62,525 bases of DNA from a virus (IMGVR_UViG_3300020172_002336:1-62525); one strand, 5' to 3'; positions 1 to 62,525 are shown, counted from the first letter of the stretch. Notes: generated by a model not told the origin, from the sequence alone. Numbers and translations are program-made.

Positions 1-61
1 ACGGCAACGGCAACGGTGACGGCGACGGCAACGGTGACGGCGACGGTGACGGCAATGGCAA
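1..61 (+). repeat. 61-nt direct terminal overlap (identical to 62465-62525); probably assembly circularisation overlap
   Basis: 1-61 is identical to 62465-62525; joining them restores an in-frame 73-aa ORF. The same 61-mer also occurs at 183-243. Confidence 0.8.
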
Positions 62-140
62 CGGCTACGGCTACGGCTACGGCCACGGCGATGCCGGCAA
101 CGGCTTATCAAAAGAAGACCCAGAACAATGGTGGGCGTGA
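1..140 (+). CDS. Gly-X repeat peptide 3, 3' part (starts at 62383 across the junction)
   Basis: Reads ...GNGDGDG...GYGHGDAGNGLSKEDPEQWWA-stop (TGA 138-140), overlapping the next ATG at 140. Confidence 0.7.
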   Translation, partial: GNGNGDGDGNGDGDGDGNGNGYGYGYGHGDAGNGLSKEDPEQWWA

Positions 141-364
141 TGCTGTTCCGATACGGCTTCGGCTTCGGCGACGGCTACGGCTACGGCAACGGCAACGGTG
201 ACGGCGACGGCAACGGTGACGGCGACGGTGACGGCAATGGCAACGGCTACGGCTACGGCCACGGCGATGCCGGCAACGGCTACGGCGGCACCGCCAACGG
301 CAACGGCAACGGCAACGGCGATGGCGGCGACGGTTCCCCTAAAGATCAAGAACAGAGGTGGTGA
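140..364 (+). CDS. Gly-X repeat peptide 4 (74 aa)
   Basis: MLFRYGFGFGDGYGYG...GDGSPKDQEQRW; TGATG coupling; paralogous ends to the other three units. Confidence 0.75.
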   Translation: MLFRYGFGFGDGYGYGNGNGDGDGNGDGDGDGNGNGYGYGHGDAGNGYGGTANGNGNGNGDGGDGSPKDQEQRW

Positions 365-365
365 A

Positions 366-641
366 ATGAAATACGACATGGCAATTGTAGTGCTCACCAA
401 TCGCTTCGTGTATGTGGGCGAAGTCGACGTGGTCGACAAAAAAGAACTCGGCACGTGGGTGCGTCTCACGGCTGCTCGTAACGTTCGCGTCTGGGGGACG
501 GATAAGGGTCTCGGTCAGTTGGCCGGGGGACCCACTTCCAAGACCGTGCTGGATGTATCCGGCACCGTTTGGGCACCGATGCTGGCTGTTGTCCACATCA
601 TCGAGTGCGACGCTGCCAAGTGGCGTGCCAAGCGCTCGTAA
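366..641 (+). CDS. DUF6948-like small beta protein (possibly Sm-like fold)
   Basis: IVVLTNRFVYVG...RLTAARNVRVWGTDKGLGQLA.GP...TVLD...IIEC pattern recalled from phage proteins that neighbour Gly-rich ORFs; ATG 1 nt after the upstream stop, GAGGTGG SD. Confidence 0.7.
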   Translation: MKYDMAIVVLTNRFVYVGEVDVVDKKELGTWVRLTAARNVRVWGTDKGLGQLAGGPTSKTVLDVSGTVWAPMLAVVHIIECDAAKWRAKRS

Positions 642-656
642 CCCGTGGGGGTAACG

Positions 657-1112
657 ATGAGTTACACATCCTCGTGGTCGATCCAGTTCGAGGTGTCTGA
701 TCGACACTTCACACTACTCACCAACATGATAGACGCCATAAACGAGGTTGTCGGCGAAGCTACCGACGTTGATGGCGTATTGAAGGCACGCTATCCGACG
801 CTCGACTTAACCATCGAATGGCACACCATACTCTCGTACGAACGTATCGAGCGAGACATATTAATATACAACGACGACTGCGACGGCGGCTCAGACGAAG
901 GCGCCGAGATCGTGCGCGCGTTCTTGCGGCAACACGATCTACCGACGCGTGTCGGTTTTATCTGCGGGTGGACGGACAGGAACGAGGGCGGTGGCGCGGC
1001 TTACCACATCACCAAGCACGGCATCGCGTGGAAGAACCTCTACACCGTGCTCGATGAACTTTTTACAGCCAACGAGATCGACTGGCAAAACAATCCACAG
1101 ATACCTACTTGA
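657..1112 (+). CDS. Hypothetical protein
   Basis: ORF in tightly packed + strand operon; ATG follows palindrome at 639. Confidence 0.7.
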   Translation: MSYTSSWSIQFEVSDRHFTLLTNMIDAINEVVGEATDVDGVLKARYPTLDLTIEWHTILSYERIERDILIYNDDCDGGSDEGAEIVRAFLRQHDLPTRVGFICGWTDRNEGGGAAYHITKHGIAWKNLYTVLDELFTANEIDWQNNPQIPT

Positions 1113-1137
1113 CACCCGCAGGGTAATGGTCTACTAT
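1101..1137 (+). promoter_or_regulatory. Sigma70-type promoter with conserved ATACCTAC leader
   Basis: ATACCTAC overlapping TTGACA (1109-1114), 17-bp spacer, TACTAT (1132-1137). Confidence 0.75.
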
Positions 1138-1165
1138 CACCAATGATAAATGGGGGAGTACCCTA

Positions 1166-1618
1166 ATGACTAACGCTCTGATCTTGCCGTTTACCTTCGA
1201 GGGTAAGTGGCGCGGGGGGCCGCTGCAGGTTCAGTGGGATCGCATCCCGGTAACCTACGCTGTACGCCACGAACCCACGCGCACGATCTATTTCGGATCC
1301 TCGGGCAACGCCGCGGTCGCGTTCTATAGCTGGTACCAGCGCCTGCGGGGCCTCAACACCCAGCCGCGCCTGAGTCCAGCCCTGCGCGCTGTCTACACCA
1401 AGCGCGACGACTTCATATTCATCGTGCTCAAGACGTGGGAGCGCGGCGAGTTGGCTCATGAGGCGGCACAGTTGGCGCTGGACTACATCAAGAAGCTCCG
1501 CGACATGCGCCCCGACAAGCTGCTCAACATGGACAGCACTGGCAAGGAGCGCGAGTTCTGGCTTGCCTGTACACCACCGGAGAACCTGCCCCCCGTTCAA
1601 CACGGTAAGTATCTATAA
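1166..1618 (+). CDS. Degenerate GIY-YIG-like protein
   Basis: VTYAVRHEPTRTIYFGSSGN resembles GIY-x10-YIG-S-x-N; expected catalytic Arg not evident. Confidence 0.5.
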   Translation: MTNALILPFTFEGKWRGGPLQVQWDRIPVTYAVRHEPTRTIYFGSSGNAAVAFYSWYQRLRGLNTQPRLSPALRAVYTKRDDFIFIVLKTWERGELAHEAAQLALDYIKKLRDMRPDKLLNMDSTGKEREFWLACTPPENLPPVQHGKYL

Positions 1619-1740
1619 CGCGATATTGGGCGTTACCCGGAGGGGTAACGGTCAGCAGTTTGTTTCCCCCAACGTAACTGTTGATGGGCGTGTCTGGAAA
1701 ATGGCACGCCCCCCAATCCCTGTTTAAAAGGACCCTAACG

Positions 1741-2136
1741 ATGGCTCTCGCTACTCCGATGTTCACTATGATCGGCCGCACGATTGTTGCGATCGAAGGT
1801 GGTTGTGTTGGTTCTGAGAGAATCATCTTCCGGTGCTCCGCGGGCGAAGTGTTCAGTTTGTCCCATACCCAAGACTGCTGCGAAAGTGTCGAGGTCAACG
1901 AGATCATCGGGGACATTGAAGATCTCATCGGCTCCCCGTTGGTTGAAGCCGAAGAAGTCTCAAATTACGAAGGCCCCGAAGTCGATGCCGAAAGCTACAC
2001 GTGGACGTTCTATAAGTTCGGCACGGCCAAGGGGTTCGTGACGATCCGTTGGCTGGGCCAGAGCAACGGCTACTACAGCGAGAGCGTGTCGTTCGATGTG
2101 GTCAATCTACAGCGCACCCCAATGGCATGGAGATAA
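1741..2136 (+). CDS. Conserved phage protein (DUF7448-like)
   Basis: HTQDCCESV...GDIEDLIGSPL..AEE...TWTFYK..T.KG.VTIRW.G.SNGYYSE signature. Confidence 0.75.
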   Translation: MALATPMFTMIGRTIVAIEGGCVGSERIIFRCSAGEVFSLSHTQDCCESVEVNEIIGDIEDLIGSPLVEAEEVSNYEGPEVDAESYTWTFYKFGTAKGFVTIRWLGQSNGYYSESVSFDVVNLQRTPMAWR

Positions 2137-2138
2137 CT

Positions 2139-2594
2139 ATGGCCGATGTCGCCCTCCTCGAAGTGCTGCTGTCGTTGGCCGATAAACTGGCTGCTGACAG
2201 CGCGCCAGTGGACGGTAATGGGTGGGTCAAGTTCGACGCCGAGGGTAACGTCGTCACCGCTGATCTTGCGTGGTACGCCTGCGACGAGCCAGTGTTCCAA
2301 GCGCTGGGCTTGCGCAAGTACGTGCTGAACCACGCAGCCACCGGCAAGCCCGTGTGGGGCGAGCCGCGCATCGGCCCCAAACAAGGGTGGTGCCCTGTCG
2401 GCACGGGGGCGATGCAGACGCTGTTCAGTCTGACGCGCGACGAGGCCGAGTACATTTTCGGGGCCGACGACATGAAGATTTTGGAACTGGAAGGATGGGA
2501 GACGGTCGAGGGTGGTATATACCCCGACGTCGACTACTCGATCCGCGGAGTTACCGAACGCCTACGCCGGGTGATTGATGGCGGTATCGAGTAA
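2139..2594 (+). CDS. Hypothetical protein
   Basis: GGAG SD, ATG 2 nt after upstream stop. Confidence 0.7.
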   Translation: MADVALLEVLLSLADKLAADSAPVDGNGWVKFDAEGNVVTADLAWYACDEPVFQALGLRKYVLNHAATGKPVWGEPRIGPKQGWCPVGTGAMQTLFSLTRDEAEYIFGADDMKILELEGWETVEGGIYPDVDYSIRGVTERLRRVIDGGIE

Positions 2595-2608
2595 CCTAGA
2601 GAGGTAAT

Positions 2609-2800
2609 ATGGCAGAGTTTGCACGTATCAAACGGTTCGTCGCGCCGGGGGTGCTGCCCCGTGGCGTCGTTGCCGAGTTCGACAAGGACAAGAACCTGCT
2701 GCGCATTGACGAGCAGTTCTACAATAACGCTTCCAACAAACTTCAACACCAGATCTGGCGCACGGAAGCGTCGCTGGAGATCAAACCCAAGGGGCGGTGA
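2609..2800 (+). CDS. Hypothetical protein
   Basis: GAGGT SD inside the palindrome; operon packing. Confidence 0.65.
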   Translation: MAEFARIKRFVAPGVLPRGVVAEFDKDKNLLRIDEQFYNNASNKLQHQIWRTEASLEIKPKGR

Positions 2801-2991
2801 TGGGCGCTCAAAAAACTTGGAACCCTAAAGCACGCTGGCAACCAGAGCGTGAAGGCCCGGTCTGGGAGGCGTTCCTGAAATGGTTCAAAAACACCAACAT
2901 AGAAGCACAGCGCCGCTCAGTTGCGTGGAAAGCGTTCCACGCTTCATGGGTGCTGTTCGGAAAGCAAGTACCCCCTAACCTGCCGGGGTAA
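2797..2991 (+). CDS. Hypothetical Trp-rich small protein
   Basis: Overlapping stop/start with upstream gene. Confidence 0.6.
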   Translation: MMGAQKTWNPKARWQPEREGPVWEAFLKWFKNTNIEAQRRSVAWKAFHASWVLFGKQVPPNLPG

Positions 2992-3039
2992 TGGCAGTAA
3001 CCTACACCACACCAAAACATCAAGCTGTGAGAGGCGAAA

Positions 3040-4167
3040 ATGTACCTTAGTCAACTGCGCAAAGAGATCGAGACCTACTTCGACATCGGCCTGACGGTGG
3101 AACTCCAGAGTCCTCCGGGCGTTGGCAAGTCGGATTGGGTCGAGAACCTCGCTGCCGAACTGTCCGAACGTGACGGCTTCGAGTGGGGCTACGGCCGGGC
3201 GTTCCTCGGCACCTACACCCCGATCGACCTGATGGGCTACATGATCCCCGTCAAGCGAAAGGTCGTGGTCGACGGCGTCGAGACCGAGACCATGGTGTCG
3301 GAGTACACGCTCCCGCCGTGGTACTTCTCCGTCGACGGTCGCCCCCTGAACTCCTTCAAGAAGGCGATACTCCTGATGGACGAGTACGGTCAGGGCGAGC
3401 CGGACGTCAAGAAGACCGCTGCTGACCTGCGCCTGCACAAGCGCATCGGGCCGCACCAGTTGGCCGACAGCGTGAACATCATTTGCGCGTCCAACCGCGC
3501 CAAGGATCGCTCGGGCGTCACGAAGTCGTTCGACTTCGAGATCAACCGTGTCGCCTACCTGAACGTCGAGCCGGACTTCGGGTCGTGGGAAGCGTGGGCA
3601 TCGAAGCAGCGCATCGAGCCGATCTTCATTCTGTTCGCGCGCAAGTACCCTAACCTGATCTTCAACGGCGATGTGCCCAAGGATCAGGGACCGTTCTGCA
3701 CGCCGCGCTCGTACGTCGCCGCCATCAAGATGATCCGTGGCCGCGCCGAGATGATGAAGCGGCTCGGCATCACCTCTGCGGGTAACTACGGCTTCGCCGA
3801 CCAGAACGAGGGCGCCATCGTGCAGGAGCAACTCAACGGCATCATCGGTGAGGCTGCCAGCGTGCAGATGGCCGGGTGGATGCGCATGCGGCTGGAGACG
3901 CCCGACTACGCCGACATCGTCCTCAACCCCAAGACGGTCGACATGCCGTCGAAGCCCGACGCCAAGATGCTGGTCTGCTACGAGTGCGCCTACCACGTCA
4001 CGGCGGCTCAGATGGCCCCGGTCATCGAGTTCATCAAGCGCATGCCCCCGGAGTTCCACGTGACGTTCGCCAAGACGGCGGTCAAGCGTGACCACCGGCT
4101 GCTGATCCAGCAGGACATGCACGCTTTTATCAAGAACAATACCGCCTTGCTCAACGCCATCGGATAA
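3040..4167 (+). CDS. AAA+ ATPase (MoxR/dynein-related type)
   Basis: Walker A SPPGVGKS, Walker B ILLMDE, sensor ASNR..D, TPRS motif; partner vWA gene downstream. Confidence 0.9.
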   Translation: MYLSQLRKEIETYFDIGLTVELQSPPGVGKSDWVENLAAELSERDGFEWGYGRAFLGTYTPIDLMGYMIPVKRKVVVDGVETETMVSEYTLPPWYFSVDGRPLNSFKKAILLMDEYGQGEPDVKKTAADLRLHKRIGPHQLADSVNIICASNRAKDRSGVTKSFDFEINRVAYLNVEPDFGSWEAWASKQRIEPIFILFARKYPNLIFNGDVPKDQGPFCTPRSYVAAIKMIRGRAEMMKRLGITSAGNYGFADQNEGAIVQEQLNGIIGEAASVQMAGWMRMRLETPDYADIVLNPKTVDMPSKPDAKMLVCYECAYHVTAAQMAPVIEFIKRMPPEFHVTFAKTAVKRDHRLLIQQDMHAFIKNNTALLNAIG

Positions 4168-4212
4168 CATACCATGGGCAGTGTTGCCCATTAATATGTA
4201 ACCGAGGTCGTT

Positions 4213-4722
4213 ATGCCCCACATATCCCCTCTTAAACTAGACCTGCACGGGCGCATCGCCTTCATGACTGGAGAACGGTACGGCCCGCTGCAGTGTCTAT
4301 CGTGGCGGGGTGGAACCAAGGGTGACGCGCGGATCAACAACGCGTACCCCACTATCATGTTCAAAGGGCAATCCTACCGCGTTAGTCGAGTGGTGCTGGA
4401 ACGCAAGCTAGGCCGTCCAATGAGACCCGGGACGTTCGCCTGCCATACCTGCGATGACAGCATGTGTATCGCAATGGAGCACCTATACGAGGGCACGCCC
4501 CAACAAAACACCGCCGACATGCGGTCGCGCGGTCGGCACTTCGACAATCGTGGCGAGAAGCACCCTAACGCGAAACTGACTGCTGAGACCGCCGCAGAAA
4601 TTCGACGGTTGCGGGGCGTGGTATCGCATCGAAAACTAGCCGCCCAATTCGGGGTGTCTCCCGGCGCGGTAGCGAGTGTTCTTTACGGCAAAACGTGGCG
4701 AGTAACTAACCCTCAAAGGTAA
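4213..4722 (+). CDS. Free-standing HNH homing endonuclease with C-terminal HTH
   Basis: ACHTCDDSMC...HLYEGTPQQNTADM..RGR, GEKHPNAKLT...EIR and LAAQFGVS HTH. Confidence 0.88.
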   Translation: MPHISPLKLDLHGRIAFMTGERYGPLQCLSWRGGTKGDARINNAYPTIMFKGQSYRVSRVVLERKLGRPMRPGTFACHTCDDSMCIAMEHLYEGTPQQNTADMRSRGRHFDNRGEKHPNAKLTAETAAEIRRLRGVVSHRKLAAQFGVSPGAVASVLYGKTWRVTNPQR

Positions 4723-4735
4723 TAAGGAGAGAAAG

Positions 4736-5002
4736 ATGGCACAGCGTGAGTTCACCCTGCAGATCAGGGTATCGTCCGACGACACGACGGTCTTCGACAC
4801 GGTCAAGCTGCTGATGATCCGGCAGTGTCAGGAATTGTTTGCGCACTGCCTGATCGTTGCGGGCAACTCGGCGCAGAAGCCCGACATCAAGCTGTTCAGC
4901 GACGACTGGATCGCCGGTCAGGAAGAAATCGAGCACGAGGCGTCCAAGATCGGCAATGCGCCCGCGCCGGGTGGCGACGACCCGGACGACAAGGTCCTCT
5001 AA
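4736..5002 (+). CDS. Hypothetical protein
   Basis: AAGGAG SD, typical codon bias. Confidence 0.75.
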   Translation: MAQREFTLQIRVSSDDTTVFDTVKLLMIRQCQELFAHCLIVAGNSAQKPDIKLFSDDWIAGQEEIEHEASKIGNAPAPGGDDPDDKVL

Positions 5003-5017
5003 CCTCTCCGGGTAACG

Positions 5018-5335
5018 ATGGCCTATAAAGACCCACTGTACCGCACGGGGAGTTGGACTATCGACCCCGTGGGTCAGTATGCGGTGACGGCGTGGAAGAT
5101 GATCCACAACGTCCCCGGCTCATACGTGCTGCACGACATCATGTGCTGGCGGCAGACCTACAAGGAAGCCGTTGAATGGCGCACTGGCGTCGGGATGCGT
5201 ATGCTCGACACTGGAGAGAAAGGCAACGGCATCGTTTGGCTGAACGAACAGGCGGGGAACCTGATACTCATCAGGCGTTCCCCATTCTTCTCGCTACTCG
5301 GCCATATCGAGTGGCGCGGCGTCAACGTACTCTAA
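5018..5335 (+). CDS. Hypothetical protein
   Basis: ATG after palindrome at 5000. Confidence 0.7.
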   Translation: MAYKDPLYRTGSWTIDPVGQYAVTAWKMIHNVPGSYVLHDIMCWRQTYKEAVEWRTGVGMRMLDTGEKGNGIVWLNEQAGNLILIRRSPFFSLLGHIEWRGVNVL

Positions 5336-5397
5336 CAACACGGTTGACACCTAGACCGTCGGGCTTTATCCATGACAGCGAAACATGGAGTAAGCCA

Positions 5398-5808
5398 GTG
5401 GCGCATAAAGACCCTGAAAAACGGCGCAAATATCATAGTGAATGGATGAAAAGACACCCCGGCTACGGGACTGCAGCAAGCAGGAAAAGCCGTGCAAAAA
5501 TGGGCGTCGAACAAGTGCGAGCCTACACACGACAGCAGACGCGTTCGTGGACGATCAGAGTGCGCCACGGCATGACTATAGAACAGTACCAAGCGTTGCT
5601 TACCCTACAAGGTAACGCCTGCGCCACGTGCAGTTCGGACAATCCGGGTAATGGTCGCGATTGGCGTATCGACCACTGCCACACAACAAAGAAGGTGCGC
5701 GGCCTACTCTGCCATGCGTGCAACGTCGCTCTGGGCCTTATCAAAGATAACAAAACTACTCTGCACAACATGCTCAACTATTTGGAGAGACCCCCATGGA
5801 CTTCGTAG
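5398..5808 (+). CDS. Endonuclease VII-family (His-Me) endonuclease
   Basis: QGNACATC...IDHCHTTKKVRGLLCHACNVALG; GTG start with GGAG SD; more AT-rich than flanks. Confidence 0.88.
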   Translation: MAHKDPEKRRKYHSEWMKRHPGYGTAASRKSRAKMGVEQVRAYTRQQTRSWTIRVRHGMTIEQYQALLTLQGNACATCSSDNPGNGRDWRIDHCHTTKKVRGLLCHACNVALGLIKDNKTTLHNMLNYLERPPWTS

Positions 5809-7088
5809 AAATCGAACTGGACGCTGTCCATCAGAAGGCATGGTATCAAACGAGATCGGCTCTGTTGTGGATGGCTCCCGGCTTCTCTCACGTATTCTAC
5901 GTGATGTTGAATAGCAAAGGTAACGAGACGATCGTCTACTTCACTCGTGACATCAAGACCATGGCCACCGACGGCGCGTGTATCATGGCCAACCCGGAGT
6001 TTTTCTTCGGATTGCCGCTGATGGAGCGCGTGTTCGGCCTCGCCCACGAAATCGGCCACGCCATCATGGATCACTGCGCGACCGGATACAAACTTCAACA
6101 GCAGGAGTATCTCGTTACCTCCAAGGGTAAGCGCCTCGCGTACGACGGCGAGACTGCCAATTGGGCGCAGGACTACATCATCAACGACCTCCTGATTAAG
6201 TCCAAGATCGGCAAGTTCAACCCGGACTGGCTGCACGACGAGAAGCTCGGCTCTTGCGACGAGGCGTGGCCCGACGTGTACGAGAAGATCTACGATCCCA
6301 AGAAGACCGGCAAGAAGGGGGGCCCCGGCTCGGGCAAGGGCACGCAGTTCGACCAGCACCTGCAGCCGGGCGCGGTGCAGGGCAAGGACCCGCAGACGGC
6401 CACGCAGCAGCGGTCGGCGCAGGCGTGGAAGAACGCCATCGCCGCGGCAGCGGCCATCCAGAAGGAAGCAGCCAAGGGACGCGGCGACGGCAGCGACGCC
6501 ATGTCGAAGTTCTTCGGGCAGTTCCTTGAGCCTTACGTGTCGTGGATGGACCAGATCACGGCCTCAATGGCGCGCAAGGTTGGCTCAGGCAGCTACGACT
6601 ACCGCCGTGCCGACCGGAGGCTCATCCTCAGGGACATCTTCGCGCCCTCAAGGTCGGGTCATGGTGCTGGTACTATCGTGGTGGCTGTCGATAGCTCGGG
6701 ATCCATCTACAGCGTGCCCAAGCTGATCGAGCGGTTCTTCGCCGAGACTTCGGGCGTGCTCGCTGACCTCAAGCCCCGCAAGATCTGGCTGCTGTGGTGC
6801 GACGCAGCGATCGCCCGCGTTGACGAAATCAACGACGAGATGGACCTGATGCACGCAGCCCGCAAGGGTGCCGCGGGTGGCGGCGGCACGCGCTTTGAGC
6901 CCGTCTTTGAGTGGATCGAGGAACAGGAGATCACCGACATCGACGCGGTGATCTACCTGACCGACGGTGAGGGGTCCTTCCCCAAGGAAGCCCCTGACTA
7001 TCACGTCATCTGGGGCGACGTGTCGGGCGGCAGCGTCAAGTATCCGTTCGGTGACGTCATCCAGATTCCCAACGACGGCACCGCCTAA
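5796..7088 (+). CDS. DUF2201-type metallopeptidase + vWA domain protein
   Basis: TMATDG, HEIGH (HExxH), N.AQDYIIN, MIDAS DSSGS, GGGGTRF, LTDG. Confidence 0.9.
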   Translation: MDFVEIELDAVHQKAWYQTRSALLWMAPGFSHVFYVMLNSKGNETIVYFTRDIKTMATDGACIMANPEFFFGLPLMERVFGLAHEIGHAIMDHCATGYKLQQQEYLVTSKGKRLAYDGETANWAQDYIINDLLIKSKIGKFNPDWLHDEKLGSCDEAWPDVYEKIYDPKKTGKKGGPGSGKGTQFDQHLQPGAVQGKDPQTATQQRSAQAWKNAIAAAAAIQKEAAKGRGDGSDAMSKFFGQFLEPYVSWMDQITASMARKVGSGSYDYRRADRRLILRDIFAPSRSGHGAGTIVVAVDSSGSIYSVPKLIERFFAETSGVLADLKPRKIWLLWCDAAIARVDEINDEMDLMHAARKGAAGGGGTRFEPVFEWIEEQEITDIDAVIYLTDGEGSFPKEAPDYHVIWGDVSGGSVKYPFGDVIQIPNDGTA

Positions 7089-7103
7089 CCTGCTGGGGTA
7101 ACG

Positions 7104-7343
7104 ATGTTCGCCACATGGGCGCTGCTCGCTTACGAAGACCACGGACTAGGAGTGTTCGCTGCGGTCGAGATGATTGAGCACGGGCGCACCCCTGCCGATC
7201 TTGCCCTACAGAAACGCGTAGTGCAGGGCCAGAAAAAACGCAAAGAACAAACTCTGCTCATCATGCGAGCGCCGTTCAAGAGACACATACACGCCATCGA
7301 GTGGCGCGCTGACTACAGCGTGGTCGTCAAACAACAGAGGTAA
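7104..7343 (+). CDS. Hypothetical protein
   Basis: ATG after palindrome at 7086. Confidence 0.6.
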   Translation: MFATWALLAYEDHGLGVFAAVEMIEHGRTPADLALQKRVVQGQKKRKEQTLLIMRAPFKRHIHAIEWRADYSVVVKQQR

Positions 7344-7345
7344 CG

Positions 7346-8173
7346 ATGAGATCCAAAAACGAGAACAAGCGCCCCTTCAAGGTGTTCCGCGAGTTGAGCG
7401 ACCCGATCAAGGAGCAGTTCGGGTGGCTTGCCAACGTCACGGCTCGCAAGTTCAAGCCGGTCGGCATCGAGACCGAGCACGTGATCGACTTGTGCGTGAA
7501 CAAGTCCGATCAGGATTGCCTGCGAGCGGCGTGGGATATGTGCCAAAACCGAATAAGTCCTAAATGGCAGGAGGAGTGCAAGTGCATCGTCGCTGGCGAA
7601 GGTCTCGTGCAGCACGTTATCGCGTCTTTCCTCGTCTCCCGCGAGGGCCACTCCAACTACGTTCTGAACCCTGATTATGCAGTTGCCCCGCAAGCGCCTA
7701 TCGAGAGCGCCCCCGCCGAGTTATCCGCCAAGATGGCCGACGACATTAACCAGTGGCTCAACATCGTGCGCGACATCACTATGGCCAAGGAAGTGTTCAC
7801 GGCACTGGACGACCAGTACCCCATACGAAGCCGAGAGCAACTGCGGTATGTGTTTCCAGCCGTCGTGCCGCTGCTGCGTCGCGTCGCGACGTCGCCGGGG
7901 TACCAAGGCACGCCGATCGGCAAGGAAGCTGCTAAGTGGGCGGCCAACCTCGCCAACCCACTTCCGGCGCACCACTGGAGTCCAGACCCCTCGATGCGCG
8001 AGGCGCTGCAGCTTGCAAACTCAACCGTGGCAATGGTGTCACTCTACGATGACACGCCGTACGTCAAGCAACCGCATCAAGCCGACATTCGGCTTTTCGT
8101 TCGGGACGGCGCTACTATTTTTCATCCGCTGTGGCCGATGAAAGCGTTAACTATGTTGGGCCTTGCGCCGTAA
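7346..8173 (+). CDS. Hypothetical protein
   Basis: 275-aa ORF in operon, GAGGT SD. Confidence 0.75.
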   Translation: MRSKNENKRPFKVFRELSDPIKEQFGWLANVTARKFKPVGIETEHVIDLCVNKSDQDCLRAAWDMCQNRISPKWQEECKCIVAGEGLVQHVIASFLVSREGHSNYVLNPDYAVAPQAPIESAPAELSAKMADDINQWLNIVRDITMAKEVFTALDDQYPIRSREQLRYVFPAVVPLLRRVATSPGYQGTPIGKEAAKWAANLANPLPAHHWSPDPSMREALQLANSTVAMVSLYDDTPYVKQPHQADIRLFVRDGATIFHPLWPMKALTMLGLAP

Positions 8174-8193
8174 CCTTACCCTAGGAGGTAACG

Positions 8194-8463
8194 ATGGCGA
8201 GAATGTACGGCTCTGTTCAGGGCAATCGCGGCAACGCGCATCGGCTCGGGCACAACAAGATGACAACCTACTGCGCCACCACATCGGGCGCGATCAGGTG
8301 CGAAGCGTTCATCGGCCCCAAAGGCCAAGATTACGTGCTCGTGTCCATGGAGCCTTGGCAGGGGGCGGGCATGCACCGCACCATCTACCGCGGCCCCATC
8401 GGCAAGTTCACGAGGGCGACGTTCGGCGAAGAAGTTGAGTGGAAGGAAGGAGAGCAAGCATGA
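8194..8463 (+). CDS. Hypothetical phage protein
   Basis: AGGAGGT SD in the palindrome; MARMYGSVQGNRG.A.RLG start. Confidence 0.75.
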   Translation: MARMYGSVQGNRGNAHRLGHNKMTTYCATTSGAIRCEAFIGPKGQDYVLVSMEPWQGAGMHRTIYRGPIGKFTRATFGEEVEWKEGEQA

Positions 8464-8744
8464 CCACGATGGCAGAGGCACTGCAGATCATCAGCGGCGT
8501 GTCGTTCAGCGACATGTCGGCACCGCACGCCGAGAAGGTGGCGGCGTTCTTGGAGCGCGCTACGGCTGAAATCACCGACCGCGAAGCTGCCGTGACCAAG
8601 CGCGAGCGCGTCGTGAACGACCGCGAGGCTGCCGTCCAGCTTCGCGAGAACAACGCTGAGGCGCGGCTCAAGGCGCTGGACAGCTACACCCGCGTGCAGA
8701 ACGCCCTGCAGCCCCGGCAGAAGTCGTGGCTGCGTCGGGGTTGA
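8460..8744 (+). CDS. Hypothetical coiled-coil protein
   Basis: ATGA overlap, AAGGAG SD, DREAAV repeats. Confidence 0.7.
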   Translation: MTTMAEALQIISGVSFSDMSAPHAEKVAAFLERATAEITDREAAVTKRERVVNDREAAVQLRENNAEARLKALDSYTRVQNALQPRQKSWLRRG

Positions 8745-9013
8745 TGTGGGTACACGCGGCCTACGCATGGAGCGATGGCTGTTGGCACTTAATAAAGCCA
8801 ACCGCTACATTCGTGACTGTGTCTTCGGACGCCGACACACTTACCCACAATCCGCTCAGGCGGGTGTTCCCGTTCCCGTGCTACGTGACGTTGGAGTTCA
8901 AGTACAAGTTCGACCTGCCGGATCGAAGAACGGAGGTTCAATGGCGTACCACGGATGCGCCTACTGGCGACAAGACACCCGCACCCCCGGCGTCATTCGC
9001 TGGGAAGTTATAG
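8744..9013 (+). CDS. Hypothetical protein
   Basis: TGATG coupling to upstream gene. Confidence 0.55.
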   Translation: MWVHAAYAWSDGCWHLIKPTATFVTVSSDADTLTHNPLRRVFPFPCYVTLEFKYKFDLPDRRTEVQWRTTDAPTGDKTPAPPASFAGKL

Positions 9014-9240
9014 GAAACACTCTCCGGACCTACCCTACGAGAGATCGGTGCTTGCATGAAGTTCGGCACGCGTTGTTGCGCGTCGCCATGGACGGCAGTT
9101 TGTATTTACTCGATAGCGTGTATAACAAAGGGCCTCCCGAAGACAACATTACCTTTGCGGGTCATCGGCCGTTGATCCTAGTGCGCCAGCAGCCGTTACC
9201 CACTACGTTTTTAGAATACGAATGGAAAATACCTAATTGA
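8941..9240 (+). CDS. Hypothetical protein
   Basis: GGAGGT SD before ATG 8941 within the 8746-9240 ORF. Confidence 0.55.
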   Translation: MAYHGCAYWRQDTRTPGVIRWEVIGNTLRTYPTRDRCLHEVRHALLRVAMDGSLYLLDSVYNKGPPEDNITFAGHRPLILVRQQPLPTTFLEYEWKIPN

Positions 9241-9265
9241 CATCGTAATGTCTAGAAGGTAGAAA
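9229..9265 (+). promoter_or_regulatory. Sigma70-type promoter upstream of RHH gene and DNA polymerase
   Basis: ATACCTAATTGACA, 17 bp, TAGAAA. Confidence 0.6.
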
Positions 9266-9292
9266 CCATTACCCTCAACACACGGAGCGAGT

Positions 9293-9535
9293 ATGTCCGG
9301 ACCCGGGCCAGATAAGCGACCCTTCAACTTCTACATCAGCCGTCAGCATCTGGCGATCGTCATCGCCGAGGCGAAGAAACAGAAGACCACGAAGACGGCG
9401 ATCCTCACCGAGCTTCTGGAGGTGCTTAAGGCGCGTCGTGAGCGGCGAGGCGACCCGATCCCGCGACCGGCCCCAAAATACAACGCGCCGTGGTTCGCTG
9501 AGAAGAAGGTCAAGCAGCCGAAGGCTAAGAGCTAG
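9293..9535 (+). CDS. Putative ribbon-helix-helix DNA-binding regulator
   Basis: KRPFNFYI beta-ribbon followed by helices (AEAKKQKTTKTAILTELLE), Arc/CopG-like pattern. Confidence 0.65.
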   Translation: MSGPGPDKRPFNFYISRQHLAIVIAEAKKQKTTKTAILTELLEVLKARRERRGDPIPRPAPKYNAPWFAEKKVKQPKAKS

Positions 9536-9570
9536 CTCAAGCAGGGGTCACCCTGTCGGGAAGGTACGCT

Positions 9571-12500
9571 ATGGCGAGACGATTGATTGGACTCGACTTC
9601 GAGACCCACTACGACAGCAAGTTCTACACGCTGCGCAAGATGGACATTCCGTCATACATCTGCGACCCGCGTTTCGAAGCTACGCTCGTTGCCGTCAAGG
9701 AGGGCCACAATCCGGCGTTCATTGTCGACGGACCGGACATCCCCCGTTACCTGCAGGGGTTAGGCGATCCGAAGGACATTACCCTCTACGGGCACAATCT
9801 GATGTTCGACGCTTGCATCGCGTCGTGGATCTACGGCTGGCGTGCTGGGCTTAACATCTGCACGCTGGCGCTGGCCCGCCAAACGATCCAAGCCTACTGC
9901 AGGTCGTTGTCGTTGAAGTCCGTACTTGAGTATCTTCGCCTGCCAGCCAAGGGCGGGTTCCTGTCCATGGTGGATGGGATGCGCCGCGACGACATCATCG
10001 CTGCCGGGTTCTGGCAACAGTACTGTGAGTACGCGGTGGGCGACATCGACGGCGCGTACGGCATCTACCAGCAGCTAGCACCTCTGGTGCCGCCCGAGGA
10101 GCACGTCATCGCTGACATGGTGCTGCGCATGGCGACCGAACCGTCGTTCGATCTGGACCAGCCTCTGCTGCAGGCACATCTGGACGACGTCATCGAGAAG
10201 AAAGAGGAGATGCTGGCGTTCGCCATGATCGGCGGCTCGCTCCGCGGCAAGGAAGACCTCATGTCGAACGACAAGTTCGCTTTGGTCCTCCAGTCGCTGG
10301 GTGTCGACCCTCCCACCAAGATGTCGCCTGTCACCGGCAGGCAGGCGTGGGCGTTCGCCAAGTCCGACGAGGGTATGAAGGAGCTACAGGAGCATCCGGA
10401 CCCCGTTGTGCAGGCAGTTGTCGCGGCTCGGCTGGGGCACAAGACCACGCTGGAAGAAACCCGCACGGCTCGGTTTCTGAATTGCAGTACCCTAACGTTC
10501 CCGGCCTATGGCGTGGGTAAGTTCCCCGTACCCTTGAAGGTAAGCGGGGCGCATACTCATCGGTTGTGTCTGGTGGGTGAAACAATTATTTGCACTTTGC
10601 GGGATAACCGTGTAGTGTACGATCGTCTTGACTGCCTACGCGCTACTGATCTGGTGTGGGATGGCGAGGCGTTCGTGGCCCACGGGGGACTAGCCTATGC
10701 CGGACGAAAGCGAGTTATCACTCACGACGGTGTCACAGGGACGCCCGACCACCGGGTCTTTACCGGGAAAGGGCAACTCGCGCTGGCACTTGCAAAGGCG
10801 CAAGGCGAGGACATTACTCGTGGAGGAGTTCCTGATCCGGCACGGGTCGAAACGACTGTGCACAGGGGAGATCACGTATCATTCCAGAGTGGAATTCCAC
10901 TGCAGCAAGTGCGGGGCCGTTTGTCGGGCCATGTGGAAGGATCTAACGAACCGAGACCGGGTGTTGTGCAAGTCGTGCGCGATTACCGCGCGCATGGCGG
11001 GCGTGAAGCCCTCCACCAAGATGTTAGCCGCTTCGGCCAGACAGAACGTAGACGAAGCTGCCAAGGCGAGAGCGCGGCGGGTAGTGTTACCCTTGCAGGC
11101 AAGCCAGCCGCTGACACGGGAAACGACACGTTCGCAGGCGCGTCGTTTGTCGGTGAGTTGGAGCCCTTCGGATTGGAAGACCGCCTTGACGACGGCTACT
11201 CGTGTGTTCCAGCGATGCACCAACCCCCGCATATCGAGCTACCCGTACTACGGCGGCAGGGGGATCGAAGTCTGGTTTGCCTCGCCAGCGTTGATGGCGG
11301 ACTGGTTGCTGAAAAACTTAGGACCACGACCGCTGGGCCAGTCGCTCGATCGGATCATGTCCAACGGACATTACGAGCCGGGGAACTTACGTTGGGCGAC
11401 GAAGGAAGTGCAGATGAAAAACCGCAATTCATGGAAACATGGGACATAATCGACTGCGGACCTCGCAACCGCTTCATGGCTAATGGCCGCCTTGTTCATA
11501 ATAGCGGTGACTGGAAATATAACGCGCAGAACATGCGCCGCGGCGGCAAACTTCGTAAGTCTCTCAAGGCACCACCCGGCCACACGGTCGTGGTCGGCGA
11601 CGAAAAACAAATCGAAGCGCGCATGGCCGCCGAGTTCAGCGGGCAGGCCGACCTCGTCGAGCAGTTCCGACTGGGCGTGGACACCTACGCCGCGATGGCG
11701 ACCAAGATCTTCGGGTTCGTTGTCGATCGTAAGGTTCACGTGCCGCAGGGGTTCGTCGGTAAGACATGTCTCGGCGCTGACACTCTGGTGTTGACAGATA
11801 GTGGATGGAAGCCTATCCCATACATCTTGGCTTCCGACAAAGTATGGGACGGTATGGCGTGGGTGACGCATCAGGGATTGATCTACCAAGGGGTGAAGCC
11901 GGTACTGACGAAGTACGGCGTGACGGCAACTTCGGACCACGAGATCAGTTTGGGAAGTTCGTGGCTGGAGTGGAGCGCGGTATGCGCGGACCGCCGCCTT
12001 TTCCAGTCGGCAGTCGCGTCGGTTCGTTTACCGTGCTCGGCTACGTCAACCACAAACAAGGCTGGCACCCAATCTGCCAATGCGAGTGTGGGCGAGCGGG
12101 CCGCGTCGACCGGCACAACCTCAAAAGCGGCAAGTCAACTCGGTGCCGTAAATGTTTGGGCGCGAGGCACTCTAAGAACTTTGCACTGTACCGCGACATC
12201 CTGCCTGACGATGCTCACAGACGCCGTCTCGCCAACCGCATCAGGGCCTGCATTGACAGGTGCCACAACCCAAAGAACCGGGTTTACCGCGGCTACGGCG
12301 GGCGAGGCATACACGTCCACGAAGCATGGCGTACTAACATCGGCACGTTCTTGGCCTACGTGCAGTCGTGCGCGGGCTGGGATGACCCGGCTCTCCACAT
12401 GGATCGAACAGATAACGAGAAAGGTTACGAACCGGGCAACATTAGGTTCGTTACCATCACAGGAAACAACCAAAACCGAAGGGAGGTTTGGAAGCTGCAG

Positions 12501-13242
12501 CTTCGCATCGACGAACTTGAAGCCCGTCTACGACATTGCAAATGCGGGGCCGAGACATCGGTTCACGATCCTGACTGATGAAGGGCCGCTGGTTGTCAGC
12601 AACTGCGTGCTCTCGGGCATGTACGGTGTTGGGCCGCCGAAGTTTCGTAGCTCGGTTATTCATCTGTCCAAAGAACAGACCGGCACGAGGATCGACGTCG
12701 ACGTTGATCTGGGGCCGACCGTTACCTCGGAGACCATCATTGAAGCCTACCGTCGTGAGACGTGGGCGATCACTGAGATGCGGAAGCGGCTGAACAACTG
12801 CATCCCGCTGATGGCCCAGCCCGATTGTAACTTCTTCGTCGGGGCAGTGCAGTTCCTCTACCAGAAGATCAAGCTACCAAACGGCCATTACCTCTACTAC
12901 AATAAGCTACGTTTCGACGACACGTCAGGCAGTTGGATCTACGAGTACGCCGGACGCTGGAAACGCATCTACGGCGGTGCTCTTTTGGAGAACATCATTC
13001 AGGCGCTCGCGCGTATCGTGACCATGCACGCGGCGCTGCGCCTGCGCCCCGATCTGAGTAAGTACAACTGGAAGCTGGCACTGCAGGCGCACGATGAACT
13101 CGTCTTGATAGTTCCGAACGACCACGTGGACTGCGCCAAACAACGCCTCAAGGAAGAACTTACCCGGCAGGTAACATGGATGCCCAACCTGCCGGTCGAT
13201 GCTGATATTGGATCAGGCCCCACATACGGAGATGCGAAATGA
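9571..13242 (+). CDS. polA: Family A DNA polymerase with 3'-5' exonuclease, interrupted by two inteins (about 632 aa after splicing)
   Basis: ExoI LDFET, ExoII HNLMFD, ExoIII YAVGD; HTHRL|SG; motif A DEKQIEAR; motif B KT|CVLSGMYG; motif C AHDELV. Confidence 0.95.
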   Translation: MARRLIGLDFETHYDSKFYTLRKMDIPSYICDPRFEATLVAVKEGHNPAFIVDGPDIPRYLQGLGDPKDITLYGHNLMFDACIASWIYGWRAGLNICTLALARQTIQAYCRSLSLKSVLEYLRLPAKGGFLSMVDGMRRDDIIAAGFWQQYCEYAVGDIDGAYGIYQQLAPLVPPEEHVIADMVLRMATEPSFDLDQPLLQAHLDDVIEKKEEMLAFAMIGGSLRGKEDLMSNDKFALVLQSLGVDPPTKMSPVTGRQAWAFAKSDEGMKELQEHPDPVVQAVVAARLGHKTTLEETRTARFLNCSTLTFPAYGVGKFPVPLKVSGAHTHRLCLVGETIICTLRDNRVVYDRLDCLRATDLVWDGEAFVAHGGLAYAGRKRVITHDGVTGTPDHRVFTGKGQLALALAKAQGEDITRGGVPDPARVETTVHRGDHVSFQSGIPLQQVRGRLSGHVEGSNEPRPGVVQVVRDYRAHGGREALHQDVSRFGQTERRRSCQGESAAGSVTLAGKPAADTGNDTFAGASFVGELEPFGLEDRLDDGYSCVPAMHQPPHIELPVLRRQGDRSLVCLASVDGGLVAEKLRTTTAGPVARSDHVQRTLRAGELTLGDEGSADEKPQFMETWDIIDCGPRNRFMANGRLVHNSGDWKYNAQNMRRGGKLRKSLKAPPGHTVVVGDEKQIEARMAAEFSGQADLVEQFRLGVDTYAAMATKIFGFVVDRKVHVPQGFVGKTCLGADTLVLTDSGWKPIPYILASDKVWDGMAWVTHQGLIYQGVKPVLTKYGVTATSDHEISLGSSWLEWSAVCADRRLFQSAVASVRLPCSATSTTNKAGTQSANASVGERAASTGTTSKAASQLGAVNVWARGTLRTLHCTATSCLTMLTDAVSPTASGPALTGATTQRTGFTAATAGEAYTSTKHGVLTSARSWPTCSRARAGMTRLSTWIEQITRKVTNRATLGSLPSQETTKTEGRFGSCSFASTNLKPVYDIANAGPRHRFTILTDEGPLVVSNCVLSGMYGVGPPKFRSSVIHLSKEQTGTRIDVDVDLGPTVTSETIIEAYRRETWAITEMRKRLNNCIPLMAQPDCNFFVGAVQFLYQKIKLPNGHYLYYNKLRFDDTSGSWIYEYAGRWKRIYGGALLENIIQALARIVTMHAALRLRPDLSKYNWKLALQAHDELVLIVPNDHVDCAKQRLKEELTRQVTWMPNLPVDADIGSGPTYGDAK
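10567..11502 (+). mobile_element. Intein 1 (312 aa) in DNA polymerase
   Basis: Starts CLVGET, block B GTPDHRV, ends TWDI...RFMANGRLVHN followed by Ser; removal restores HTHRLSG. Confidence 0.93.
10820..11449 (+). CDS. HNH endonuclease nested in intein 1 in the +1 frame (ORF open from 10697; start uncertain)
   Basis: CSKC...CKSC zinc ribbon, RCTNP...YPYYGGRGIEV...LGPRPLGQSLDRIMSNGHYEPGNLRWAT...Q..NR. Confidence 0.88.
   Translation: MEEFLIRHGSKRLCTGEITYHSRVEFHCSKCGAVCRAMWKDLTNRDRVLCKSCAITARMAGVKPSTKMLAASARQNVDEAAKARARRVVLPLQASQPLTRETTRSQARRLSVSWSPSDWKTALTTATRVFQRCTNPRISSYPYYGGRGIEVWFASPALMADWLLKNLGPRPLGQSLDRIMSNGHYEPGNLRWATKEVQMKNRNSWKHGT
11767..12603 (+). mobile_element. Intein 2 (279 aa) in DNA polymerase motif B
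   Basis: Starts CLGADTLVLT..GWKPI, block B TATSDHEI, ends PVYDI...GPLVVSN followed by Cys; removal restores GKTCVLSGMYG. Confidence 0.93.
11982..12578 (+). CDS. HNH endonuclease nested in intein 2 in the +2 (-1) frame
   Basis: GGAG SD 6 nt before ATG; CQCECG...LKSGKSTRC..C, RCHNPKNRVYRGYGGRGIHV...W, MDRTDNEKGYEPGNIRFVT...N..NRR. Confidence 0.9.
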   Translation: MRGPPPFPVGSRVGSFTVLGYVNHKQGWHPICQCECGRAGRVDRHNLKSGKSTRCRKCLGARHSKNFALYRDILPDDAHRRRLANRIRACIDRCHNPKNRVYRGYGGRGIHVHEAWRTNIGTFLAYVQSCAGWDDPALHMDRTDNEKGYEPGNIRFVTITGNNQNRREVWKLQLRIDELEARLRHCKCGAETSVHDPD

Positions 13243-13520
13243 CGAGCCAATCCGACACGACCGCGACGCCGAGCACTCTCAAGGTCCGCACGAAAGTGTC
13301 CGCCGCTGAGAAGCAAGCCAACTACGACCGCGCCTACGAGACGCAGGTCAAGCAGTTCTGCTTCCAGCAGGCAGCGGAGCACAGCCTGACAGACGGTGCG
13401 GCCAATCCGAAGGCCCCTCCGATGGAGGCGATCCTCCAGAACGCCGACCTCATGTTCAAGTGGTTCAAGAACGGCACCGTGCCCGCGGCCAGAGCCGCCA
13501 GCATCCACGCGCTCAACTAA
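13239..13520 (+). CDS. Hypothetical protein
   Basis: ATGA overlap with polymerase stop. Confidence 0.7.
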   Translation: MTSQSDTTATPSTLKVRTKVSAAEKQANYDRAYETQVKQFCFQQAAEHSLTDGAANPKAPPMEAILQNADLMFKWFKNGTVPAARAASIHALN

Positions 13521-13530
13521 CAGGTCCACC

Positions 13531-14259
13531 ATGGCGTTCGAAAGCACCACCGTTACCTTCGGGGGCAACACTTCGGCCAAACCAGCCAACGTGCCGATCA
13601 GCTATTCCAAGATCAAAAACTTCCGGTCGTGCCCCAAGCGACACTTCCACTACGACATCGCGAAGGACATCATCGAGGAACGGTCCGAGCAGTTGGACTA
13701 CGGTGACGCTGTCCATTTGGCCATGCAGAACCGCATCGCCAAGAACATCCCGCTACCTGCGCAGTTCGCGGACTACGAGCCGATCGTCCAGCGGTTCCTC
13801 AAAGGGGCCGACAAGCCCGGAGCGCAGATCTTGGTCGAGCAGAAGTTCGCCATCGACAGCAACTTCCAGCCCTGCAAGTTCTTCGACAACAAAGTGGTGA
13901 TGTATCGCGCCATCGCCGACGCGATCAAGATCATCGGACCAGTGGCGCTGAACAACGACTGGAAGACCGGCAAGGTCAAGGACGACCCGCTGCAGATCCT
14001 GACCGCGGCAGCCTGCATCTTCGCGTTCCATCCGCAGGTACAGGTCATCCGCAACGAGTACGTCTGGCTCGAAGCCAACCCCATCCAGATCACCACGGTC
14101 GACCTGCGCCGGGATCAACTTCCACAGCTTTGGGCGGACATCATGCCCGAGTTCGAGACGTATCGAGAGGCGATCCGCACGGGCACGTTCCCGCCCAAGA
14201 AGAACGGCCTCTGCCGGTCGTACTGCAACGTCACTAGCTGCCAGTTCCACGGCGGATAA
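13531..14259 (+). CDS. PD-(D/E)XK Cas4/AddB-like exonuclease
   Basis: SYS..KNF..CP, G.AVH, EQKF, D...DWKTGK, C-terminal CRSYC...C. Confidence 0.9.
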   Translation: MAFESTTVTFGGNTSAKPANVPISYSKIKNFRSCPKRHFHYDIAKDIIEERSEQLDYGDAVHLAMQNRIAKNIPLPAQFADYEPIVQRFLKGADKPGAQILVEQKFAIDSNFQPCKFFDNKVVMYRAIADAIKIIGPVALNNDWKTGKVKDDPLQILTAAACIFAFHPQVQVIRNEYVWLEANPIQITTVDLRRDQLPQLWADIMPEFETYREAIRTGTFPPKKNGLCRSYCNVTSCQFHGG

Positions 14260-14260
14260 C

Positions 14261-14557
14261 GTGACCCCCGAAGGTAAGGTCAAGGCCAAGGTCAAGGCTC
14301 TGCTCAGCAGGTTGGGTGTCGAGTACGACATGCCGGTCCGGAACGGCTTCGGCAAGCAGCAGCTAGACTTCTGCCCTTGCTCGGTCGATGGGCATCTACT
14401 CATCATCGAGACCAAGGCACCGGGCGAGTGGCTCACGCCGCTGCAGAGGACAACAGCGCTGCGCTGGCTCAATACCGGAGCCAGCGTATTCGTCGTGTCT
14501 AACGAGGCCGGACTTAACGCATTGGCGTGGTTCATAGCACGCAGACGAGGACATTAA
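14261..14557 (+). CDS. VRR-NUC domain nuclease / resolvase
   Basis: TPEGKVKAKVK..L, LDF, IETKAPG...TPLQ. Confidence 0.88.
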   Translation: MTPEGKVKAKVKALLSRLGVEYDMPVRNGFGKQQLDFCPCSVDGHLLIIETKAPGEWLTPLQRTTALRWLNTGASVFVVSNEAGLNALAWFIARRRGH

Positions 14558-16071
14558 TGACTGCACAACTGCACGTGCCGTGGCAACAAGCAGTCGCGAA
14601 CCTGTTCCCGGGCGCACCCGTACAGGACGGCAAGATCATCCTGCCGTACGGGGTAGCCGAGACGACGATCCTCAGGCGTCTTGGTATGCAGGTCGAAGCG
14701 CCTGTGTTGTCGCAATACAAGTTCACCGGCACGCGGCCGCCGTTCGGCGTGCAGCGCACCACCGTCGAAATGCTAACGATGAACACGCACTGCTACGTGT
14801 TGTCAGGCATGGGTGTCGGCAAGACGGCGTGCCCGCTGTGGGCGTTCGATTACCTGCGAGGGCAACAGATCGCCCGCAAGATGCTGGTGGTTGCCCCGCT
14901 GTCGACGCTCAGCTTCACATGGATGGCTGAGATCTTTCAGATCCAACTCGGGCGCACAGCGGTCGTGTTGCACGGCAGCCGTGCCAAACGTCTCAAGCTG
15001 TTGGCCGAGGACCACGACATCTACATCATTAACCACGACGGCATCGGCACGATCTATCCGGAGCTATGCGCGAAGTTTGGCAAGAAAGACATCCTCACCA
15101 TCGACGAGCTTGCGACCTACCGCAACCCCGGCCCGCGCACGAAGATGATGAAGAAATTCGCCGAGCATTTTGGTTGGGTATGGGGGATGACGGGTGCCCC
15201 TACTCCCAAGGAGCCTACCGACGTCTGGAACCAAGCGAACATCGTTACCCCGGCGCGCGTACCCAAATACTTTGGGCGCTTCCGTGAGGAACTGATGTAT
15301 AAGATCACCAACTTCAAGTGGCTTCCAAAGGAAGGCGCGGCGCAGAAGGCGTACGAGGCGATGCAGCCGAGCGTGAGGTTCACGCTGGAAGACGTGGGTG
15401 AGCTACCGCCGTACATATCTCGCCGCATCGACGTGGACCTTGGGGCCAAGCAGCGACACATCTACGAGGAGATCCGCAAGTCGTGCATGGCTATTGTCGG
15501 TGCCGACACGGTGACAGCAGCCAACGCTGGAGTGCTCTTGAGTAAGCTCCTCCAGATCAGTTTGGGTTACGTCTACTCCGAGAAGAAGGGCATCATCACC
15601 CTCGACAACCAGAACCGGCTTAACACGGTGGTCGACTTGCTCGGGTCCGGCTGCGGTAAGGCGTTGATCTTCACTTCGTTCAAGCACTCCCTGCAAGGCG
15701 TCGCCGACGCAGTTACCTCCGCGGGTTACCGCACGGCGATCGTCTCGGGAGATACACCAGCGGCAGAACGCAATCGTATCTTCGACGCGTTCCAAAATCG
15801 TGACGAACTCGACAACATCGTGGCGCATCCGCAGTGCATGGCGCACGGCATCACGATGACGGCAGCGGACACTGTGCTGTGGTTCGGCCCGCACACGTCG
15901 TTGGAGATTTACGATCAGGCCAACGCACGTATCCGCCGCACCGGCCAAAAGAAGAAGCAGCAGTTCCTCCATCTGCAGGCGACCCCCGCGGAGAAGAAGA
16001 TCTGGTCCATGCTCATCGCTCGTCAGGACGTGCAGAGCCAGTTGCTCAAGCTGTTCGAAGACGAAATGTAG
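14557..16071 (+). CDS. SNF2-family helicase
   Basis: GMGVGKT, VVAPLS, IDEL, MTGAP, HGITMTAAD, QANARIRRTGQ. Confidence 0.92.
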   Translation: MTAQLHVPWQQAVANLFPGAPVQDGKIILPYGVAETTILRRLGMQVEAPVLSQYKFTGTRPPFGVQRTTVEMLTMNTHCYVLSGMGVGKTACPLWAFDYLRGQQIARKMLVVAPLSTLSFTWMAEIFQIQLGRTAVVLHGSRAKRLKLLAEDHDIYIINHDGIGTIYPELCAKFGKKDILTIDELATYRNPGPRTKMMKKFAEHFGWVWGMTGAPTPKEPTDVWNQANIVTPARVPKYFGRFREELMYKITNFKWLPKEGAAQKAYEAMQPSVRFTLEDVGELPPYISRRIDVDLGAKQRHIYEEIRKSCMAIVGADTVTAANAGVLLSKLLQISLGYVYSEKKGIITLDNQNRLNTVVDLLGSGCGKALIFTSFKHSLQGVADAVTSAGYRTAIVSGDTPAAERNRIFDAFQNRDELDNIVAHPQCMAHGITMTAADTVLWFGPHTSLEIYDQANARIRRTGQKKKQQFLHLQATPAEKKIWSMLIARQDVQSQLLKLFEDEM

Positions 16072-16090
16072 TTACGAAAATAAACTACAA

Positions 16091-16127
16091 ATACTTACTT
16101 GACAATCCCATTACCCTGCTCTAGGGT
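16091..16127 (+). promoter_or_regulatory. Sigma70-type promoter
   Basis: ATACTTACTTGACA, 17 bp, TAGGGT in an AT-rich intergenic gap. Confidence 0.6.
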
Positions 16128-16154
16128 AATGGTGGGTAATGAGAGGACCCTCAA

Positions 16155-16580
16155 ATGACCGATGTAGAAAATACTACAGCGCCTCCCGTTGACGTGGAGA
16201 AGCTGATCAGCAAGTACGTCAAGCTGCGCGACATCGTTAAGGCGAAGAACGACGCGCACTCCGCTGCCATGAAGCCGTACAGCGAGGCGATGGCGGGCGT
16301 GGAGAACATCCTGATGTCGGTGCTGGACGCCAACAGCCTGTCCAACATGAAAACCGCAGCGGGCACCGCTTCGATACTCGACAAATGGAGTGCGGTGGTG
16401 GATGATCCGCTGGCGTTCCGGACGTTCTGCATCGAGCACGATCAGTTGGATCTCGCCGACGTGAGAGCGAACGTGACCGCCGTCAGAGATTTCAACGAGG
16501 CCAACGGCGCGTTACCTCCCGGGGTTCGCCTGTCTTCTTTCCGGAAAGTCGGCGTTCGCAGGGCGGGCAGCACCGAGTAG
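16155..16580 (+). CDS. Conserved phage replication-module protein
   Basis: KYVKLRD...KT.AGTA...LPPGV pattern; GAGG SD. Confidence 0.75.
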   Translation: MTDVENTTAPPVDVEKLISKYVKLRDIVKAKNDAHSAAMKPYSEAMAGVENILMSVLDANSLSNMKTAAGTASILDKWSAVVDDPLAFRTFCIEHDQLDLADVRANVTAVRDFNEANGALPPGVRLSSFRKVGVRRAGSTE

Positions 16581-16632
16581 GCCTGCCGCCAATCCCCTAC
16601 TACCAGTAGTTTCTAACGCAGCAGGAGTAAGT

Positions 16633-17874
16633 ATGTCCTCAGAGATGATGATCCCCGCGGGCTTCGGCCTTCCTTCCACGAAGCTGGCTGCTTCGCAGGT
16701 CTCCCCCAGCGACCTTGGTGCTGGCATCGGCGCGGCTTTCGCCGTCATCAGCTACAAGGGTAAGGTCTGGTCGATCAAGCACCGCGGCGACAGCAAGGCG
16801 CTCATGCGCGCCGACGGCACCGGCCCGCAGGGGACGATCGAGACCGTCATCGTCAAGGCGTCGCCTGTTATCAGCAAGATCTTCTACGCCAACGGCTTCA
16901 AGGAAGGCGATAACGCCGCCCCAGACTGCTGGTCGGTGAACGGCGCTAGCCCGGACCCGGCTTCGTCCGCCAAGCAGTCCACGACCTGCGCTGGCTGCCC
17001 GAAGCACGCATGGGGCTCTCGCATCACCGAGAGCGGCAAGTCCGGCAAGGCTTGCAGCGACAGCAAGCGCCTCGCGCTCGTCCCCGCTGCCGACATGAAC
17101 AACGAACTGTTCGGTGGGCCGATGCTCCTGCGTATCCCTGCAGCGTCGCTGCAAGGTCTCAGCCAGTACAGCGCCGCCCTGCAGGCGATGGGTCATGCGT
17201 ACTACGGCGTCGTGACCGAGATCGGCTTCGACTACAAGGAAGCCTTCCCGCTCCTGACGTTCAAGGCCAAGCGTGTCCTCACCGAGGCAGAGGTCGACGT
17301 TCTGCTTGCGCTCCAGAACAGCGAGGTCACCAACCGCATCATTAACGAGGCAGTCGACCATGTGCGGGCGGAAGTTGCCTCTCCGGGTAACGTCGCCGCT
17401 GTCGCTGGCGTGGCACCGGCTGTGCCCGCGACCGCTGCTCCTGCCCCAGTGGTGGCCACTCCGGTCGCTGCTCCTGCCCCAGTCGTGTCCGTGACCCCGG
17501 CCCCGGTTGTACCGACAAGCACGGCAGTCGCGCCCAACCCGTTTGGTGGGGTCGCTGCCCCGGTCGCTGCCCCGGTCGCTGCCCCGGTTGTTGTCGCCCC
17601 GGCAGTATCCGTACCGACCGAACTCACGCTGGAGCAGAAGTTGGCTGCCGCCGAGGCCAAGCTCGCGGCTATGGCGGCGGGCGCGGCTGCGCCGGGCAGG
17701 ACCCGCAGGGCGCGTACTCCTGCGCCGTCCCCGGCTCCCTCTGCCGACCCCAACGTCGTCGTAGCGGAGCCCGTCGTACCCCAGCAGGTAACCACGGCCC
17801 CGCTGCAGTCCCCCGTGAACCCGCAGGCGATCACGGATCTCGAAGCCCAACTGGACGCTCTCACTGGTGTCTAA
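16633..17874 (+). CDS. Putative ssDNA-binding/annealing protein with Cys cluster and Ala/Pro/Val-rich tail
   Basis: PDCWS..G..PD, CAGCP...WGS, GKAC...RLA, LRIPAASL; strong codon bias; position before primase. Confidence 0.6.
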   Translation: MSSEMMIPAGFGLPSTKLAASQVSPSDLGAGIGAAFAVISYKGKVWSIKHRGDSKALMRADGTGPQGTIETVIVKASPVISKIFYANGFKEGDNAAPDCWSVNGASPDPASSAKQSTTCAGCPKHAWGSRITESGKSGKACSDSKRLALVPAADMNNELFGGPMLLRIPAASLQGLSQYSAALQAMGHAYYGVVTEIGFDYKEAFPLLTFKAKRVLTEAEVDVLLALQNSEVTNRIINEAVDHVRAEVASPGNVAAVAGVAPAVPATAAPAPVVATPVAAPAPVVSVTPAPVVPTSTAVAPNPFGGVAAPVAAPVAAPVVVAPAVSVPTELTLEQKLAAAEAKLAAMAAGAAAPGRTRRARTPAPSPAPSADPNVVVAEPVVPQQVTTAPLQSPVNPQAITDLEAQLDALTGV

Positions 17875-17889
17875 CAGTTGAAGACTACT

Positions 17890-17912
17890 GGCCGGGGCAC
17901 CAAGCCCCGGCC
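17890..17912 (+). terminator. GC hairpin, possible terminator or processing site
   Basis: GGCCGGGGC-accaa-GCCCCGGCC 9-bp stem; weak U tail. Confidence 0.45.
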
Positions 17913-17936
17913 CACTTCAATTGTGGGGGGCGAGAC

Positions 17937-20900
17937 GTGGCAGGACCTGAGAGTGTACCAAACGCGGCAGAGTTCCTAGCGAGGGCTCTGCCGTGGCCTG
18001 TTGAGGGGGGACCGAAGTTCTTCGTCAACATCCATTATAGAACACCCAAAATCATCAACGGCGTGCCGATCCTCGGCAAGGACGGGCGTCCAGAGCAGTC
18101 GTACCCGGGCCGTGCGTGCCTTAATGTGCGCGAGGCGGCCGGGGTCACGGCGTGGGCTAACTCATTTGAGAACGGCGTCGGCACGGACATCTACGTGTGT
18201 ATGTCCGGCCAGTCGGCGGCCAAAGAGAAGGTCAGCAGCAATGGTCGAACCTACTACAACGCCATCCGAAACGCCGGGAACGCCGTCCTTCACAAGTCGT
18301 TCTATGTCGACGTCGACGTCAAGCCGGAAGCCGCGTCGAAAGGATATTCGAACACTGTTGAGGCTGCCCAAGAATTTGGACGTATTCGACGTGCCATCGG
18401 CCTCCCTGTACCCTCCATGGTTATCGCCAGCGGAAGCGGAGGTTTTCATGCGCACTGGCTGCTCGTGGAAGCTATCCCTACAGCTACGTGGGAGCCTATC
18501 GCCCACCAACTTGTGGCAGCGCTACTTGCTCAAGGGTTCAAAGGTGACACAGGCTGCACTATCGACGCGGCGCGTCTTCTCCGTGTACCCAACACTTTCA
18601 ATCACAAACAAGGCGGACGCAAACCAGTCCTGATCGGTAATAACTCTGGTCAGGACTATCTACTCGATGCGATAGCTAAGCCGCTTGAGCCGTTTAAAGG
18701 CGCGGCCAGTACGGTCATACGTACTTCGAATACTGCAGGTTTCCTCGGCAAGCCCCCGTCGAGGCTGGCCCTGTCGCAGGTCTCACCGGAAAGCCTCTCA
18801 GCCGGTGTAGCCCCTGCGGCGGGGCCTGTTCCTATCGCCGACCTAGCCGTCGTGTGCCCCTTCGTGGCGGCCAGCTTGGCCACTGGCGGCGCAGGGAACC
18901 CTAACCCCCTGTGGCTCGCAACCACCAACATCGCCACGTTCACCGCTGAGGGCCGCGACGCCGCTCACTGGATGGCGCAGGGCCATCCCGGCTACACGCA
19001 GGACAGCACGGACGAACTATGGCACCGTCAGTTGGCCACCAAGATGAACCGCAACTTCGGCTGGCCCAAGTGCCAGACGATCGCCGCCCAAGGCGCTGAG
19101 CAGTGCAAGGGCTGCCCTCACGTCGGCAGCGGCAAGAGCCCGTTCAACTTCGTCACTCCCAAGACATTGCCCCCGCAGGTAACCCCCGACGTAGCGCCCG
19201 CGGTAGAGGAAGACAGCGAGCCGCTGGCCCCCCTTCCCGACACGTATTCGCGCAACGCCAAGCAGCAGATACTCTACACGGTGACCGACGAGGAAGGCGT
19301 GCAGAGCAAGCAGTTGCTCACCCGCTTCCCTTTTGAGAAGCCGTGGCTGCGCTACGAACCGCCAGCGCTGATGTTCACGACAGTCACGGGCGGCGTCATC
19401 GGCATGAAGTCGGCACGCCGAGAACAGATATGCGTGCCGTTTGAACTGCTCTACGACGCTACACAGTTTCCCCGCGCTCTCGCCGTTCAGCGTATGGATA
19501 TAAAAACCCCAGAGATAACAGGAGTGATCGGCTTCATGCGTAGCTGGATCGAGGTCCTCAAAGAGGACACGGAAAACTTCGTCCACGCCGTGCCGTATGG
19601 TTGGTTCCGCAACGAGAACAACAATCGGATCAGCGGTTTCTCGTACGGCGGACAGGTGTGGTCCAAGGCTGACTACTCGCGCCCCGCGGCCAACCCCGAC
19701 ATGGTCCTCGATCGGCAGTACAAGCCGTCAGGAGACATAGCGCCGTGGCTGCTGGCGTCGAAGATGCTCACCGACCAGAAGCGCCCGGAGATCGACGCCA
19801 TCCTTGCAACGGCGTTCGCGTCTCCGCTTGTTACCCTCGTAGGTCAAACCGGCCTCCTCCTCTCGACGTACTCAGCCGAGAGCGGCATCGGCAAGACCAC
19901 GGCGCTGCGCATCGCGCAGTCTGTGTGGGGGCACCCGATCAAGGCGATCCAGTCGCTCACTGACACGATCAACTCGGTCGTAAAGAAGATGGGCGACCTC
20001 AAGAACCTGCCCATGTATTGGGACGAGTTGAAGACCGAGCACGACACGCAGCGGTTCGTGCAATTGGCGTTCCAGCTTTCGGGCGGTAAGGAGAAGTCGC
20101 GACTTAGCTCGGCGATCAAGTACCACGAGCCGGGCACTTGGGAGTTGCTCCTGTGCTCGACATCCAACGACAGCCTACTCAACCACATTACCGCGGCGAC
20201 CAAGACCACGAGCGCGGGCATGGCTCGCATCTTCGAGTTCGTCGTACCCCCGGGGGTAACCGGGCAGATCTCGCCGGGTCTGGCGCAGCAGGTGCTCGAC
20301 GGCGTCACCTACAACTACGGACATGCTGGCCTCGTGTACGCCAAGTTCCTAGGCGCGAACTACGACAAGGTCGAGGCCGAGGTGAAGGACAAGCTCTACG
20401 AGATCGAGAAGGCGCACTCGGCTACCGCTGAGGAGCGCTATTGGCTGGCCATGGTGACAGTGCTTGTTATGGGGGCCAAGTACGCCAACCAGTTGAAGCT
20501 CACGAACATCGACGAACAGGCGCTCTATAACTTCCTCGTGAGCGTCTACACCGCGATGCGGAAAGAGCGCAAAGAGAGCCCTGTGGATCTGTCCAATCCG
20601 ACGTCGATGCTGGGCCACGTCGCGCGTTACCTCAACGTCAAGCGCCCGCACAACAGCATCGTGACCAACCTTATCCACAATGGCAACGGTCGACCGCCCG
20701 TGGCAGGTACACCCGGCGCGATCGTCCAGCGGATGGATCCCAACCATCGGATCGACGAAGTGCAAGTTCAGTTCGCCACCGACACGAGCACGGTGCGCAT
20801 GCTCAGGGCACCATTCGTGGAGTGGTTGGCCGAGCAGAAGCTGAGCCAGCGGCTCGTGCTTCAACAATTGGAGAATACTTTCAACATCAAAGAGGTCCGC

Positions 20901-20999
20901 GGGCGTCTCGGCGCGGGCACACCACGCGTCACCATGCAGGAGGCTTGCCTTGAGTTTTGGTACGGAGATCCCGTTTTCAATGGTTACATCGAAGTCTAA
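17937..20999 (+). CDS. Primase (RepB/AEP-like) fused to DUF927 helicase domain
   Basis: VDVD, SGSGGFHAHW, DAARLLRVPNTFNHK; C..C..C cluster; Walker A ESGIGKTT, Walker B WDE. Confidence 0.88.
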   Translation: MAGPESVPNAAEFLARALPWPVEGGPKFFVNIHYRTPKIINGVPILGKDGRPEQSYPGRACLNVREAAGVTAWANSFENGVGTDIYVCMSGQSAAKEKVSSNGRTYYNAIRNAGNAVLHKSFYVDVDVKPEAASKGYSNTVEAAQEFGRIRRAIGLPVPSMVIASGSGGFHAHWLLVEAIPTATWEPIAHQLVAALLAQGFKGDTGCTIDAARLLRVPNTFNHKQGGRKPVLIGNNSGQDYLLDAIAKPLEPFKGAASTVIRTSNTAGFLGKPPSRLALSQVSPESLSAGVAPAAGPVPIADLAVVCPFVAASLATGGAGNPNPLWLATTNIATFTAEGRDAAHWMAQGHPGYTQDSTDELWHRQLATKMNRNFGWPKCQTIAAQGAEQCKGCPHVGSGKSPFNFVTPKTLPPQVTPDVAPAVEEDSEPLAPLPDTYSRNAKQQILYTVTDEEGVQSKQLLTRFPFEKPWLRYEPPALMFTTVTGGVIGMKSARREQICVPFELLYDATQFPRALAVQRMDIKTPEITGVIGFMRSWIEVLKEDTENFVHAVPYGWFRNENNNRISGFSYGGQVWSKADYSRPAANPDMVLDRQYKPSGDIAPWLLASKMLTDQKRPEIDAILATAFASPLVTLVGQTGLLLSTYSAESGIGKTTALRIAQSVWGHPIKAIQSLTDTINSVVKKMGDLKNLPMYWDELKTEHDTQRFVQLAFQLSGGKEKSRLSSAIKYHEPGTWELLLCSTSNDSLLNHITAATKTTSAGMARIFEFVVPPGVTGQISPGLAQQVLDGVTYNYGHAGLVYAKFLGANYDKVEAEVKDKLYEIEKAHSATAEERYWLAMVTVLVMGAKYANQLKLTNIDEQALYNFLVSVYTAMRKERKESPVDLSNPTSMLGHVARYLNVKRPHNSIVTNLIHNGNGRPPVAGTPGAIVQRMDPNHRIDEVQVQFATDTSTVRMLRAPFVEWLAEQKLSQRLVLQQLENTFNIKEVRGRLGAGTPRVTMQEACLEFWYGDPVFNGYIEV

Positions 21000-21264
21000 G
21001 AAATGCTGTTGGTGCGGTAAGCTGGTGTACGGCCCTGTGTTGGTCCACGGACTTACCGCCGCAACCGTCCATCGGTATTGCGCCGTGCAGATCGGCATGC
21101 ACGCCTTCGTGCAGCGCGAAGACGGCGGTGCAGGGATGGCCCCGGCATACGCCGTTATCGAGCGCCCCAGTATTGAGTGGGCCGCCGCGGACGCGCCGAA
21201 GACCGAGGAAAAAATAAGCGTTACCCCCGAGGGTAATGAACCCGAGCAATTAAACCTTTTTTAA
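20980..21264 (+). CDS. Hypothetical protein with CxxC...HxxC zinc ligands
   Basis: CCWCG...VHRYC; GGAG upstream. Confidence 0.55.
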   Translation: MVTSKSKKCCWCGKLVYGPVLVHGLTAATVHRYCAVQIGMHAFVQREDGGAGMAPAYAVIERPSIEWAAADAPKTEEKISVTPEGNEPEQLNLF

Positions 21265-21275
21265 CGGAGCCGCCA

Positions 21276-21605
21276 ATGTCTGTGGAGACAGTCAACCATA
21301 TAGACTTCCCTAAGCTCTTGGACTTAGGTCAAGCCGAAGTGTCTAGGACCGCTGCCGAGGCAGCGCACTTGTCGTTTCACGGCAGCCAGCACCCCAAGCT
21401 GGACCGGATCAAACGTCTCGGCGCGGCGCTGATCTCTGAGATGGAGAAGCTCCGCGACACGCCGCCGATCGTGGTGACCAGACCCGACGGAGAAACGATG
21501 ACCACGGCGCACCCCTGCGTGCGAGAGGCATCAATCGCCATTACCCAACTGCAGACTTCCGTCTTCTGGTGCGCGTCGGCAGTGATCTCCACCATCAAGG
21601 ATTGA
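21276..21605 (+). CDS. Acb2/Tad1-like helical hairpin protein (putative immune-signal sponge)
   Basis: LDRIKRLGAALISEM...REASIAITQLQTSVFW..SAV resembles the R-x-x-S-I-A-x-T-x-L-Q/E-x-x-x-W hairpin signature. Confidence 0.6.
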   Translation: MSVETVNHIDFPKLLDLGQAEVSRTAAEAAHLSFHGSQHPKLDRIKRLGAALISEMEKLRDTPPIVVTRPDGETMTTAHPCVREASIAITQLQTSVFWCASAVISTIKD

Positions 21606-21608
21606 GCC

Positions 21609-21962
21609 ATGTCCGCTGTTAACCCGAAAGACATCGCGGGAGCGTCCAAGCCTCAGGTGGGGCTTATCCCGGTAGGAGCTATGAACAGCGTAGCGCGCGT
21701 GATGGAGTTGGGCGCGGCCAAATACGGCCCCTACAACTGGCGCTCGAAAAACATCTTGTTGATGGTCTATGCGCACGCCGCGCTGCGGCACATCTTTGCG
21801 TGGATCGGCGGCGAGAGTAACGACCGCGAGAGTGGCCAGTCGCATCTAGCGCACGCCGCGTCGTGCATGCTGATCGCGCTCGACGCGCTGGAGGCCGGCA
21901 ACGCGATCGACGATCGGGTGTGGTTACCCGCTGAGGTAACGGACCAGAAGGATAACACCTAA
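21609..21962 (+). CDS. dATP/dGTP diphosphohydrolase (DUF5664-type)
   Basis: NPKD..G..KP...LIP, GAAKYGPYNWR, AALRH..AW..GE..D.ESG..HLAHA. Confidence 0.88.
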   Translation: MSAVNPKDIAGASKPQVGLIPVGAMNSVARVMELGAAKYGPYNWRSKNILLMVYAHAALRHIFAWIGGESNDRESGQSHLAHAASCMLIALDALEAGNAIDDRVWLPAEVTDQKDNT

Positions 21963-23206
21963 GAGTTATCGAACATGCCGGGGTTCACGACGTGCCTTGC
22001 CACCAGCCCGTGTTTGCGGTGGAACACGAGCGCCTGCATCTGGCGTCGACTGCGGTAGCCGTGGTTGGCGGCGTAAGCATCCGCCGACGCCAGCACGCCG
22101 AACATTTCAACGAACCCACCGGGATACTCGGTCCTGTCTTCGTGGTGCCCGTGCCCGATCATCATGAGGCGGTACTCGGTGCGCCCCCAGATCTCGGCTT
22201 GGTCAGTTGCCATCACGGCGAGCAGCTTATCTCTCTTGACCTTGTCGCCGTGGTGCGTAGCGATGAACACTTTCCCGAACTCGTAGTAGTGAAAGAACTT
22301 CGGCGAGCAGTCGATGCTCACGCGAGGCTCGTTCTCGTATAGATGCGAGAGGAACACCGTCACCGCCGCGGCAGTGGACGGGTCATGATTGCCCTTCTCG
22401 AATATCACGCGCACGCTCTGGTGCCGCTCAAGGGCCGCCGCGATCATGTGCCGGATCATGCGGACGCCTACGTCCACCATCTTCGGGTAACGTCCGTCGG
22501 CATCGAGTAGGTTTTTGTGGGTAGGTGTGACGCTGTCGTAGCTGTCGTAGTGGAAGAAGTCCCCAAGGAACGCGATCAAGGCTTGTTCGCAAGGCGGGCA
22601 GGTGTCAATCAGGCGACGGGAGGCATCCTGTAAAATCTGCTCAGCGGCCTTGAGGTCGTAGTTATCGCCGCCTGTCTCCTGATCCCAAGCCAGCATGCCG
22701 ACGTGATGATCGCCCACCGGGTAGACCGCCAGCAAGTCCATATGCGAGAAGCCCTTAGGTTTGGCGGCCGCTTTAACTGGTTTGATGTCGCCCGCGAGCT
22801 TCTCGGCGAATGTTATCCACAGCGCCTCGCGTTGTGCGTCCTCTGGCTTTTCAGAAACCCACTGCTGCGAGACCCGACCTTGCTGGTCGTATAGGGTGGA
22901 CAGCTTGGTGATCTTCTTGGGATCAGGAAGCTGCACCGCATCCTCTGGCTCCCTTCCCGCAAGTTTGGACTTGTCCCACCGGCCGATCTCATTGCCCTCT
23001 CGATCGTAGAGCGTGGACTGGCCTTTGATGACTAGTTTGGGCGGTATCGCGGAAGTAAATCCGCGCCGTCGCGCCTCTCTCAACCGACTATCGTAAGTCG
23101 ATCGGCTCAGACCCATCGAGTTACCCGCGGCGGTAATACCTCCATGTATCGCTAAGGCATCAACAGTGTCTTGGCATACTTTATCGCTAAGCGGGGCTGA
23201 CGACAT
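21959..23206 (-). CDS. Calcineurin-like metallophosphoesterase with N-terminal HTH
   Basis: GDHH, GDFFH, GNHD, HHGD, GHGHH motifs. Confidence 0.85.
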   Translation of the reverse strand: MSSAPLSDKVCQDTVDALAIHGGITAAGNSMGLSRSTYDSRLREARRRGFTSAIPPKLVIKGQSTLYDREGNEIGRWDKSKLAGREPEDAVQLPDPKKITKLSTLYDQQGRVSQQWVSEKPEDAQREALWITFAEKLAGDIKPVKAAAKPKGFSHMDLLAVYPVGDHHVGMLAWDQETGGDNYDLKAAEQILQDASRRLIDTCPPCEQALIAFLGDFFHYDSYDSVTPTHKNLLDADGRYPKMVDVGVRMIRHMIAAALERHQSVRVIFEKGNHDPSTAAAVTVFLSHLYENEPRVSIDCSPKFFHYYEFGKVFIATHHGDKVKRDKLLAVMATDQAEIWGRTEYRLMMIGHGHHEDRTEYPGGFVEMFGVLASADAYAANHGYRSRRQMQALVFHRKHGLVARHVVNPGMFDNS

Positions 23207-23228
23207 TCAAACTCCTCAGGTGCTAACT

Positions 23229-23453
23229 CTAGAACGTCTTGTCGCCCCGGTTTTTCGACGCAGGACGGGCGCGCAGGTTCGATAGCGCGTTCGACCCGCC
23301 AGACTTAATCGACTTCTTATGGTCGATGTCGTGGCCCTTGGGCGGTTGCCCGTGAGCCTTGATCCACTTGCGACGGGCGGCCATGGCTTTCGCCGTGTCG
23401 TCCTTGTGAGCGCGAGCGTAGGCGTCGTATCGGTGGGGGCCAGTGCGGGGCAT
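23229..23453 (-). CDS. Small HNH endonuclease
   Basis: DIDHKKSIKSGGSNALSNLR...KNRG. Confidence 0.8.
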   Translation of the reverse strand: MPRTGPHRYDAYARAHKDDTAKAMAARRKWIKAHGQPPKGHDIDHKKSIKSGGSNALSNLRARPASKNRGDKTF

Positions 23454-23460
23454 AGTTACC

Positions 23461-26400
23461 TCAGCGGGTAATGGGGACGTTGTAGTAGTCGGTCGCTGCG
23501 CGCAGATGACGATCGCGCTTCGAGAAGTTCATACCATCCGCGCGGTCTGTGCTCAACTTCTCAAGATCCCGACGACGCTTCTGGTCCATCAGGTCGCCCA
23601 GTTTGATCTTCGCGTTGTCAGGCTGGTCGCTGTTCCACTTGGTGATCTCGCGCCACATGGCCGTCTTCTCGTCCGGCGAGGCGTTGATCCAGTCGTTAGA
23701 CAGCTTCTCCCGTGCCGCCTTGAACTGGCGCTGGTCGCCCTTGATGGCGAACGTCTTCTCGTTGCGCTCAGCGACGTCTCCGGGTGTAAAGCCCGCCGCC
23801 TTGATGATCGCGTCACCCATGCTGACAGGCTCCATCTGCTGGCGGCCAGAGGGACTTTTTCTACCTTCCGTGTGCCACTGGTACGCCTGCACGCTGTCGG
23901 CCCAGATTTTGAGCGGCAGGAGCAGCCGGCTCGCTTCCACGACGTCACCCTTAGCCAGCGCCTGAAAGCCCTGCACACCGTCAAACAACAGCGCGGTGGG
24001 AGCGCCCGCGAGGTTCTTCGCCAGCCACGCCCACAGGTCGTCAGACTTCATGCTCTTGGGATCCTGCCCCGAGGTCAGAAGACTGTTGAAGCTGACGCGC
24101 GAGGCGAGGTCGATGCCAGCCCACCGAGCGACACCGCGAGAGAAGATCTGACCGCCCTCGACGCCGAAGACGTTGGCCGCGCCAGCGCGGACGCCCTGCT
24201 CGAAGTCTTCGTACGTCTTGTCGGTAATGCCCAGCAGCCCGGCAGCCATGAGCCCGAGCCGGATCGGTTCCAGAGGCATGCCCAGCGCGCCTGCGGTCAC
24301 CATATGGGTGGCCATCAGGTAAGCGAACGTCTTCATGGCCTGCTTGTCGCCCCTGAACGAAGCGATCGCGGTCTTACCCAGCAGGTAATATGTGCCCTGC
24401 GCGTACTTCTTAAACTGCAGCGCCAAACGTCCAACAGGGTGATTGAAGATAGGCGGCGCGTTCCACGCTGCGTAATCCTTCATGGCGTCGTGGACCTGCT
24501 CGACGGCGTACTCCATCGCCTTGTCGTGGCTGGCACCCTTCTTACGCTCCATCTTATAGGCAGCCGTTGCCGTCACGGCACGGTTGACACTCTCGACGGC
24601 AGCCCCGACCTGACGCGCCATAAGGTCAGCACGGTCGATGGCACGGCCCGTGCGGGACGTGCTCATATCCGTGATGCGCGACAACTCCATGCCCGCGTCG
24701 CGGGACATGAGCCCGACATCGTGCAGGTGGTTGAACAGCTTGACCAGCCCATCACCATGCTCGGCGTCCTTCGCCACGCGCTGGGTGAGGGTCGACTGAT
24801 AGTCCGTAAGATCGGCGTTATGCCCGGACTTCCCTGCGCGATAAGTGTCCCGTAGACCGGCACCGACGATCGTCCTGCCGCCGATCAGATTGTACGCGCT
24901 TGACAGCGACTTGATGGTAGGCAGCATCCCGTGCCGTGCCGCCAACAGCGGCAGCGTGACCGTCCACGGCTCGGAACTGTTGATGACATGGAACGCCGGG
25001 CTCGCCAGCTTGTCGAGATACGACAACTGCAGGAGGCGGTTCGTGGCGCGATGGAACAACGTATCCACGTCCGTGTCGTTCATCGCGTGAGCGCGCTTGG
25101 TGAGTTCGTTCAACCGCTGACGACGTTCGGCCGGAAGGTACTCGTTGTTACCTGCGTGGGTCATGCGCTCGGTGTAGTCCGTCATCTTCTTGAGCGCAGC
25201 GTCCACCTCCGGGCGGTACCGCAGGCGCGCGAGATAGCCAGCCGTCGACGAGGCGTAGACGCCAGTGTTCTTGAGGATGTCGTCCGAGTACCCGAGTATG
25301 TTATTTCGCGGGAGACGGTGGCTCTGGGCACGCGTGCTGCCCATCGACGCGATACCAGCCTCACGAAGCTGCCGCACCAGTTCGTCCTGTGCGGTCTTAT
25401 CAAGCCTCTTGAACCCTTCCCGCTTCTGCAGGCCGTTCAGTAGGCGCTGCATCTGCAGCGGCATGAACGCGTCGTTCATCTGAGCCGGGTCGAGCTTCTT
25501 CACGTCGACGTGAGTGACGTCGCGCAGCCCCTTGTCGATCAGCCCTTGGCGGCTCTCCGCGGCGGCGCTGGCCTGCTCGTGGAACTCGACGTGCTTCGGC
25601 TCAATGGTCACCCGCCAGCGCGCCTCGGCGTTGGGCTCCTCCTTGATGCTGATCGGCTTCTTCTTACCTTCGGCATCGAGTCGGTAGTGGCTCTCGGTAA
25701 CCGGGTCGACGCCCACCTTGGAGACCTCAGTCGGGCGCAGGCCACGTTCAACGAGGGTCTTCTGCACGAAAGTCTTAGCAGCTTTCTCAGTCTTGAACTC
25801 GTAGGTGTTGCCCTTCGCGTCCGGCGCTTCCTCATCGTTGATGCGGCGAGCGCCAGCGGGCGCTTCCACTTCGTGCCGGGCCGTCACAACGAAGTCGCCG
25901 CGGCGCATGAAGGGCACGTAAGGTCCTTCGACGCGCGTCAGGGCGCCGGCCTTCTGGATGCTGGACAGCAGGCCGTCCTTGCCCAGCACGATCTTATCGG
26001 CGTCCGTGAGCTTCTTGTTGAAGATGCGCTGCGCCAGCGCCTCGGAGCCCCTGCCATCCGACGACGCCGCCTTGAGCGCGTTGCGGATCAGCCCCAGCGA
26101 CATCTGGTTCTGCGTCTCGCGGAAGTAAGCCGTCGCCTCGTGGAACAGGTCTTTCAGTTCCTGCGGCATCTTCTCGTAGCGAGCCGACAGGTCCTTATGA
26201 ATTTCCATCTGGTACCAGTTGCCGGGGCTATCCGTCTTGAACTGGTTGCTGACCACTTCGTCGGGATGCACACCGGCACGGCTGGCGTCGTGCGCCAACT
26301 CGGCAAAGTCCGTCCATTGCGATCGGCCGTTGGTACGCTGGTCGAACTTGCGCTGTGCTTGGCTCATGTTCTTGATGAGCGGCTCGGCCCTCTCACTGAG

Positions 26401-29400
26401 GATCTTGTTCTTCATCGTGGACATCTTGCCCATGGCCTCGGCCAACTGGCGGGCGGGACGGTCCGCTCCGAACAGGTGATCGGAGTTGTTGGTCATCTGC
26501 ACGACGCTAGCGAACTTATCGAGCACGCGCTGGCTGCGCAGCTTCCAGTCGATCTTCGCCGGGATGCGCGCTTCGAAATACTCACGTGGGCTCACGCGCA
26601 GGTTCGCGGAAGCGGCTGAAAGAGCGCGTATATCGTTTCGGATCTCGGCCGGTTTTTTAATGCTGCTGTCTATCGCCATTCCTTCGCCAACGGCACGCAT
26701 CGCCATTTCAAGGGAATTGAACTCGTGCATGCTCTTGAGGCCGAGCAGCTTGAACGTCATGTCAATGAGTTTATCCCACGCCGTGCGCGCGATACCCCAG
26801 CGGGTAACAACCGGCTTATCGAGGTTGACGCCACGCAGGATGTCTCGGAACTCTGGATTGGCTGCCGTCTCAGCTAGAAATTCGTGCTCGTTGTGGAAGC
26901 CGTATTCGCGGCGGAACTCCGGTATTTTTTCTAGGACATGATCCATCAACTTTCGCACGTCAGCGCGAAAACTCAGATCCAAATCAACCGCACGCGAAGT
27001 GATCTCATGGACGCCCTCATGGATCACAACCAATGGGTCGCGAGACCACCGCTTGGGTAGAATGATAATCCCGGGCTTGGCGGGATCGTTATTCCTGTAT
27101 TGAGCACCTCCAACATCCTCAAGGCCGTTCGCGTCCCACACGGCGTCAGGAACAATATGAACGATGCTGTCGCCGCCTTGGTCCAGCAGCTTACGTTTAA
27201 CAGCGGCGGCTAAGGCTTTATCCCCGGGGCCATCGCCCGGCGATCCCAACCCGTTTAGGTGTTCTTTAAGCGTGACTTTGGTTGAAGCCACGGTGCCAGC
27301 TTCAAGGTTTTTGCGCAGCGTGTCCATGTTCTGCCGCGTTTGGGCCGCTCGCTCAGAGGCCGTTAGGACCTTCGCGTTGCCCTCGTCGACGCGTTCTTTC
27401 ACGTCTACATCAGCGTCATCCTTGACTGCCAGATCGTCGAGCGCATCTCTCGCCGACACGACCTTTTCACCCGGCTTAATTTTGCGCGTAGCTGCAGTCT
27501 CCGCAGACGCGTCTTCGCCCTGCTCCGCGGCCAGCCTCTTAACCTCGGCCTCGATCTCGACTTTACCCTTGGGGGTAACGGTCTCCTTGGTGAGCGCATC
27601 GCGCCCTCCACGCATCTCGTGGTCGAGCGGCAGGAACTCAGTGAATGCTTCGTTGAGCCGACGCGCTTTCTCAGCGGGGTCCTTTTCGTTGAGGGCGCTC
27701 TTGACTTTCGCGTTGAATTTGTCGGCGTTGTAGAGGTACTTGCGCCACGGAGTGGTGTTGTTCGCCTCAGGCTGGTCGGTGCGGAACCCAGCCCGCGCGA
27801 TCTGGACGTGCTTCTGCGCAGCCACCACAAGCATGTTGTTGATACGATGTATGATGCTGCGTCGTGCGTCGCCGTCACCGCCGAGCGCCTTGCGCGCTTC
27901 GTCGGCGAGTTCCTTGTCACGCGGCTTATTGTTCTCGTCGGTCCACGTGTCGCGCGCCACCTCCTCGGCAGCAGTCTCGTTGTCGTCTTTCTGGATGTTG
28001 CGCTTTGTGCGCTTATTGTCAGCCTCATTCTCGCGATGCTGGGCGAGCGCATTGTCGACGTGGCGCTCCAGTCTCGCTTCGGGCGTCTCGGGAGGGAGTT
28101 CGGTGCGCTTGAACGTGCTCGGCTTACCAGACGCCTTCGCTTCGGCGCTCGCCTTAGCAGCGGCTTCGTCCTGCAACTTGGTGAGTTCGGCGAACGCCGC
28201 GGTTTCGCGCGCCATGTTCGTCTTGACGATAGTCGCTACCTTGCGCGCTGTCTCGTCGCTGCCTTCACCGGGTAGTTTAGCCTTGATGGCCGTGCGGACC
28301 TTGATGTCCTCGGCGGTTAGCGGGATCTTTTTACGAACAACCTTCGCGCCGGTCTTCGTCTCTCCCTCAACCTTCGGGGCGACCTTAGCCGTAAGCGTGC
28401 CAGCCTTCTTAGCTGCGCTCGCGGCTATCTTAGCTTTGACGTCTGAAACTTGCTTGACGGGCGCGGCGAGCGCGTCCGCGGCGGGTACTTCACCATGAAG
28501 GCTCTTGGGCGCGCGCTGCGTGTCCAGCTTGGTCGTCGGCGCGGTCTTTCCGGTCAGGGCTTCTCCAGCGGCAGTTATACGCGCGCTGCGATCCGCCACA
28601 CCTGCGTTCATCGTGTCAACGGCTTCACCGAGCGCCTTGACCGAACGCGCAAACTTCCCATTGGGATCGTTGATGCGCTTGTGGAAACCGGCAGCCCATG
28701 CCTCTGCGGCGTCGCGCCCCTGTGTTTCGGCGATAACATCGTACTTGGCGTTTACTTTGCGAGCGAACCCTGCGGCGAGCCTGCTCATACCAGCGACGCG
28801 CTCGTCGGAGTAAGGCTTGTTGACCGCGGCAGTCGTGGCTACTCCAGCGTTACCCTCGGGGGTAACGGGCACGGTGAGAGCAGCAGCGCTGGGCTGGTCG
28901 CCCGGCACGTTGGCCTTGGTCTCCACGGCCTCAGGCGACTTGATGACGTCGGCTACGCCAGCCGCAACGGCGCTTGGCTCGTCACCCGGCACGTTGACTT
29001 TGGTCTCGACCGGCGAGGGCGGCTTGGCAGCCTCAGTCGCCTCAGTGATCGGGGTGCGCACCAGCGGCGGTGTCTTGGCGACCTTGCGCTCAGTCTTGTA
29101 TCCGTTGGCCGTCCGCGTGAGTTCGCCGGACGTCCTCATGGCCGTGAGGATGCCCACGATCTCAGTCGGCGGTGGCGCGTCGTCACCGAGCAACACCTTG
29201 ACGGCGTCGTGGATCTCGGTTGCCCTCATGCGCTTGGTAGCGACAGTGTGGATCGCGTTGACCACTGCTTCGGACGGCCCAGCGGGCGGCGGCGTGGGTG
29301 TCGTCGCGGGCGGCGGCACGTTGGGGTCCGGCGCAGTCGCCGCGCCGGGCGGCTTGAGTGCGTCGGGTGAGCCAGTTGCGGCAGCGTCGATCTGCGTGTC

Positions 29401-30396
29401 GAGCGCAGTCGGTCCATCCGGGGTTAGCGCCGAAGTCTGTGCCGGGTCGGGCGCGACGCCGTCGACCGTCGCCTTCTGGGTCGCGTCTCGTGCCGTCTTC
29501 TCGTCCAGCCGCTTGGAAGCCCAGCCGCCAGCCGCGTCCCTAGCCTTGCCGAAGCCACCGCCAACGCCAGCCATGCCACCGGCAAACACACCGCCCTCCA
29601 GACCCGAGTTAGCCGCAGCACGAATAATCGGCACAGGGTCGTAGTCGACGCGCTTGCCGACGTTCATTTCGCCTTGTTGGTTGGAAACCTCCCGGCCCGC
29701 ACCTTCCAGCGCGCCGCCAAGTGCGCCTTCGCCCGTGCTGATACCAGCGCCCTTGATAACGCCGTGCTTCGCGCCCACGCCAATGGCGCGGCTAATGGGA
29801 ACGGCACCGGCAGCACCGCCAACGGCAGCGGGGACCATGCTGCCGGTGAGTATATCATCAACAAGCAGCTTGCGCGCGTACTCGACGGGGAGCCCGCGCT
29901 CCATGTATTCTGCGTACTTGGGAAAGTCCTTGAGAAGTTCTTCCTCGCTGGCCTTCTCGATACGTCCTTTCGTGTCGGAGATAAGAGAGCCAGCGCCAAG
30001 CGCGGCTCCGACGATGGGGGCTAGGGAGCCAGAAGCCACATAGGCAGCGACGGGTGCGGCAGAACTTGTCCCCTTCATCACTAAGCTGCTACCGAGGTTC
30101 TGGAATACGCTGCGTTGACCCGGCTCGGGGAAGAACGCCGCATCACGATCCTTGCGGCGTTCCTCTGGAATGTATGTGTCGATCTTGTCGCCGACATTGC
30201 GCGCCGTCTTGGCGATAGCTCCGACTATTCCATCGTCGCCGCCGACGGCTTCCCCGGCCACCTCGGCAGCGGGAGCGATGACACCACTGAATAGTCCGCT
30301 CCCAACAGCCAGCGCGGCGGATCCCGCCAAACTCCCACGGTCTACAGGCTTGTCGTCATCGGGACCGTAAAGTTGGCTGGGGATCAGAGCGGCCAT
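23461..30396 (-). CDS. Very large internal virion/DNA-ejection protein (2311 aa) with zincin motif
   Basis: Size and position at end of the late operon; Ala/Gly-rich N-terminus; HEGVHE...EHEFLAE; C-terminal hydrophobic helices. Confidence 0.75.
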   Translation of the reverse strand: MAALIPSQLYGPDDDKPVDRGSLAGSAALAVGSGLFSGVIAPAAEVAGEAVGGDDGIVGAIAKTARNVGDKIDTYIPEERRKDRDAAFFPEPGQRSVFQNLGSSLVMKGTSSAAPVAAYVASGSLAPIVGAALGAGSLISDTKGRIEKASEEELLKDFPKYAEYMERGLPVEYARKLLVDDILTGSMVPAAVGGAAGAVPISRAIGVGAKHGVIKGAGISTGEGALGGALEGAGREVSNQQGEMNVGKRVDYDPVPIIRAAANSGLEGGVFAGGMAGVGGGFGKARDAAGGWASKRLDEKTARDATQKATVDGVAPDPAQTSALTPDGPTALDTQIDAAATGSPDALKPPGAATAPDPNVPPPATTPTPPPAGPSEAVVNAIHTVATKRMRATEIHDAVKVLLGDDAPPPTEIVGILTAMRTSGELTRTANGYKTERKVAKTPPLVRTPITEATEAAKPPSPVETKVNVPGDEPSAVAAGVADVIKSPEAVETKANVPGDQPSAAALTVPVTPEGNAGVATTAAVNKPYSDERVAGMSRLAAGFARKVNAKYDVIAETQGRDAAEAWAAGFHKRINDPNGKFARSVKALGEAVDTMNAGVADRSARITAAGEALTGKTAPTTKLDTQRAPKSLHGEVPAADALAAPVKQVSDVKAKIAASAAKKAGTLTAKVAPKVEGETKTGAKVVRKKIPLTAEDIKVRTAIKAKLPGEGSDETARKVATIVKTNMARETAAFAELTKLQDEAAAKASAEAKASGKPSTFKRTELPPETPEARLERHVDNALAQHRENEADNKRTKRNIQKDDNETAAEEVARDTWTDENNKPRDKELADEARKALGGDGDARRSIIHRINNMLVVAAQKHVQIARAGFRTDQPEANNTTPWRKYLYNADKFNAKVKSALNEKDPAEKARRLNEAFTEFLPLDHEMRGGRDALTKETVTPKGKVEIEAEVKRLAAEQGEDASAETAATRKIKPGEKVVSARDALDDLAVKDDADVDVKERVDEGNAKVLTASERAAQTRQNMDTLRKNLEAGTVASTKVTLKEHLNGLGSPGDGPGDKALAAAVKRKLLDQGGDSIVHIVPDAVWDANGLEDVGGAQYRNNDPAKPGIIILPKRWSRDPLVVIHEGVHEITSRAVDLDLSFRADVRKLMDHVLEKIPEFRREYGFHNEHEFLAETAANPEFRDILRGVNLDKPVVTRWGIARTAWDKLIDMTFKLLGLKSMHEFNSLEMAMRAVGEGMAIDSSIKKPAEIRNDIRALSAASANLRVSPREYFEARIPAKIDWKLRSQRVLDKFASVVQMTNNSDHLFGADRPARQLAEAMGKMSTMKNKILSERAEPLIKNMSQAQRKFDQRTNGRSQWTDFAELAHDASRAGVHPDEVVSNQFKTDSPGNWYQMEIHKDLSARYEKMPQELKDLFHEATAYFRETQNQMSLGLIRNALKAASSDGRGSEALAQRIFNKKLTDADKIVLGKDGLLSSIQKAGALTRVEGPYVPFMRRGDFVVTARHEVEAPAGARRINDEEAPDAKGNTYEFKTEKAAKTFVQKTLVERGLRPTEVSKVGVDPVTESHYRLDAEGKKKPISIKEEPNAEARWRVTIEPKHVEFHEQASAAAESRQGLIDKGLRDVTHVDVKKLDPAQMNDAFMPLQMQRLLNGLQKREGFKRLDKTAQDELVRQLREAGIASMGSTRAQSHRLPRNNILGYSDDILKNTGVYASSTAGYLARLRYRPEVDAALKKMTDYTERMTHAGNNEYLPAERRQRLNELTKRAHAMNDTDVDTLFHRATNRLLQLSYLDKLASPAFHVINSSEPWTVTLPLLAARHGMLPTIKSLSSAYNLIGGRTIVGAGLRDTYRAGKSGHNADLTDYQSTLTQRVAKDAEHGDGLVKLFNHLHDVGLMSRDAGMELSRITDMSTSRTGRAIDRADLMARQVGAAVESVNRAVTATAAYKMERKKGASHDKAMEYAVEQVHDAMKDYAAWNAPPIFNHPVGRLALQFKKYAQGTYYLLGKTAIASFRGDKQAMKTFAYLMATHMVTAGALGMPLEPIRLGLMAAGLLGITDKTYEDFEQGVRAGAANVFGVEGGQIFSRGVARWAGIDLASRVSFNSLLTSGQDPKSMKSDDLWAWLAKNLAGAPTALLFDGVQGFQALAKGDVVEASRLLLPLKIWADSVQAYQWHTEGRKSPSGRQQMEPVSMGDAIIKAAGFTPGDVAERNEKTFAIKGDQRQFKAAREKLSNDWINASPDEKTAMWREITKWNSDQPDNAKIKLGDLMDQKRRRDLEKLSTDRADGMNFSKRDRHLRAATDYYNVPITR

Positions 30397-30416
30397 GGCG
30401 ATACTCTATACGAGTT

Positions 30417-33400
30417 TCACGGATTGTAATACCGATTAGGTTGTAGCGCGCGATTTCGTATCGCGTCCACTGCTCCGCTCGGTTCTCTCGCCTGCTGCTT
30501 GGCTTTCACCTTCTCGGACCAATTATCCACGCCCTTCAACACCCTGCCGGGGAATTGATTGATGGCCCCTTGAGCTCTGAAAAGGTCCATGGTGAAGCTA
30601 CCGTCCTCGACCTTTCCGGGGAGTTTACTGAGCGCATCACCCAGCGGTTTGACCGCGTCGCCCCATGTCCGTCCCGCAGGCTTGGTCTTCTCTTTAAGCA
30701 AATGGTCGCGGTACCGCTCAGTGATCCGGTTGATCTTGGTGTACGCGCCGGGGCGAATGTGGACCTCGACACTATCGTCGTTCTTGAGACGCACGACGAT
30801 GTTACCTGCGCGGTCACGGCCGACAGGCATGAACTGACGTTCCTTCTGTTCCGTGCCGGGCGTCGTCAACTCAGCGATCATGCGCGCCGTCATGGCCGGG
30901 GTCATGTTGCGGTTGCTGGTGAACAGGTTCGTAGCGAGTTCTTTCAGTTCCTCAGGCTTGGCGACTTCTTCGGGCGCGTTCCAAACCGACGGGCGCACGG
31001 TACCGTCCTTGGCTTTACTACCGCGTAGGGTCTCAGCGTGCACCGTGATTTCCGCAGGGAGTTCTTGAAGCTCACGCGTCGTCAGCGATCGGTCATAGAC
31101 GCGCTTCGCCTCGGCGGCACTAAGTGCCTGCTCGCGATTGAAGGCGTCGCGATGTTCTTTTTCGAACGACTTCTTACCAGTCTCCCACGCCTTGATCTGG
31201 TTATTGTACTCGCGCTCCATGCTCTGAACGCGGGCAAGTTCCTGCGGCCCGACCTTGTTCTTCGTATTGGCCGCGACCCACTTGCGGAAGCCCTCATCCT
31301 GCAGGACTTTCGAGTAAGGGTTACTCCCCTCAAACTTGGTGCCGACGAGCTTCGCACCGGGATGCGTTTCTTCGTATTTTGGCGGCTTGAACACGGGGGC
31401 GGATGTCCGCTTGCCGTCATGGACGAGTTCGTCCGGCACAGCCTCGTTATCCATGATGCTGTAGTACCGGCCGTCCTTACCCTTGAAGACCTGATAGCCA
31501 GCCTTGTTCTCGCCTTCGATTGTCTTGGCCCACGTTTCATGGCCGCGACCTTTAAAAAGCAGGCCAGAGTTCGGGTCGCGGGACGGCCAGTGGCCTGTCT
31601 CGTCAGGCTTCAAGCCAGCGGCTTTGGCGCTCTCGTAATCGTAATCCTTGCCGTCCGGGTCAAACTTCGCAGGCGCAGCGGGCTTACCCGCGGGGGTAAC
31701 AGGCTGCGGAGCGGAAGCTGGGGCGGACTTGTTAACCCGCAGGACGCTGTCAGGCGGCGGCCCGGACGACGTCGGCGCGGCGGCGGGGGTAGTCGCGGGC
31801 GTGTCGCCCGGCGTCGAGCCAGCCTGACGCGCGGTCGGCCGGTTGAGACGCATCGGGCTAGCAGGCGGCAACTGCGGACCGTCGCCGCCGCCCTCTTGGA
31901 CTTCGTCCGTCCCTTGCATGGCCGGGCTGACCGCGGCGGTCTGTACGTCGGGGTCCGGATCGCCGTCTGCAGTAGGTGCCTCGCTGACCTGTGCGGGCGA
32001 GGCGGGCTGGCTACCCTCCCCGCCCGGATTAGGGTTTGGAGGAGCAGTCCCTGTGGCCCGCTGTAGCTCGGAAAGGATGCCCGCGACGGGCGACACTGGG
32101 GCAGGCGCGGCCGGACCGCCCTTGCCGCCCATCTTCGCCTTCACGGCTTCGGTGCGGGCTTTGAGGTTCTCGATGCGCGCCTTGTCGAGTTCGGTCGGCT
32201 CTTTGGCCTTGTTCTTCCCAACCGAGTTGGCGCGCTGGTTCAGGATGTCCCAGAACAAGCTTTTGTTGCTCAAGCCGAGAGCGGCCTGCAGCAAGTTCTG
32301 CGGCGTGATCGTGTATTGGTCGACCGGCTTGCCGTCGTCACCGCGGATGATAGCCGTCTTGCCATCGGGCGAGATCACCATGTGGTTGCCGTCGGGGACC
32401 TGCGAGTAGGCGCGAGCCACGAGCCGTTTTGCGCCTTCGATGTCGCCAGCGGCGAGGGCTGCCTTGGCCTGCGTTCCGAACTCGCTCGACTTGACGGCCG
32501 AGTATTGGATGATTTCGAACGCGGCCTTGTTCGCCTTTTCCGTCTGGCCAGTCTGCACGAAGTGTTCGTAGACGAGGTTTAGACGACGTAGGGCGACGAT
32601 GCTGTCGCGCACGTTCGGATCCGCCGCGAGCAGCTTCTTATCAGGAGCCGTCTCGGCAGCGATCTTGTTGATTCCTTGCACGAGTTCTTCGGGGGCAGCG
32701 CCAGTCCCGTTAAGGAACGCCATGCGGCCACCAGCCGAGTGGGGATCCTCGGTACCGATGGCGTCGATCTTCGTGCCTTTGAGATGGAACGTGTCGTTGG
32801 CGTATTCCATCGCGCCGTTGATCGCCATCCGGATCATGTTGTCCGGATCGTCCTTGTCCAGCACAGGGTCGTACGCCTCGGTACGAGTCTGGTCGCGGAG
32901 CGCCTTGCGCTTGCCCTTCGTGCCGCCCGTCGAGTTACCTGCGGGGACAACGGCAGGCGCAGCTTCTGAGCGAGCCGGGACGGCACCGCGAGCTACGCTG
33001 GCCGGGGTGTCTCCAAAGGTCGGGACGCCTTCATAAGGCACGACGTTGGGATCACGTACGTCGAACCGTTCGATCGGCTCGACGGGCGTGGTTACAGCAG
33101 GGGCGGGCGGGGCGACAGGCGGTGCACCCGGAGCAACGGTCTGCACGTCAGCGGGCGGGGCCTCTATGGGCTCGACCGGAACGCTATACTGCGGCATCGG
33201 GGAATGGTCGGCCCCGAGTGCCCGCATGCGATCGACGACGCCACCTTCCTGATACCCCGGAACATTGTCTTCGGTTTCCGACGTTTCAGCCGCATACCTC
33301 GGCGGCTCGTCGAGGGTGCCAGTGTTCGGGTCGAGCGGCATCTGGTAAATAGTGCCGTCGCTCCTGCCACCGCCCGACGTGCCACCACCAATGCCAATGG

Positions 33401-33635
33401 CGTTACCGATACGCGCCAACATGCCGGGCGGCTTACCGAGCGGGGTCACACCGGGCGGGAGAGCGCCGTGCTTTTTCCTGTAGTTTTCGTCGATCACGGA
33501 TCCGCTAGGGGCACCGTTGCTGCCCTTGTTCCGAGCCATTTCTTCGTATGCGTTCGTGCGTCGGCGTTCGGTGTCGATGCGATTGATCGCGCCAAACGCA
33601 CCGATAGCTTCTTTGATTTCACGACCGAGCGACAT
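30417..33635 (-). CDS. Internal virion/ejection protein (1072 aa, Pro/Ala-rich)
   Basis: Long ORF coupled to neighbours in ejection-protein position. Confidence 0.65.
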   Translation of the reverse strand: MSLGREIKEAIGAFGAINRIDTERRRTNAYEEMARNKGSNGAPSGSVIDENYRKKHGALPPGVTPLGKPPGMLARIGNAIGIGGGTSGGGRSDGTIYQMPLDPNTGTLDEPPRYAAETSETEDNVPGYQEGGVVDRMRALGADHSPMPQYSVPVEPIEAPPADVQTVAPGAPPVAPPAPAVTTPVEPIERFDVRDPNVVPYEGVPTFGDTPASVARGAVPARSEAAPAVVPAGNSTGGTKGKRKALRDQTRTEAYDPVLDKDDPDNMIRMAINGAMEYANDTFHLKGTKIDAIGTEDPHSAGGRMAFLNGTGAAPEELVQGINKIAAETAPDKKLLAADPNVRDSIVALRRLNLVYEHFVQTGQTEKANKAAFEIIQYSAVKSSEFGTQAKAALAAGDIEGAKRLVARAYSQVPDGNHMVISPDGKTAIIRGDDGKPVDQYTITPQNLLQAALGLSNKSLFWDILNQRANSVGKNKAKEPTELDKARIENLKARTEAVKAKMGGKGGPAAPAPVSPVAGILSELQRATGTAPPNPNPGGEGSQPASPAQVSEAPTADGDPDPDVQTAAVSPAMQGTDEVQEGGGDGPQLPPASPMRLNRPTARQAGSTPGDTPATTPAAAPTSSGPPPDSVLRVNKSAPASAPQPVTPAGKPAAPAKFDPDGKDYDYESAKAAGLKPDETGHWPSRDPNSGLLFKGRGHETWAKTIEGENKAGYQVFKGKDGRYYSIMDNEAVPDELVHDGKRTSAPVFKPPKYEETHPGAKLVGTKFEGSNPYSKVLQDEGFRKWVAANTKNKVGPQELARVQSMEREYNNQIKAWETGKKSFEKEHRDAFNREQALSAAEAKRVYDRSLTTRELQELPAEITVHAETLRGSKAKDGTVRPSVWNAPEEVAKPEELKELATNLFTSNRNMTPAMTARMIAELTTPGTEQKERQFMPVGRDRAGNIVVRLKNDDSVEVHIRPGAYTKINRITERYRDHLLKEKTKPAGRTWGDAVKPLGDALSKLPGKVEDGSFTMDLFRAQGAINQFPGRVLKGVDNWSEKVKAKQQAREPSGAVDAIRNRALQPNRYYNP

Positions 33636-35014
33636 TACGCAGCCCTCCGCATCGAGTTCCCGAGGGCCATGGAGGCGTGGACCGGCACCGCGCCGTGCTG
33701 CATCGCGCCCGGCGACACGAACGTCGGTCGCTGGGCGTTGCCCGGCATCGGCTTGGACTTCGGCTTAGCCGGTGCGCCAGCGCGCTCCTCGTCCGCCTTG
33801 GCGATCATCTTCTGGAAGTGCTTCTCGCCGTGCCACTGCACCGCGCGCCTCGGAATGACCATCTCGCCGACCTCAAGAGCGGCAGGCACGGTGTCTCCCG
33901 TAGCGCGCGGGTTGATGCTGGCGTGGTGCGGCACCATCGAGCCGGGGGTCTGGCTCTGTCCGGCGCTGGGGAACGAGCGGCCGGGCACGGCCCCGCCCTC
34001 GGACATGTGCGGCACGGCCTTGTCGTAGTTGACCATCTTGTAGCCACTCGGGTGCGTGCGCACCGCCTCAGGATGCTTCTTCTCGACTTCCTGCGCGATG
34101 AGGCCCCGCATTTTGACCGGGTCACCCTTATAGTTGAACTCGTAGATGGTCTGGCCATCCTTGGTCTTACCCACCGGCTTGAGGTTCTCCTTGAGGCGCT
34201 TGTCGGAAAACGCCATCGAAGCCAAGCCAATGCCAGCGCCGATAATCGAGCCAACGCCCGAGGACGAGTTATCTTGCGCGCTCCAGCCAGCGAGACTGTC
34301 ACGGTAGCCCATGCTCGTGGTCTGGGCCGAGTTCATCAATGACTGGTTGCCCAGTCCTGCGTACCCGATGCCGTTGCCCAGAGCGGGCATGAACGTGCCC
34401 GTGGTCTGGTTGCCGACGCTAGAGCCGCCAGTGCCCGACTGGTTGGCCGTGCCGTACTGCTGCGCGACCTGACCCGGGTAACCGCGCCCGACATTGATCG
34501 CCTCAGACCGCAGGGCGTTGGCCTGTTGGTCGATGAGGACGTCGCTGTTGTTCTGAGCGCCAGCCATAGAGGCCGCACGCGCCAGCTTGGCACCGCGGTT
34601 GATCGCCCCCATGCGCAGATCGCTCGGGTTGACACCGAAGCCCTGTAGCTGACGAGTTGCCGCTGCATCGGCCGCGTCGAAGCCCTGCCCCACCGTAGCG
34701 GCGGCACGGGCGCGCATGACGCCCTTGCGCTCCTCACTGTCCCAGTTCTGGGCGCGCTCGGCCTGTTCCTGCTCGATCGGCTGGTAGATCTCCTCGTAGC
34801 GAGCCCGGTCTTTCTTCGCCGTGGCGGCGTTGGTCTCCATGTTATCGGCCATGGTCGCCATGACACGCTGGCTGTACGGTTTGATGTCGGCGTACTGTTC
34901 CTTGGCCCACGCCAACTGCTCGCGCGAAATCGCGTTCTGCTCGGCGGCAGCGGCGCGCTGCGCACTGGCGATGGGTTCGTAATTGGGGGCCGCTGGGGCG
35001 CTGGAACCGCTCAA
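33635..35014 (-). CDS. Internal virion protein with peptidase S74 (intramolecular chaperone)-like domain
   Basis: FSDKRLKENL..VG...IYEFNYK...GLIAQEVEK.HPEAV...GYKMVNY; SAPAAPNY N-terminus; TTG start. Confidence 0.75.
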   Translation of the reverse strand: MSGSSAPAAPNYEPIASAQRAAAAEQNAISREQLAWAKEQYADIKPYSQRVMATMADNMETNAATAKKDRARYEEIYQPIEQEQAERAQNWDSEERKGVMRARAAATVGQGFDAADAAATRQLQGFGVNPSDLRMGAINRGAKLARAASMAGAQNNSDVLIDQQANALRSEAINVGRGYPGQVAQQYGTANQSGTGGSSVGNQTTGTFMPALGNGIGYAGLGNQSLMNSAQTTSMGYRDSLAGWSAQDNSSSGVGSIIGAGIGLASMAFSDKRLKENLKPVGKTKDGQTIYEFNYKGDPVKMRGLIAQEVEKKHPEAVRTHPSGYKMVNYDKAVPHMSEGGAVPGRSFPSAGQSQTPGSMVPHHASINPRATGDTVPAALEVGEMVIPRRAVQWHGEKHFQKMIAKADEERAGAPAKPKSKPMPGNAQRPTFVSPGAMQHGAVPVHASMALGNSMRRAA

Positions 35015-35475
35015 GATGTCGCTCCCGAAACGAAGGCTGGCTTCAAATTAAGCCAACGACAGTCTGCACGATACATCGAAAATATAATCAAGTCACCCCC
35101 TACTACTGCCCCGGGGAGACGGGTTTGTTCCTTGAACCCGATCTTTTTGTCGAACTTTATGGCCTTTTCGTTGGTGCTTTCGACCGGGCCGTAGATGACG
35201 TCGACCCCAAGCTGATTGAAGCAGTAGTCGAAAATGACCCACAAAAACGCTCGGGTGAGCCAGTCGGGCTCAAACGCGGCGACGTGCATCTGCACGGACC
35301 TGTGCAGAAAGCCGTCGATCATGACGCCCCCCAGCAGCTTACCCCCACGGGTAACGGCGATACACCGATCGAACCCCACCCTAAACGGCTGATCTGGATT
35401 GAGCGCCCGGCAAATCAGTTCGCCGTCCCAAGGATCGTCGAACCGGATCTCTTTTAGAAGTTCAGCTTCTGCCAT
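35011..35475 (-). CDS. GNAT-family acetyltransferase of the virion module
   Basis: LLGGV, WLTRAFL..IFDYCFNQLG, N.KAIKF..KIGFK. Confidence 0.82.
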   Translation of the reverse strand: MAEAELLKEIRFDDPWDGELICRALNPDQPFRVGFDRCIAVTRGGKLLGGVMIDGFLHRSVQMHVAAFEPDWLTRAFLWVIFDYCFNQLGVDVIYGPVESTNEKAIKFDKKIGFKEQTRLPGAVVGGDLIIFSMYRADCRWLNLKPAFVSGATS

Positions 35476-35720
35476 GTGGTGCCGGTCCAAACACTCATTA
35501 CGTCAACCTCGCCCGCCAGCATGGCTGGTCGGGTCCATGTGTCGCCCACCTTGGACGCCACGGGGGCGTCGCGCTGGAAGAACATCTGGGTAGCCCATCC
35601 GTTCGGACCCGACTGCCCTATCAACGTCTCGACGGCGAGCTTCAACGCCGCGAACGCTTTCAGCATAGTCTCGGGATCCGTCGCCGGGTCAGGGAGGTCG
35701 GGGTATATCTGCCGCGCCAT
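35454..35720 (-). CDS. Hypothetical virion protein
   Basis: TGATG coupling within late operon. Confidence 0.65.
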   Translation of the reverse strand: MARQIYPDLPDPATDPETMLKAFAALKLAVETLIGQSGPNGWATQMFFQRDAPVASKVGDTWTRPAMLAGEVDVMSVWTGTTWQKLNF

Positions 35721-37453
35721 CAGGCTTCCTTGAGTTCTTTAGCGGTCGAAGCGAAGTGAGCCTGAGTGATGAGTTGATTACCCTCAAACTCGAATTGGTA
35801 GTTGTCGTACTGCGTCCCGACAGGGAGCCGGAACATCGTGCCCGAAGCGGGCAACGTCACCGTGTGGATCAGGTATCCTTCGGCGTAAACCCTCAGCACA
35901 GTCGACGGCGAGGCAACTCCATCAGGGGCCTCGTAGTACACTTTGCCCGCACCGAAGTTGGTCGGACGCTTCATCTGGTACACTTTGGAGCGCCAGATGT
36001 AAGTCCCGTGGGCTTGGTCAGAAGACAGGTCCAACTGGTAGACGCCGCGGTTCCGGATAATCAGAACTTCGTCGGACCACGAGTCCTTAAAGATGTTGTA
36101 CGTCGGCGTCGACTGCAGCAGGGTCGACACTGCAACCCGCGGGTCTTCGACGTCAATCATCACGCCGCCGAGTGTGGCCGACACGTAGACTACGTCAAAC
36201 GCAGTTGTTTCGAACGCCGTGGCTTCGAACGCACCAAGGCTCGCTCCAGCGTAGGCGATGTACGCTTTCTGGAGCATCGCCGCACTGACGTTCGCCAACA
36301 CAAGAAGTTCCTGCCAGCGCGTCTTGGAGATTATCTTGTACGTCGCAACGGATTGAGTGTTCGGGCCGATGAGCACCAACCCCGACTGGCTCGCGTAGTA
36401 CACGCCTTCTTGGGCAGACACGACGCTGCCCGCGGACACGCATGGCTCGGGCAAGCCGGACAGTCGCACCAGCGACATACTCGACGGATGCACGCCAGAG
36501 CACATGTACGGCACGCCGGTAGTGGCGATCACCGCTGTCTGGCCGTACACGCCGACACCAACGATATTAAACTCGGTGGAGATCTGGTAGCTGCTGGGCC
36601 ACGCGTGAGGCCGGTACGGCTCGCAGAACCAGAGCCGATTTTCCTCCCAACCGATAATCATGCCGTTTGGCATGTTCACGAACCCGACAAGGTTTGTGGG
36701 CGGCGGGTCGTACTCATGCGACGTGAGTTCTTCGTTGAGCACGACCACTGCCGACGACTGAGTATCGGCGTATACTAGCGTCGCGATAGGCAGTTCCGTC
36801 ACAAAGAAATACGTCGCGATGCCCTGATCCGACGTGATGGTCCTGTAGATGCGCGTCAGGGTCAGATTACGGTCGGTGGCGTCACTTCCAACGGCCGCCA
36901 CCGTTACCGTCCACGTATCGTCCACCCTGCCAGTGGTGACTATAGAAGGCTCGCTCGGGGGGCCTTCCTCTCCGAACGCCGAAACATGCGTGTAGACGTA
37001 CGCCCGCGTCTCCATCGTCGCTGACACGCCACCGGCAACGCCGATAGTAGGAGCAACGCTGGGAGAAGGGATCCCAAGCACGAGGTCCGTGGTAGCCACG
37101 GCTATACGGGAGCGGGAGTTGTATCTCGGCGGCGCGGTTCCGTTAGCCCAATAGTACAACGGATCGTTGGCGTTATTAACCGCGCCGTGGACGATTTTTG
37201 TATTGGGGTTGTCGAACTCGACCCAATAACTGTCGGCGATGTTGGTAGCGTCTCCGAGACGCCTCGGGACGCGATGCACCATGCGGGTGGATGAATTAAG
37301 CGAAGACCGCACAAGCAGGGGTGCTCGCATCCCCGTCAGCTTACCGTCGTAGACCCATGTGTTTTGCGCAAGCGCAGCATTCTGGTCCGGCAGGAGACGG
37401 TCGTCCACTGCCGGTACCATTCCGCCAAACGCTTTGATCGCAATAAGGGCCAT
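35720..37453 (-). CDS. Tail nozzle / DNA stabilisation protein
   Basis: FGGM.P..D.RLLP...A..AQN, RAYVYT.VS.FGEEGPPS, CEPYRPHAWP, WRSK; beta-rich. Confidence 0.75.
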   Translation of the reverse strand: MALIAIKAFGGMVPAVDDRLLPDQNAALAQNTWVYDGKLTGMRAPLLVRSSLNSSTRMVHRVPRRLGDATNIADSYWVEFDNPNTKIVHGAVNNANDPLYYWANGTAPPRYNSRSRIAVATTDLVLGIPSPSVAPTIGVAGGVSATMETRAYVYTHVSAFGEEGPPSEPSIVTTGRVDDTWTVTVAAVGSDATDRNLTLTRIYRTITSDQGIATYFFVTELPIATLVYADTQSSAVVVLNEELTSHEYDPPPTNLVGFVNMPNGMIIGWEENRLWFCEPYRPHAWPSSYQISTEFNIVGVGVYGQTAVIATTGVPYMCSGVHPSSMSLVRLSGLPEPCVSAGSVVSAQEGVYYASQSGLVLIGPNTQSVATYKIISKTRWQELLVLANVSAAMLQKAYIAYAGASLGAFEATAFETTAFDVVYVSATLGGVMIDVEDPRVAVSTLLQSTPTYNIFKDSWSDEVLIIRNRGVYQLDLSSDQAHGTYIWRSKVYQMKRPTNFGAGKVYYEAPDGVASPSTVLRVYAEGYLIHTVTLPASGTMFRLPVGTQYDNYQFEFEGNQLITQAHFASTAKELKEA

Positions 37454-37475
37454 ACAGCGTTACCCCCGCGGGTTA

Positions 37476-37964
37476 TTACCTGCCCTCAGTATAGGACAGA
37501 TCGTCCGCGGCCGCAGCACTTCCTTGGGCTTGCCGCTTGGCGTTCTCGCTGGCGGTGATCTCGCGGTTGCGAATGCTCTCCGCGGTGCGCCGGGCGACGC
37601 CTGCACGCCCAGCTTCCTGTTCGGCAAGGGTGCGCGCCAGCAGTGAATGCGAGATGCCCGCCTCGTTGGTGGCCGGGGCGATCGGCTCGGGCAGGGGATT
37701 GGCGGCGGGAGCGGGGGCGACGTCCACCAGCTTGCCCTGCGCTTCAAGCACCATGTCCTCGAAGCCGAGCGGCTTGTCGCTCGTCAGGGTGCGCGAGATG
37801 CTCTCGGTGGTCACTTCCGGCGCAAGCGTAATGTACTCTGCCTGAACAGGTTCCGCCATTGCACCGACAAGAGCCAACGGATCGGCCACGTCAGGAGCAG
37901 CAGGAACAGCAGGAGCAGGAGCATGAGAAAAAGGCGTAGCAGAACGCTTTTGGACACGGGACAT
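37476..37964 (-). CDS. Hypothetical protein
   Basis: GGAGGT SD within palindrome 37966. Confidence 0.65.
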   Translation of the reverse strand: MSRVQKRSATPFSHAPAPAVPAAPDVADPLALVGAMAEPVQAEYITLAPEVTTESISRTLTSDKPLGFEDMVLEAQGKLVDVAPAPAANPLPEPIAPATNEAGISHSLLARTLAEQEAGRAGVARRTAESIRNREITASENAKRQAQGSAAAADDLSYTEGR

Positions 37965-37983
37965 ATTACCTCCGGGGGTTATT

Positions 37984-38202
37984 TCACTTCAAACAGGCGC
38001 GTGCGCCTGCTCGTAGCTGTGCGTAGTCTGGCATGAAGTAGCCGCGGATCATACCGTCTTTCGGGAGGACCAACAACTCGTCGGCGGCACGGACTTGTTC
38101 AGCGTCCGTCCATTCTGTCACGCGTGGACAGGCGCTAGAACGTCCCGTCGCGCAAGCTGCGGTCAACAGCATCAGGAGTACGGGGAGCACGCTTTTGGGC
38201 AT
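37984..38202 (-). CDS. o-spanin (Rz1-like lipoprotein)
   Basis: Lipobox LLTAAC; overlaps the i-spanin 3' end. Confidence 0.75.
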   Translation of the reverse strand: MPKSVLPVLLMLLTAACATGRSSACPRVTEWTDAEQVRAADELLVLPKDGMIRGYFMPDYAQLRAGARACLK

Positions 38203-38374
38203 CGTCGATCTTTCCCTGCGTTTCGATGGTAGCCTTGAAATCTTCGGTGATTACGTCGTTTGCACCAGCTTCATACACCGACGACGTGTACCACACGATG
38301 GCTGCCAAGCCAGCCGCGCACGCGACTACGATCAGGCCGTTGCGCGAGAATAAGAACGCCAAAAAAGCCGTCAT
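38135..38374 (-). CDS. i-spanin (Rz-like)
   Basis: N-terminal TM helix, periplasmic tail ending LRDGTF, in lysis cassette. Confidence 0.72.
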   Translation of the reverse strand: MTAFLAFLFSRNGLIVVACAAGLAAIVWYTSSVYEAGANDVITEDFKATIETQGKIDDAQKRAPRTPDAVDRSLRDGTF

Positions 38375-38646
38375 GGAAGTTTCTCGGCGGCGAGGGCAGC
38401 AGCCTTCGCGATCACTTCGTCCTTCTTCTGGCTGCCGCTACTACTCCCTGTCCAGTATGCGACCACGCCGATGAACGCCGTCAGCAGCCCGCCGAACAAC
38501 ACATTGGCCAGATCTTTCGATCCGGCCGGGATCTCAAAAAAGAACACAGCGATGCAGACGGCGGTGAAGCCGAGCACGACGATGAGGCTAATCAGTACAG
38601 CCCCAATGATCGCGATTCGGTCTCGCCAGTCAATCGGGACGCTCAC
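38371..38646 (-). CDS. Holin-like protein (2 TM)
   Basis: Two hydrophobic helices then YWTGSSSGSQKKD. Confidence 0.75.
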   Translation of the reverse strand: MSVPIDWRDRIAIIGAVLISLIVVLGFTAVCIAVFFFEIPAGSKDLANVLFGGLLTAFIGVVAYWTGSSSGSQKKDEVIAKAAALAAEKLP

Positions 38647-39248
38647 CAGAACATCCACCACGGCCGCTGCTTAGGGGCCGAAATAACCGGGGTCGGTAGC
38701 TCAGCCACAGGCAAGAGGCTCGTCGGCGGCTCGACCATTGGCTCCGTGACGCTGATGCGTCGTTCCACGTTCCGCACGCTGGCGAGCATAGCGTTAAGAC
38801 TAACCGCGTAGTTGGGGTCGGTGGCATAACCAGCCGCCTGTAGTTCGCGGAAATAGTCTTCGTCCGACATCTTGTCGTTGGGGTCAAACACACGCTTGTA
38901 TCGGCTGTTCGTCGACAGGAACGTGAAATGGTCGGCGAAACTCTCGGCCATACTGTCGTAGTCACGGAACCAATCCTGAATGGTCACGTACCGGCCGTTC
39001 ACAAACTCGCGCGTGGTGACAAGCTGTCTCTTGCCGGTCCACGACGGCCCTACCTTGATGCCGAACACGTTGTTGCCGATCGCCGACTTTCCCCAGCCGG
39101 TCTCCAGCGCCGCCTGCGCCACGACGGCCTGCGGCGAGCAGCCAATCAGTTTGGCCGTAGCTTCGGCAGCATCGAGCGCCTTCGCAGTCCACAGCGCAAT
39201 GCGCTGCATGTTGGGGTCGGTGTAAGGCTGAGTAACAACGCGCGTCAT
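38643..39248 (-). CDS. Endolysin, GH73/FlgJ-type glucosaminidase-muramidase
   Basis: AQAALETGWG, NNVFGIK, TTRE, FRDYDS, GYATDPNYA. Confidence 0.92.
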   Translation of the reverse strand: MTRVVTQPYTDPNMQRIALWTAKALDAAEATAKLIGCSPQAVVAQAALETGWGKSAIGNNVFGIKVGPSWTGKRQLVTTREFVNGRYVTIQDWFRDYDSMAESFADHFTFLSTNSRYKRVFDPNDKMSDEDYFRELQAAGYATDPNYAVSLNAMLASVRNVERRISVTEPMVEPPTSLLPVAELPTPVISAPKQRPWWMFW

Positions 39249-39466
39249 AGGTGTTTCCCTACAAGTTTCTCGAAGAACCACGCCACAATCGCCAAAATAG
39301 ACACTAAGAAAGTGCCTTGTTTGAGTAGGAGCATCCACGCTCCTTTACCCATCTGGGCCGCGACTCGCAGTTCCTCTAGTTTGTGGTCAATAGAAGACAA
39401 TGATGCTTTCATGGACTCGAATTGCACCTCGATGGTGCGAAGTCGGTCTCGTTCTTCGGGGGTCAT
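39245..39466 (-). CDS. Small coiled-coil + TM protein (holin/antiholin-like)
   Basis: Coiled coil, MGKGAW, C-terminal TM; directly upstream of endolysin. Confidence 0.6.
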   Translation of the reverse strand: MTPEERDRLRTIEVQFESMKASLSSIDHKLEELRVAAQMGKGAWMLLLKQGTFLVSILAIVAWFFEKLVGKHL

Positions 39467-40272
39467 ACGCTCGCTCCCACCGCCGCCGCCCAAGCCTGCA
39501 CGGCGTTGTATTGAGCCGTCTCCTGCGCGTCAGTCAGCGGTGCCCCGATCGCCACGAAGCCAACCGTGGCGGCGCGAAAGGAGATTGGCGTGTTGTTGCT
39601 GTTGTAGCAACCGATCATAAGGGGCACTGCTGGTAGGGTAAGGTTGCCGAGCGTCAAGCCGGTAACATCGGTCAGGCGCACACCCCGGTCGTACGCAAGC
39701 ATAGTCGTGCCGCCAGCACGGCTGATCGCCTTCAACCCTCTTGAGTCAGCCGGACTTAGGGCGAACGTGGCAGAGGTAGTAATATTGTTCGCAATAGCAG
39801 TCATTGAACCGCCGCTTCGGGGAATGATGGCAATAGCCGGGCTCGTTGTTTGGCGGACGCCCGCCGTGTAAGCGTTAACGCTGAGGTCCACCCGCTCGTA
39901 AACGGCTAGGCGCTGGTTGTTACCTGTGTAGGCAACGGCGTGCGTGCTCGGGATGAAACCGGTGTTTATGTAGTTCGTGGCACCATCGAAAAGGTAGTCA
40001 CGGTCCACAGTAAATACCGGAGAGTTGACCGTCGTTGCCAGTCGACGTTGCTTCACGGATACCAAAGACTGAACCGAGTTCTCAGCCCACAAACCCCAAT
40101 AATCGTCGGTTAGCGCCCAATTACCCGCGGCTTTTTCGGCGCGGATAAAGGCGCTGATGGTTGAAACCCGCGCATTGGACACGGTGCCGCCATTCGCTAC
40201 GACGGCGGCAGCCCAAGCTCTCGCTTCGGCGGTTGTGCTGTTAAAGAGGATGTTGGCAACCGCCCTGAGCAT
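39463..40272 (-). CDS. Putative tail/virion lectin-like protein
   Basis: AVVANGGTVS, FDGATNYINTG, beta-rich. Confidence 0.6.
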   Translation of the reverse strand: MLRAVANILFNSTTAEARAWAAAVVANGGTVSNARVSTISAFIRAEKAAGNWALTDDYWGLWAENSVQSLVSVKQRRLATTVNSPVFTVDRDYLFDGATNYINTGFIPSTHAVAYTGNNQRLAVYERVDLSVNAYTAGVRQTTSPAIAIIPRSGGSMTAIANNITTSATFALSPADSRGLKAISRAGGTTMLAYDRGVRLTDVTGLTLGNLTLPAVPLMIGCYNSNNTPISFRAATVGFVAIGAPLTDAQETAQYNAVQAWAAAVGASV

Positions 40273-40835
40273 CAGACGCCAACACTTTTCAGCGTAATCT
40301 TGAACACGGTCGACGCGGCCGGTGTCCACGTGCCGAGCGTCACGAGATAACCGAAAAGCGCCCCGCCAGACGGCACGGTGATTTGGTTGTTGACCTGCAA
40401 AGTCTGAACGTAAAGCGTGGACCCTAGATCGACGGGCGTCCCGAGGTCGATGTAATCGAGGAACGATGCGCGGTCACCGGAAGGGAGATCCCACGCAGCG
40501 TTGTCGCCCAACGCAGACGGTGGTGTCACGTTGTATAGATACAACCTGAAACTCGTCATGCCCGAGACGACTGCCGCAATGTCGATCTCAAGCAGCGCCT
40601 TGGTGATGATGACTTCGCCGCCAGCCGCAGGGGCGATACCGGAAAAGGTCAACGCCGCGGTGCTGCCGGTTGCCGCACCAATTACGTCGTTGGCCGCGTA
40701 CAGGTTCGTGTCGTTGGTACGGGTCAGAGACACCGCCGACCGAAAACCAGTACCACCAACCGGCACTGGATTGGTCGCTGACGCTACTGAGTCCGCGTCA
40801 ACGCCGTTGTCGAACTTGATCCGGTCATTACCCAT
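40272..40835 (-). CDS. Putative virion structural protein
   Basis: TRTNDT..YAANDVIG; beta-rich; GGAGG SD. Confidence 0.65.
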   Translation of the reverse strand: MGNDRIKFDNGVDADSVASATNPVPVGGTGFRSAVSLTRTNDTNLYAANDVIGAATGSTAALTFSGIAPAAGGEVIITKALLEIDIAAVVSGMTSFRLYLYNVTPPSALGDNAAWDLPSGDRASFLDYIDLGTPVDLGSTLYVQTLQVNNQITVPSGGALFGYLVTLGTWTPAASTVFKITLKSVGV

Positions 40836-40871
40836 GGATATGCCCTCCCTTTGTTACCCGCCAAGGTAACT

Positions 40872-41396
40872 TTAGTAGAGCCCGCCCATAGGGCCAACGC
40901 CAGCGGTGAACGTAGACACCGGAGTGATCGCCGTCGCCGTGCCGTAAACTTCGCCGGTCTTCTTGAACTGTGCGAAGTTGCCGATCGGATGAGTGTTCAC
41001 GCGGGCAGTGGTGTTGTTGACCTGCAGGCCGACGAAATACTGACCCGGACGCAGGTTGATCGGCGCGCTGAACGGGATGCGCTGGAAAGCATCCGTGCCA
41101 GACATCGCGGTCGACGCCGAAGAAGCGATGACCGTGCCGGCGCTGTTGTAAAGGATCACCTTCAAGTTGCCCGAAGCGACCGAGCCGTTGAAGTTGGCGA
41201 AGCCAGTGGCGCGGCAGCCGACAGCTACCTCGATCTCGGCGATATACGTCTCAGTGATGACGGGGGTCGTGTCCGTTCCGTCCGTGGACGCCTTGACCGG
41301 TACGTTGCCGGTACAAACAGCGCGCGGGGCACCGTTGAAAAAGCTGCTGGGGCCGTCCGCGCGGCCGCTGATCGGACCGCCAATATCGTTCGCCAT
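40872..41396 (-). CDS. Putative virion structural protein
   Basis: Gly/Thr-rich beta-sandwich-like ORF, GGAG SD. Confidence 0.65.
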   Translation of the reverse strand: MANDIGGPISGRADGPSSFFNGAPRAVCTGNVPVKASTDGTDTTPVITETYIAEIEVAVGCRATGFANFNGSVASGNLKVILYNSAGTVIASSASTAMSGTDAFQRIPFSAPINLRPGQYFVGLQVNNTTARVNTHPIGNFAQFKKTGEVYGTATAITPVSTFTAGVGPMGGLY

Positions 41397-41476
41397 GGTT
41401 CTCTCCGTGGGTATCGGGTCAAGTTTAAGCCTGGACTACTTTATGCGCGTATCGGCAACGTGTCGAGCGTAATTTG

Positions 41477-41860
41477 TTAGTCGTAACTGTTGGCTAACCG
41501 AAACAGATCGTCGAGATCGTCCTCTGACCAGCCAGCGGCCTGCCCGACTAACGATACCAACGGGTCGTCTCTACGGAAAGCAGCGGCCCTTGCCCACAAT
41601 GTCTTTGCAAGCGGATCGTTTACAGCAGCTACTACATTATCAATCTGCGCGAGCATGTCTAACGTGTATAGGGCGCGCATCAATGCACCAGCCCCCACTT
41701 CCGTAGGAACGTCAGTTCGAGCGAGTTCCTTCTCAAAATCCTCTTTTGACGGTGGCACAAAACCCTGCGGCCAAATTATGCCTTCGAATGTGTTGTTGTT
41801 ATTAGTGGCTGGTAGCGCGCCAGTAAATTTCAGGAGCGCCTTGGTGAAATTCAGCGACAT
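41477..41860 (-). CDS. Tail fibre assembly-like protein
   Basis: W..A..FRRDDPLV...G....DLDDLFRLA; follows fibre gene. Confidence 0.6.
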   Translation of the reverse strand: MSLNFTKALLKFTGALPATNNNNTFEGIIWPQGFVPPSKEDFEKELARTDVPTEVGAGALMRALYTLDMLAQIDNVVAAVNDPLAKTLWARAAAFRRDDPLVSLVGQAAGWSEDDLDDLFRLANSYD

Positions 41861-41869
41861 CTTCGGCTC

Positions 41870-43414
41870 CTAGTAATACCACGTATAAGTCATACCGCAG
41901 GCGCTCTGTGTGCCGCCACCATAGATAGCGTTAGATCCCGTGTTGTAATTACAGTATTCAAGCGCCGCCATGTAGCCAAGACCGAACGGCAACGCCGATG
42001 CACCGCCGACAGATACCGCAAATCCAGAGCCTGAGTCCGTCGACCCGATAGTATTAAAACCAGTGTGGGTGGCGGTGTTGTTATAGCCCATGCCGATGAT
42101 GATTTGCCCAGAGCCAGTAGAGTTATAATAGTTATGTGCCGTGTTCGCCACCAAGGCATCACGCATACCTCCAGAGACAACGGTCACACGTTCGTTTGCT
42201 GCGCCGTTAACTGGACGCCACGCACTCGCGTTGTATGCCCATGAAGCCGCTGGGTCAGCGACGCTGCTACTTATCGCGACGCGATTGAATGCGTTCCAGA
42301 TACCGATGAAAGCAGCTGAACCTGATCCGCCATACCCTCCGATTTTAAAGTCGATCTGCGACGACGCGTTGAAGTACACCGACCCAACGTACGTGCCCTT
42401 AGTCGCAGCGGGGCCGTTCGTGATGTCGTACTTGTTGACATAAACGCCATTCAGAAGTTGTAGCTCAGTCGTCGCCGCACCCGTCCCGCGGACGCTGGTG
42501 TAGTTGAAGGCCGTGTGAACGCCAGATTGCGACCCGGACGTCGTGATATACGTGCCAGCAATCTGATCGGCCAGCGTCGTGCTCAATTTGTAGCTGTTGG
42601 CGTCAACTTTAGTCACGAAGTAGTCGATATTGGCCGAGAGACCAGTCGGCAGTGCGCCAGTGGTCGTAAAACGTACCGTCGCGCCGTCCCAGAGGCCGTG
42701 GCCAGTATGCGTGACCACGCCCGGCGTAGCGATGGTCACCGTAATGGTCGAACTCGCAGTCCATTTAGGGCCGCGAGTGAGCGTGTTCACGCCAGCGTTA
42801 TTCCACACGAAAAGGTCTTGGATCTGGTACGGCCCAGCTACGGCTGCGCCAGCGTTGCCCACCGCACTGGCCGTCGTGTCGTTGCTCAACTCGGAGAACG
42901 TAATCGCGCTCCAAGTCGTGCCGTCGTACGACGGGTATTGTGCGTACCCGACGCCAGCGGGCGTGTAATAGACGGTTGTCTTGCCCGTCTGATCCGTCGT
43001 CGACACAGGGACGCCAGTCTCCAGCGTAAGTCGGCCTGTCGGAGCGAACGCAGTCATGTACGCGGCGGCGTTCGTGAGCGGGCTGAGCCACCCCGTGCCG
43101 CTGTAGAACTCAAAAACGCTAGTCGTGGTGTTCCACCGCATCATGCCAGCAGTTGGTGCCGCGGGCCGTTCGACGGTCGACCCGGATGCACCAGTGATCG
43201 CCCCCGTCGTGAGTGGGAAGGTCACGTCCCAAGTAGCCGAAAACGCCATCGGCAGTTCCTGCACCGCGCCAGCGCCCGACGTGTCACGGCCCATGATCTT
43301 GCCAGCGGCCATCGTGATCGTGTGGCCGTCGTTCCAATCTGACGGCTGCACCACGGTGCTATCGGTGCCGTCCGCCTTAGGACTTACAAACGGATGGGTG
43401 ACTACGATAGCCAT
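41870..43414 (-). CDS. Tail fibre protein
   Basis: VQPSDWN..H anchor, RP..PTAGMMRWNTT...FEFY.G..W, GRLTL.TG.PV, HGL..G..V.FTTTGALPTGL repeat. Confidence 0.8.
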   Translation of the reverse strand: MAIVVTHPFVSPKADGTDSTVVQPSDWNDGHTITMAAGKIMGRDTSGAGAVQELPMAFSATWDVTFPLTTGAITGASGSTVERPAAPTAGMMRWNTTTSVFEFYSGTGWLSPLTNAAAYMTAFAPTGRLTLETGVPVSTTDQTGKTTVYYTPAGVGYAQYPSYDGTTWSAITFSELSNDTTASAVGNAGAAVAGPYQIQDLFVWNNAGVNTLTRGPKWTASSTITVTIATPGVVTHTGHGLWDGATVRFTTTGALPTGLSANIDYFVTKVDANSYKLSTTLADQIAGTYITTSGSQSGVHTAFNYTSVRGTGAATTELQLLNGVYVNKYDITNGPAATKGTYVGSVYFNASSQIDFKIGGYGGSGSAAFIGIWNAFNRVAISSSVADPAASWAYNASAWRPVNGAANERVTVVSGGMRDALVANTAHNYYNSTGSGQIIIGMGYNNTATHTGFNTIGSTDSGSGFAVSVGGASALPFGLGYMAALEYCNYNTGSNAIYGGGTQSACGMTYTWYY

Positions 43415-44031
43415 TATGCGCCCCTCTGCGAACCGACGGCGTAACTTGGGAACGTCCAGTTAGTCTGGCCGTACACGTTCGCCTTGATGGCTTCAACGCG
43501 CGCCTTGGATTTACCAGACCTGAACACCCGCATGTAGAAGTCAGCTTTTCTATTGTCGGTGTATGGTTTGCCGCCGTGAGCGAACATCTTTCCGAGCGTT
43601 CCTGCAAGCAAGATGTCGCCGTACTTGAGCATTACCCACGAAGGTAATACCGGGTATCCATCGCTGTCGACTGGATCCTTCACAGTCTTCGAAACCAGCG
43701 CCACCCAAGTCGCCGCTGTCGAAGGCGTGACCCCCAAGACGAGGTACCCGGGGATGTTCATAGAGCAGGGCGCGACCGGCTTCTTGTCGATGTCGGTGCT
43801 CTCGAACAACGTAAGCAGACGGATGATAGTTCCGTCAGCCAAAGGTGTGAGTGTGTAAGAACGATCGTTGGCCACGACCGGCACGGTGATTTCTTCGGTC
43901 CACACATTCGTGGCGTCGAAAAACTCGCGCGCAGCGGCGAACAACTCGGCTTGGATCGCACTGGTGATCGAGCCCGGAAGGTTAACGCGGGCGTCAGCTA
44001 CAAGCCGAAGGATCTCGCTGCTGGCGGTCAT
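43414..44031 (-). CDS. Head-tail adaptor / tail tubular protein
   Basis: AAREFF..T.VW, I.AG.L....KPYTD; position. Confidence 0.7.
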   Translation of the reverse strand: MTASSEILRLVADARVNLPGSITSAIQAELFAAAREFFDATNVWTEEITVPVVANDRSYTLTPLADGTIIRLLTLFESTDIDKKPVAPCSMNIPGYLVLGVTPSTAATWVALVSKTVKDPVDSDGYPVLPSWVMLKYGDILLAGTLGKMFAHGGKPYTDNRKADFYMRVFRSGKSKARVEAIKANVYGQTNWTFPSYAVGSQRGA

Positions 44032-44420
44032 TAAGCACTCCCAACGGGTCCGGTCAGCTTCTTCGTGAAGGTGTTCAGCAGAGCGGCGGCGCGAGCGTCT
44101 TGATTGCCCTCGTCGTCTTCAAGCTCGCAGAGTCCAGCCACGTAAAAAACCAACGCCGGACGGTACTGTAGCTCGAAACTGATCGCCGTGCCACTGTCTG
44201 ACGTCGTGTACTGCGGAATGGTGTCAGGAGTAGCGCGCCACAAGTCCGGCCGAATGAACCGGCTCTCCAGCAGCCCCATATTCAGGTGTTGGTAAACGAC
44301 CGCGTCGGGCCACCGAACGCCACCCGTATCCTGCAGGAGGGCACGGACCGCGGTGACGATGTCACCGACAGTCGTGTATCCAGCAACAGTGGATACAGTG
44401 AAGAAATACGGGACTGGCAC
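44031..44420 (-). CDS. Adaptor-like virion protein
   Basis: VRALLQD...RW......LN.G......RPDL. Confidence 0.65.
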   Translation of the reverse strand: MPVPYFFTVSTVAGYTTVGDIVTAVRALLQDTGGVRWPDAVVYQHLNMGLLESRFIRPDLWRATPDTIPQYTTSDSGTAISFELQYRPALVFYVAGLCELEDDEGNQDARAAALLNTFTKKLTGPVGSA

Positions 44421-44440
44421 GGTTACCTCCGGGGGTAAGC

Positions 44441-44548
44441 TTACTTCTTCGGCTCTTCGCGCTTACTCATCATCTCACGCATGGCGTCGACCTGCTTCCG
44501 CAGGCTGGCGATCTCGTGCATCTTTTTAGTGAGTTCAGTCTCGTTCAC
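44441..44548 (-). CDS. 35-aa peptide, truncated paralogue of 44947-45162
   Basis: AAGGAG SD, GTG; MNETELTKKMHEIASLRKQVDAMREMMSKREEPKK. Confidence 0.5.
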   Translation of the reverse strand: MNETELTKKMHEIASLRKQVDAMREMMSKREEPKK

Positions 44549-44559
44549 GGCGCGGCTCC

Positions 44560-44790
44560 TTACGGCTTGGCGGGCGGCGGTGTCTTGGCCTTCGCCAACT
44601 CAGCGCGGGCTTCCTGTAGCTGCTTGCCCAGCTTCTGGACCTCAGCGGCCAGCTTGATCACCTGACCGCTGCGCTCGTTCAGAAGCTGCATCGCAACGTC
44701 CAGTTCTTCGTTGTGTGTCTGCTGTTGGGCCTGCGCGAAGGCGGGGGCCGACAGGAGCAGGGCGGCAACGATGGCGGCGATCTTCCTCAC
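44560..44790 (-). CDS. Small signal-peptide coiled-coil protein
   Basis: MRKIAAIVAALLLSAPAFA|Q. Confidence 0.7.
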   Translation of the reverse strand: MRKIAAIVAALLLSAPAFAQAQQQTHNEELDVAMQLLNERSGQVIKLAAEVQKLGKQLQEARAELAKAKTPPPAKP

Positions 44791-44906
44791 TACTTCATCC
44801 TTTTCTTGAGTTGCTCGATTTCGGCCTTGAGGTTGTCGTTGGCCGTCTTCAGTTCGCGAATGGCACCAGCAAAATACGGTGCCAGTTCTTGGTACTTGAC
44901 GGCGCG
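44790..44906 (-). pseudogene. Start-less relic of a tail-fibre C-terminal chaperone coiled coil
   Basis: RAVKYQELAPYFAGAIRELKTANDNLKAEIEQLKKRMK-stop with no start codon; stop overlaps the next GTG. Confidence 0.55.
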
Positions 44907-44946
44907 TCTCCTTACGGCTTGGCGGTCAGACCATCGGGGCGCTGGC

Positions 44947-45162
44947 TCACTTCTTCGGCTCCTCTCGCTTCGGCAACTTCTCGCGCATCGTCTCCAGTTG
45001 CCCGCGCAGCAGGGCGATCTCGTCGAGCATGTCGGAGACCTTGGCCTCGGCTACCGCCAGTTGGCTGACGAGGTACTGCTTGCCAGTTGGGAGTTGTTCA
45101 GCGGGCTGTTGAGCAAACGCGAGGCTCGACAGGAAGATCAGAATCGCGGCAAGTTTCAGCAT
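44947..45162 (-). CDS. Small signal-peptide coiled-coil protein
   Basis: MLKLAAILIFLSSLAFA|Q; ends KREEPKK. Confidence 0.7.
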   Translation of the reverse strand: MLKLAAILIFLSSLAFAQQPAEQLPTGKQYLVSQLAVAEAKVSDMLDEIALLRGQLETMREKLPKREEPKK

Positions 45163-47729
45163 GTTGTGATGATCCCTTTTGTTACGACGGCGGTGGCAGG
45201 ATTGAAGGTGCCGACCGTGCAGTTGACGCCCGGCGTACCGTTCGCCTGATAGGCGGTTGTGGCATTGATCGTGGCTCCGGTGATGGTACCGCTCGCCAGC
45301 ACCGATGCCAGCGATATGCCGCCCGCAATCGAGCCGATTGCGCCTGTTCCGAACCCCATGATCCCTGCGGATATTCTGGAGATTGCTGTATCGGCAGAAG
45401 CCAAGGAGGAGCCTGAAGAAAATCCGATGAGGCCATCCGACCGCCCTCGGATGGCACCGCTGAATTCCCAGCGAGGCACGGTAAGGGTCGCAAGACTGAT
45501 GATGGCGGCTGATCGCCTATAAAAGCCGGTGGTAGGCTCGGACGTGAACACCAGAGATGGCAGCGCCGACGTGCCGTCCGCGACTCCAAGGACACCTGTA
45601 AACGTCCCCGAAGTGGCCGTAATGGTACTCGGTGTCGTAGCGCCAATAGCTCCCGGTGACGCAAAGGTCGCTCCACTCAGGCTGCTGGCGTTGAGGTTGG
45701 CAACATTAGTTGTCGAGGCAACGACGAAAGGCGCTGTACCAGTGGCTAAAGTCGAAGTTATCTGTCCCGTAACGCTGGCCCCCGAACTCATAGAGACGAT
45801 GCCGCTGCCCGCCGGGGTGAGCGTAATGTTGCCCGACGCCAGCACCGCATTGATCGACGCGGTACCGGGCGTCGTTGACCAGCCCATACCATTCCCAGCC
45901 TGCGTGGAAATCAACAGCCCGTCGTCAAATTTCGAGAACGGGCTAGTGATGATGCCATGCGCCCACTGCCCGGAAATCTGCGTGTGGGCGTAGGGAACAT
46001 CGGTTGCGAAGAACAACGCCTGATCCGATCCACCACCAGATACTGTCGCCGCCGCCACACCGGCCCCGGTGATGTTAAAGGTGGTCGATGTCAGGCCGGA
46101 AATCGTGTACGAGCCAGCGCCGAACGTCACACCGCTGATGGTGTAGGACATCGGAAGGTAGATACTGTCGCCATTCGACCTGAAAGAAAGTCCAGCGACG
46201 CTGCCAGCCCCTGCCGTGACGGTGATGGTCGAAGTACCAATCGTCGTTCTGAACGGATTGGAACCTAGATAAGTATACGAGCCATAGTCGTCATGCCCCA
46301 CGCCGCCGTGGCTCGCCACAGTATCCTGCGGGCCGCCAACGAGGGAATTGGGCGATATGGCGAAGCAATGGTAGAAGCGCGTAGGAACCTGATGCCCGTT
46401 GCACGAGTATCCGAAATCGACGTGCGTTGGCGTGCCGCCGCCAGATGCACCAAGCAGGCTGTTGAACGCAACGATCTGATCAGCTTCCGTCAAGTTGGGA
46501 GTCGTGAAGCGCGTGGCGTAATAGCCCTTGTTCGCACCACGATTAACAACGTCCAACTCGCGGCCCGTCACCGCCCAATAGTTGAGCAGCGACGTGTCGG
46601 GCGGGGATACGCTGACGCTCCATTCGTTTTGATAGATCGGCCCCGCGCCGGGCATCGGAATGTAATTTCGAGGATTGGCATACTGAATGTTGCCTCTGTT
46701 CAGGTAGAAGCCGTCTGCTCCGCTCGTCCAGTTGATGGTAGCGCGGTTGTGGTACACTGCGAAGTCGGGTTCCACCGTCACGGCCGCACCACCGCCCGTG
46801 GCTGTGGAGGAAGCAGCACCGCTCGCCGTCACGGTGAAGGTGTTGTCATCTACGATGGACTGCACCTTGTACCACCCCGACAGCGTGATGCCGCCGACCG
46901 CCGTTGCGCCACCGATGTTTACATAGGTTGGATATGTGGTGACGTTGATCGAATTGTTAGCAGCCCCACAACATGTCGCCCACGTCACGGTGACCGTGGC
47001 GCTACCGTTCTGCGTCGAGATCGGATTGATCAGGAGCGTGCTTGTCGGCTGATTGCTGTTCGCAGGGCGGCGCTCATCGCCAATGATACCGCCCGGTATC
47101 GTGCCCCGGATGGCGCTAGAGTACATCGCGGGTATGGATGAAATATACAGACTGCCGTTGTTATACGGCCCGCTGCCACGCTCGCCGCGAAGAAGTGTGC
47201 CTTTGGAGGCCCCGGCGTCGGTGAAGCCAAAAATGAGGAAAGGCGAGCCCGTGTTGTTCCCCGTTTCGGCCGTGCTGAAGGCGCTCACAGTCCAGCGGCT
47301 GACACCGGCAGTATTAAACCCCAGCGTCCGGTTCGTTCCGGCAGCGCCGCTGATAAAGGCTTGAGTTGTGATAGTCAGATTGGAAGGCAGCGTCGTGGAG
47401 AACGCGGGCGTTCCCGTGGCGCCGCCGATCATCACACTGCTGACGGGGGATGTTTTCCCGACGGCAAGCGGCGTTGCCGCTCGCGTGTAGCAGACAGTCG
47501 TGCCAGCCGTCGGCTGCACTTGAAAGACATCGTCGGCTGCCGAGCAGGCTCCGCTCGACAGGTTAAAGATGCCGGGGTTCGCGTCGAGAACCTGCACGAC
47601 GCCAGGGCGCGCGATCGTCATCGCCTTGAGCGCCGCAATGGTCGATACTGTGAATAAGTCCTGTTTGGTCTGGGCGAGAGCCGGGGAGGCAATGACCAGC
47701 GAGAGGAGCGTAAGAAGCAGCTTTTTCAT
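45156..47729 (-). CDS. Tail fibre/adhesin-like protein (857 aa) with N-terminal signal peptide
   Basis: MKKLLLTLLSLVIASPALA|Q (ATGA overlap); Gly/Thr/Ser-rich; TGTAPFVVASTT.VANLNA and DGT...PS..F..EPTTG.YR fibre motifs. Confidence 0.72.
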   Translation of the reverse strand: MKKLLLTLLSLVIASPALAQTKQDLFTVSTIAALKAMTIARPGVVQVLDANPGIFNLSSGACSAADDVFQVQPTAGTTVCYTRAATPLAVGKTSPVSSVMIGGATGTPAFSTTLPSNLTITTQAFISGAAGTNRTLGFNTAGVSRWTVSAFSTAETGNNTGSPFLIFGFTDAGASKGTLLRGERGSGPYNNGSLYISSIPAMYSSAIRGTIPGGIIGDERRPANSNQPTSTLLINPISTQNGSATVTVTWATCCGAANNSINVTTYPTYVNIGGATAVGGITLSGWYKVQSIVDDNTFTVTASGAASSTATGGGAAVTVEPDFAVYHNRATINWTSGADGFYLNRGNIQYANPRNYIPMPGAGPIYQNEWSVSVSPPDTSLLNYWAVTGRELDVVNRGANKGYYATRFTTPNLTEADQIVAFNSLLGASGGGTPTHVDFGYSCNGHQVPTRFYHCFAISPNSLVGGPQDTVASHGGVGHDDYGSYTYLGSNPFRTTIGTSTITVTAGAGSVAGLSFRSNGDSIYLPMSYTISGVTFGAGSYTISGLTSTTFNITGAGVAAATVSGGGSDQALFFATDVPYAHTQISGQWAHGIITSPFSKFDDGLLISTQAGNGMGWSTTPGTASINAVLASGNITLTPAGSGIVSMSSGASVTGQITSTLATGTAPFVVASTTNVANLNASSLSGATFASPGAIGATTPSTITATSGTFTGVLGVADGTSALPSLVFTSEPTTGFYRRSAAIISLATLTVPRWEFSGAIRGRSDGLIGFSSGSSLASADTAISRISAGIMGFGTGAIGSIAGGISLASVLASGTITGATINATTAYQANGTPGVNCTVGTFNPATAVVTKGIITTC

Positions 47730-48136
47730 GCGACTGACCATGTTCCTGATACTGTTTGAACAACCCAGACGGTGGACGATCGGCATTTAAAGTAGACGTA
47801 TGAGCCGACCGAACTAGAAGTTAGCGAGCCACCCGAGGACGACGGCACCGTACCCATATACACGAACGACCCGCCGGGGGCTTGTATAATGAGATTATAG
47901 GCAGCCATGACGGCGAAGCCAAATACTAAACCGACCGCCGGGGTTGGCAGAGTGAATGTGACAGTTCCGGCAGCGCCGATATTGTCAAACTCTGTGAACG
48001 TGTCGGCGGCGAGAACACTGTAGTTGGCCGTCTTGGACGCGTACACAGCGAGGGCCGACGGCGTTAGTGCCGCAAAATTAGCGTTCAAGGCGTCAACGAA
48101 CGCCTGAGAAGCTCCTGTTACCGGGAAGTCCGTCAT
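47726..48136 (-). CDS. Virion protein (fibre/decoration-like)
   Basis: KTANY.V...D, TFTLP..A.G..F; AGGAG SD. Confidence 0.65.
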   Translation of the reverse strand: MTDFPVTGASQAFVDALNANFAALTPSALAVYASKTANYSVLAADTFTEFDNIGAAGTVTFTLPTPAVGLVFGFAVMAAYNLIIQAPGGSFVYMGTVPSSSGGSLTSSSVGSYVYFKCRSSTVWVVQTVSGTWSVA

Positions 48137-48159
48137 GTGTAGCTCCTGTCATCAGGTGG

Positions 48160-48201
48160 AAAAAAGACGGGGGAGGTTACCCTTTCAGGTAACACCCCCC
48201 C
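48160..48201 (-). terminator. Rho-independent terminator after major capsid gene
   Basis: Minus strand CGGGGGGTGTTACCT-GAAA-GGGTAACCTCCCCCG followed by TCTTTTTT. Confidence 0.85.
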
Positions 48202-48231
48202 GCTCCAGCCCCCCGGCAAGGGAGTTGTGGT

Positions 48232-49218
48232 TTACCCGGCGAGGACGATGGCCTGAGCCAGCGCAGTACCGTCAACCACCTTGTAGCCGTAGACCTGCAG
48301 GCCGCGCAGAATCTGACCGAAGGTGCGCTCCGAGCGAAGCGTCTCCATGTTCGTCATCTGCGACGCGAAGGTCAGGCCGTGGGCGTGACCGGCGTAGACC
48401 GCGTACTCGCCAGCGGCGAGGCCACCAGCCACACCATTCGGAAGCAGGTTGGACACGTAGACCGTAAAGCGGTCGACCATGCCGATGCGGCCGTTGCGGA
48501 TCATCGTGACGCCATCGCCAGACATGTAAGCCTGACGGAGTTCCGACTTCTTGATGAGCGTGCTCATCCACGTCGGGATGACGACCCAGCGGCCCGCTTC
48601 GGGGATGTTGCGCTCGTCCAGCACCTGACCGAGGCGCAGGAGGACATCGAGGACGTCGACCTGACCCGCAGCCGGGCTGTTCGCCACGACGGTCAGGGGG
48701 GTGCCCGTCACGCCGAGGTTGATGTTGGCCGAGTAGAAGCCCGCCGTCGCGCCGCGATTGGTGGTGGCAGTGGCACCGTTGAGGATGCCGAGCAGGACCG
48801 CGGAGTCGATCGTGATCTTCATCTGCTGAGCGGCGTCGTCGGACCACAGGGACATGTTGTTCACGTCCGACTGGATCTTCATCACGTCGTCGAGCATCGT
48901 GTTGAAGTACTTGCCTTGGTCGATGTTCAGCACGACCACGGTACCGACCGGACGTTCGACCGTCAGATCGCCGCCCGCGAGGTAGTCGCGGATGGTCACG
49001 GTCGGCTTGGTGCGAATGTTCACCTTGTCGCCGTGGGCCTTGATCTCGCCCTCGTAGTCGGTGTTGCTGATCGCAGCCAGCACGGTGGCGGCGTAGAACT
49101 TCTCGATCAGCTTGCCAGACCAAATCTCCGGGATGAACACACCCGTCATGGTCGGCATCGAGGTGCCAGAAGGATATACTGCGGGGGTAGTGCCGCCCGT
49201 TGCAAGACCGAAAGCCAT
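48232..49218 (-). CDS. Major capsid protein
   Basis: FIPEIWSGKL..KFY...V...ISNTDYEGEI...GD.V.I, LDE.N.P..GRW, RGLQVYG.KV; AGGAGG SD; strong codon bias. Confidence 0.92.
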   Translation of the reverse strand: MAFGLATGGTTPAVYPSGTSMPTMTGVFIPEIWSGKLIEKFYAATVLAAISNTDYEGEIKAHGDKVNIRTKPTVTIRDYLAGGDLTVERPVGTVVVLNIDQGKYFNTMLDDVMKIQSDVNNMSLWSDDAAQQMKITIDSAVLLGILNGATATTNRGATAGFYSANINLGVTGTPLTVVANSPAAGQVDVLDVLLRLGQVLDERNIPEAGRWVVIPTWMSTLIKKSELRQAYMSGDGVTMIRNGRIGMVDRFTVYVSNLLPNGVAGGLAAGEYAVYAGHAHGLTFASQMTNMETLRSERTFGQILRGLQVYGYKVVDGTALAQAIVLAG

Positions 49219-49267
49219 GGTAGCCTCCTAATTACCGGGGGATACCATGGTGGTCGGCCCCCGTCGG

Positions 49268-50314
49268 TTAAATGATGCGGTTTTCAGTGCCAGCCAAGAT
49301 GATCTCGGCTTCGTACCCGGCTGCTTCGGCTTCCCTGCCACGATAGAACCCACGGTTCTTCGCGTCGTAGAAAGCTTTGACATCGGCTCGGGTGTAGATG
49401 GGTTTCTGGGGCGACGGCGTAACCGGCGTCTGTACGCGAGCGCGTCCCGGTGCTGCGAGGCTTTCCAGTGGGACCTTCGGCTGCCGCGGGGCCTGCGGAG
49501 CAGGGGGAGCGGTAGGGTCGGTCTCAGGCTGTGTGCCCGTGCTTCCGGGGTTCTCAGCGAGGAACCCGTTGCAGATTGCGAGGACCCGGGGGCCGTCGAT
49601 CGACAGCCAAGCCGTTTCCAGCAGTTCCTGACGAATAGCACCACTAATCGGATCGCGCAAGTGGAGCCACGCCTTAAAATCGTCAGAGACGTTCACCGCC
49701 TCAAAGTCAATCTGCGTGTTGAGCCAGTTGCGCATGTTGGTTTCGCGCTCGATGGCGATGTTTTCCGCAGTTGCGTTGACCACGGGGGCGACCGTCTGCA
49801 GCGCCTTCGCTGCCTTGGCTTCGGCGATGCGGGCGATTGTCGCGGTGAGGTCCGGACCCCACGCTTCGAGTTCTTCCGCGGTAAACCCGTCGTCCACGTT
49901 CGAGGCAACCGGCGTGGGTTGCGGCGTCGGCGCGGCGCGGCGAGCCGTCAACTCTGCGGTGAGGTCGGCGATCATCTTCTGATCTTTGGCCTGTTGGATC
50001 TTAAAACGACCCTGCAAGGACTTGTACGAGTGCTCCCACTTCGCCTCGGGGGTGCCCGGCGTCGCGGGAGGCGGCAGTTCATCGTCACCCTGAGGGGTAA
50101 CAATAGCTACTGGCGTCGCGTTCGGGTCGACGACCGTCTGCGGATCCACCACTGGAACGGGTGGAGCGTTCGGATCCACTGGCGCAAGAGACGCGATGTA
50201 CTCGGCTTGGATGCGATCGGCTTCACTGCCCGCGGTGCGGACGGCGGCGGGAGCGTATTCAGGCGTCGGGGCGACAACTGCGGGGGTCTCAGACACTTGC
50301 GGGGCGGGCGACAT
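49268..50314 (-). CDS. Scaffolding protein
   Basis: WEH.YKSLQGR, F.AWL...DPISG..RQ.LL, EIILA..ENRI; immediately upstream of capsid. Confidence 0.75.
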   Translation of the reverse strand: MSPAPQVSETPAVVAPTPEYAPAAVRTAGSEADRIQAEYIASLAPVDPNAPPVPVVDPQTVVDPNATPVAIVTPQGDDELPPPATPGTPEAKWEHSYKSLQGRFKIQQAKDQKMIADLTAELTARRAAPTPQPTPVASNVDDGFTAEELEAWGPDLTATIARIAEAKAAKALQTVAPVVNATAENIAIERETNMRNWLNTQIDFEAVNVSDDFKAWLHLRDPISGAIRQELLETAWLSIDGPRVLAICNGFLAENPGSTGTQPETDPTAPPAPQAPRQPKVPLESLAAPGRARVQTPVTPSPQKPIYTRADVKAFYDAKNRGFYRGREAEAAGYEAEIILAGTENRII

Positions 50315-50579
50315 TCATTTTCTCCTCGTATTGCCGGGTTTTGGTGGAACTTTCGACCAGCAGAACCATCAGTTCGTGCATGATCTGGGCTCGGCCCTGT
50401 TGATTTAGGATCTTGCCTTCCGGGGCCGTGACGGTAAGCATTATTTCACGGCTTTCCCAAGCACCGATGACGTTCAAAAACGCCGAAAATTCGCTGGGAG
50501 CAGCCGTTTTGAGGTAGTGCATCGCCATCGACAACCCAACTTTGGGGTCTTTGACGTCTTGGTTGGCCGGGGGAGCCAT
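50289..50579 (-). CDS. Hypothetical head-module protein
   Basis: QQGRAQ motif; between portal and scaffold. Confidence 0.65.
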   Translation of the reverse strand: MAPPANQDVKDPKVGLSMAMHYLKTAAPSEFSAFLNVIGAWESREIMLTVTAPEGKILNQQGRAQIMHELMVLLVESSTKTRQYEEKMNVARPASV

Positions 50580-50593
50580 GCGGAGGGTCCTTA

Positions 50594-50869
50594 TTACTCG
50601 ATCTTGATGCCCTTCGTACCCATCGCCTCGATGTCGGCGTAGGTGGTGAGCGCACCAGCGCCGGAAGGGGTCGCTTTTGCGTACATGCTCATGGTCCGGT
50701 CCGCAGGAGACCCACCCGTGAGCTTGGAAAGGGCGTGGCGGTTGGGCAGCATTTCTTGACGCGAGCCTTTACCAGTCGCCACAAAGTTCTTTTTCCCGCT
50801 GTGTTGACCCAGCGCGTTCTTATTGCCCCAACCACCGCCCATTTTCATGGGCTTTGTACGCATAGCCAT
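50594..50869 (-). CDS. Hypothetical basic protein
   Basis: TAATG coupling. Confidence 0.6.
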   Translation of the reverse strand: MAMRTKPMKMGGGWGNKNALGQHSGKKNFVATGKGSRQEMLPNRHALSKLTGGSPADRTMSMYAKATPSGAGALTTYADIEAMGTKGIKIE

Positions 50870-51177
50870 TAGCTGGCCGCGGAGTTACCCGGGCGCGCGG
50901 CGCGCGAGCCGGTGAAGCCGTGCATCGAGGTCTTGCCCCCCGACGCGAACTGGGCACCCTTGCCGCGGGCGTCGTTGCTCGTTGAACCAGCGACAGCCGG
51001 ATTCGCGCCGCCCGGCCCAAACATGTGGCCGGATCCACCCTTGGCGTACTTGCCTTCGCTGGAACCTTCCTGCGAAGACCCACCGGGAACCTGCGTGCCG
51101 CCACCGTTCTGCTTGATGGAGCCGCTGCCGCCGCCATGAGCCCACGCGGGGCTCGACTTCGAAATGCTCTTAGCCAT
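50869..51177 (-). CDS. Hypothetical Gly/Ser-rich protein
   Basis: AAGGAG SD; repeated (W/Y/F)AxGG. Confidence 0.6.
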   Translation of the reverse strand: MAKSISKSSPAWAHGGGSGSIKQNGGGTQVPGGSSQEGSSEGKYAKGGSGHMFGPGGANPAVAGSTSNDARGKGAQFASGGKTSMHGFTGSRAARPGNSAAS

Positions 51178-51218
51178 GATTTTCTCCTTACCCCGAAAAT
51201 GTAGCCGTCAGGCTACCA

Positions 51219-53354
51219 TTATCCAACACCGCCCGCAATGCGCTGCTGCGAGTTCTCACGAGGCCCCATGTCCTGCGTGGCCTGAGGAGGCGTCTGCCCC
51301 GGGACCTGCCCACCCGACCCATCTTCCGGATGGGGCGCACCCATGCCCGCGGAGCCGGGGACGCCTTGGTTAGCGGCAAGCTGCTCGGCCTGTCGCTGTT
51401 GTTCCTCGATCTGGTCGGACGTCGGCACGATGTCCGCGCCCTGCATGCCGAGGGTCTCGGCCACCGACCGGAGCACCGCGGCGCGTCCCTTCGGACCCAT
51501 GATCTGGGTGTCGATCGGGTTGCCCGTGATCTGGAGGAACTCCAACTGGCGGCTGCGCTGCGTCTCGCGCTGCATGGCGACCGCGACACCCTTCACGACG
51601 AGACGCTCGGTCCCGTCAAGAATGTCAGTGGTATCGGTCAGGAGCACCATGTCGAGCAGCCCGTGAAGCAACGGATCCATCACGTCGCGGTCGATATTCG
51701 CCGCCACCGTCTGGAGGATCTTGGACGCGTTGCCCATGAGCATGGCGAGGCCGGACGCTGTACGCCCAGCGCCACCACCGGGAGAGTTACCCTGCAGGTA
51801 ACGTGGGATGGCAGAGACGTCGTCGCCCATGTCGATCAGGGCTTTGAAGACGTTCAACAGGTTCGCGGAGTTATCCTGCGGTTGGAAAAAGTCGATCGGC
51901 TTGTTGGACGTGCTCGACCCGCCGAGCGGATCGCTCGTGACGTGCCAGCGTTTCCACGGGTAAAGCTCGTCGCCCGTCTCGATACCCGAGAGTCGGTCGT
52001 CGTTGACCACCACCTGCGGACCCGAGGAGATCGCGATGTTGTTCATCAGCGATCTGTAGACCGAGTTCGCCGCTTCCTGAATGTCCGCGAGGATGTCGGG
52101 GAGCGCGTTGCCCACGACGGTGCCCGGGACCTTCTCGAAAGAGGTAATAAAATACGGATGTCGACGACGCGGGCTCGGTGCCATCTGCACCTTGATGACG
52201 TAGCTGCCGATCATCCACGCCTCGATGGCGTAGTCCCTCAGTGGGTCAGGCACTTCCTCCGACGTCATGCCGTACTGCAGGAGCATCATACCCTGCACGT
52301 TGCCGTGGTATTCGAGTGCCGTAATCAGGCGTGATTGGTTGTATATTGGGTTTTCTTTGCTCTCCAGCGACGCGCGAGAGCTATCCGTCGTGTCCCACTC
52401 CATGTTCAGGCCGCCCTGACCGTACTCACGGAGGACGTTCTTGATGGCTTCGTGGTTGTAGCCGGGTAGATCGAGAAGCTGGTTGAGTTCCGCTCGGGAG
52501 AACCGGATCCGCTCAATGACCGCGGCGTCCTCGATGTCGCTCACACCCGGCGTGAACCAGATGTCGAACGGCGAAATGCGGCTGTACGTGAGCCGCGGGC
52601 GGCTGACTTGGATGGGCTTGCCTCCCTGCCAGTCGATCTCGTTGAAGATCTTGACGGTCGGACCCTTGATGCACGCGAACGGAAACAGCGGCAGGTCGAC
52701 GATAAACTCAGCCAGAGCCTTATAAAACCCACCCTGCTGGAGGAGGTCATCGAGTTTGTCTTCCGCGACGTTGGTGCGGTCGACGGCCTTGCGCTTGAGA
52801 CCTTGTTTGACGCTGTTCAACAGCGCCATCGTGCGGTCTCGGATCGTGTCGGGGTCGACGGGCTGGCCGCTCTCGGCGCTGTCCCGCATCTCGATCTCGA
52901 CCTTGCCCACGACCGCCCGCAGCGCTTCGACGGAGATGTCCGGCTCGCCCGGTGGCGCAAACCCCCAAGGCCGGTCGGCGTTCAGATACACATCTCGCAA
53001 GAGCGAACTCGCGCCACGGCACTTCATGGCGATGATGCGGGCGTAGATCTGGGAGCCGCCGAATTTAGCGATTTCAGCGATCTTATCGGGCTCGTACTGA
53101 CCGTTGAAGGCACGCAGCGCAGACAACAGGCGGTTCGACCAACCGGACTGACCGTTGTCGCGGTGTCGTTTGAAGACGTCCCATTCCGACCTGATATACC
53201 CGGACAGACCCGTCGCCACCTGATCCGACACCGGGTTCGATGCAGCCTGCTGCGCCCGCACTTCTGCCTGCGCCGCGTCTAGCTGCTCGTTGTTCAGTAC
53301 CGGGATCATCCCCGCGCTAGCGGGAACTGGAGGTAACACGGCCGTCTCAGCCAT
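51219..53354 (-). CDS. Portal protein
   Basis: ALRAFNGQY, KGP, RISPFD..F.P, N.AISSGPQV, RTASGLAMLMGNA; adjacent to terminase and scaffold. Confidence 0.88.
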   Translation of the reverse strand: MAETAVLPPVPASAGMIPVLNNEQLDAAQAEVRAQQAASNPVSDQVATGLSGYIRSEWDVFKRHRDNGQSGWSNRLLSALRAFNGQYEPDKIAEIAKFGGSQIYARIIAMKCRGASSLLRDVYLNADRPWGFAPPGEPDISVEALRAVVGKVEIEMRDSAESGQPVDPDTIRDRTMALLNSVKQGLKRKAVDRTNVAEDKLDDLLQQGGFYKALAEFIVDLPLFPFACIKGPTVKIFNEIDWQGGKPIQVSRPRLTYSRISPFDIWFTPGVSDIEDAAVIERIRFSRAELNQLLDLPGYNHEAIKNVLREYGQGGLNMEWDTTDSSRASLESKENPIYNQSRLITALEYHGNVQGMMLLQYGMTSEEVPDPLRDYAIEAWMIGSYVIKVQMAPSPRRRHPYFITSFEKVPGTVVGNALPDILADIQEAANSVYRSLMNNIAISSGPQVVVNDDRLSGIETGDELYPWKRWHVTSDPLGGSSTSNKPIDFFQPQDNSANLLNVFKALIDMGDDVSAIPRYLQGNSPGGGAGRTASGLAMLMGNASKILQTVAANIDRDVMDPLLHGLLDMVLLTDTTDILDGTERLVVKGVAVAMQRETQRSRQLEFLQITGNPIDTQIMGPKGRAAVLRSVAETLGMQGADIVPTSDQIEEQQRQAEQLAANQGVPGSAGMGAPHPEDGSGGQVPGQTPPQATQDMGPRENSQQRIAGGVG

Positions 53355-53432
53355 TACTGGTCTTTCCTCGACTATGGGCCGGGGTTCGGCATATAGTACC
53401 ATTAAGCCACCAATCCCCGGAGAAATCAAACA

Positions 53433-54104
53433 GTGGTTACACCGTCCCCCGCTTTCGGCAATGCCAGCGCAACACAGGCCGACCCCTGCGCACAACTCCT
53501 GTTGGATGAGACCATGCTGCAGCGGCTCGCCAACGAGCTAGCCCGCGGCCTGTACGAGCCCGAGGACGTGCTTCGGATGTACGGCCTGACCCCCGAGTTG
53601 TTCAACGAGCGGGTCAAGGACAACAAGTCCTTCATGACGTTCTACGCCGAGGGGTACGCGATCTGGAACGCCTCGTCGAACTCCAAGGAGCGCACCCGCT
53701 CCAAGGCCGGTGTCATCTACGAACAGTGGATGCGCGAGGCCAACCGCCTTCTGCACGACCCCGCCAACCCGATGGCCGCCAAGGTCGAACTGGCCAAGCA
53801 CTTCGCCAAGCTCGCCGATCTGGAGCCGGTGCGCGAGGCCGACGCTGGCCCGAGCAACGGCGTCCACGTCACAATCAATCTGGACCACGCCCGGATCCAC
53901 CCACAGACGATCACCATCGACAAGGTTATAGATGCACAGGCGGTCGAAGTGGCTTCCGCGTTACCCTCACAGGTAACGCCACCGGAGGCTGCTCCGACTG
54001 CCAGTGCGCCGGTCGCTAGTGCACCGGAGCACGCCGCGTCGCTTGACGCGTTCAGACCGTCGCAGCAGACGGCCTCGGTAATTTGGCCGGGCGCTACCCG
54101 ATGA
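53433..54104 (+). CDS. Putative terminase small subunit
   Basis: N-terminal HTH-like segment, helices, VTINL; ATGA-coupled to large terminase; start uncertain. Confidence 0.6.
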   Translation: MVTPSPAFGNASATQADPCAQLLLDETMLQRLANELARGLYEPEDVLRMYGLTPELFNERVKDNKSFMTFYAEGYAIWNASSNSKERTRSKAGVIYEQWMREANRLLHDPANPMAAKVELAKHFAKLADLEPVREADAGPSNGVHVTINLDHARIHPQTITIDKVIDAQAVEVASALPSQVTPPEAAPTASAPVASAPEHAASLDAFRPSQQTASVIWPGATR

Positions 54105-55543
54105 GTACGCGCGAGATCAAGTTCACGCCGCCGCAGACCGTCGCCGACTTCATGGTCTCGGAGGCGTTCTTCCGGCTTATCGCAGGTCCCGTGGGCTCGG
54201 CCAAGACGACCGGCTGCATCTTCGAACTCTACCGCCGCGCCGCGGAGCAGAAGCCAGCACCGGACGGTTATCGCTACACGCGCTTCGCCATCGTGCGGCA
54301 GACCCTGCAGCAGATGAAGGCCACGATCCTCAAGGACATCCTGCAGTGGCTGCCCGGCATGGCCCATTGGAAGGTGTCAGACAGCACGATCTACATCGAG
54401 TGCGGTGACATCCGGAGCGAGTGGCTGCTTATCCCGCTGGAGAACATCCAAGATCAGGACCGCCTGCTGTCGTCCCAGTTGACCGGCTGCTGGATCTCGG
54501 AGTGCATCGAGATCGACGCCGATCTGGTCCCCGCGATCGCAGGGCGCTGCAACCGTTATCCGAACGCGCTCATGGGCGGCTGCACGTGGTCGGGCATCAT
54601 CGCCGACACCAACATGCCCGAGGAGGGCGGCCGCTGGCACTATCTCATGGAGGTCGACACGCCCGCGGACTGGCAGGTCTTCACTCAGCCCGGAGGTCTC
54701 ACCGACGAAGCTGAAAATCTGGAGTGGCTCAATCAGACGCCTGAAACTTTGGCGCTCCCCGAAAAGGACCCGGTACGCCGGGCACGCGGGCGCATGTACT
54801 ACGAGCGGCTGGCCCGCAATCCTTCCCCTGCTTGGGTACGACGCTACGTTCATGCTCAGTATGGTATTGATCCCAGCGGTTCGGCAGTCTTTGCGTCTAC
54901 CTTCCGCCGAGACCAGCACGTCGTCGAACGGATCGACTACGTCGCCCCGGGGCGTCTGTTGATCGTCGGACAGGACTTCGGCCGAGACCCGTGCTCGGTC
55001 ATCCTGCAGCCTAACGACCGCGGACAGTTGATGGTTCTGGAGGAGGTAATGGCCGACGACATCGGCCTGCAGCTTCATCTCCAGAACAACCTGCGCCCCC
55101 GCCTCATGGACCCTCGGTATCTGGGCTGCCCGGTGGTCGTCATCGGTGACCCGGCAGGCGTCGCCAAGGACAGCCTCTACGAGATCACGTCGTTCGATAT
55201 GCTGCGCTCCAACGGCTTCACAGCGTATCCAGCACCGACAAACGATCTGGATCCACGTATTCGGGCCGTCGAATACTGGCTCATGATAAACGGGCCGGGT
55301 TTGGTTATCGACGGCTCACGTTGCCCCAATCTCGTGCTTGCGCTCAACGGTGGGTATAGGTTCAAGAAAGACAAGATGCAGGAGAACGCAGCCAAGCCGA
55401 TGAAGAACAACTTCTCGCACGTCTCGGACGCCCTGCAGTACGGTTGCATGGGCGCGATGTCGGGGACGATGGGGATGATCCAGCGACAATTGTTCAAGCG
55501 GCCGTCGCAGGCACCCCGGTTTACCGCGGCGGCGTGGACCTAA
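54101..55543 (+). CDS. terL: Terminase large subunit
   Basis: GPVGSAKT, TRFAIVRQT, DTNMP, GQDFGRDP, GDPAG, SHVSDALQY. Confidence 0.92.
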   Translation: MSTREIKFTPPQTVADFMVSEAFFRLIAGPVGSAKTTGCIFELYRRAAEQKPAPDGYRYTRFAIVRQTLQQMKATILKDILQWLPGMAHWKVSDSTIYIECGDIRSEWLLIPLENIQDQDRLLSSQLTGCWISECIEIDADLVPAIAGRCNRYPNALMGGCTWSGIIADTNMPEEGGRWHYLMEVDTPADWQVFTQPGGLTDEAENLEWLNQTPETLALPEKDPVRRARGRMYYERLARNPSPAWVRRYVHAQYGIDPSGSAVFASTFRRDQHVVERIDYVAPGRLLIVGQDFGRDPCSVILQPNDRGQLMVLEEVMADDIGLQLHLQNNLRPRLMDPRYLGCPVVVIGDPAGVAKDSLYEITSFDMLRSNGFTAYPAPTNDLDPRIRAVEYWLMINGPGLVIDGSRCPNLVLALNGGYRFKKDKMQENAAKPMKNNFSHVSDALQYGCMGAMSGTMGMIQRQLFKRPSQAPRFTAAAWT

Positions 55544-55935
55544 CCCGGCCCGTTGTACTTATCGTGCATCGACCACTTGAGGTGCTCGACGGCACCGAGG
55601 CAGGCGCACCAACTTCCTGTCGATGCGTAGAACGCCCGTGTCATCGTGCCGTCCTGATGTAACAGGAACGCTCCTACACCGATGACTTTGTTGGGACCTG
55701 ACGACTTGGCGATCTCCATCACCTGATCGAGCACGCCCTGTACTTCCGGATCCATGGGGGCGTCGACGTCGACAGCCTGCTTGTCGAAGATCCCGACGAC
55801 TTTAGGTATACGCGGCACGTGCGGCACGGGGGCGATCACTTCCGCGGCCTTGCGCTCATTGGCTTCCTTGACCGCCGCATCCAGCGTCGCGCACACGGCG
55901 TCCATATCGACCTTGTCGTTGCTCATATGCTCCAC
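55540..55935 (-). CDS. Hypothetical protein
   Basis: ORF converging on terL; LGAVEHLK helix. Confidence 0.65.
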   Translation of the reverse strand: MEHMSNDKVDMDAVCATLDAAVKEANERKAAEVIAPVPHVPRIPKVVGIFDKQAVDVDAPMDPEVQGVLDQVMEIAKSSGPNKVIGVGAFLLHQDGTMTRAFYASTGSWCACLGAVEHLKWSMHDKYNGPG

Positions 55936-56059
55936 CTTCGGAAAGTCATATACCCGTAGGACCTGCTAACCCTCGACGGGGTGTTGTTCCAGATACGCAT
56001 CCTGATCTCAGCGCGCAGCCAAGACCAGTCTATTTTTGATTGTCGGATTTGTTTGTCGG

Positions 56060-56491
56060 TCATGGCTTGAACACCTCCTCTAGATCCTTACCGCGACGCC
56101 AGCGAGCGTACGCTTTTTCGTAGGGCACTCCCGCATCGCGAGCGTGCTCGGCGAGCGTCTGGTCCTTACCTTTGTAGGTAATGGTCCCACGGTGGCGCGT
56201 CGCTTTGTTCAAGATCCGGTACCCGTCAGACACGAGGGCGTCGCGCACCTGCGTCTCGTCGGCCGCGCTCCACGCCGTGTACGCCCAACCGTCCAAGGGG
56301 AATTTGTCCATACCCCGCACGGGGAGCTTGAAGCCAGCGCCGGCAGCCGCTCGCTTGAAGTTGTAGACCCAGATGCTCGCGCGGTGGCGCAGGTCGCTGG
56401 ACGTCCCCACGAACGCTACTTTTTCGGGTTCGTCGCGGGCCAGCACGAACACCCCGGCAGTGTGTGGCGGGTCACCTCTTACTTGCAGCAT
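56060..56491 (-). CDS. GIY-YIG-like protein with C-terminal HTH
   Basis: AGVFVL...AFVGTSSDLRHR; ITYKG..QTLAE.AR..GV......RW.RG. Confidence 0.6.
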   Translation of the reverse strand: MLQVRGDPPHTAGVFVLARDEPEKVAFVGTSSDLRHRASIWVYNFKRAAAGAGFKLPVRGMDKFPLDGWAYTAWSAADETQVRDALVSDGYRILNKATRHRGTITYKGKDQTLAEHARDAGVPYEKAYARWRRGKDLEEVFKP

Positions 56492-56946
56492 CAGGTCCTC
56501 TCCGGGATGTCTGCCTCGTCGAGCATCTTCTGCATCCTCGCCATGCTCGCCCCGATGGAAGTGTCTTCGGGCGACACGGGCGGCGTGAACGTCCGCACCT
56601 CGATGTGCCTGTCGAGCACGCTCATGTCCGGTGGCTCAAGCGTCTGCCCCTTGGGGTAAGTGCCCTCGATGGCCGCCTTGAGTGCCTGCAGAAAGTCTAC
56701 ATACAACCTACCATGTCTCGAATGGTGCACGTGGCAGATCGCCTGCGCAGTCATCACAGCCATCGCACCCAGCAGTGTGCGCTGCTCGACGTTCCGACCG
56801 ATTGCCTTGGCGATGCGCGCACAGAGCAGTTGCAACCTGACCGCGTCGGCCTCGCGCCGTTGGCGCTGTCTAACTTCTTCCTCAAGCGCAGCCTGCAGGT
56901 CGATCTTCTCGCCTCGCAGGATCTTGTCGGCGATGTCGTTGCTCAT
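56491..56946 (-). CDS. Hypothetical protein
   Basis: AAGGAG SD, ATGA overlap. Confidence 0.65.
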   Translation of the reverse strand: MSNDIADKILRGEKIDLQAALEEEVRQRQRREADAVRLQLLCARIAKAIGRNVEQRTLLGAMAVMTAQAICHVHHSRHGRLYVDFLQALKAAIEGTYPKGQTLEPPDMSVLDRHIEVRTFTPPVSPEDTSIGASMARMQKMLDEADIPERT

Positions 56947-57149
56947 CGGGTGGCTCCTTGCTGCCAGTCTATCGGGTTCAAGTAGTGGATGTTGCTGCGT
57001 GTGCTGGACCGGAACGTGTGCGCGGTCAGGTAAGAGCGGGTGTGGCACGATCTGCACCACGCAAAGACCGTTAGTTCGGTCTGGCTATCATGAATATCGT
57101 TTTCGGAGATGTTGCGGCCGCACTGGCAACGGATGAAGCGGTCTTTCAT
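56943..57149 (-). CDS. Small zinc-ribbon protein
   Basis: CQCG...WCRSC. Confidence 0.6.
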   Translation of the reverse strand: MKDRFIRCQCGRNISENDIHDSQTELTVFAWCRSCHTRSYLTAHTFRSSTRSNIHYLNPIDWQQGATR

Positions 57150-57155
57150 GCGAAT

Positions 57156-57192
57156 AACCTAGCATTACAGTAAGTAGATGTAAAGTAGGTAT
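57156..57192 (-). promoter_or_regulatory. Leftward promoter, probably leaderless
   Basis: Minus strand ATACCTACTTTACA, 17 bp, TAGGTT, 6 nt, ATG (57149). Confidence 0.6.
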
Positions 57193-57254
57193 ATTTGCTT
57201 TTTTCATAATCTCTATCAGGAACACCTAAGCCAGACCTGCGGCCCCCCACCCCC

Positions 57255-57780
57255 TGTCCAGTTACCCTCGGGGGTCCAAAAGGTGGACACGCAAACATGG
57301 GCAGAGGGTGCGCCGCTTGCTCTGCGGTTTCTTACGACCCTTAGATAATCCGGGCGCTGCAAGCCCGGCCCGTGACAGAACGGGCGGACCTCTAAGGCGG
57401 GGCCGATAAAAGGGGACTAGAATACCCCATGTGGCAGATAAGGTGACTTGGCGCTTTTAGCGCTCGCCGGGGGTAATACCCCGTAGCGCCAAGGGACACA
57501 AACTCTGACTCTCTCGTCACCAAATCCACGTAACAAATGCTCCGGCCATGGGCGGGCGGCTTACCTAACAAGGTAACGCGTGCCAGACGTAATGCTCCCT
57601 CGCTGCCATTTGCTCTACGAAAAGCCATGATAGGTATGGATTTGGTCGGACAACACCGCGAGGTAGAGGGAGAACAAGCGCACGAACGGCGAACCCGTTG
57701 CGATGCGCACCGCTGGACCGGTAAATACGGGATCAGCGGAAAGCGGGAAGGGAGCCGTTCAACGGCTCCCGTTCCCCAAG
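57255..57780 (+). ncRNA. Putative large structured non-coding RNA
   Basis: No credible ORF; many nested helices (see findings). Confidence 0.45.
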
Positions 57781-57869
57781 CCTATCGCACATTGGCGGTC
57801 ACATGGTCACACATATCGCATGGCTCGAACGGATGCGCGGTAGGCTTTGGGAACGTAACCCCGGAGGTA

Positions 57870-58070
57870 ATGATGTCCGCGCCTGCTATCTTGGGACTGC
57901 GTAGCTCAACGCGCCAGTGGCCCAATGCAATACCCTCGAAGCTCGGCCGTCAGGCCAAGGGCGTCTTGGTCTGGGCCACGCCCGACCCCATCAAGCGCGT
58001 GCGCACCACGCGTGGCGGCCACAAGATACTCGTGAACCGTGGCGAGGTGGTGCTGCGCGGCTCGCGCTAG
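57870..58070 (+). CDS. Small basic hypothetical protein
   Basis: GGAGGT SD then ATG. Confidence 0.55.
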   Translation: MMSAPAILGLRSSTRQWPNAIPSKLGRQAKGVLVWATPDPIKRVRTTRGGHKILVNRGEVVLRGSR

Positions 58071-58123
58071 GTTGTCAGGTGGGCTAGGCGACTAGCCTAC
58101 CGCATAACCTAACGGAGAGTGTA

Positions 58124-62525: not shown

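Follow-up and report, generated by a model that had tools for sequence, protein, structure and literature searches.

Out-of-frame intein endonucleases are already known, the first description dating from 2025 (bioRxiv 10.1101/2025.01.02.630785 and 10.64898/2026.09.14.751524). The non-canonical inteins of actinobacteriophages described by Gosselin, Arsenault and Gogarten (bioRxiv 10.1101/2025.01.02.630785) carry the homing endonuclease in a separate frame and, in that account, share several traits with the locus analysed here: a contiguous intein whose splicing blocks are intact, a same-strand endonuclease ORF in another frame at the endonuclease insertion site, an in-frame reading that is stop-free and unstructured, omission by annotation pipelines and a proposed origin in a free-standing endonuclease gene that invaded an intein. 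As described there, they differ in being endonuclease VII-like (IPR004211), in 'frame 3' and in actinophage genes, with Pol III alpha as the listed polymerase. A cyanobacterial dnaX intein also has its endonuclease in an overlapping frame, with secondary invasion of a mini-intein as the proposed origin; it differs in being a single intein in a cellular host gene.

Two further arrangements are related. In fractured genes, split inteins surround a free-standing endonuclease gene with overlaps of 6–69 bp; the endonucleases in that account are Vsr-like or GIY-YIG, and HNH fracturing is only suggested (Dassa et al. 2009, PMC2677866). The ShiLan domain is a hidden out-of-frame HNH ORF in an actinophage DNA methylase gene whose own frame, as here, stays open; because it is described without a splicing domain, nothing removes the junk from the host protein (Arsenault et al. 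2025, PMC11855218). The original prediction for the present DNA mentioned a hidden off-frame HNH in a non-intein phage methylase insertion, and had left open whether an intein version was described; the two preprints above describe it.

The window (IMGVR_UViG_3300020172_002336:1-62525), by which we mean the whole stretch of 62,525 nucleotides analysed, is a complete 62.5-kb genome of a freshwater metagenomic phage. Its origin, its host gene (a family A DNA polymerase, PolA), its apparently different nuclease family (PacI-like, without the catalytic histidine), the use of both +1 and +2 offsets by a pair of paralogous inteins in a single gene, and the split-intein relatives at the same site set it apart from the actinophage inteins as reported. 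What is new is the PolA host gene, the PacI-like nuclease without catalytic histidine and the presence of two copies in two frames. Unlike the methylase junk, the frame-0 junk here would be removed by the intein. Judged from sequence, the out-of-frame nuclease layout of both inteins is real and kept by selection.

Two paralogous inteins in one polymerase gene

The polymerase ORF matches DNA_pol_A in Pfam (E 2e-15) and the DNA polymerase family phrog_17 in PHROG (E 8e-47). Two paralogous inteins interrupt it, each at a conserved catalytic motif; once both are removed, 632 aa of extein remain. An ORF listing gives two same-strand ORFs nested within it, at 10697-11449 (+1) and 11805-12578 (+2). 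The features are as follows.

9571..13242, + strand: family A DNA polymerase gene (PolA), a single 1223-aa ORF, from Pfam, PHROG and homologue alignment
10567..11502, + strand: intein 1, 312 aa, CLVGE...LVHN then Ser+1, inserted between AHTHRL and SGDW
10697..11449, + strand, +1 frame: nested HNH-like ORF 1, 250 aa from ATG 10697 or 209 aa from GTG 10820
10807..10811, + strand: Shine-Dalgarno-like GAGGA, 8 nt upstream of GTG 10820, putative function
11767..12603, + strand: intein 2, 279 aa, CLGAD...VVSN then Cys+1, in polymerase motif B between FVGKT and CVLSGMYG
11967..11975, + strand: Shine-Dalgarno-like GGAGTGGAG, ending 6 nt upstream of ATG 11982, putative function
11982..12578, + strand, +2 frame: nested HNH-like ORF 2, 198 aa from the internal ATG 11982
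12043..12510, + strand: frame-0 linker of intein 2, residues 93-248, stop-free and predicted unstructured

Both inteins have the canonical splicing ends and the exact coordinates originally predicted for them, and each is precisely absent from some homologues. Exactly the 936 nt of intein 1 are missing from polymerase P0001 and the contig of run X4, and intein 2 is missing exactly from P0006 and P0007 in the homologue alignment. The X4 allele, which encodes P0001, is 97% identical to the window allele, and six of the nine junction nucleotides differ synonymously between the two; a presence/absence polymorphism of intein 1 exists in nature. Both observations are indirect evidence for homing.

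TxxH is the block B motif of class 1 type inteins, and both inteins have it (T-P-D-H within GTPDH in intein 1, T-S-D-H in intein 2), with T55, D57 and H58 invariant in all eight aligned inteins. Each begins with Cys1 and has class 1 end residues: intein 1 ends in HN before Ser+1, and intein 2 in SN before Cys+1, without the usual penultimate His (most relatives have HN). They are 39–41% identical over their first ~70 residues. Both inteins are predicted to splice; the missing penultimate His may affect how efficiently intein 2 does so.

AF2 folding and a fold search in frame 0, which cover intein 2, separate its ends sharply from its middle. Residues 1–92 and 249–279 are modelled with pLDDT of at least 90 and form a Hint fold (best Z 14.3, Mtu RecA intein 2imz_A, 114 residues aligned, rmsd 3.1); 29 chains match at Z ≥ 8, every one an intein or Hint-type domain. 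Over residues 93–211 and 213–248 pLDDT falls below 50, and the middle has no match above Z 3.5 in the fold search of the AF2 model and no family match in Pfam or NCBIfam, in keeping with its description at the outset as non-domain filler.

Nuclease ORFs inside the inteins

Intact off-frame ORFs lie wholly inside the inteins with all of the motifs first noticed in them: a CxC...CxxC zinc ribbon, RCxNP, YGGRGI and DR...YEPGN.R. Both match phrog_374, annotated as HNH endonuclease (E 1.8e-19 for ORF 1, 2.2e-33 for ORF 2), as well as phrog_3377 and phrog_2081. The ORFs extend into the Hint blocks with both their N and C termini, leaving short, truly dual-coding stretches at the two ends of the overlap: the TAA stop of ORF 1 falls within the C-terminal splicing block of intein 1 (TWDII), and the last ~15 codons of ORF 2 share DNA with the C-terminal block of intein 2, VYDIANAGPRHRF.

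Several start codons are candidates for each ORF. The frame of ORF 2 is open from 11805 (11805-12578, 257 aa), and the start proposed for it, ATG 11982, does have a Shine-Dalgarno-like sequence, with GGAG 6 nt upstream. ORF 1 may start either at ATG 10697, with GGGGGA 7 nt upstream, or at GTG 10820, conserved in 3/3 loci.

Two-frame openness and conservation

We fetched 160 related PolA loci for comparison. An intein of the window's family is present in 16, and about 144 have no intein; in all 16 the nuclease homologue is out of frame, and in none does it lie in the intein frame. The offsets are those of the window, +1 at the site of intein 1, where L081 and L003 have homologous inteins with ORFs 50–53% identical to ORF 1, and +2 at the site of intein 2 (L004, L048, L046, L121 and L039, with ORFs 42–50% identical to ORF 2).

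Openness in two frames at once exceeds chance. In the window, the nuclease and intein frames contain no stops and the third frame has 13 (ORF 1) and 15 (ORF 2); across the contiguous loci (9/9), the same two frames are again free of stops and the third has 10–24. When the window ORFs were shuffled among synonymous codons, the intein frame stayed open in 0.42% and 0.34% of 5,000 trials, and across the contiguous loci in 0–4% (5,000 trials). The nuclease ORFs themselves are intact at 208–271 codons in all nine, with 42–63% amino-acid identity.

The comparison of constraint per frame among homologues, proposed from the start as a check, favoured the nuclease. In every one of the 13 pairs the nuclease frame gave the highest amino-acid identity (0.42–0.63 versus 0.18–0.43), and nucleotide differences peaked at the third codon position of that frame, in alignments that were built on the nuclease frame and so favour it. 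In the overlap, the comparison of the window with the X4 allele gave a pN/pS of 0.36 for the nuclease frame against 0.98 for frame 0, from only 11 differences, and the frame-0 changes include the radical L>P, W>C and S>P. The exteins of the same two alleles differ at 16 synonymous and three non-synonymous positions.

A nuclease family without a catalytic histidine

The original prediction spoke of complete HNH proteins, and the PHROG matches agree with it. None of 57 members of the nuclease family matches a Pfam HNH model, and neither nested ORF matches one in Pfam or NCBIfam. Across the 57 sequences no His is invariant or near-invariant, and none stands as general base at the end of the first strand; the family has an invariant Arg (D141-R142) where the catalytic His is expected. 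At this position HNH_3-type proteins have D-H. We call the nuclease HNH-like because the catalytic His is absent. Both window copies keep all ten invariant columns of the family alignment.

Examined for the beta-beta-alpha-metal fold of His-Me finger endonucleases, the AF2 model of ORF 2 (mean pLDDT 91.8) places strands at residues 139–142 and 154–157, followed by a helix at 159–164. Its best fold match in the PDB is the HNH enzyme PacI (Z 5.6, in the middling range; rmsd 3.4, 88 residues, 19% identity), and Foldseek returned nothing at E 0.001 or better. With a middling Z and no Pfam HNH match, the case for catalytic competence is made by the PHROG names together with a weak fold match. As to endonuclease VII, the nested ORFs had no match to Pfam Endonuclease_7 at E up to 0.1, ORF 2 matched phrog_1035 'endonuclease VII' only at E 0.0025, and no endonuclease VII structure was among its 50 listed fold-search matches.

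PacI (PDB 3m7k/3ldy), to which the nuclease core comes closest in structure, likewise has no catalytic His, and differs in being a restriction enzyme rather than a homing endonuclease. It is placed in group 20 of the His-Me finger classification, which describes it as using a Tyr from the loop that connects the two strands (PMC5714182). The nuclease family has an invariant Tyr (Y149) between its invariant D-R and N, which by analogy may be equivalent to the PacI Tyr; a His-less, Tyr-using mechanism like that of PacI is possible for the family.

Fractured and decayed relatives

Six loci, representing five distinct sequences (L068, L056, L120, L042 and L119/L110), are split at the same site and reproduce exactly the fractured-gene layout, as described by Dassa et al. 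(PMC2677866), with split-intein halves flanking a nuclease gene. Frame f carries the N part, f+1 the nuclease ORF and f+2 the C part, which has a conserved, ATG-initiated C-intein (MLVPVYDI.NCGP..RF.ANGK.VHN) with a Shine-Dalgarno-like sequence upstream, and the 3' end of the nuclease overlaps the start of the C-intein gene. Since the C-intein starts at an ATG of its own and the nuclease frame differs from those of both intein halves, the nuclease of these loci cannot belong to either polypeptide. In the window the polymerase is unbroken, frame 0 running through as one 1223-aa ORF. Two further loci, L001 and L002, carry a decayed copy, with an internal deletion and a stop, which is what a homing cycle predicts.

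Proposed mechanism and alternatives

We propose, with a probability of roughly 0.8, that these inteins shelter independently translated out-of-frame nuclease genes, with splicing discarding the frame-0 linker and homing spreading the element; every sequence-level test that we ran supported the composite element as first conceived. Each intein would hold a complete, separately translated nuclease gene where canonical inteins have an in-frame homing endonuclease, the predicted product being an N-terminal zinc-ribbon/beta-barrel domain joined to a PacI-like His-Me-finger ('HNH'-like) core. Ribosomes making the polymerase would pass through the nuclease gene in frame 0, yielding an unstructured linker of ~150–190 residues, and a Hint domain formed from the two ends of the intein would then splice the polymerase and throw the linker away. 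Selection on the essential polymerase would keep frame 0 free of stops, and selection on mobility would keep the nuclease frame intact. Translation of the nuclease probably begins at a start codon of its own within the polymerase mRNA; during co-infection the enzyme would cleave, close to the insertion site, polymerase alleles that lack the intein, and repair would copy the intein and the nuclease gene into the cut allele. Splicing, expression of the nuclease, its activity, its target and continued homing are inferred.

The nested ORFs might instead be relics of a free-standing nuclease gene that invaded a mini-intein and is now silent or inactive, held open by youth or by constraint on the polymerase frame. 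Such decay would suit a family that has neither the canonical catalytic His nor a Pfam HNH match and that includes the broken copy of L001 and L002, and the pN/pS of 0.36, based on 11 differences, speaks only weakly for constraint. We nevertheless judge it unlikely: the ORFs of 208–271 codons are intact in 9/9 contiguous loci while the third frame gains 10–24 stops, and all ten invariant family columns are present in both window copies. Constraint on frame 0 cannot explain the open nuclease frame, because frame 0 is the less conserved of the two (pN/pS 0.98). That low conservation bears equally on the idea that the frame-0 middle is a functional domain, such as a splicing regulator, with both frames encoding working proteins throughout. 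Frame 0 does stay open and the overlap ends are truly dual-coding, for Hint blocks on one side and nuclease termini on the other; yet identity is lowest in frame 0, its changes are radical, pLDDT is below 50 across residues 93–248 of intein 2 with no family or fold match, and the segment is wholly absent from mini-intein homologues, which makes a working domain there extremely improbable.

Programmed ribosomal frameshifting, first to the nuclease frame and then back again, could in principle restore a canonical single-chain intein with an in-frame nuclease domain. Both Hint halves share DNA with the nuclease ORFs, which makes a fused product geometrically conceivable, and the offset is constant at each site. 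However, two opposite shifts per intein would be required, differing between the inteins (+1/-1 and +2/-2); an open frame 0 would not be needed, yet it is open in 9/9 loci against 0–4% of shuffles; and the C-intein of the fractured relatives and ORF 2 each have their own ATG, with a Shine-Dalgarno-like sequence and GGAG, respectively, upstream. We regard frameshifting as very unlikely. Indels in assembly or sequencing that disrupted the frame of an ordinary, in-frame HNH intein come to mind because the window was assembled from a metagenome and one of the three confirming runs may be its source. Four exactly compensating indels would be required, and contigs of runs X1, X2 and X3, from two studies, match the window with no gaps and at most one differing letter, those of X2 and X3 coming from the other study; identical offsets are seen again in 14 loci that were assembled independently and keep the nuclease ORF intact, and in the record of the cultured Vibrio phage 97.13. 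An artefact of this kind is scarcely credible.

Relatives beyond the window

Beyond the reading of sheltered, separately translated nuclease genes, we raise tentatively, and with more doubt than confidence, a broader one. A single intein and nuclease lineage may occupy every state of the 'endonuclease invades mini-intein' model at orthologous PolA sites (mini-inteins, contiguous read-through, split, decayed, and free-standing beside polymerase genes without an intein); simple gain or loss of stops might turn the contiguous state into the split one and back, and the nuclease might represent a new, His-less, PacI-like, tyrosine-dependent class of homing endonuclease. ORF 2 has 60,640 relatives among cluster representatives; the best 150 of these include no intein-bearing polymerase and range from 123 to 834 aa in length.

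Two polymerase inteins and their nested reading frames

The window, 62,525 bp long and bearing direct terminal repeats, is a complete virus record. The runs that contain it are freshwater metagenomes, and no RNA run is among those listed. Its family A DNA polymerase (PolA) is encoded by a single 1223-aa ORF, in which alignment with homologues and motif positions delimited two inteins, each enclosing an ORF in another frame:

9571-13242 (+), PolA ORF; its frame, shared by both inteins, is frame 0
10567-11502 (+), intein 1, 312 aa, site AHTHRL/SGDW, ends CLVGE...LVHN then Ser
10697-11449, same strand as the polymerase, nested ORF 1, +1 frame, within intein 1
11767-12603 (+), intein 2, 279 aa, site FVGKT/CVLSGMYG, ends CLGAD...VVSN then Cys
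11805-12578, same strand as the polymerase, nested ORF 2, +2 frame, within intein 2

Both inteins with the ends claimed for them, and two complete ORFs lying wholly inside, were found where the original prediction had placed them. We take the intein 1 site to be the TGRLSS-type sequence of Pol I and the intein 2 site to be its motif B. The inteins share 39-41% identity across their first ~70 residues and are paralogues.

ORF 2 most likely starts at ATG 11982, downstream of GGAGTGGAG, and the candidate starts of ORF 1 are ATG 10697 and a conserved GTG at 10820. A conserved upstream ATG (xxA-TGG at the intein 'WDG' motif) was rejected as a general start for ORF 2, with a stop after it in one related locus (L046) and before it in another (L039). 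The C-terminal tail of ORF 2 (RLRHCKCGA..., window 12520-12578) is conserved in many database relatives and overlaps the conserved VYDIANAGPRHRF block of the intein, which makes some 15 codons truly dual-coding. The same tail is a marker for database 'free-standing' proteins that are really intein-nested. Intein 2 terminates in Ser-Asn (window 12598-12603), its Ser common to two homologous polymerases (P0001 and P0002), and the other seven of eight aligned inteins have His-Asn; the missing penultimate His might slow C-terminal cleavage.

Open overlapping frames are neither assembly errors nor expected by chance

Contigs from three runs in two studies, with the window perhaps derived from one of these runs, align to the stretch without gaps and with at most one differing letter, which excludes the compensating indel errors that the original prediction had named as a possible artefact. 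Contigs from runs X3 and X4 cover the stretch in part, that of X4 spanning the intein 1 site. Run X1 also holds a separate 887-nt contig that shares only 30 nt with the window (12560-12589) before continuing in unlike sequence; this reads DILNAGSRNRF in frame 0, so the same sample also contains a second version of intein 2's C-terminal block, one that has diverged.

Along each nested ORF there are no stops in either the nuclease or the intein frame and 13 or 15 in the third frame, and the intein frame stayed open in just 0.42% and 0.34% of 5000 synonymous-codon shuffles for the two ORFs. ORF 1 (E 1.8e-19) and ORF 2 (E 2.2e-33) match PHROG families that carry the annotation HNH endonuclease, and ORF 2 has 60,640 relatives among cluster representatives. 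Because standard gene callers permit one frame per strand, such nested genes are missed, as had been anticipated.

The nuclease frame has the highest amino-acid identity in 13 of 13 pairs (0.42-0.63 vs 0.18-0.43, in alignments built on that frame), and nucleotide differences in the same pairs peak at its third codon position. An unsaturated comparison was provided by the 12,398-nt X4 contig, an allele without intein 1 that encodes P0001 and whose reconstructed changes agree with the protein alignment. It differs from the window at 11 positions in the ORF 2 overlap. Of these, 5 are synonymous and 6 non-synonymous when read in the nuclease frame (pN/pS 0.36), the latter producing five amino-acid changes, mostly conservative; in frame 0 the split is 3 synonymous to 8 non-synonymous (pN/pS 0.98), with L>P, W>C and S>P among the changes. 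In the flanking exteins, the polymerase parts outside the inteins, 16 differences are synonymous and 3 are not. The counts in this per-frame comparison, which the original prediction had proposed, are small, yet they point in the expected direction, towards greater constraint on the nuclease frame.

A predicted Hint fold in frame 0 of intein 2 and a possibly PacI-like nuclease

In a frame-0 model of intein 2, built with eight aligned inteins, residues 1-92 and 249-279 have a pLDDT of at least 90, and residues 93-248 fall below 50. The confident part matches the Mtu RecA intein at Z 14.3, and all 29 chains at Z of at least 8 are inteins or Hint-type domains. The middle matched no fold above Z 3.5, bearing out for intein 2 the idea that the frame-0 middle is non-domain filler; searches of NCBIfam with the frame-0 inteins returned no matches.

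The ORF 2 model, built with 57 relatives, has a mean pLDDT of 91.8. An exhaustive aligner gave its top rank to PacI, an HNH restriction enzyme (Z 5.6, rmsd 3.4 over 88 residues, model 67-171), and for the N-terminal zinc-ribbon part it found SH3/Tudor-like barrels at Z 4-5. Foldseek searches of the PDB with this model returned nothing at E ≤0.001, the only PDB sequences matched by ORF 2 were zinc ribbons of ribosomal protein L24, at chance level (E 0.24), and no endonuclease VII or I-HmuI-type structure was among the 50 matches listed for the model. In Pfam and NCBIfam the nested ORFs had only sub-threshold, unrelated hits (ZZ zinc finger, E 0.0097; FmdB zinc ribbon, E 0.13; citryl-CoA lyase, E 0.047).

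The predicted HNH identity stands in part: the PHROG assignments and the weak PacI match favour it, but Pfam HNH models matched none of the 57 family members and no histidine is invariant in the family alignment. The residues that are invariant comprise four Cys, R93, R108, D141-R142, Y149 and N153. PacI is described in passages of PMC5714182 as a His-Me-finger enzyme with a loop tyrosine in place of the catalytic histidine; we liken that tyrosine to Y149, which may have an equivalent role. The nested ORF products thus appear HNH-like and not canonical HNH.

Related loci retain, lose or split the arrangement

A word-indexed protein search returned homologous polymerases (P0001-P0007) with one intein, both or neither. 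Precisely intein 1 is missing from P0001, which is 97% identical, and precisely intein 2 from P0006 and P0007; P0005 and others carry mini-inteins without the middle part. Alignment-based scans recovered 80 metagenome and 80 viral loci, although a single-protein scan of viral contigs had found none. An intein of the window's type was present in 16 of the 160 loci; each of the 16 also has a homologue of the nested ORFs, in no case in the same frame as the intein. Loci with distinct states include:

L081, L003, L134: contiguous polymerase, intact nuclease ORF at offset +1
L004, L048, L046, L121, L039: contiguous polymerase, intact nuclease ORF at offset +2
L001:3497-4105, L002:3426-4034: decayed intein 1 copies, intein shortened
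L163:488-4066: Vibrio phage 97.13 (GenBank PP179306.1), 1192-codon open frame with an intein 2-like insert
L006:1848-2501, L060:2025-2504, L093:2082-2501: free-standing nuclease-family ORFs with motifs RCxNP, YGGxGI and DR..Y.PGN

In nine of nine contiguous cases, a tally that counts the window twice and does not count L121 separately, the nuclease and intein frames have no stops and the third frame has 10-24, and just 0-4% of shuffles kept the intein frame open. The +1-frame nuclease ORF of L001 and L002 has lost its YGGRGI core through an internal deletion and contains a stop, and is therefore a decaying copy; the exteins of these two genes are ~90% identical to those of the window, and both lack intein 2. 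The insert of Vibrio phage 97.13 holds a 250-codon +2-frame ORF, 47% identical to ORF 2. This is a cultured phage of known host, its public record carries no annotation, and it would offer a tractable experimental system.

In L068, L056, L120, L042 and L119/L110 (the last two appear to be one sequence) the polymerase is split in two. The N part runs ~105-110 codons into the intein before it stops. After it comes the nuclease ORF, one frame on, and then the C part, in the third frame, which starts with a conserved ATG and a 26-residue C-intein, MLVPVYDI.NCGP..RF.ANGK.VHN, then Ser. As far as passages of Dassa et al. 2009 describe it (PMC2677866), this is the layout of their 'fractured gene', in which the 3' end of the endonuclease likewise overlaps the beginning of the C-intein. 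The nuclease here cannot be part of either polymerase fragment and is therefore a gene of its own, which is the strongest comparative argument that the window ORFs are probably separate genes too. The layout itself is confirmed; the interpretation put forward for it, a separately encoded nuclease gene sheltering in an intein, is supported at the sequence level by these loci and by frame conservation. In three related phages the free-standing ORFs of L006, L060 and L093 end exactly at the start codon of an intein-less polA, which suggests a possible origin for the genes that invaded inteins.

A proposed homing cycle and the intein 1 empty allele

We infer that the polymerase mRNA would be translated in frame 0 straight through both nuclease genes, after which the Hint ends would fold, join the exteins by splicing and discard the junk linker. 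Internal initiation, at ATG 11982 for ORF 2 and at ATG 10697 or GTG 10820 for ORF 1, would supply free nucleases; these would cut empty alleles of co-infecting relatives, repair would copy the whole element in, and such homing may be current.

The X4 allele skips 945 nt and has nine other letters instead, so that exactly the 936 nt of intein 1 are removed. The 9 nt round the junction (window 10564-10566 and 11503-11508) encode the same Leu-Ser-Gly and differ at six of nine positions, against a background of 46 differences in 1406 nt (binomial probability of the excess, 9e-8). Intein 1 could have come from a divergent donor by co-conversion, bringing its immediate flanks along, or the empty allele could have escaped cleavage through synonymous recoding that made its site resistant; the position of the hot spot, exactly at the insertion point, fits either reading equally well.

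Relation to known out-of-frame endonucleases

Passages of Gosselin, Arsenault and Gogarten (bioRxiv 10.1101/2025.01.02.630785) describe inteins of actinophages whose endonuclease is endonuclease VII-like and lies 'in reading frame 3', report antisense LAGLIDADG and Vsr-like endonucleases in inteins as well, and propose invasion by free-standing endonuclease genes. An out-of-frame endonuclease in the cyanobacterial dnaX intein is described by Phillips et al. (bioRxiv 10.64898/2026.09.14.751524). The intein version is thus already described in 2025-26 preprints, which limits conceptual novelty. The hidden off-frame HNH in a non-intein phage methylase, mentioned in the original prediction, is that of ShiLan (PMC11855218), an intein-less analogue.

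The window's layout is a new form of this recently described arrangement. It differs from the known cases in its host gene, PolA; in its His-less, PacI-like nuclease family; in having two paralogous inteins in one gene at different offsets; in the split, decayed, mini and free-standing states at the same PolA sites; and in a population-level empty allele with a recoded junction. Full-text searches of open-access PMC and bioRxiv found no paper on a PolA/PacI-like version, and the preprint supplements may list more cases, possibly in PolA.

This PolA family forms a natural series over four known states, namely mini-inteins, read-through inteins, split inteins and free-standing endonuclease genes, so that the long-standing model in which inteins arose with 'splicing first, endonuclease later' can be compared directly across real sequences. 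It is also a clear case in which selection on an essential gene holds a second frame of ~600 nt open though that frame encodes nothing useful. The natural split inteins, with their 26-residue C-intein, could serve protein engineering.
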